DNA of 28,095 nt, taken from contig CBDUYR010000036.1 in the NCBI GenBank assembly GCA_965371515.1, positions 1 to 28,095 on the forward strand. Reading direction: 5' to 3'. Positions 1 through 28,095 of the stretch are shown here, piece by piece; position 1 is the stretch's first letter; each line of letters begins with the position of its first letter. The position numbers and the translations under genes were made by a program. Origin of the DNA: an uncultured bacterium (lineage in GTDB: Bacteria > Krumholzibacteriota > Krumholzibacteriia > Krumholzibacteriales > Krumholzibacteriaceae). The notes under the pieces are model-generated. The model ran no database searches and was not told the DNA's origin. It saw only the letters and a program-made list of their open reading frames with translations.

Positions 1-995
1 GACACCGGCAGATCTCCCGGCCGGCCGCCGAGAAACCGGTATGCTTCCATGAGATGAACCGGTTCGGGATAGTGGATCCCATACCCGATTTCGGCATTGT
101 TCAACGCGTTGATCACTCGTTGCCTGTCAGGCGTCTGGACGACAAAGAGATGGTACGTGTGTGTACCATCCGGCGCTTCGGTGGGCAGGCGGTAAATCGA
201 TCCGGTCAATGCGTCCGTGTACGTTTGCGCGATGTTGCGGCGTGTCTCGATCGCGTCTGACAAGTACCGCAGTTTTACCCGTAGAATGGCTGCCTGCAGC
301 TCGTCAAGCCGGCTGTTGAAACCCTCACAATGTGCGTGCCGGTCGTTCTTGAATCCGTAAAACCTCAGCATTCGCAGATGTTCCTCCAGGCCTGGATCGC
401 TTGTCACGCAAAGCCCTCCGTCTCCAAAAGCACCGAGGTTCTTTGTCGGGTAGAAAGAGAAGCAGCCGATGTCACCAAAGCTGCCGACGTGCTTGCCTTT
501 GTATGTGCTTCCGTGTGCCTGGGCGCAGTCCTCGACGACCTTGAGGTTATTTGCGGCGGCGAACTCGAGAATAGGCTGCAGGGGGGCCGGCTGACCGTAA
601 AGGTGAACGGGGAGAATGCAGCGGGTGCGATCCGTTCGTGCCGCCTCCAGCTGCGCGTGGTCCAAAAGTAAGGTCGCGGGATCGACATCGACGAACCGCG
701 GCACCGCTCCGACCGCCCGAACAGCGGCGACCGGCGGCACTCCGCCGTTTGCCACTGTGATAACCTCGTCACCGGCGCCGATTCCGAGGGCCCTCAACGC
801 AAGGATCAGCGCGTCGGTGCCGGAGCCCACGCCGACCGCCCCATGAACGCCCGCGTAATCGGCGAACTCCTGCTCAAAAGCGCTTACTTCGGGACCGAGG
901 ATAAGCTGACCCGAGGCGAGTACCCGGTTAATTGCTTTCTCGATCTCATCCTTGATCTGAAGGTAGCCGGGGATGTAGTCGAAGTAGTGTATCAT
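1..995 (-). CDS. DegT/DnrJ/EryC1/StrS family PLP-dependent sugar aminotransferase (3' end beyond window)
   Basis: Not in ORF track; hand-translated from ATG at 995: MIHYFDYIPGYLQIKDEIEKAINRVLASGQLILGPEVSAFEQEFA...GVGSGTDALILALRALGIGAGDEVITVAN, with PLP-lysine motif GCFSFYPTKNLGAFGDG; starts 5 nt after the epimerase stop. Confidence 0.93.
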   Translation of the reverse strand, partial: MIHYFDYIPGYLQIKDEIEKAINRVLASGQLILGPEVSAFEQEFADYAGVHGAVGVGSGTDALILALRALGIGAGDEVITVANGGVPPVAAVRAVGAVPRFVDVDPATLLLDHAQLEAARTDRTRCILPVHLYGQPAPLQPILEFAAANNLKVVEDCAQAHGSTYKGKHVGSFGDIGCFSFYPTKNLGAFGDGGLCVTSDPGLEEHLRMLRFYGFKNDRHAHCEGFNSRLDELQAAILRVKLRYLSDAIETRRNIAQTYTDALTGSIYRLPTEAPDGTHTYHLFVVQTPDRQRVINALNNAEIGYGIHYPEPVHLMEAYRFLGGRPGDLPV

Positions 996-999
996 GGGA

Positions 1000-1980
1000 C
1001 TATGCGACGGGATCACCCATTTCCCGGTAATACATCACGGTTTTCTCGAGGCCGGCAGCCAGGTCAACCCTGGGGCTCCAGTCTGTCACTTCATGAAACT
1101 TTTGAAAGTCACTGTAGTAGTCGCCGATATCGATGATGCCGATTTCCGGAGGGAACGGGACCAGTTCGTAGCTGAACTCGGTAAACATACGCAGTGTCTC
1201 CACGAACTGGAGAAGACTCTTCGGCTCCGGGTGACCGATGTTAAATGCCTTTCCGGCAGTTTCCCCGGTGGCGCCGGCAATGATGAGGGCAGCCACTACG
1301 TCGTCCACGTAGTTGAAATCCCGGAGCTGCTCACCGGTTCCGTAGATCTTGATCGACTCTCCCTTTAACGCCTTGCGGACAAAGATGCCCACGAAACCCT
1401 TGGTATTGCTCTTCAGGTCCATACGAGGTCCATATGTGTTTGTCAGGCGGAGACTGACCGTACGCATGCCGTAGACCTTATAATAGAGGGCATAGTACAT
1501 TTCTGCGGCCAGATTGTTGATCCCGTTGACGTCCACCGGTAAGAGTGGATGTTCCTCGTTGACCGGTAAATACTGCGGTCGGCCATATACCTGGCGTGTG
1601 CTGGCAAAGACAATCGCCACTTTCGGATTCTTGAGGCGGCAGCATTCCAGTAGCGACAGTTGGCTGCGGCAATTGATCTCCATGTCGGTCAGCGGATCGC
1701 ACATGCTGTCAATATGACTGATCTGACCGGCAAGGCTGAAGATCACGTCCTGCCCCTGAACGATGTAACTCAAGCTGGCGGCGTCCCGAACGTCGGAGAA
1801 ATTGACGTGTACCTTGTCTTTTATGGGTTCGATGTTCCGAAGCGTCGCGCCATAGGCCGGCAGCATTGAGTCTACCAGCGTCACTTGTGCTCCAAGTTCA
1901 ACGAGGCGCAGGGCGAGGTTGCTTCCAATGAAGCCTATGCCGCCGGTAATCAGTACGCGTTTATCTTTATAGAACTCCAT
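1000..1980 (-). CDS. NAD-dependent nucleotide-sugar epimerase/dehydratase (extended SDR)
   Basis: Rossmann motif LITGGIGFIGSNL, ASTRQVYG, LRLTNTYGPR, RDFNYVDDVV. Start placed at MEFYKDK (1980), overlapping the GT2 end by 14 nt. Confidence 0.92.
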   Translation of the reverse strand: MEFYKDKRVLITGGIGFIGSNLALRLVELGAQVTLVDSMLPAYGATLRNIEPIKDKVHVNFSDVRDAASLSYIVQGQDVIFSLAGQISHIDSMCDPLTDMEINCRSQLSLLECCRLKNPKVAIVFASTRQVYGRPQYLPVNEEHPLLPVDVNGINNLAAEMYYALYYKVYGMRTVSLRLTNTYGPRMDLKSNTKGFVGIFVRKALKGESIKIYGTGEQLRDFNYVDDVVAALIIAGATGETAGKAFNIGHPEPKSLLQFVETLRMFTEFSYELVPFPPEIGIIDIGDYYSDFQKFHEVTDWSPRVDLAAGLEKTVMYYREMGDPVA

Positions 1981-2926
1981 CGCGGCTGTTCTTTCTCTCT
2001 TTGATGTAACGTATAACGTACTGGGGGTTTTTGGAATGATCGAGGAAAAGACGTCCCAGATATTCACCAATGACGCCCAGAATCAGAAGCTGCAGTCCGG
2101 CGAAGAACACAACGGTGGTAAGGACAGCCGGTATCCCGACTGTCACATTGGGATTGATGTACAGCTTGTCGATAGCGATGGCAACGAACACGAAAAGGCT
2201 GAGGCCCGAGGTCAAGAGACCGATCAGCGTGGCAAAGCGCAACGGCGCAATGGAGAATCCCAGAAACGAGTTTAGCCACAGGTAGAATAGCTTCGACATT
2301 GTGTAATTGGAATGCGCTGTTTCCCTCGGCCGGTGCTCGACATCGATCTGACCCAGATTTCGAGTTGCTCGAACTATCAACCCATCGATGTATGGAAACG
2401 GACCGTGGTACCCCGTGATCTCATCCACAACAAAGCGGTTCATGATCTTGAAGCTCGATAAATAGAGGTCCCGCGGTTTCTTGAGCAATGCGTTGGCAAC
2501 GTTATGATTGAGACGGCTCCCCCAGTTGCGCCACCTGCTGTGATGCTTTACCCGGTATTGCCCGAATACCACATCGTAGCTTTTCTCTCTGATTTCGTCG
2601 TACATTTTGACCAATTCCACGGGGGGAGTCTGCCCGTCGTCGTCAATGATTGCGGTGTAGGCTCCTGTAGTCTGGCTCAGGCCGGCCATAACGGCGTTGT
2701 GCTCCCCGAAATTGCGCGCCAGGTTGAGAAAGGTGACCGTATCGGAGTGGGTATCGTGAATGGCCTGACAGGTTTCTTCGCTATCGTCAACAGACCCGTC
2801 GTTAACGAGCACGACCTCAAAATCGATGTCCGCAAAAACCTCGTGAATACTATCTACAACTGCACGGAGAGTGCCGCGGCTGTTGTAAACGGGGATGACA
2901 ATAGAAAGCTCAACTGGGTTTTTCAA
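1967..2926 (-). CDS. Glycosyltransferase family 2, ArnC/GtrB/DPM1-like polyprenyl-phosphate glycosyltransferase
   Basis: SIVIPVYN, VNDGSVD, RNFGEHNAVMAG, IDDDGQTPP, two C-terminal TM helices ending in GVIGEYLGR; TTG start. Confidence 0.92.
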   Translation of the reverse strand: MKNPVELSIVIPVYNSRGTLRAVVDSIHEVFADIDFEVVLVNDGSVDDSEETCQAIHDTHSDTVTFLNLARNFGEHNAVMAGLSQTTGAYTAIIDDDGQTPPVELVKMYDEIREKSYDVVFGQYRVKHHSRWRNWGSRLNHNVANALLKKPRDLYLSSFKIMNRFVVDEITGYHGPFPYIDGLIVRATRNLGQIDVEHRPRETAHSNYTMSKLFYLWLNSFLGFSIAPLRFATLIGLLTSGLSLFVFVAIAIDKLYINPNVTVGIPAVLTTVVFFAGLQLLILGVIGEYLGRLFLDHSKNPQYVIRYIKERKNSRDGVL

Positions 2927-3125
2927 GAGCTAGCCTCAATACGCAATAAATTCCAGATATCACCTGCTGCGAGATATAAAAAAGCCTCTCGGCACATGTA
3001 TGCTACAAAATCAGTGCCACCGAACCTTCTTCGCTCTCCTCGCCGAGACCCTCAAAGCGGCTTGATGGTTGACATATTGATGCTTGCTTCCCCCCGAGTA
3101 GCCTAAGCCTGATATTAACTTACAT

Positions 3126-3154
3126 ATGTTATCATGTGATAAGCAGGATGTCAA
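3126..3154 (-). promoter_or_regulatory. sigma70-type promoter of the GT2-epimerase-DegT operon
   Basis: Minus strand TTGACA-17 nt-TAACAT with extended TG; overlaps palindrome TTATCA-N2-TGATAA (3129-3142). Confidence 0.6.
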
Positions 3155-3320
3155 TACCCAGACTGTTGTTTCAAAGCACTCTATCATGATATAAACAATA
3201 TGATAATGGCGGGAAACCAGAATACATGGTTGATTTCTGTTGTCATGAGATCGATAAGGTTTGATATAAGAGTATTGATTTCTGTCATGGTCCGGGGATA
3301 TAGCAAGGAAAGGGATCGTT

Positions 3321-3674
3321 ATGACTTGCATGGAGAATTTGCTTGATGCTCTGGCTGATTGTGGAGAGGCGGCCATATTCTACAAAGGGAAAAACATCGT
3401 ACTTGCAAACAGGCTTTTCGCAGATTTATTCGAAAGGGATCCAGATAAATGCAAGGGTTTGCCGATAATGGAAATCTGCCATGAAGAATCTATTGAGATG
3501 ATTGGCGATTTCATGAGAAGAAGAGACCATGGCGACCATGATATTCCGACAACATTTCTTGCATCATTCAGGACTGCCCATGATCCAAAACTCAATCTGC
3601 GGATTACTGTCATCAGAACAGAAAATACGGAAGGAGCCTATCTGGCCATTTTTCAGGAAATAGAGCCTGATTGA
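3321..3674 (+). CDS. Stand-alone PAS-domain protein
   Basis: 117 aa with PAS-like N-terminal pattern IVLANRLFADLFER...KGLPIMEICHEES; purine-rich RBS AAGGAAAGGGA upstream. Confidence 0.7.
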   Translation: MTCMENLLDALADCGEAAIFYKGKNIVLANRLFADLFERDPDKCKGLPIMEICHEESIEMIGDFMRRRDHGDHDIPTTFLASFRTAHDPKLNLRITVIRTENTEGAYLAIFQEIEPD

Positions 3675-3716
3675 TGAAGCGACTCATTTTAAGTTTTAAT
3701 TGAAGCGAGGTTTTTC

Positions 3717-4448
3717 ATGAAGAAGGTACTCATAGTTTTTGCTGTCGTGATCGTGGTGGTCGTTGTTGCAGTGTTTCTCCTGCTGTCCAACCTGGATTCA
3801 GTCGTCGCAAAGGCCATAGAGAAGCACGGAAGCGATTTTACAAAGACCAGTGTCTTCGTCTCCGGTGTGGATATCTCGCTCCGCGAAGGGTGCGGGTCGA
3901 TCAAGGGGCTTCGCGTGGAGAGTCCAGACGGTTTTGACGTGCGTGACGCGTTTTCGCTCGGCGATATCACACTGGACATCGATATAAAGAGCCTGCCCAA
4001 TGATCCTGTCGTCATCGATGAGATCCACATCAATGCCCCAGTCGTCAATGCCGAGATTCTGGAGGATGGCACTTCCAACATCCATGAGATCCAGAAAAAT
4101 GTGCAGGCTTACACTGGTGGAGACAAGAGCGAGGGCGAAGAATCAGGTGGACAGTCGAAACGGATACGGATAAAGAAATTTGTTTTCGAGAAAGGTTGCA
4201 TCGAGGTCGATGCGACCGCCCTCGGCATCGATAAGCGCACGATCACTCTCCCCGAGATCCGGCTCAACGACGTTGGTGGTGCAAACGGAGCGACACCCGA
4301 TGAGATTACCAGGATCGTACTGATGGCTGTCACAAAGAAGGTTGCTTCCGAAATAGCTGGCTCAGAAATCGATGGATTGATCAGGGAAAAGCTGGAAGAC
4401 TCGCTTACCGAAAAGGTGAAGGGTCTGTTTGACAAGTTCAGAAACTAG
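3717..4448 (+). CDS. AsmA/DUF748-like membrane-anchored periplasmic protein
   Basis: N-terminal TM anchor followed by NLDSVVAKAIEKHGS...VSGVDISL...G.IKGLRVESPDGF...VVIDEIHINAP, typical of short AsmA-like proteins; GAGG RBS. Confidence 0.7.
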   Translation: MKKVLIVFAVVIVVVVVAVFLLLSNLDSVVAKAIEKHGSDFTKTSVFVSGVDISLREGCGSIKGLRVESPDGFDVRDAFSLGDITLDIDIKSLPNDPVVIDEIHINAPVVNAEILEDGTSNIHEIQKNVQAYTGGDKSEGEESGGQSKRIRIKKFVFEKGCIEVDATALGIDKRTITLPEIRLNDVGGANGATPDEITRIVLMAVTKKVASEIAGSEIDGLIREKLEDSLTEKVKGLFDKFRN

Positions 4449-4458
4449 GGGATTTTCT

Positions 4459-5187
4459 ATGGAATACAAAGGCCGCATCTGTCTGATTATATCTTTAACT
4501 GTGATTATGTCTGCCTATGGCTGTGCGACGCTGCAGGAGGACATTGGCGATATCTTCAATACCGGAACGGGCGAGGACGATCTCGACGAGCCCACGGTCA
4601 TCTTGGGTATCAAGGAAGCGCTGCGGGTCGGCACGAAGAACACGGTGATTTCCACATCCCGGCTGGATGGATATCTCGGAAACGAGTTGATCCGGATCGC
4701 CATTCCAGAGCAGCTGGAATCGATGACTTCGACTCTGCGACAGGTCGGGCTGGGCAGTTTGGTCGATGATCTTGAGGTCGGAATGAACCGGGCTGCAGAG
4801 CTCGCCGCCGCCGAGGCGCAGGATGTTTTCTGGGATGCGATTACAAAGATGACAGTGTCCGATGCCTTTGGAATCCTCTACGGAGACGATACCGCCGCAA
4901 CCGAATATTTCCACCGTCAGACTCATACTGTTCTGCGGGCCCGCTTCCATCCGATTATTCAGGAAAAAATCGAGGAGGTCGGACTTTCACGGATATACGG
5001 TCAGCTTGCCGACGCATACAACAGTCTTCCCCTGGCGGGGAAGCCCGGGCTGGTCGATCTTGATGAATACGTGACCGACAGGGCGCTGGACGGGCTGTTC
5101 GCCGTTCTTGCCCGGGAGGAGCAGAAGATCAGACAGGATCCAGCGGCCCGCACGACCGATCTGTTGATGCGGGTTTTCGGGGGCTGA
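4459..5187 (+). CDS. DUF4197 family lipoprotein
   Basis: Lipobox AYGC; GIKEALRVG, MNRAAELAA, ATEYF, YVTDRALDGLF..LAREEQKIRQDPAARTTDLL..VFG are family motifs. Start moved to ATG 4459. Confidence 0.88.
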   Translation: MEYKGRICLIISLTVIMSAYGCATLQEDIGDIFNTGTGEDDLDEPTVILGIKEALRVGTKNTVISTSRLDGYLGNELIRIAIPEQLESMTSTLRQVGLGSLVDDLEVGMNRAAELAAAEAQDVFWDAITKMTVSDAFGILYGDDTAATEYFHRQTHTVLRARFHPIIQEKIEEVGLSRIYGQLADAYNSLPLAGKPGLVDLDEYVTDRALDGLFAVLAREEQKIRQDPAARTTDLLMRVFGG

Positions 5188-5225
5188 GATAGTCACAACC
5201 CTTTGCAGGGGAATCCCGCTCTTAT

Positions 5226-6188
5226 TTATACAACCTCGATCGTCGAGGGTGGTTTTGTTGCGATGTTGTATGTAACGCTCACCACACCCGGCACGCCGCG
5301 AATAATCTCGTCGGCGAGTTTTTCAAGCATATCGAAGGGAAGTCTCGTCGGAGACGCGGTACGCGCATCCACGCTGTCCCAGCAGCGGACCTCTATCTGA
5401 AGACCGAAATCGCGCTTGCCGTCGCGCATGCCCGTGACGCGGTCCTCGTGAAGGATAGCCATATACTGGAAGGCATTCGTGTCCTTCAGCAGGCGTTCGA
5501 CTATCGTGGTTGCCTTGCGAACCAGATCGATGCGCTCGGGCGTGACCGCTCCGACCACCCGCGCGGCGAGTGCCGGTCCCGGGAACGGGATACGGTTGAA
5601 GACCTCCTCCGGAAGGCCGAGTGCCTCGCCGACCTTGCGGACGCCGTCCTTGCGCAGCTGGACGAGAGGCTCGATGATCTTGTATCCGAATGCCTCCTGC
5701 GGATCGATGCCGAGCTGCTCGAAGACGTTATGTTGACGTTTGATGCCTGCGATCGTCTCGTCGACATCGGTCAGGATCGTTCCCTGGAGGAGATGTTTCG
5801 CACCGCTTTCCCTGACCAGGCGTCCGAACACGTCCTTGTAAAACGTCTGCGTTATGCCCTCGCGTTTCTCTTCCGGATCGGTGATACCCTCCAGGGCTGA
5901 GAAAAATTCCTTCCGCGCATCTTCAAGCTCGACCTTGATTCCAAGCTTGCCGAAGAGATCTACCACCCATTCGGGCTCTCCCTCGCGCATGAGCCCGTTT
6001 TCGACAAAGACCGTTTTGAGCCTGTCACCAAGCGCGCGGTGACCGAGCATTGTGACTACCGATGAATCGACGCCTCCCGAAAGGGCGTTGATCGCCAGGC
6101 CGTCCCCGACGGCAGATTTGATCTCTTCGACCTTCTGGTCGATGAAGTGCTGGGTATCGAGATCGAGCACGGTAATCTCGGTGGCCAT
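5226..6188 (-). CDS. GMP synthase ATP-pyrophosphatase + dimerisation subunit (GuaA subunit B-like; no glutaminase domain)
   Basis: PP-loop ALSGGVDSSV, VENGLMREGE, GITDPEEKR, LQGTILTD, PFPGPALAAR, C-terminal TKPPSTIE; 320 aa; GGAGG RBS. Confidence 0.85.
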   Translation of the reverse strand: MATEITVLDLDTQHFIDQKVEEIKSAVGDGLAINALSGGVDSSVVTMLGHRALGDRLKTVFVENGLMREGEPEWVVDLFGKLGIKVELEDARKEFFSALEGITDPEEKREGITQTFYKDVFGRLVRESGAKHLLQGTILTDVDETIAGIKRQHNVFEQLGIDPQEAFGYKIIEPLVQLRKDGVRKVGEALGLPEEVFNRIPFPGPALAARVVGAVTPERIDLVRKATTIVERLLKDTNAFQYMAILHEDRVTGMRDGKRDFGLQIEVRCWDSVDARTASPTRLPFDMLEKLADEIIRGVPGVVSVTYNIATKPPSTIEVV

Positions 6189-6238
6189 ACTGCTTCCTCC
6201 CGGAATGGAAATGTATTGGTAATTGTGAATTCGTGTCG

Positions 6239-6267
6239 ATTATAACAGGAAAATGTCTGCTTGCCAG
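6239..6267 (-). promoter_or_regulatory. Extended -10 promoter of the GMP synthase subunit gene
   Basis: Minus strand CTGGCA-17 nt-TATAAT, with TGn immediately before TATAAT. Confidence 0.55.
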
Positions 6268-6298
6268 CGCCTCTTTTATGTTTTATTCCTACTGTACG

Positions 6299-7120
6299 AT
6301 GAATCACAGACAGAAATGCCCGAATTGCCCCGAGAGCCCGACGAGGCATGTCTTCGTCGTGCCTCAGGGTGGCCGAATCGTTGAATGTGCACGCTGCGGC
6401 CTGCAGTTCGCTGAAGAATACCCTGAGATCGAGAGCGCCGACACCGAGATATACGGCAGTGACTATTTCAGGGCGTCCCTCGAGGAACGGGAACGCAGGA
6501 TGAGGATATTCGGCGAGTTGCTCGCCGAGGTAGAATCTGTTATCGGTCGGAAGGGTCGCATACTTGATGTGGGGACGGGAGAGGGGACGCTGCTTCTTGC
6601 CGCGGTGGAAAAGGGATGGGAAGCTGAAGGCACGGAAATAGCGTCGGTCATGGTCCATCATATACGGGAGAAATTTGGTCTGACCATTCACCAGGGGGTG
6701 CTCGAGGATCTCGAGCTTCCGACGCACTCGTTCGACGCGATCATCATGAATCACGTGCTGGAGCATGTCAGTGATCCACGAATCACGCTCGAGAAGGTGG
6801 CCGAACTGCTCAATCCCGGCGGAGTGGTCAGGATCGAGGTGCCCAATCTGGCCAGCCTTTCCAACAGGGGGAAAAGCTTCCAGCGTCGCTACAGGCTGAA
6901 GAAGAATCCCTGGAAACATTATTCGCCTGACCACCACTTCTGGTTCTTCACGCCCCGGACACTGAAGACCACCCTCGAGACGGCTGGTCTTCATCCCCTT
7001 TCAATCAACGCTCCCGCCAGGCAGTGGGGGAAGAAGAGTTTTATCGACGGTATTACCAATGCTTTGTACGGGAAAACGCTGTGGGGAGGGCACCTCGTTG
7101 CTTATGCAGCCATTCTGTAA
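6299..7120 (+). CDS. Class I SAM-dependent methyltransferase with N-terminal Zn-ribbon
   Basis: CPNC...CARC; motif I ILDVGTGEG; FDAIIMNHVLEHVSDP; LNPGGVVRIEVPN. Start moved to ATG 6299. Confidence 0.88.
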   Translation: MNHRQKCPNCPESPTRHVFVVPQGGRIVECARCGLQFAEEYPEIESADTEIYGSDYFRASLEERERRMRIFGELLAEVESVIGRKGRILDVGTGEGTLLLAAVEKGWEAEGTEIASVMVHHIREKFGLTIHQGVLEDLELPTHSFDAIIMNHVLEHVSDPRITLEKVAELLNPGGVVRIEVPNLASLSNRGKSFQRRYRLKKNPWKHYSPDHHFWFFTPRTLKTTLETAGLHPLSINAPARQWGKKSFIDGITNALYGKTLWGGHLVAYAAIL

Positions 7121-7124
7121 AACG

Positions 7125-7157
7125 TAAAGAAGCCCGGTCTGGGACCGGGCTTCTTTA
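7125..7157. terminator. Bidirectional intrinsic terminator between convergent genes
   Basis: Perfect 15-bp inverted repeat TAAAGAAGCCCGGTC-tgg-GACCGGGCTTCTTTA just after the methyltransferase stop and 25 nt from the convergent stop. Confidence 0.85.
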
Positions 7158-7182
7158 TCAGCTTACGTTATTTGTAACGTAA

Positions 7183-7896
7183 TCACTTACTGTGCATGCT
7201 CTTGATTCCGCCCCAGCTCGATTCTTCCGTTCCGACCGCGCAATCCACGATCGACAGAGTAATGGAGATAAAATCCCAAGCCGCACCGTACATGCGTGTG
7301 GGATTGCATCCGGCATCGAGGAGAGCAGGATAGTTGGCCGGTATCACATCGCCGAGATCTGTCGAGGCGACGAAAATGCCGTTGCCAATGTAGAAGCTCA
7401 TGCAAGTTCCAGGGTAAGCATCGAAGTAGGCGATTGCCTGTACGTTGGTGACCGCCGCGACGGGCACCCAGTTCGTGTAGGTAATCGTCTCGAACTCAGT
7501 GTAGCTGTCGATGTTCCCGTTGTACTCCGCATCGCCGTTCGCCCACGGGCCCGTTCCACTGAGCCAGATGTACCCGCCGGTGAAAGTCTTCATGTAGGTC
7601 CGGGTTCCGTTGCCGCTCGTATTCACGTTGTCGGTCAGCAGTACCGCGTCCGATTCCGAAGTCGAACACCAGTAGTGCCACTGCGTTCCGAGTGTCGAGC
7701 CATCCCAGGATTTGGAGTTGAGGGTCGTCCCCGCGGACAACGCGGATCCGTCAACATCCCAGGCTTCGCTATAGCGTCCAAGAAGGAGCGACCCGCCGAG
7801 ATCGGACGACTGGTATTCGCCGTTCAGGGGCGCTGCGGCAAAAGATGTTCCGGTGAAGAGCACAAGTAGGAGCAAAACTGTACCAAGACGCTTCAT
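7183..7896 (-). CDS. Secreted hypothetical protein with C-terminal VGTEESSWGGIKSMHSK tail
   Basis: Sec signal peptide MKRLGTVLLLLVLFTGTSFA; Ser/Thr/Gly/Trp-rich beta-type mature region; GGAGG RBS; own promoter and terminator. Confidence 0.85.
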   Translation of the reverse strand: MKRLGTVLLLLVLFTGTSFAAAPLNGEYQSSDLGGSLLLGRYSEAWDVDGSALSAGTTLNSKSWDGSTLGTQWHYWCSTSESDAVLLTDNVNTSGNGTRTYMKTFTGGYIWLSGTGPWANGDAEYNGNIDSYTEFETITYTNWVPVAAVTNVQAIAYFDAYPGTCMSFYIGNGIFVASTDLGDVIPANYPALLDAGCNPTRMYGAAWDFISITLSIVDCAVGTEESSWGGIKSMHSK

Positions 7897-7965
7897 AAAA
7901 AGCCTCCGCAGGATTTAGGTGAATGTTCCCGGGCCCATGGACCCGGATACCGCTTAAGTGGAAGT

Positions 7966-7994
7966 AGTCTATCAGAAGAACGAGATAATGTCAA
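7966..7994 (-). promoter_or_regulatory. Near-consensus sigma70 promoter of the WGxIK-tail gene
   Basis: Minus strand TTGACA-17 nt-TAGACT with extended TG. Confidence 0.65.
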
Positions 7995-8128
7995 CTAATA
8001 ATAACAATTAAAAAGAAAGCAACACTCTGATTATGTAGGTTATATGCAGAAGCTGGAAAATGACGCTTCGTGATTGAATATATAGAGTCCATGATTTATT
8101 GGGTGCGGTTTTAAGAAGTCAGGAATTA

Positions 8129-8158
8129 TTGACGTAAGCGATTTTTTTCCTGTAGATT
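8129..8158 (+). promoter_or_regulatory. Putative sigma70 promoter of lipoprotein gene
   Basis: TTGACG-18 nt-TAGATT; AAGGAGG RBS downstream. Confidence 0.4.
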
Positions 8159-8196
8159 GCGAGTCGAATGAATCAACGGGTACAAAGGAGGAATGA

Positions 8197-8808
8197 ATGC
8201 GTAGATTTTTCGGTCTATTCTGCCTGGTAATCGTTATGGTAGCGGCCGGATGTGATTCGGACGAAACTATAACCGGTGAAATCCCGATCGCTGATATCGA
8301 CGGCCTTCGCGTCGAGCTTCCCTGCATTGGAACCGGCACAGCCGATGTTAACTGCGCGACGCCAGACGCCGACGAGGGATCTACTACGATCGACGGCGAG
8401 GACGGGACGACGTATAATGTGACGATCAGACTTCGTGGCCTGGTAGAACAGAAGACGTATACCGACTATACCAACCAGGACGGGATGTGGGTCGAGGGGG
8501 GAGCTCCCGACGGGGGTTCGTTCAACATCTTCAGGCTCCATGTCTCCTCGCCGGAAATAATCTATTACCTGAATGCCGGATCCTCGTACATCGACGAGTG
8601 CTTCGTGCTCGATATCGAGAAGACGATAGTGATGAATCACGGCGCTACGCTGACGCTGCTGGCCGATGCGGGAGGAGACGCCCTCTCTACGAAAAACAGG
8701 GACGACAACGGAGATCCGATCGTCGTCAACGGAGTGCCTCCATACCCGTACCCGTTCGACGGACAGTTTGTGCAGCTGGACATCGTAGACGTTACGATCA
8801 ATCACTGA
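8197..8808 (+). CDS. Hypothetical lipoprotein
   Basis: Signal peptide with lipobox AAGC-D; strong RBS AAGGAGG; acidic beta-rich mature part. Confidence 0.8.
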   Translation: MRRFFGLFCLVIVMVAAGCDSDETITGEIPIADIDGLRVELPCIGTGTADVNCATPDADEGSTTIDGEDGTTYNVTIRLRGLVEQKTYTDYTNQDGMWVEGGAPDGGSFNIFRLHVSSPEIIYYLNAGSSYIDECFVLDIEKTIVMNHGATLTLLADAGGDALSTKNRDDNGDPIVVNGVPPYPYPFDGQFVQLDIVDVTINH

Positions 8809-8847
8809 GCGATAATGTAGTTGTAGAGGCCTGAAGCCCGGGAGGGG

Positions 8848-9888
8848 CTACTTCGAGAACTCCGCGGCGAGCGCCCAGTAGGGGTCGGTCACTGGGTGCT
8901 CGAGGTCCGATTCTTCGCCGTTGTGGACGATCGTGAGGCCATCGCTCCCGGGGACTATCTCTCCGCAGACTGCTCCTGGAATGCTGTTTTCTTCGAGAGC
9001 TGTCACCAGTTCGTCCGCCTCATCCGCGGCGACGACCGCTATGAGGGTTCCCTCGCTTATAGCGCTTAACATATCGAATTCGAACAGATCGGCAGTCTTC
9101 TGCACAACGGGCTGGACCGGTATGAGGTCCTGCTCGATCCGCAGGCCGTAGGAACCGGCCCTGGCCATCTCGTGCAGCCCGCCGAGTATCCCGCACTCGG
9201 TCGCATCGTGCATGACGTGCACTCCGGGAAACTCTCTCGCGATGATGCAGTCGTCGAGGACTGACATCTGCTCGAAGACACCCGCGGCGTCTCTCTGGAA
9301 ATCCTCGCCGCCTGCCGATACAAACTTCCCGGGGAAGAGCACGGCAAGCAGTCCTGTGGCCTCGATCGCCGGTCCCTTTGTGATAACGATCCTGTCCCCG
9401 ACAGCGGCCCTGTGGGGCCCCCTCAGATCGGCTTCATCGCCGATGGCAATGGCAGTTGCTCCTCCGACCATGGGATAATTGCAACCGGTATACCGCGCGG
9501 TATGCCCCGTAACGATGCTTATCCCGTACTTTACCGATTCCTCGTGTACGGCGTTCCACATCTCTTCGATCTGTTCCTCTGTCATCTCCGGCGGCAGGTT
9601 GAGGTCGATGGCGAGATGCTTCGGGGGAAGCCCCGAGACAGCCACATCGCAGAAGATGATATGGAATGCGAACCAGGCGGCCCTGTCGAATCCGAATGCC
9701 GGGACGATGAAGAAAGGATCGGTCGACATGGCGATTGCCTGCCCGCCGACACGGATCACGCCGTAATCGACGCCGTGGCGCGGGCCGATGATGATGTCAT
9801 CGTCAGTGACTCCGAGCCGCGGGTAGATCACGCGATCGAAGAACTGTGGGTGGATCTTGCCGAGTTCGGGAAGTTTTTCCTGGTTCAT
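8848..9888 (-). CDS. AIR synthase (PurM)-superfamily protein, ThiL/HypE-related; probable thiamine salvage kinase
   Basis: GVDYGVI, MSTDP, CDVAVSG, IVTGHT, GDRIVITKG, MHDATECG..GGL.E.A, SEGTL; no HypE C-terminal PRIC; TPP riboswitch directly upstream. Confidence 0.85.
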   Translation of the reverse strand: MNQEKLPELGKIHPQFFDRVIYPRLGVTDDDIIIGPRHGVDYGVIRVGGQAIAMSTDPFFIVPAFGFDRAAWFAFHIIFCDVAVSGLPPKHLAIDLNLPPEMTEEQIEEMWNAVHEESVKYGISIVTGHTARYTGCNYPMVGGATAIAIGDEADLRGPHRAAVGDRIVITKGPAIEATGLLAVLFPGKFVSAGGEDFQRDAAGVFEQMSVLDDCIIAREFPGVHVMHDATECGILGGLHEMARAGSYGLRIEQDLIPVQPVVQKTADLFEFDMLSAISEGTLIAVVAADEADELVTALEENSIPGAVCGEIVPGSDGLTIVHNGEESDLEHPVTDPYWALAAEFSK

Positions 9889-9892
9889 GCTT

Positions 9893-9992
9893 GCTCCCTC
9901 CGCAGGTCCTGGCCTGATCAGGTTCGACGGGTCCCCGGATCTCCTCCAGGTTCTCAGCCCCGGTATAGTCTCGTCATGGGCTCCCCGGTTTG
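9893..9992 (-). ncRNA. TPP riboswitch (THI element)
   Basis: Minus strand: CCGGGGAGCCC...GGGGCTGAGA-(P3a CCTGGA/TCCGGG)-GACCCGTCGAACCTGATCAGG-CCAGGA-CCTGCGGAGGGAG; conserved UGAGA, ACCUGAU and GCGnAGGGA elements in the correct order and pairing. Confidence 0.93.
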
Positions 9993-10004
9993 TGTTTCAA
10001 CGTG

Positions 10005-10033
10005 ATGATATTGCAGGGAAAACGGACTGTCAA
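10005..10033 (-). promoter_or_regulatory. sigma70 promoter driving the TPP riboswitch/PurM-like gene
   Basis: Minus strand TTGACA-17 nt-TATCAT; predicted start a few nt before the aptamer. Confidence 0.75.
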
Positions 10034-10184
10034 CAGGACTGTTCCCTGAATCTGGATGACGGGAAATGGTTTGTGCGGATGGACGCGGAGGCGGCAGGAC
10101 GCTGCAGCTTCACGGCCGACATCACCGGCAGTGCTTTCGATAGGTGTCCGTCCGGAACCAGGCCTGCTGGAATGACGTTAACCG

Positions 10185-10739
10185 CTAGAACCTGAAGCCG
10201 ATATTAACGAGTCGTATGATCGGCAGGCCGGCATTTGCGTCCTCGAGGTCGCCGCCGAAGTATCGGACCGCGCCTAAGCCCATGCTGACGGCGAATCTGT
10301 GCGTTTCGCCGAGGAGCCAGGTGTAACCGACGTCCATGCCGAATCCGTAGGTGGTTCCCTTTTCAGAGATATCCGTGACCGAATTCTTAATCTCCACACT
10401 GTATATACCCAGCCTGCCGCCGAAATAAAATCCTCCGGGCGCTTTTCCCGAGGGGTAGTATCTGTAAAACAGGCTGCCGCCGGCGTAGGTCTCTTCGTCG
10501 ATTTTGTCGTCGTCTTCGAATGTGACATATGATCCGGCGAATCCCACGGTGCCGTTTTTCGCGACCCTCAGTTCGTACTCGATGTTGTACCAGTTGAAGA
10601 GGAAGAGGAAGGGATTGGTCGTGATCAGGTGCCTGTAAGAATCAATGCCTGTCTCCTGATCCTGAGCGGCGACGGGTACACTCATGAAGACCATAACGAG
10701 AATCAATCCGAAAACCGAAAGACAATGCGTTCTGTTCAT
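10185..10739 (-). CDS. Small outer-membrane beta-barrel protein (DUF3575-like)
   Basis: Signal peptide ending VAA; ITTNPF...NIEYE, YRYYP, GFYFGGR, DVGYTWL, terminal NIGFRF (aromatic C-terminus); start ATG 10739 after AAAGGCGGAG. Confidence 0.75.
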   Translation of the reverse strand: MNRTHCLSVFGLILVMVFMSVPVAAQDQETGIDSYRHLITTNPFLFLFNWYNIEYELRVAKNGTVGFAGSYVTFEDDDKIDEETYAGGSLFYRYYPSGKAPGGFYFGGRLGIYSVEIKNSVTDISEKGTTYGFGMDVGYTWLLGETHRFAVSMGLGAVRYFGGDLEDANAGLPIIRLVNIGFRF

Positions 10740-10868
10740 GGCATCTCCGCCTTTCATTCAGCCTTGAAATCCTGCCCCTCCCGAGTCGATATTCCATCCT
10801 TAATGGAAGCGTCTTCGTTATGTCAAGGCATATGACGGTCCGTCTGTATCTTGGCGAAAAACGGAAGG

Positions 10869-12095
10869 TCATTTGAATTCGACGAAGTCGAAATCGTCCC
10901 AGTCGATCTCGATCTCCTCGCCCGAGTCGAGGATAACGAAGATTCCCTTGTTGTCGTCGTCGACATCGTTCGATCCCTTGACCTTGAACTCGTGGCCGTC
11001 CCACAGGGTGATTATGGCCGAGCAGCAGCCCTTGCGCCGGATCGTGCTGATATTTCCCAGCTCGATGTCCATCTCGACACCCCTGAACTCGGTGTCGATG
11101 ATCTCCCAGGTGTATTCCTCGTCGTCGTCCCACCGGATGTGGCCCGTATACGACTCTCCCGAATCGGTGTGTACAGTTCCTTCGAGAAGCTTGCCGCCGT
11201 CAAAACGGTTGTACTCGACCGGGGCAGACGATTCCTCGAAATCGATGCGGTCGAACTCGTCCCAGCCGACCTTGACTACGCCGAAGTCTTCGACGAAGAT
11301 GGAAATTCCCCTGTTGGAGCTGTTTACGTCGTTAGTGCCTTTCAGCGTGAGCTCGTCACCATTCTTCATGGTGACTCGCGCGCTGCTCGAACTGCGGCGC
11401 TCGATCGCTCTGATCTTGCCGAAGGGGATCTCGCGGTCGCGGCTGCGATGCTCGCCGTCCAGGATGTCGCCTGTAAGCACCTCGTCGGCGTCCCAGCAGA
11501 CCCACCCGGTGAATGTGTCGCCCTTGCGAGTCGTAAGTGTCCCGTAGAGCCTGTCTCCGAAGTCCGAATAGACCTCGTATCCCCCCTGGCTGAATTCGAT
11601 CCGGTCGATGTCCTCCCAGTCGAGTTCGATCTCGCCTTCGTCGGGATCCTCCACGATTATACCGCGGATGTTGTCGCCGATGTCGGTCGAGCTGGCCTTG
11701 ACTTCCATTTCCTCGCCCGACTTGAAGATAAGCAGGGCGGCATCGTCTTCGATAAACTCGATTGCCTCGAGGTGGCCGAACGCTACAGTGCACTGAGCAG
11801 ACATGTTATAGCTGCCTTTTGTTCTCACCTTACCGATGCGTACGCCGAAAATGTAGATCGATTTGACGTGCTCATCGTCCTTGTGCCTGCGCCTGGTGAG
11901 CTCGAGCTCCTTCGTACAGTCGATCATGTCGACCCACGACGCCTCGTTCGAGTCCCACCTGATAAGGCCCTCGTACTTGTCCCCATCCGATGTGATCACC
12001 CGGCCGTGGATCCTTCCCCGCCCGTCGGCAAACGAGGGAGAGGCCGCCGTTACGGCGAGGACGAGGATTGCGCCTATCGTCAGGATCTTGTTCAT
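10869..12095 (-). CDS. Secreted hypothetical protein made of three tandem ~110-150 aa repeats
   Basis: Signal peptide ending SFA; motif G.(V/L).T..G..(Y/F).G.(I/V).WD..E and W..(I/F)D.(I/V).F each occur three times; ATGA overlap with RND stop; GGAGGT RBS. Confidence 0.85.
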   Translation of the reverse strand: MNKILTIGAILVLAVTAASPSFADGRGRIHGRVITSDGDKYEGLIRWDSNEASWVDMIDCTKELELTRRRHKDDEHVKSIYIFGVRIGKVRTKGSYNMSAQCTVAFGHLEAIEFIEDDAALLIFKSGEEMEVKASSTDIGDNIRGIIVEDPDEGEIELDWEDIDRIEFSQGGYEVYSDFGDRLYGTLTTRKGDTFTGWVCWDADEVLTGDILDGEHRSRDREIPFGKIRAIERRSSSSARVTMKNGDELTLKGTNDVNSSNRGISIFVEDFGVVKVGWDEFDRIDFEESSAPVEYNRFDGGKLLEGTVHTDSGESYTGHIRWDDDEEYTWEIIDTEFRGVEMDIELGNISTIRRKGCCSAIITLWDGHEFKVKGSNDVDDDNKGIFVILDSGEEIEIDWDDFDFVEFK

Positions 12096-15000
12096 ACCGA
12101 TAACCTCCGTTCATGTTCGGTGGGCGATGACTGCGTGCCCTTTGCCTTTGCGATCACCCTGCGCGACCAGTTTCTCAAGTCGTCGAGCAGTGAGTATATG
12201 GTAGGCAGGACGAGCAGTGTGATCACCGTTGAGAATGTTAACCCGCCGACTATGGCTCGCGCCATGGGATAATACGGGGGGCCGTTTCCGCCTATTTCGG
12301 TTGTTACTATGCATAGCGGCACGAGGCTGAGCACCGTCGTGCCCGCGGTCATCAGAATCGGGCGCAGGCGGTCGCGCCCGGCCCGCACTATGGCATCGTG
12401 CCGGGACAGGCCTCTGCTGCGCAGATGATTGATGTGATCGACAAGAACGATGCCGTTGTTGACGACGACACCGATGAGTATCAGTATGCCTATCATTCCC
12501 ATGATCGACATCTTCGTTCCGGTGAACAGGTAAAACCAGTAGACGCCGACGATGGAGAATAATATCTGTGTCCAGATGGCGGTGGGGAAGAGGATGGATT
12601 CGAACAGCGAGGCCATCACGAAGTAGATCAGCACCAGCGCGAGCAGGAGATTTATCAACATCGTCTGGAGGGCCTCCTGCTCGTGATCGAAGCTCTCTCC
12701 AAAATTCCAGGAGTATCCTGCGGGGAAATTGTATTTTCCGAGCACGCCGGAGATCAATTTCTGCGCATCTCCTTTTGTGACGTCGGTCAGATTTGCGGTC
12801 ACTCCCAGCGATGTTGTCCTGTTCTCGCGAGAGATGTTGCGCGGTCCTCGGCGAATCCGGAAATCGGCCAGCGAGGCGAGTTTTACGGTCCTGCCGTTTC
12901 TCGCGTGGAGAGGGAGGTTCTTCAGCTGGTCGAGCGTCTCCCTGTCTTTTTCCTGGAATTCGAGGCGGATATCGATTTCGCCCGATTCACCATGGAATTT
13001 CCTCAGATTGACGCCACGCATCGCAGCCGAGATGACGCTGGCGATCTCACGCGTTGTGAATCCGTACTGCCTGGCTCTCTGGCGGTCGACCACTATCTGG
13101 ACTTCCTTTTCGCCGATCTCTGCCTCGGAGCGAACGTCGGAGAATCCGGGGATCTGACCGAGGCTCCAGGCGACATCACGCGAGAGCTCTGACAGTCTCT
13201 CGCTCGACTTGCCGGTGAGCTGAACACGGATCGATGTCCCGCCGCCGCCCTGGTTGCGCCAGGTGAAAGATGGGTTGGCGATTGCCAGTTTCGGCAATCC
13301 TTCTTTTATCTCTTCCTTGATCTCCTTGGTCGATTTTTTTGTCCCATTGCCTTTTACCAGAAGGATCGTCGACATCGCGTAGTCGTTCTGGAAGTAGCTG
13401 TAGACTGATTCAATTTCGAACTTATCCTGATTCTCGAAGAGATACTTTTCGTATTCGGTGACTGCCGCCTCGACCTTCTCGACGGTATAGCTGCCGTTGA
13501 TGTGATAATGAAGCCTTATACGCCTGTCCTCCGGTTCGTCAAACATCTCCATCTGTACAAACTTCATCGGAATGGCGATGCTCAGGAGAAGACCAATAAT
13601 AATTCCAACGGTTGCCTTTCGGTGCCGCATCGTCCATTCGAGGGCGCCGGCGTATCTCCTGATAAGTTTGTCGATGACGGTCTTTTTCGTCATCGGTTTC
13701 GGCGGTCTGATCTTCGACGAGAGCAACGGCACGATCGTCTGTGCGAGGAGCAGGGAGACGCCGAGCGCTATACAGATCGTGATCCCGACATGCTTGAGGT
13801 ATATCGATATATCATTGTTTGCCCCTACGATGTTGGGGAGGAAGACTATCGCGGTTGTCATGGTCCCCGCCGTGATCGCCAGCGAGACCTCGCTGACGCC
13901 GGTGTTGATCGATTCCGTCGAATGTGGATCTGCGAGCTGATGACGGTGTATGCTCTCGGTCACAACGACGGCATTGTCCACCAGCATGCCAATAGCGAGC
14001 ATCAGTCCCATCATCGACAGGATGTTCAGCGTCAGTCCGCTGAAATACATGAACGTCAAGGTGATCATCAGCGACAATGGTACGGCAAGAGCGACGATAA
14101 ATGTCGTGATGAGGCGCCTCAGAAAAAAGAAAAGGATGAGGACGGCAAGCGAGCCGCCCACCAGTCCCGCCTTCAGCACCTCGTTCAGTGAGCTGGTGAC
14201 TCCCTCGGCGAGGTTGTCCATGTAGTAGATGGTGATCCCCTCCATCTCGGGGATCTTTTTGATCTTTTCGATCTCCTCGACGATCCAGTCGGTCACCTCG
14301 ACGAGATTCGCGCCGCCTTCCTTGAAGACGTTTAGGCCGATCGCGTACTTCTGGTTCAGGTGCCTTCCGTAGTTCTGCTCCGGCTTCTCGTAAGTGATCG
14401 TGGCGATGTCGTTCAGCCTCAGATTGTGCTCACCGACGACGACTTGCCCGATGTCGTCGATCGACTGGAACTCCCCGACCGGCCTTACGACGAATCGCTG
14501 GTTGTGGTCGGTTATCTTCCCGGCCGTCACCATGAAGTTGCTGCGGCGGAGAATCTGCGAGAGACGCCCGATGTCGATCCCGTGCTCGATGATCCTGTCA
14601 GCCGACAGTTTTATCCGGATCTCCTTCTTCTCGACGCCGTACAGATCGACCTTGGAGACGCCCTCGATCCTTTCTATTCGTCTCTTCACGTTTCTGTTGA
14701 GCATGTCGTAGGCGTTTGAGAGGTCGCGGTTGCTCGAGATCCTAAGAGTGAGGATCTCCATGTCGGCTGTGGACCATTTCCTGATAAAGAACCGTTCGAG
14801 ATCATCGGGGAAGAGGTGCCTGATTCCCTCGAGCTTTTCCTTTGCCTCGAGGGCCTTGACGTCGGTGTCGACGCCCCAGTCGAAATTCAGGCGGATCCAC
14901 GCGCCGCCGCTATGAGAGTTTGACTCCATCCTCTTGATCCCGCTGATTGTGGCGATGACCTCCTCGGCGGGCCGCGTGATCTGACGCTCTATCTCCTCGG

Positions 15001-15166
15001 GGGTCGAGCCGGGGTAGGGGATGTCGACAAAGATGAACGGCGCGTCGAGATCGGGGAAGAATTCCAGAGGCAGCAACTTCGCCGATATTACGCCGAGTAC
15101 GATGAAGCAGACGAAGACCATCAGTGTAGTCACCGGTCTGCGGAGTGATGCCCGGGTGAGGTTCAT
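12092..15166 (-). CDS. RND efflux permease (AcrB/AcrD/AcrF family), second subunit
   Basis: RRPVTTLM, GMLVDNAVVVTESI, GVVVNNGIVLVD, RLRPILMT; 1024 aa with 12-TM layout. Confidence 0.95.
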   Translation of the reverse strand: MNLTRASLRRPVTTLMVFVCFIVLGVISAKLLPLEFFPDLDAPFIFVDIPYPGSTPEEIERQITRPAEEVIATISGIKRMESNSHSGGAWIRLNFDWGVDTDVKALEAKEKLEGIRHLFPDDLERFFIRKWSTADMEILTLRISSNRDLSNAYDMLNRNVKRRIERIEGVSKVDLYGVEKKEIRIKLSADRIIEHGIDIGRLSQILRRSNFMVTAGKITDHNQRFVVRPVGEFQSIDDIGQVVVGEHNLRLNDIATITYEKPEQNYGRHLNQKYAIGLNVFKEGGANLVEVTDWIVEEIEKIKKIPEMEGITIYYMDNLAEGVTSSLNEVLKAGLVGGSLAVLILFFFLRRLITTFIVALAVPLSLMITLTFMYFSGLTLNILSMMGLMLAIGMLVDNAVVVTESIHRHQLADPHSTESINTGVSEVSLAITAGTMTTAIVFLPNIVGANNDISIYLKHVGITICIALGVSLLLAQTIVPLLSSKIRPPKPMTKKTVIDKLIRRYAGALEWTMRHRKATVGIIIGLLLSIAIPMKFVQMEMFDEPEDRRIRLHYHINGSYTVEKVEAAVTEYEKYLFENQDKFEIESVYSYFQNDYAMSTILLVKGNGTKKSTKEIKEEIKEGLPKLAIANPSFTWRNQGGGGTSIRVQLTGKSSERLSELSRDVAWSLGQIPGFSDVRSEAEIGEKEVQIVVDRQRARQYGFTTREIASVISAAMRGVNLRKFHGESGEIDIRLEFQEKDRETLDQLKNLPLHARNGRTVKLASLADFRIRRGPRNISRENRTTSLGVTANLTDVTKGDAQKLISGVLGKYNFPAGYSWNFGESFDHEQEALQTMLINLLLALVLIYFVMASLFESILFPTAIWTQILFSIVGVYWFYLFTGTKMSIMGMIGILILIGVVVNNGIVLVDHINHLRSRGLSRHDAIVRAGRDRLRPILMTAGTTVLSLVPLCIVTTEIGGNGPPYYPMARAIVGGLTFSTVITLLVLPTIYSLLDDLRNWSRRVIAKAKGTQSSPTEHERRLSV

Positions 15167-15178
15167 ATCCAGATCTTT

Positions 15179-18100
15179 CTATTTCTTCCTGTCGAATAGT
15201 GTGTAGACGACAGGTATAACTATCAGCGTGAGAAGAGTCGAAACGGTCAGCCCTCCGATGACGGTGATCGCCATAGGGGCTCTGACCTCTGCGCCCTCTC
15301 CTATCCCTATCGCGAGAGGGAGGAGGCCCAGTGCAGTCGTGAGCGTTGTCATCAGGATCGGGCGCAGCCTCGACTTGCCGCCCTCGAGTATCGCGGAGAT
15401 CTTGTCCATCCCGCTCTCACGGAGCTGGTTAATCAGGTCGATCAGCACGATCGCGTTATTCACCACAATTCCTGCCAGGAGTATAAGCCCGATGAATACA
15501 ACGACGCTTATCGTCGATCCGGTGATGTACAGGGCCCATACCGCTCCGATCAGCGCGAGAGGAATGGTGAACAGGATCACGAACGGGTGGAGGAACGACT
15601 CAAACTGCGATGCCATGACAAGGTATACGAGGAACACGGCGAGGAGGAGGGCAAACTGGAGCGACCTGAACGACCTGGTCATTTCCTGGTTCTGCCCGGC
15701 GATCCTCACGCCGAGACCGGCCGGCATCGGAATGCCAGCGATGATTCCGTTGATCTCCTCGGCAGCCGTACCCAGGTCGCCGTAGTTGAGGTTGGCCGAC
15801 ACGAGAGCCACGCGCTCCTGGTCTACGCGCCTGATCTCGCCCGGTCCGGTGTCGAGCGTGATGTCAGCGACCGCTTCGAGCGTCACGGGCCGCTCGCTCT
15901 CGGGGTTTATGATGAGCTTGCGGATCTTGTCGACCGAGTTCCTGTCAGATTCCTTCGCGCGTACGAGGATGTCGATCTTCCTGTCGCGCCATGAGTATTG
16001 CGAGGCGACATCGCCGCGGACCTTGCTCACGACCCGTTCGGCAATCTCGTAGACCTGGAAGCCGAGGGAGGCGGCCTTCTCGCGGTCGAACTTTATCTGT
16101 ATCTCGGGATGCCCCGATTTCATAGTCGATTTCACGTCTGCGAAGCGGGAATTCGCCTCGAGCTTCGAGGCTATCTCGTTGCTTACCTTTCTCAGGCTCC
16201 GTAGATCGTAGCCAGCGACCTCGATTTCGACGGGAGTCTTGAACGTGAACAGAGTCGGCCTCGAGAACTTGTACTGGAGGTCGGGGACCGCCTGGAGATC
16301 ATTCCTCATCAGGCCCATCACGCGGTCCTCGTCCTCGCGCATGGCGCCTGGGTGGAGGACGACACTCAGCTCGCCCCAGTTCTCACCGCCCTGCTCGGGA
16401 TTGGCGTCCATCCTGTTGCCAGTGCCTGCGACGGAGAAGATCGTCTTGATGTCGGCGATTTCGGATGAGGCATTCTGGACGCTCTTGATCGCCCGATCGG
16501 TTACCTCGAGAGGAGTGCCGGGGGAAAGGCGGAACTCGACGCGGAACTCTCCCTGCGAAAGCTGCGGGATCAGTTCGACGCCAAGCTTCGGTACGAGGAG
16601 CATCGTCGCACCGAAGAGGACAAGCGCGACGGCAATGACTCTGCCCTTGTTGTCGAGGGACCAGGCAAGCATGCCGGAGTACGATTTCTCGACGGCGGTG
16701 TATCCCTTCGTGAACAGCTTCAGCAGGGGATTGATGAGGATCATGACGATCCTCGATATGCTCCTGACAATCCCTATGACAAGCCTGGTGAGGAATACGG
16801 GGATCGTCATGAAGATTACCCTGCCGGCAGATCTCATCCAGCGCCCGACGCGTCTCTTCGGTTCCTTTTTCGGCGCCGGCTCGACGGGCGGTTCCTTCTT
16901 CGCCTGCAGGGAAGCAAGCATGGGAATCAGCGTCAGCGCAACGACGAGCGAGGCGAGCAGGGCGAACGTCACGGTGAGCGCCTGGTCTCTGAAGAGTTGT
17001 CCCGAGATTCCCGAGACGAAAACGAGGGGCAGGAACACGGCTACGGTGGTCAGGGTGGATGCTGTGACGGCCTTATCGACCTCGCCGGCCCCGTCGCGGG
17101 CAGCGTCCAGGACGCTCTTTCCCATCGCCCGGTGCCGCGAGATGTTTTCCAGCACAACGATCGAATTGTCCAGAAGCATTCCTATGCCGAGCGCTATGCC
17201 GCCGAGCGACATTATGTTCAGCGTCAGGTCGGCGCCGTACATCAGATTGAATGTCGCTATTACCGATACCGGTATCGAGAGAGATATGATGACGGTCGCC
17301 CAGAAATTCTGGAGGAAGAGGTAGAGGATGATGATTGCGAGGATGCCTCCGATAACCGCTGCCCGTATAACTTCGTTGATCGCCTGCCGTATGAACGTCG
17401 ATTGATCGTAGACCTTGACGAGCCTGTAACCCTCGGGGAGGATCTGTCTGGCGCGACCGAGATGTTTCTCGACTTCGCGCGCCACGGCGACCGCGTTCGC
17501 GTCGCCTTCCTTGTATATCGCGATCTCGACCGCCTCGCGGCCGTCGAGTCTCGTGATCGCCTCACGTTCCTTGTATCCGTGCCTGACTGTCGCGATGTCG
17601 CGCAGGTAGATCGGCTTGCCGTCTTTCGTGGAGACGATGATGTCGGCGATCTCCTCGATCGATTCGAACTGGTTCAGCGTCCTGACAAGGAACTGCTGCG
17701 TTCCCTCCTCTAGCCTTCCGCCGGAGAGGTTGACGTTCTCCGACTCGATCTGCGAGGCGAGGTCTCCGATCGGCAGGTCGAGTTGAGCGAGGCGCTGCTG
17801 GTCGACGAATATCTGTATCTCGTCCTCGAGTCCGCCGCTGACCTTGACGGCGGCGACACCGAGCGATGCCTCCAGCTCTTTCTTGACCTCCTCCTCGGCG
17901 AACCGTCGGAGGTATTTCAACTCTTCCTCGTCGAACCACTCGCCGGAAGTCCCGGCGCTGTCCGCGTCCGCGTCCTTTTCCCTGTAGAAACCGAATCGCA
18001 TGACCGGATCGAGTGAGGGGTCGAAGCGGAGCAGAGAGGGACGTTCGACGTCGAGCGGCAGCTCAAGTGCGTCGAGCTTCTCGCGCACGTCGAGGCTTGC

Positions 18101-18409
18101 GTAGTCCATGTCGGTTCCCCAGGCAAACTCGAGTATCACGTCGGATTGCCCCGAGCGTGATATCGAGCTGATCCGGTTGACGTTCTTTACAACCCCGAGG
18201 ATCTCCTCGACAGGCTTCGATATGAGGTTTTCTATCTCGGCCGGCGCGGCGCCGGGGTATTCGGTCCGTACGGTCAGTGTGGGGTAGGTAAGCTCGGGGA
18301 GGAGGTTTATCTTCAGGCGGAAGAACGAGACGGCTCCGAAAAGAATTATGGCCAGCGTGAACATAGCGATCGTTACGCGGCGGCGGATGGAGATATCGAT
18401 TATCTTCAT
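15179..18409 (-). CDS. RND efflux permease (AcrB/AcrD/AcrF family), first subunit
   Basis: YPGAAPAEIENLISKPVEE, GMLLDNSIVVLENI, GIVVNNAIVLID, RLRPILMTTLTT; 1076 aa. Confidence 0.95.
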   Translation of the reverse strand: MKIIDISIRRRVTIAMFTLAIILFGAVSFFRLKINLLPELTYPTLTVRTEYPGAAPAEIENLISKPVEEILGVVKNVNRISSISRSGQSDVILEFAWGTDMDYASLDVREKLDALELPLDVERPSLLRFDPSLDPVMRFGFYREKDADADSAGTSGEWFDEEELKYLRRFAEEEVKKELEASLGVAAVKVSGGLEDEIQIFVDQQRLAQLDLPIGDLASQIESENVNLSGGRLEEGTQQFLVRTLNQFESIEEIADIIVSTKDGKPIYLRDIATVRHGYKEREAITRLDGREAVEIAIYKEGDANAVAVAREVEKHLGRARQILPEGYRLVKVYDQSTFIRQAINEVIRAAVIGGILAIIILYLFLQNFWATVIISLSIPVSVIATFNLMYGADLTLNIMSLGGIALGIGMLLDNSIVVLENISRHRAMGKSVLDAARDGAGEVDKAVTASTLTTVAVFLPLVFVSGISGQLFRDQALTVTFALLASLVVALTLIPMLASLQAKKEPPVEPAPKKEPKRRVGRWMRSAGRVIFMTIPVFLTRLVIGIVRSISRIVMILINPLLKLFTKGYTAVEKSYSGMLAWSLDNKGRVIAVALVLFGATMLLVPKLGVELIPQLSQGEFRVEFRLSPGTPLEVTDRAIKSVQNASSEIADIKTIFSVAGTGNRMDANPEQGGENWGELSVVLHPGAMREDEDRVMGLMRNDLQAVPDLQYKFSRPTLFTFKTPVEIEVAGYDLRSLRKVSNEIASKLEANSRFADVKSTMKSGHPEIQIKFDREKAASLGFQVYEIAERVVSKVRGDVASQYSWRDRKIDILVRAKESDRNSVDKIRKLIINPESERPVTLEAVADITLDTGPGEIRRVDQERVALVSANLNYGDLGTAAEEINGIIAGIPMPAGLGVRIAGQNQEMTRSFRSLQFALLLAVFLVYLVMASQFESFLHPFVILFTIPLALIGAVWALYITGSTISVVVFIGLILLAGIVVNNAIVLIDLINQLRESGMDKISAILEGGKSRLRPILMTTLTTALGLLPLAIGIGEGAEVRAPMAITVIGGLTVSTLLTLIVIPVVYTLFDRKK

Positions 18410-19479
18410 TTATTCCCGCCAGCAGGCGTTACGATTTCGACCTTAGTGCTGTCCCTCAGACTGCTCTTGCCCGTCGTGACGATCGTGTCGCCGGGCATGA
18501 GCCCCTCGAGTATCTCCACGTGGGTCGTGTTGGTGTACCCGAGCACGACGTTGCGTTTGTACGCGGTGCTGTCCTGGACGACGAAGACTGCCGATTCGCG
18601 GTCCTCGGCGATGATTGCGTCCTTGGGGGCCAGCGTGGTGCCGACGTGGACGTCGTAGATGATCTTCACTCTGGAAAACATGCCTGGCCTGACGCGGCCG
18701 GTAGTGTCCTTGATCTCCAGGGTCACTTTGACGGTGCCGGTCCTGGAGTCGATCACGGGGCTGATCCGCTTGATGTATCCGGAAAAGTCGACTCCTCCCA
18801 GGGCGTCTATATGGAGTACTGCCTTCTGTCCCGGCTGCATCCTCTCGAGCTGCCTTTCGGGAACGTGCAGGACGGCAATCAGCGGATCGAGCCCGCTGAC
18901 CCTGAAGATGTCCTGGTTCTGCAGGACCATGTTGCCGATCTTGACATTCCTCTCAGCCACAACACCGCTTATCGGGGTCTTGATAGATGTGTACTTGAGG
19001 CTCAGTGCGGCGAGATCGTACGCCGCCTTCTGGCGCTCGTACTCGAACTTGACCTGCTGGTAGACTTCTGTGCTGACAAGGCTCTTCGCATGGAGGTCTT
19101 CGTTTCGCTGGTAGTTGTTCTCCTGCTTTCTCATTTCGGCCTTCGCCTGCTCGAGCTGTACGGCGATCATTTCGTCGTCGAGCTTTGCGAGGACCGTTCC
19201 CGCCTTAACGAAATCGCCCTCTTCGACGTAGATCTGTTCGACGACCCCGCTTACCTTGGCGACGACGCCTGTCTCCTGCTCGGCCTCGACGGTCGCCGTT
19301 CCTGTGAAATACGCCGATATATCGCCCGATTTCACCGCAGCGACCTCGACCGGCACTACCGGTTCCTTGTCCTCTTCGCCGTTCTCCTTCGACTGCGAAT
19401 CCCCGCCGCAGCCGTAAGAAGCTATGGCGAGGGCGGTCAGCACGAGTAGAACCGCCAGGAGGTTTTTTCTGTTTTTCAT
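18406..19479 (-). CDS. RND periplasmic adaptor (membrane fusion protein), lipoprotein
   Basis: Lipobox SYGC; V.AKVSGVVEQIYVEEGDFVKAG.VLAKLD, IKTPISGVV, RPGMF, EILEGL.PGD.IVT.G. Confidence 0.95.
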   Translation of the reverse strand: MKNRKNLLAVLLVLTALAIASYGCGGDSQSKENGEEDKEPVVPVEVAAVKSGDISAYFTGTATVEAEQETGVVAKVSGVVEQIYVEEGDFVKAGTVLAKLDDEMIAVQLEQAKAEMRKQENNYQRNEDLHAKSLVSTEVYQQVKFEYERQKAAYDLAALSLKYTSIKTPISGVVAERNVKIGNMVLQNQDIFRVSGLDPLIAVLHVPERQLERMQPGQKAVLHIDALGGVDFSGYIKRISPVIDSRTGTVKVTLEIKDTTGRVRPGMFSRVKIIYDVHVGTTLAPKDAIIAEDRESAVFVVQDSTAYKRNVVLGYTNTTHVEILEGLMPGDTIVTTGKSSLRDSTKVEIVTPAGGNK

Positions 19480-19526
19480 TACGAACTCTCTCCCTTGTGA
19501 CTGAATAACCGTGTCTACAACAGATA

Positions 19527-19552
19527 TACGGGTTTACCTGACAAAAGTTGCA
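19527..19552 (-). promoter_or_regulatory. ECF-sigma-type promoter upstream of RND operon
   Basis: Minus strand TGCAAC-16 nt-CGTA, matching the AAC/CGT ECF consensus (SigW-type TGAAAC-N16-CGTA), about 50 nt upstream of the ATG. Confidence 0.6.
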
Positions 19553-19723
19553 GGAAATAACGAGGTGTAACCTGTTGAAATATTTGTAGTTTAAAAGATT
19601 AATCCGGGGCAGTTCCTCTATAGATCCATTCAATTGACTGCCGGGCTGTGTTATTTCCCGGGATGTGATGTATACTGCTGATATATTCCGGACAGAGGTG
19701 GATATCTTTCAGGAGGGCATTCA

Positions 19724-20623
19724 ATGATCATGAAACTCATGTCCTGTTGCCTGTTCACTTCGCTTCTTATGTCGCTGGCACTCCTCTCGAGCTGTGGGGA
19801 CGACAGCACAAGCTCCCCCTCGAAGGAAGAATTCTCCTTCAAGTTGACCGTCGTGGATCAGAACGGGGCTCCCCTCCGCGACCTGACGCTCTCGCGGCGA
19901 TGCAGCATCGAATACGATGGGGTGCCCGCTGAAAAGGGCATGGTCGAAACGCAGATATTGACGGGAAGGAATGTCGGTTTTCTGTCTGTCAGTGAATCAG
20001 CGCCGGGGGCGGATCCTCCCACCGAATTCTTCCTTTATCCGGCGAGCCCCAATCCGGGAACCACTAATGCCAGCATTACTCTGGATGTACCTGTCGCATC
20101 TGATGTCAGTGTGAGTGTTTTCAACTGGAAGAACCTCGAAATGTTCACATCTTCCCTCAGCGTTCCCGGGGGAGGATTGGTGATGGTGATCTATCCCTTT
20201 ACCGACGGAGGCTCGGATTATCAGCCGAATGGGATATTCAGCTGCGAATATACCGCAACGGAGCCTGATGATTCCACGATCCTGTTTCAGGATTCAGTCT
20301 ATTTCTCCGGATATACAGGCAATGATCCTTACAGGCAGTCGATGGGGCAGACCGATATTGATGGTTCGTTTAAAACCACCGACAAGGGGTATTTCCCATC
20401 CCTCCAGGGGCATCAGCCCCAGATGGGTCGCGATCTAGCCGGGCGGCAGATGAATCTGTTCAGCTTCTCCCGCACAGTCGAGATCAAGGTGCTGTCCGAG
20501 CCTCTGCTGGGTATGGAAGGGTATATCTACTGGATGACCAGAGACGTGGCCATCTCTGGCGGGACAAATGAATTAGAGTGGGTCTTCGTTCCGGACGATT
20601 CTGTCGCGGTAATCGTAGAATAG
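19724..20623 (+). CDS. Hypothetical lipoprotein with internal FlgD-Ig/T9SS-CTD-like segment
   Basis: Lipobox LSSC-GDD; AGGAGG RBS; P.EFFLYPASPNP...ITLDVP..SDVSVSVFN segment. Confidence 0.8.
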   Translation: MIMKLMSCCLFTSLLMSLALLSSCGDDSTSSPSKEEFSFKLTVVDQNGAPLRDLTLSRRCSIEYDGVPAEKGMVETQILTGRNVGFLSVSESAPGADPPTEFFLYPASPNPGTTNASITLDVPVASDVSVSVFNWKNLEMFTSSLSVPGGGLVMVIYPFTDGGSDYQPNGIFSCEYTATEPDDSTILFQDSVYFSGYTGNDPYRQSMGQTDIDGSFKTTDKGYFPSLQGHQPQMGRDLAGRQMNLFSFSRTVEIKVLSEPLLGMEGYIYWMTRDVAISGGTNELEWVFVPDDSVAVIVE

Positions 20624-20655
20624 TAGAACGTGACCTTGAATCCATCCGTTATCTG

Positions 20656-20683
20656 TTGACAAACGCCAGTAACAGATTATCTT
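20656..20683 (+). promoter_or_regulatory. Putative sigma70 promoter of typA
   Basis: TTGACA-16 nt-TATCTT; overlapped by inverted repeat ATCTGTT-N13-AACAGAT (20651-20677). Confidence 0.5.
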
Positions 20684-20794
20684 TCGGCAAACCTGGATCG
20701 CCAGCAACTCCGCTCCCCGGGAAATGAATCGATGTTTTCGCCAGGCACAACGTGCCAGGGAGCGGTCAATATTCGGAGCTGTTTTGTGAGCAGA

Positions 20795-22642
20795 ATGATT
20801 GAGAATAAGGATATCAGGAATATAGCCATAATCGCTCACGTGGATCATGGCAAGACCACGCTCGTGGACGCCATGTTCAGGCAGAGCGGTCTGCTCCGCA
20901 CCGGGCAGGTTGTAGACGAACGGATAATGGACAATATGGACCTTGAACGCGAGCGCGGCATCACGATCGCCGCAAAGAACTGTTCGGTGTCCTGGAAAGA
21001 CGTGAAGATAAATATCATCGATACCCCCGGGCATTCCGATTTCGGCGCCGAAGTAGAGAGGGCTCTTTCGATGGCCGATGGCGCCATACTTCTTGTAGAT
21101 GCTTCCGAAGGCCCGCTGCCGCAGACACGCTTCGTACTGAAAAAGACCCTTGAAGCGGGGCTCAAGATCATAGTCGTGATAAACAAGATCGACCGTAAGG
21201 ACGCTCAGATCAGCCAGGTGCTCGACGATATCTACGATCTCTTCATAGATCTGGGCGCTGAAGACGACCAGATCGATTTCCCGGTCCTCTACGCCGTCGG
21301 CCGTGACGGGATCGCTAAGAGGACACTGGAAGAAGAGACTGACAATATCCACCAGCTGCTCGATACGATCATCGACGAGATCCCGGCCCCGGCATACGAT
21401 CCGGATGAGCCGTTTCAGATGCTCGTCTCCGATCTCGGATATTCCGATTTCCTCGGCAGGCTCGCGATAGGAAAGATCATCAACGGCACGGTCAGCTCGA
21501 ACAAGCTACTCGCCTGCATCAACGAAAAGGGCGAACAGGTGCCGCTCAAGGTGACCAAACTTCAGAAGTACGAGGGCGCGTCCTACAGGCCGGCTGAATC
21601 GGCCGTCGCGGGCGATATCGTGGTACTTGCCGGAATCGATGACGTCAAGATAGGCGATACCATCTGTACGAGGGAGCAGCCGAAGGCACTGAAACGTATC
21701 GCTGTCGATGATCCGACTATCTCGATGCGGTTCACGATCAACACGTCCCCGTTCAGCGGTCAGGAAGGTCGTTTCGTTCAGTCCACCAAGATTCGCGAGC
21801 GCCTCTTCAAGGAGACCCTGATGAATGTCGCGATCCAGATGGAGGAGGGTCGCGAGAGTGACAGCTTCATCGTGAAAGGGCGCGGAGAGTTCCAGATGGC
21901 TATTCTGATCGAGACGATGAGAAGGGAAGGCTTCGAGTTCTGCGTTGGACGCCCGCATGTCATATATAAATACAAAAACGGGAAAAAGTTCGAGCCGATC
22001 GAACGCCTCTTCGTAGATTGCGAGGAAGAATTCCTCGGTGTCGTCACGGAGAAGCTGGCTCAGCGCAAGGCCAGGATGACCGATATCATCCACGACAACA
22101 GCGGCAGGGCCAGAGTCGAATTTTCGGCCCCTTCAAGGGCGCTTATAGGATACCGGGATGAGTTTCTCACCGACACGAAGGGAACCGGTGTGATGAACTC
22201 GTATTTCGCCGGATTCGAAGAGTACAGGGGTGATTTCACTACTCGGAAGACAGGTTCGATAGTTGCCGACAGACACGGTAAAGCCGTAGCTTACGCGCTC
22301 TTCAACCTCGAGGCGCGAGGACGGCTGTTTGTGAAGCCGGGCGATCCTGGATACGAGGGAATGATCGTCGGAGAGCACAACAGGGAAAACGATATCAACG
22401 TAAACCAGGCGAAGGAAAAGAAGCTTTCGAATATGAGAGCGTCTGGAAAAGACGTCGCTGTGGTCCTGACGCCGATTAAGCCGATAACGATTGAAAGAGC
22501 TCTTAACTTCATCCGTGACGACGAGATGGTCGAGATCACGCCGAAATCGATCCGATTGAAGAAAACGATCCTTTCCGCTGGAATCAGAAAGACCCTCAAG
22601 CCCGATTCGCTCGCAGGTAGAGGTGAAGCCTGTCCTTCCTGA
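20795..22642 (+). CDS. typA: Translational GTPase TypA/BipA
   Basis: IRNIAIIAHVDHGKTTLVD, ERERGITI.AKN, DTPGHSDFG, NKID, GRGEFQMAILIETMRREG, KKLSNMRASGKD, EITPKSIRL; start moved to ATG 20795. Confidence 0.97.
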   Translation: MIENKDIRNIAIIAHVDHGKTTLVDAMFRQSGLLRTGQVVDERIMDNMDLERERGITIAAKNCSVSWKDVKINIIDTPGHSDFGAEVERALSMADGAILLVDASEGPLPQTRFVLKKTLEAGLKIIVVINKIDRKDAQISQVLDDIYDLFIDLGAEDDQIDFPVLYAVGRDGIAKRTLEEETDNIHQLLDTIIDEIPAPAYDPDEPFQMLVSDLGYSDFLGRLAIGKIINGTVSSNKLLACINEKGEQVPLKVTKLQKYEGASYRPAESAVAGDIVVLAGIDDVKIGDTICTREQPKALKRIAVDDPTISMRFTINTSPFSGQEGRFVQSTKIRERLFKETLMNVAIQMEEGRESDSFIVKGRGEFQMAILIETMRREGFEFCVGRPHVIYKYKNGKKFEPIERLFVDCEEEFLGVVTEKLAQRKARMTDIIHDNSGRARVEFSAPSRALIGYRDEFLTDTKGTGVMNSYFAGFEEYRGDFTTRKTGSIVADRHGKAVAYALFNLEARGRLFVKPGDPGYEGMIVGEHNRENDINVNQAKEKKLSNMRASGKDVAVVLTPIKPITIERALNFIRDDEMVEITPKSIRLKKTILSAGIRKTLKPDSLAGRGEACPS

Positions 22643-22666
22643 AAACTGCATCCTGACGATGAATGG

Positions 22667-24388
22667 TTACCCTTGCTTCTTCTTTATCTTCGCCCAGGTG
22701 TCCCGCAGCGGGACGGTCCTGTTGAAGATGAGGGCATCCGCCGTAGAATCGATGTCCTCGCAGAAGTAGCCGTGCCGGAGGAACTGGAAGTGCTTTCCGG
22801 GGCTGGATTCCTTCAGTGAAGGTTCGACCTTGCAGCCCTTCAGCTCCTCTAGGGCGTCGGGATTGATGTAGTCGAGGAAAGTCCTGCCCTCCTCGACGTT
22901 GTCGGGGTTCTCCTTCATAAAGAGGCGGCCGTAGAGGCGGACGGTAGCATCTGAGGCATGGCGGGCCGAGACCCAGTGGAGCGTCCCCTTTACCTTTCTT
23001 CCGTCGGGGGCGTCGCCGCCCTTAGTCTCGGGGTCGTAGGTGCAGCGCAGTTCCGTGATCTCTCCGTTGTCGTCTTTCACGACGCTCTTGCACTTGATGA
23101 AGTAGGCGTGCTTGAGCCTTACCTCGCGGTCCGGAGCGAGTCGGAAGAACTTTCTGGGCGGGTCCTCCATGAAATCCTCACGTTCTATGAAGATCTCACG
23201 GGAGAAGGGGAGCGTCCTCGTGCCCATTGCCGGATCCTCGGGGTTGTTGACCGCCTCAAGCTCCTCGGTCTTGTCTTCCGGGTAGTTTTCTATGACGACC
23301 TTCAGCGGGTGCAGCACTCCCATGATCCTCGGGGCCCGTTTGTTGAGATCCTCGCGGAGGCAGTGATCGAGGAGGTCGATCGAGACCCTGTTGTCCTTCT
23401 TTGCGACGCCGATCGTCGCGGCGAAGTTTCTTATCGACTCGGGTGTGTAGCCGCGGCGGCGAAGCCCCGAGATCGTCGGCATCAGGGGATCGTTCCAGCC
23501 GGTGACCTTTCCCTGCTCGACGAGCATGAGGAGCTTGCGCTTGCTCATTATCGTGTATGTGAGGTTGAGTCTTGCGAATTCTATCTGCCGTGACAGAAAG
23601 ATCCCCAGCTCGCGCAGATACCAGTCGTAGAGGGGGCGGTGAGCCTCGAACTCGAGGGTGCAGATCGAATAGGTTATCTTCTCGATAGAGTCGCTGCAGC
23701 CGTGGGCCCAGTCATACATCGGGTAGATACACCATTTGTCGCCGGTGCGGTGATGCGTTGCGCGCAGGATGCGGTACATCACAGGGTCGCGCATGTTGAT
23801 GTTTCCCGATGCCATGTCGATCTTTGCCCGCAGCGTCCTCGATCCGTCCTCGAACTCGCCCGCGTGCATGCGCGTGAAGAGATCGAAGTTCTCCTCGACG
23901 CTCCTGTCGCGATACGGGCTCTCTTTGCCCGGCTCGGTCAAAGTGCCGCGGGTCTCTCTGACCTGTTCGGCGGTCAGGTCGCAGACGAACGCCTTGCCGG
24001 CCTTGATGAGCTGAATGGCGAACCCGTAGAGCTGCTCGAAGTAGTCGGAGGCGTAGTACTCGCGGTCGTCCCAGGAAAAGCCGAGCCAGCGGACGTCTTC
24101 CCTGATCGAATCGACGTATTCGACTTCCTCCCTGCTAGGGTTCGTGTCGTCGAACCTGAGATTGCAGAGGCCCCCGTACTGTTCGGCGATGCCGAAGTTG
24201 AGGCAGATCGATTTCGCGTGGCCGATATGAAGGTAACCGTTTGGCTCGGGCGGGAACCTCGTCTGGACACGTCCATCGTGCTTGCCGGTCCTGATGTCGT
24301 CCTCGATTATAGTCCTGATGAAATCGACGGAGCGTGATTCGTTGTTTTCGTCTTCGCCTTCGGACGTTTTATCCCTGGTTTCGTTCAT
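22667..24388 (-). CDS. glnS: Glutamine--tRNA ligase
   Basis: [68 protein letters not shown]; no YqeY extension. Confidence 0.97.
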
Positions 24389-24440
24389 CGTCGAATATTA
24401 AGCGAAAGCGGTTGTGAAATCCACCTGTTTCAGCCGGAGT

Positions 24441-25445
24441 TCAGCGGCTTCCGATCATGTCCCTAACCTGGCGGATCGTATCTACCACGAGGGGGATTAT
24501 GGACGCGAGCAGAATCCATTTGACCATCTCGGCCAGGACGGGATATACGGTGCTCTCGAACAGGGCGGGGTATTCGGGCGGGACGGCGCTCCTGCCCGTC
24601 ATCCACTCGGGCGAAAGGCTGATAAGGTCCGGTGTGAACGCGAGTCGGTAAAGCAGGATGCCGAGGACGACAGTCTTGGCGAGGTGGAATATTCTCGCCG
24701 CCAGGTGCCAGGTATCGCTACGGAGCACGATTATATTGAGGACGAATGTCATGATGAGGTAGAAGTCGATCCAGGGGAGCATGCTCCGGAACCCGCTCCC
24801 GGCGAGCTGCACGAATATCCACTGGCCGTTATAGTTGTTGATAACGCCGAGCCAGTGCGCGGAGAAATTGAAGACGAACAGGAGTCCGGCAAGGATGAAG
24901 CAGTGGACGATGAGTCCGGCCCTGTTGACCTTTTTCCCGTCCGAAGGTGCAGGAAGCGACTCGGGGTCCCATTCGCCCTCTATCTCTGTTCTCGGCGAGC
25001 CGAACCTCTCGATCAGGGCGAAGATTGCCGTCACGAGCCCGAATATTATCAGCGCTCTATAGGGGAAGCGTCCCGTCGCACTGATGACTGTCCTGAGAAA
25101 AAGGCCGGAATCGATGTTGCCCGAGATCAGGTAGGTGAGAATAAAGGCGATCATTATCGAGTATGCCCCGATGATACTAAGTTTCAGTGTTCTGAGGTAC
25201 GGCCTGTAGAGCCGGGGGCCGATCAGGCAGAGGTCGGGGGAGAGGTATGATCCCGCTATTTCCTTCGGGGGGCCGAATTCCTTCAGCACTGCCGCAGCCG
25301 CCTCGTCGGGCGACCCGCCCATTTCCCTGATCCTCGCGTCGATTGCATCGTCTATCGACGATCCTATCTCCCTCGAAACGTCGTCCCTGATGTCGCGGGG
25401 GAGGTGCCGCCTCACTTCGAGTACATATCTGTCGACCAGTTCCAT
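24441..25445 (-). CDS. HAAS-domain (DUF1700-like N-terminus) polytopic membrane protein, PadR partner
   Basis: N-terminus LVDRYVLEVRRHLP...R.DV..EI.S.I.D...VLKEFGPPKEIAGSY followed by about 6 hydrophobic segments; AGGAG RBS. Confidence 0.8.
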   Translation of the reverse strand: MELVDRYVLEVRRHLPRDIRDDVSREIGSSIDDAIDARIREMGGSPDEAAAAVLKEFGPPKEIAGSYLSPDLCLIGPRLYRPYLRTLKLSIIGAYSIMIAFILTYLISGNIDSGLFLRTVISATGRFPYRALIIFGLVTAIFALIERFGSPRTEIEGEWDPESLPAPSDGKKVNRAGLIVHCFILAGLLFVFNFSAHWLGVINNYNGQWIFVQLAGSGFRSMLPWIDFYLIMTFVLNIIVLRSDTWHLAARIFHLAKTVVLGILLYRLAFTPDLISLSPEWMTGRSAVPPEYPALFESTVYPVLAEMVKWILLASIIPLVVDTIRQVRDMIGSR

Positions 25446-25458
25446 CTCATTCTCCTTT

Positions 25459-25797
25459 TCAGCCCGACAGCAGGCGTTTCATCACGTCGCCGAGTTCATT
25501 CCATTCCTTCGTAACCTCTTTAAGGGCCTTCCTGCCTCTGGCCGATATGCTGTAATAACGCCTCGGCCTGCTGCCTTCGACTTTCCAGCTGCTTGCGAGC
25601 AGCCCCTGTGCTTCCAGACGGCGGAGGAGGGGATAGAGTGTCCCCTCTTTGATATCGAGCCCTTTTCCCGCGAGTTTTTCCCTCAGCGAATATCCGTAGT
25701 GTTCCTCTGTGAGTTGGCTGAGGATCGCGAGCACGAGAGCCCCTCTTCTGAGCTCGTGCGTGATGCTTCCCGCAGTTATGCCGTCTTTCTTCGTCAT
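25459..25797 (-). CDS. PadR-family transcriptional regulator (short subfamily)
   Basis: ELRRGALVLAILSQL...YGYSL...IKEGTLYPLLRRLE..GLL.S.W...RPRRYYSIS..G. Confidence 0.95.
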   Translation of the reverse strand: MTKKDGITAGSITHELRRGALVLAILSQLTEEHYGYSLREKLAGKGLDIKEGTLYPLLRRLEAQGLLASSWKVEGSRPRRYYSISARGRKALKEVTKEWNELGDVMKRLLSG

Positions 25798-25838
25798 GTT
25801 GTGTGATACATAATACTGTGCAACACACAGTAAGTCAA
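25797..25838 (-). promoter_or_regulatory. padR promoter with tandem palindromic operator
   Basis: TTGACT-17 nt-TATTAT (25838-25810); perfect TACTGTG-N5-CACAGTA (25814-25832) and degenerate TGTTGTG-N5-CATAATA (25797-25815). Confidence 0.75.
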
Positions 25839-25857
25839 GATTTATTCTCGGGGTGTC

Positions 25858-26883
25858 TTATCGCGGCATCTGCTGGATGTCGAGATTGGTCAATCCGGCC
25901 CGTTCGGCCAGCTCTACCGCCTTCTCGAACTCCTCCCTCGTGAGTCTTCGAGAGATGTCGGGATAGCGGGAGGCCATGTAGGCGGGGGTGTACTGGGACA
26001 TGAGGTTGAGGTAGGTGTCTTTCGGGAGGTTCTCCGAAATCCAGTGGATGACCCTGCCGGTGCCGGATACGCCGTTCGGCATGACCAGATGGCGGATCAT
26101 CAGACCGCGGTGAACGAGCCCGTCCGGAGCCGGATACGCCGTGCCGACCTGACGCTGCATCTCGAGCAGTGCCTGCTGTGTCACCCTGGGATAGTCTCTC
26201 GCCCCGGCGGAATACTTTGCGGCCATCTCCCCGCTCGAGTACTTGAAGTCGGGAAGGTATATGTCGACGATACCGTCGAGGAGCCTCAACGTCTCGAGCC
26301 GTTCCCATCCGCAGGTGTTCCAGACGAGCGGCAGGTTGAGCCCCTTGCCGATTGCTATGTCGAGGGCCTGCACGATGTGGGGCGCGTAGTGGGTCGGGGT
26401 GACGACGTTGATGTTGACACAGCCCATTCCCTCGAGCTCGATCATCATTGCGGCCATATCCGCAATCTCTTTCTCGACTCCGTCGCCGCGGTGGCTGATC
26501 TCCCAGTTGATGCAGAAGACGCAGCGCAGTCCGCAGTGCGTCATGAATATCGTTCCCGAGCCGCCCCTGCCTACCAGCGGCCTCTCCTCACCGAAATGGG
26601 GATGCCAGGAGGTTATCTCGAGCTGAGCCGAAGCACCGCAGAATCCGCGCTCGCCCTCGAGCCTCTTTGCCCCGCACATGCGCGGGCAGAGCTTGCACTC
26701 TTCCATCATATCCCAGAGCATATTGCCCCGCTCACGGAGCACTCCGGCGCTGTGCATATCTAGACGGGAGTACTTGACGGGCCTTTCGGAGGAGCCGGCC
26801 GCTTCGACCATGCCGGCCCCGGCGCCGACGACAAGGATCGAGCCGAACTCCTGAAGAAATCTTCTTCTCGTCCGTTTCATCAT
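25858..26883 (-). CDS. Radical SAM protein, PflX family, with twin-arginine-like N-terminus
   Basis: CKLCPRMCG...GFCG, HFGEE.PL.G.GGSGTIF, CGLRCVFC (CxxxCxxC), NINVVTPTH, DIYLPDFKY, IRHLVMP, NLMSQYTP; start moved to MMKRTRRRFL. Confidence 0.92.
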   Translation of the reverse strand: MMKRTRRRFLQEFGSILVVGAGAGMVEAAGSSERPVKYSRLDMHSAGVLRERGNMLWDMMEECKLCPRMCGAKRLEGERGFCGASAQLEITSWHPHFGEERPLVGRGGSGTIFMTHCGLRCVFCINWEISHRGDGVEKEIADMAAMMIELEGMGCVNINVVTPTHYAPHIVQALDIAIGKGLNLPLVWNTCGWERLETLRLLDGIVDIYLPDFKYSSGEMAAKYSAGARDYPRVTQQALLEMQRQVGTAYPAPDGLVHRGLMIRHLVMPNGVSGTGRVIHWISENLPKDTYLNLMSQYTPAYMASRYPDISRRLTREEFEKAVELAERAGLTNLDIQQMPR

Positions 26884-26895
26884 GTCACCGGCCGT

Positions 26896-26904
26896 ATTAT
26901 ACCA
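26896..26904 (-). promoter_or_regulatory. Extended -10 element upstream of radical SAM gene
   Basis: Minus strand TGGTATAAT, 12 nt before the ATG. Confidence 0.5.
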
Positions 26905-26925
26905 CATCAGCAGAGAGGGGGGGCG

Positions 26926-28095
26926 TCAGTCGTAACTGAGGACCCTCGGCGCTCCGGGGGAGAGGAAGGGGATCCTGAGGTTCTTGACCGCCTCGAACCT
27001 GAACGATTCCGTATCCGCACCCTCAGGCACTACGGGATGGATCATGAACCGCACCTCGTACGCGTCGAATATCAACCTCTCGTTGTGCACTCTGAAGCCT
27101 CCGCCGAAGCTGAAGTAATACGTCTCATCAATGAAAGAATCCCATCTCGGCCCGCACTGGCCCGCTTCGGCATAAACGAAGGAGGCGGACCTGAATCCGT
27201 ACCAGTCCCAGTCCGCGAAGAGGATGCCCTCCCAGCTGAGGGTGAGTCGTTCATGGCCCTCGACACCTGTGTTGGACAGGCCTCTCAGGCCGCCACGCGG
27301 CTCTTCCAGAGCGATGTCGTTGTTCAGAAGCCTGTTATACCCGTAGATGTAGTCGATCATGAAGAAATGCCTCGCCACCGAGTGCCAGAAAGGCAGGAGG
27401 CTGCTGAACCCTCCCAGCGTCAGGGAGAATGTCCCGTCCTCGAAGCGGTCGTTGCGCCGGTAGCTGCCTATGGCGCCTCTGGCGGCGAAATATCCCGAAC
27501 TCCCGTAAAAGCCTGTATACGCCAGGTCGAAGGATAAATACGGCCTCGTAAAGAACTCGGACACGCTCGGCCCCCCCGTTACCGTGGCGAGGAATCCGTA
27601 CGGGATATCCTCGGTCCTGCCGAAGCTGAAAACCATCCTCATCTTCCGGAAGGATCTCCTGGTCAGATTGACGCTGCCGAGAAAAGCGGTCCTGTCGTGA
27701 TAATTCCGGTTCAGGTCCGCTTCGACCTGTGGACGGATATGGTAGTCGGTCCTCGTGCTTCTCGCCGAGAGTATGATCCTCGTTCTGCCTGCCTCTTCCG
27801 AATACGCCCTTCCCAGGCGGAACGACCGGCCGAGCCAGAAATCCTCGCGGTCCCATTTCCTTATCTTCGAGGGAATCTCGTCGAGGTCATCCATACCCGT
27901 GATGGATACGGCGCCGATCCATTTTATCTCCGGAGAGATATAGTCACGGCGGAGGCTCCACTTGTTGTACCGGTACGCGACAGCATCGACCCAACTGACC
28001 GAACCGTCGATAAACGTCCCGTAGATATTAGGTGCCCCATAGTAGAGCGAATGATCGGTGATCCTGTCCCGGCTGAAATCGAGTGAACCCTCCCA
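26926..28095 (-). CDS. Large outer-membrane beta-barrel protein, probably BamA/TamA(Omp85)-like (5' end beyond window)
   Basis: Frame stays open from 27894 to the window edge (WEGSLDFSRDRITDHSLYYGAPNIYGTFIDG...); amphipathic aromatic strands; FGRTEDIPYG and GGLRGLS (loop-6-like RG) motifs. Confidence 0.65.
   Translation of the reverse strand, partial: WEGSLDFSRDRITDHSLYYGAPNIYGTFIDGSVSWVDAVAYRYNKWSLRRDYISPEIKWIGAVSITGMDDLDEIPSKIRKWDREDFWLGRSFRLGRAYSEEAGRTRIILSARSTRTDYHIRPQVEADLNRNYHDRTAFLGSVNLTRRSFRKMRMVFSFGRTEDIPYGFLATVTGGPSVSEFFTRPYLSFDLAYTGFYGSSGYFAARGAIGSYRRNDRFEDGTFSLTLGGFSSLLPFWHSVARHFFMIDYIYGYNRLLNNDIALEEPRGGLRGLSNTGVEGHERLTLSWEGILFADWDWYGFRSASFVYAEAGQCGPRWDSFIDETYYFSFGGGFRVHNERLIFDAYEVRFMIHPVVPEGADTESFRFEAVKNLRIPFLSPGAPRVLSYD

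Follow-up and report, generated by a model that had tools for sequence, protein, structure and literature searches.

Thiamine precursors are salvaged and activated by kinases of more than one fold. The hydroxyethylthiazole kinase ThiM (PF02110) has a ribokinase fold, and in yeast it is found joined to ThiE in the fusion protein THI6. ThiL (TIGR01379; PDB 3c9t, 5cc8), which phosphorylates a thiamine substrate, belongs instead to the PurM superfamily, alongside HypE (TIGR02124; PDB 3wjp, 2z1e, 2i6r) and SelD (TIGR00476; PDB 3u0o). Further members of this superfamily are recorded in RefSeq as 'AIR synthase family protein', a label that corresponds to the CDD model PurM-like1 (cd06061). Here, one such protein is described downstream of a thiamine pyrophosphate (TPP) riboswitch.

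The minus strand of the window, the 28,095 nt stretch of DNA that was analysed, contains a single-gene unit consisting of a promoter, a TPP aptamer and a gene encoding a 346 aa PurM-superfamily protein, here termed X (8848..9888). The sigma70-type promoter, TTGACA-17-TATCAT (10005..10033, minus strand), matches the consensus at 11 of 12 positions and is the highest scoring of five sites in a scan of 8000-10600. When the window was compared with 25 homologous loci, 19 of the 26 sequences had a TTGAC-type site within the 70 nt preceding the aptamer, against 0.62 expected from shuffles. The neighbouring gene (8197-8808, plus strand), which encodes a 203 aa protein with no Pfam family and bounds the unit from outside, is convergent, and X is therefore monocistronic; a sequence scan found no intrinsic terminator between the two. 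Both the promoter and the monocistronic arrangement had been proposed in an earlier, sequence-only reading of this DNA, and both stand. Elsewhere in the window, Pfam identifies the C-terminal (ATP pyrophosphatase) subunit of GMP synthase as a stand-alone gene (5226-6188, minus strand), and a further minus strand region (10869-19479) encodes a membrane-fusion protein, two AcrB-like ORFs, whose RND identity is read from sequence rather than from a profile scan, and then a 408 aa repeat-like protein with no Pfam family.

The leader of X (9878..9997, minus strand) belongs to a known class of riboswitch. The Rfam TPP model, RF00059, matches at 9997-9878 over its full length (model positions 1-105) with 53.7 bits and an E value of 6.5e-10, just 0.6 bits below the gathering cut-off of 54.3 bits, and a scan of the window at the gathering score returned no matches. 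This is the sole strong TPP match in the whole genome, the runner-up scoring 18.7 bits (E 0.46), and the aptamer proposed in the sequence-only reading is thus borne out by the covariance model. The GGGG-AG-CCC, CUGAGA and CCUGAU cores are conserved, and helices P3, P3a, P4 and P5 covary, as in other members of the class. Across 25 aligned copies the core helices P2-P5 are 98.7-100% paired, and 11 pairs, eight of them in the core, vary on both sides, a count equalled by none of 500 shuffles; since the structure was taken from the window copy, the slid-partner control is tilted towards that copy. Folding of the X leader as a single sequence was uninformative, with a z of 0.29. The leader differs from RF00059 in its weak closing helix P1, in which 49% of cells are paired over the 25 copies and which has a non-standard flag in the Rfam alignment, and in having no separate terminator or sequester hairpin as an expression platform. 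Instead, the Shine-Dalgarno sequence, GGAGGGAG (9894..9901, minus strand), lies within the 3' strand of helix P4, the pairs of which are kept in 100% of the 25 copies, just 5 nt before the ATG. This anatomy points to direct translational control, the leader likely acting as an OFF switch through which TPP represses translation of X.

X contains the AIRS and AIRS_C domains and has the fold of the PurM superfamily, the fold having been recognised in the sequence-only reading. Five aspartates, D41, D57, D81, D165 and D228, are invariant in all 137 X sequences and in the ThiL, HypE and SelD outgroups, and are assumed to have the metal and ATP role of the superfamily. Similarly, E231 is invariant and coincides with the acidic position of ThiL, where HypE has an arginine and SelD a glycine. 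Other features set X apart. Identity with ThiL is 16%, the motifs HDATE[CG]G and GHT occur where ThiL has D-x-S-D-G and GG[DN], and H129, H227, K11 and the C-terminal DPYW are not features of ThiL. The C-terminus, DPYWALAAEFSK, ends AAEFSK, in agreement with the earlier claim that the PRIC of HypE is missing; there is no C-terminal cysteine, whereas the genome's own HypE ends PRIC, and R227 and R231 of HypE are replaced by H and E. The same reading had stated that X lacks the Cys/Sec-x-x-Lys of SelD, which holds with one nuance: the residue three before the lysine (PELGK) is neither Cys nor Sec, but the lysine itself is kept, as K11 is invariant in 135/135 sequences and aligns with residue 20 of E. 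coli SelD, where the match to that protein begins. Two cysteines near conserved motifs, C136 and C232, are frequent, being found in 126/137 and 111/137 sequences respectively.

Names in the source records such as 'HypE' or 'hydrogenase maturation factor', which are common in the family, would make X a divergent HypE, SelD or ThiL. Its best family scores are indeed to HypE (84.4 bits), ThiL (60.6 bits) and SelD (44 bits), and two genomes carrying X have no ThiL; yet these scores fall far under the respective cut-offs of 251.6, 184.15 and 125 bits. Moreover, the host genome encodes HypE (contig C28), SelD (contig C5), ThiL and PurM separately from X, the first three scoring over their cut-offs, and hyp genes are absent from the recurring neighbours of X. 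The two carriers without ThiL come from a family in which ThiL is missing from all eight genomes, six of them without X. In a tree of the superfamily, X forms its own clade apart from HypE, SelD, ThiL and PurM, with the ThiL rows grouping at a support of 91, so that the suggested phylogenetic check places X within neither HypE nor ThiL. A divergent member of these known families is consequently very improbable. X relatives instead share the RefSeq label 'AIR synthase family protein', which spans two groups or more: besides the thiamine-linked clade it includes a sister group. The latter comprises PurM-like copies of approximately 30% identity at five loci (L091-L093, L080 and L081), of which one, in Haloferax, adjoins cobalamin genes and another, in Acaryochloris, is near hyp genes; no thiamine context was seen around these copies. 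The X family is itself large, with 5278 proteins at E <= 1e-20 among 8000 scored, and occurs in both bacteria and archaea.

The thiamine pathway of the host suggests what this clade may do. The genome, which is 99.6% complete, encodes ThiC and ThiL, both over their cut-offs, and a ThiD2-ThiE fusion (C2:97276-98352, minus strand) of the type modelled by NCBIfam as PRK02615. Profile and sequence searches of the same genome did not find ThiM, ThiG, full-length Thi4, thiamine pyrophosphokinase (TPK), ThiK or TenA, and PF02110 had no matches at all, X included. Of the enzymes whose absence the earlier reading had proposed to check, ThiM and TPK were accordingly not found, while ThiL was present. 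The absence of thi4 is a genuine loss: the gene and its promoter region have been cleanly deleted at C11:19004-19083, where flanks syntenic with those of four close relatives retaining thi4 are adjacent in the middle of a contig, separated by 80 bp with no N, which rules out an assembly gap. With ThiC, ThiD2-ThiE and ThiL in place and ThiG, Thi4 and ThiM all missing, thiazole phosphate constitutes the single hole in the pathway. Replacement of thi4 by X behind the same switch was considered and is unsupported, as the switch model matches 2/20 Thi4 loci; nor does it match any of 40 ThiC, ThiE and ThiL loci.

On these grounds X is proposed, with slightly more confidence than doubt, to be a non-orthologous kinase of 4-methyl-5-(2-hydroxyethyl)thiazole (HET) standing in for ThiM. 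With ThiL, the superfamily provides a precedent for phosphorylation of a thiamine substrate, X keeps the acidic residue of ThiL at position 231, a lone gene is unlikely to amount to a full synthase, and co-occurrence with Thi4 is what salvage genes show; each of these favours such a role. Of the three substitutions put forward when the locus was first read, that for ThiM therefore fits best, that of a thiamine kinase becomes a minority reading and that for ThiL fails. ThiL is present in the host and in 49/55 carriers, sharing an operon with X at L156 and L162; the two carriers without it briefly revived the idea, but ThiL is missing throughout their family whether or not X is present. A role as a stand-in for ThiD, the HMP-P kinase, had been prompted by fusions to ThiN and by the host having no full match to PF08543, and was likewise ruled out: the host ThiE has a ThiD2 domain, and 7/14 ThiC-positive non-carriers also lack PF08543. 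ThiD2 is described in PMC12345177 as phosphorylating HMP-P but not HMP. It also lies before ThiE in several further carriers.

Presence and absence of X across genomes follows the thiazole hole. Carriers, defined by an X at least 45% identical, numbered 55: 19 from an even sample of 121 genomes of the phylum and 36 of 46 homologous loci, the other ten being omitted as likely duplicates. These encode ThiC in 50 cases, ThiE in 45, ThiL in 49 and Thi4 in 11, with ThiG, ThiM and TPK in none; nine have a PF08543 match, and ThiK was absent from all five tested. A known thiazole source is lacking in 39 of the 50 ThiC-positive carriers. Within the phylum sample, ThiG and Thi4 are both missing from 15/19 close carriers, compared to 3/36 ThiE-positive non-carriers; these counts describe a pattern and not a probability, because related genomes are not independent. 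ThiE occurs in 36/98 non-carriers, 33 of which have ThiG or Thi4, and the three exceptions, judged on ThiG and Thi4 alone, are 86-93% complete. No X was found in the 62 ThiE-negative genomes of this sample. In the host's own family, Thi4 is present in 7/7 non-carriers and 4/17 carriers. Four distant matches (~30% identity) were left out of both groups; Thi4 is present in all four of their genomes and ThiM in one. A partial match lies at a contig end in one of the non-carriers (G048). The eight-genome family described above has ThiE in 8/8, ThiL in 0/8 and no TPK in the four tested, a second, separate hole between TMP and TPP that X does not track. A 70%-identical X was also present on a contig titled Patescibacteria (L030), from a 0.8 Mb assembly in which ThiC, ThiE and ThiL were not found, and is possibly mis-binned or a stray transfer.

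These profiles bear on whether X might instead be a thiamine kinase, converting thiamine to TMP and so feeding ThiL. TPK is missing from all 55 carriers and ThiK from the five tested while ThiL is in 49, the relative ThiL binds TMP according to structure titles, and haloarchaeal copies of X lie beside thiB-type ABC importers and an MTH1187 thiamine-binding gene. However, this function would leave ThiC and ThiE without thiazole in 32 of the 42 carriers holding both. Furthermore, none of the 62 ThiE-negative genomes has X, and TPK is present in 6/6 of those tested for it; three queries found no thiamine importer in the host genome; and the fusions to ThiN suggest a substrate upstream of TMP. A thiamine kinase is hence unlikely, and the HET kinase is preferred.

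The thiamine link itself, for which the earlier reading had suggested looking for TPP elements or thiW/thiD beside homologs, is strongly supported by the genomic context of X. The 46 genome-contig loci, at which X is 64-94% or 48-50% identical, have titles that include Ca. Krumholzibacteriota, Margulisiibacteriota, Zixiibacteriota, Aminicenantes, WOR-3 and Dehalococcoidales, and at 24 of them an upstream TPP match exceeds the Rfam cut-off. A switch model built from the window and 24 of the loci matches 34/46, the training copies doing so by construction, and also 23/80 metagenome loci, these being the best 80 of 584 when ranked by similarity to a sequence of haloarchaeal type. The switch upstream of X is eroded at a number of loci: L033 and L034 give low scores, with apparently mainly the 3' half left, and L017, L019 and L045 have no model match. 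In total, 140 X loci include 61 with a switch, 25 with a thi gene and 72 with either.

The operons are those expected of a salvage enzyme. X-tenA-thiE-thiL-thiD, found at L156 and L162 with representatives of ThiL, TenA, ThiD and ThiE over their cut-offs, is a full salvage set save for the thiazole kinase. Shorter arrangements include X-thiE-thiD-tenA (L136, L137), X-tenA-thiE (L083, L084), X-thiE-thiD (L126), thiE-X or X-thiE (six loci) and X-thiDN (L101, L106, L108), and such tenA/thiE/thiD operons resemble those of ThiM. ThiM was found at none of the 140 loci by a search that detected it at a control locus with thiM-thiE-thiL (L098). Thi4 in 11 carriers, along with a thi4-X operon (L128), fits salvage operating beside synthesis. 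Fusions of X to ThiN occur in both orders, in three 50%-identity clusters (P0121, P0179 and P0167) and at L090 and L122, so that like ThiM it may be joined to a thiamine-phosphate synthase; the one protein recovered in a scan for fusions longer than 606 aa has a TonB-receptor plug. In X-tenA-thiE operons, a SAM methyltransferase (PF08241) separates the TPP switch from X at L083:7943-8641, L084:566-1264 and L162:1905-2606. Relative to ThiM, therefore, X has the same predicted reaction and, by genome context, the same pathway slot, but no PF02110 match and a PurM rather than a ribokinase fold.

Haloarchaea also carry the family. On Haloarcula plasmids, X is oriented divergently from genes for a thiamine-binding protein and for the substrate-binding component of a thiamine ABC system. 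This arrangement was seen in two of five plasmid regions inspected; in the others, phoA, hyp or cobalamin genes are the neighbours. The X homolog on pNRC200 of Halobacterium (NC_002608.1, VNG_RS11570) is found directly after an alkaline phosphatase gene. PMC12029414 names PhoA as aiding thiamine salvage, and gives thiM as present in just two Haloarcula species, in which genus tenA is common. A Haloferax thi4 mutant is rescued by thiamine or HET, according to PMC4215014, the consulted passages of which make no mention of the X family.

The tenA operons also have a bearing on whether X acts on a product of thiamine breakdown in some other step of salvage or repair, such as phosphorylation of HMP or conversion of a thiazole that has been carboxylated or has lost its closed ring. 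Most carriers lack full ThiD, given the nine PF08543 matches, tenA operons are present, and the inability of ThiD2 to use HMP reported in PMC12345177 would leave room for an HMP kinase. Nevertheless, full ThiD or ThiDN is encoded in the same operon as X at eight loci, the lack of PF08543 is common to half of the ThiC-positive non-carriers mentioned above, and a role on HMP leaves survival of the thi4 deletion unexplained, making this class of function improbable in comparison with the phosphorylation of HET.

A different solution to the hole is that X constitutes, or is the committed part of, a third pathway that makes the thiazole ring de novo and depends on neither ThiG nor Thi4. The chemistry envisaged is attack by sulfur on an ATP-activated carbonyl followed by ring closure, analogous to the use of nitrogen by PurM, with the sulfur coming from sulfide or a persulfide relay. 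Besides the hole itself and the many ThiC-positive carriers with no known thiazole source, the frequent cysteines near conserved motifs and the lack of a co-regulated transporter could be accounted for in this way. Genes for NifS, NifU, MnmA, CysK, MetY, LarE, FdhD, MOSC, TusA and Rrf2 are among the neighbours of X, nearly the list given around suicide Thi4 genes in PMC13325395. Against this, 18 of the 25 sulfur-adjacent X loci fall in one identity cluster, and outside it the frequency is 7/90, near that of controls (3/60: Thi4 2/20, ThiC 0/20, ThiE 1/12, plus ThiL 0/8) and the genome background of 3.9%; the count is moreover inflated, as X loci supplied the queries. X is also usually a lone gene, coexists with Thi4 in 11 carriers, occurs in tenA salvage operons and does not have invariant cysteines. 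A de novo enzyme is thus considered rather unlikely, and a HET kinase remains the favoured interpretation.

As a HET kinase, X would operate as follows. When TPP is scarce, the leader would leave the ribosome-binding site free and X would be made; on binding, TPP would stabilise helix P4, together with its Shine-Dalgarno strand, and so turn off translation. X, a putative ATP- and Mg-using enzyme by analogy with its superfamily, would transfer phosphate from ATP onto the hydroxyethyl group of salvaged HET, and the pathway hole, operons and fusions suggest that the resulting thiazole phosphate would be supplied to ThiE or ThiN. The route in the host would then run from ThiC to HMP-P, through ThiD2 to HMP-PP, with X providing HET-P, ThiE forming TMP and ThiL producing TPP. 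In certain subclades, for instance among the haloarchaeal copies that neighbour thiamine importers, X may also phosphorylate this hydroxyl when it is part of intact thiamine.

No published thiamine role for the X family was found in the literature searched, which covered few subscription papers; ThiR regulon tables could already list it. X belongs to an uncharacterised clade that is predicted, from sequence and genome context, to carry out an established step by means of an unrelated fold. What is new here is the clean deletion of thi4, the closing of the pyrimidine branch by ThiD2, the profile of genomes with and without X and the salvage operons. As culturable haloarchaea carry X homologs, the question of function is directly testable. 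If X were a de novo enzyme, it would be a new route to a universal cofactor, and many anaerobes, both bacterial and archaeal, that are now classed as thiazole auxotrophs would be producers of vitamin B1. If it is the HET kinase proposed here, it would give the PurM superfamily its second kinase activity and close a widespread hole in reconstructions of vitamin B1 metabolism, and many uncultured anaerobes would be makers of the pyrimidine that scavenge their thiazole.
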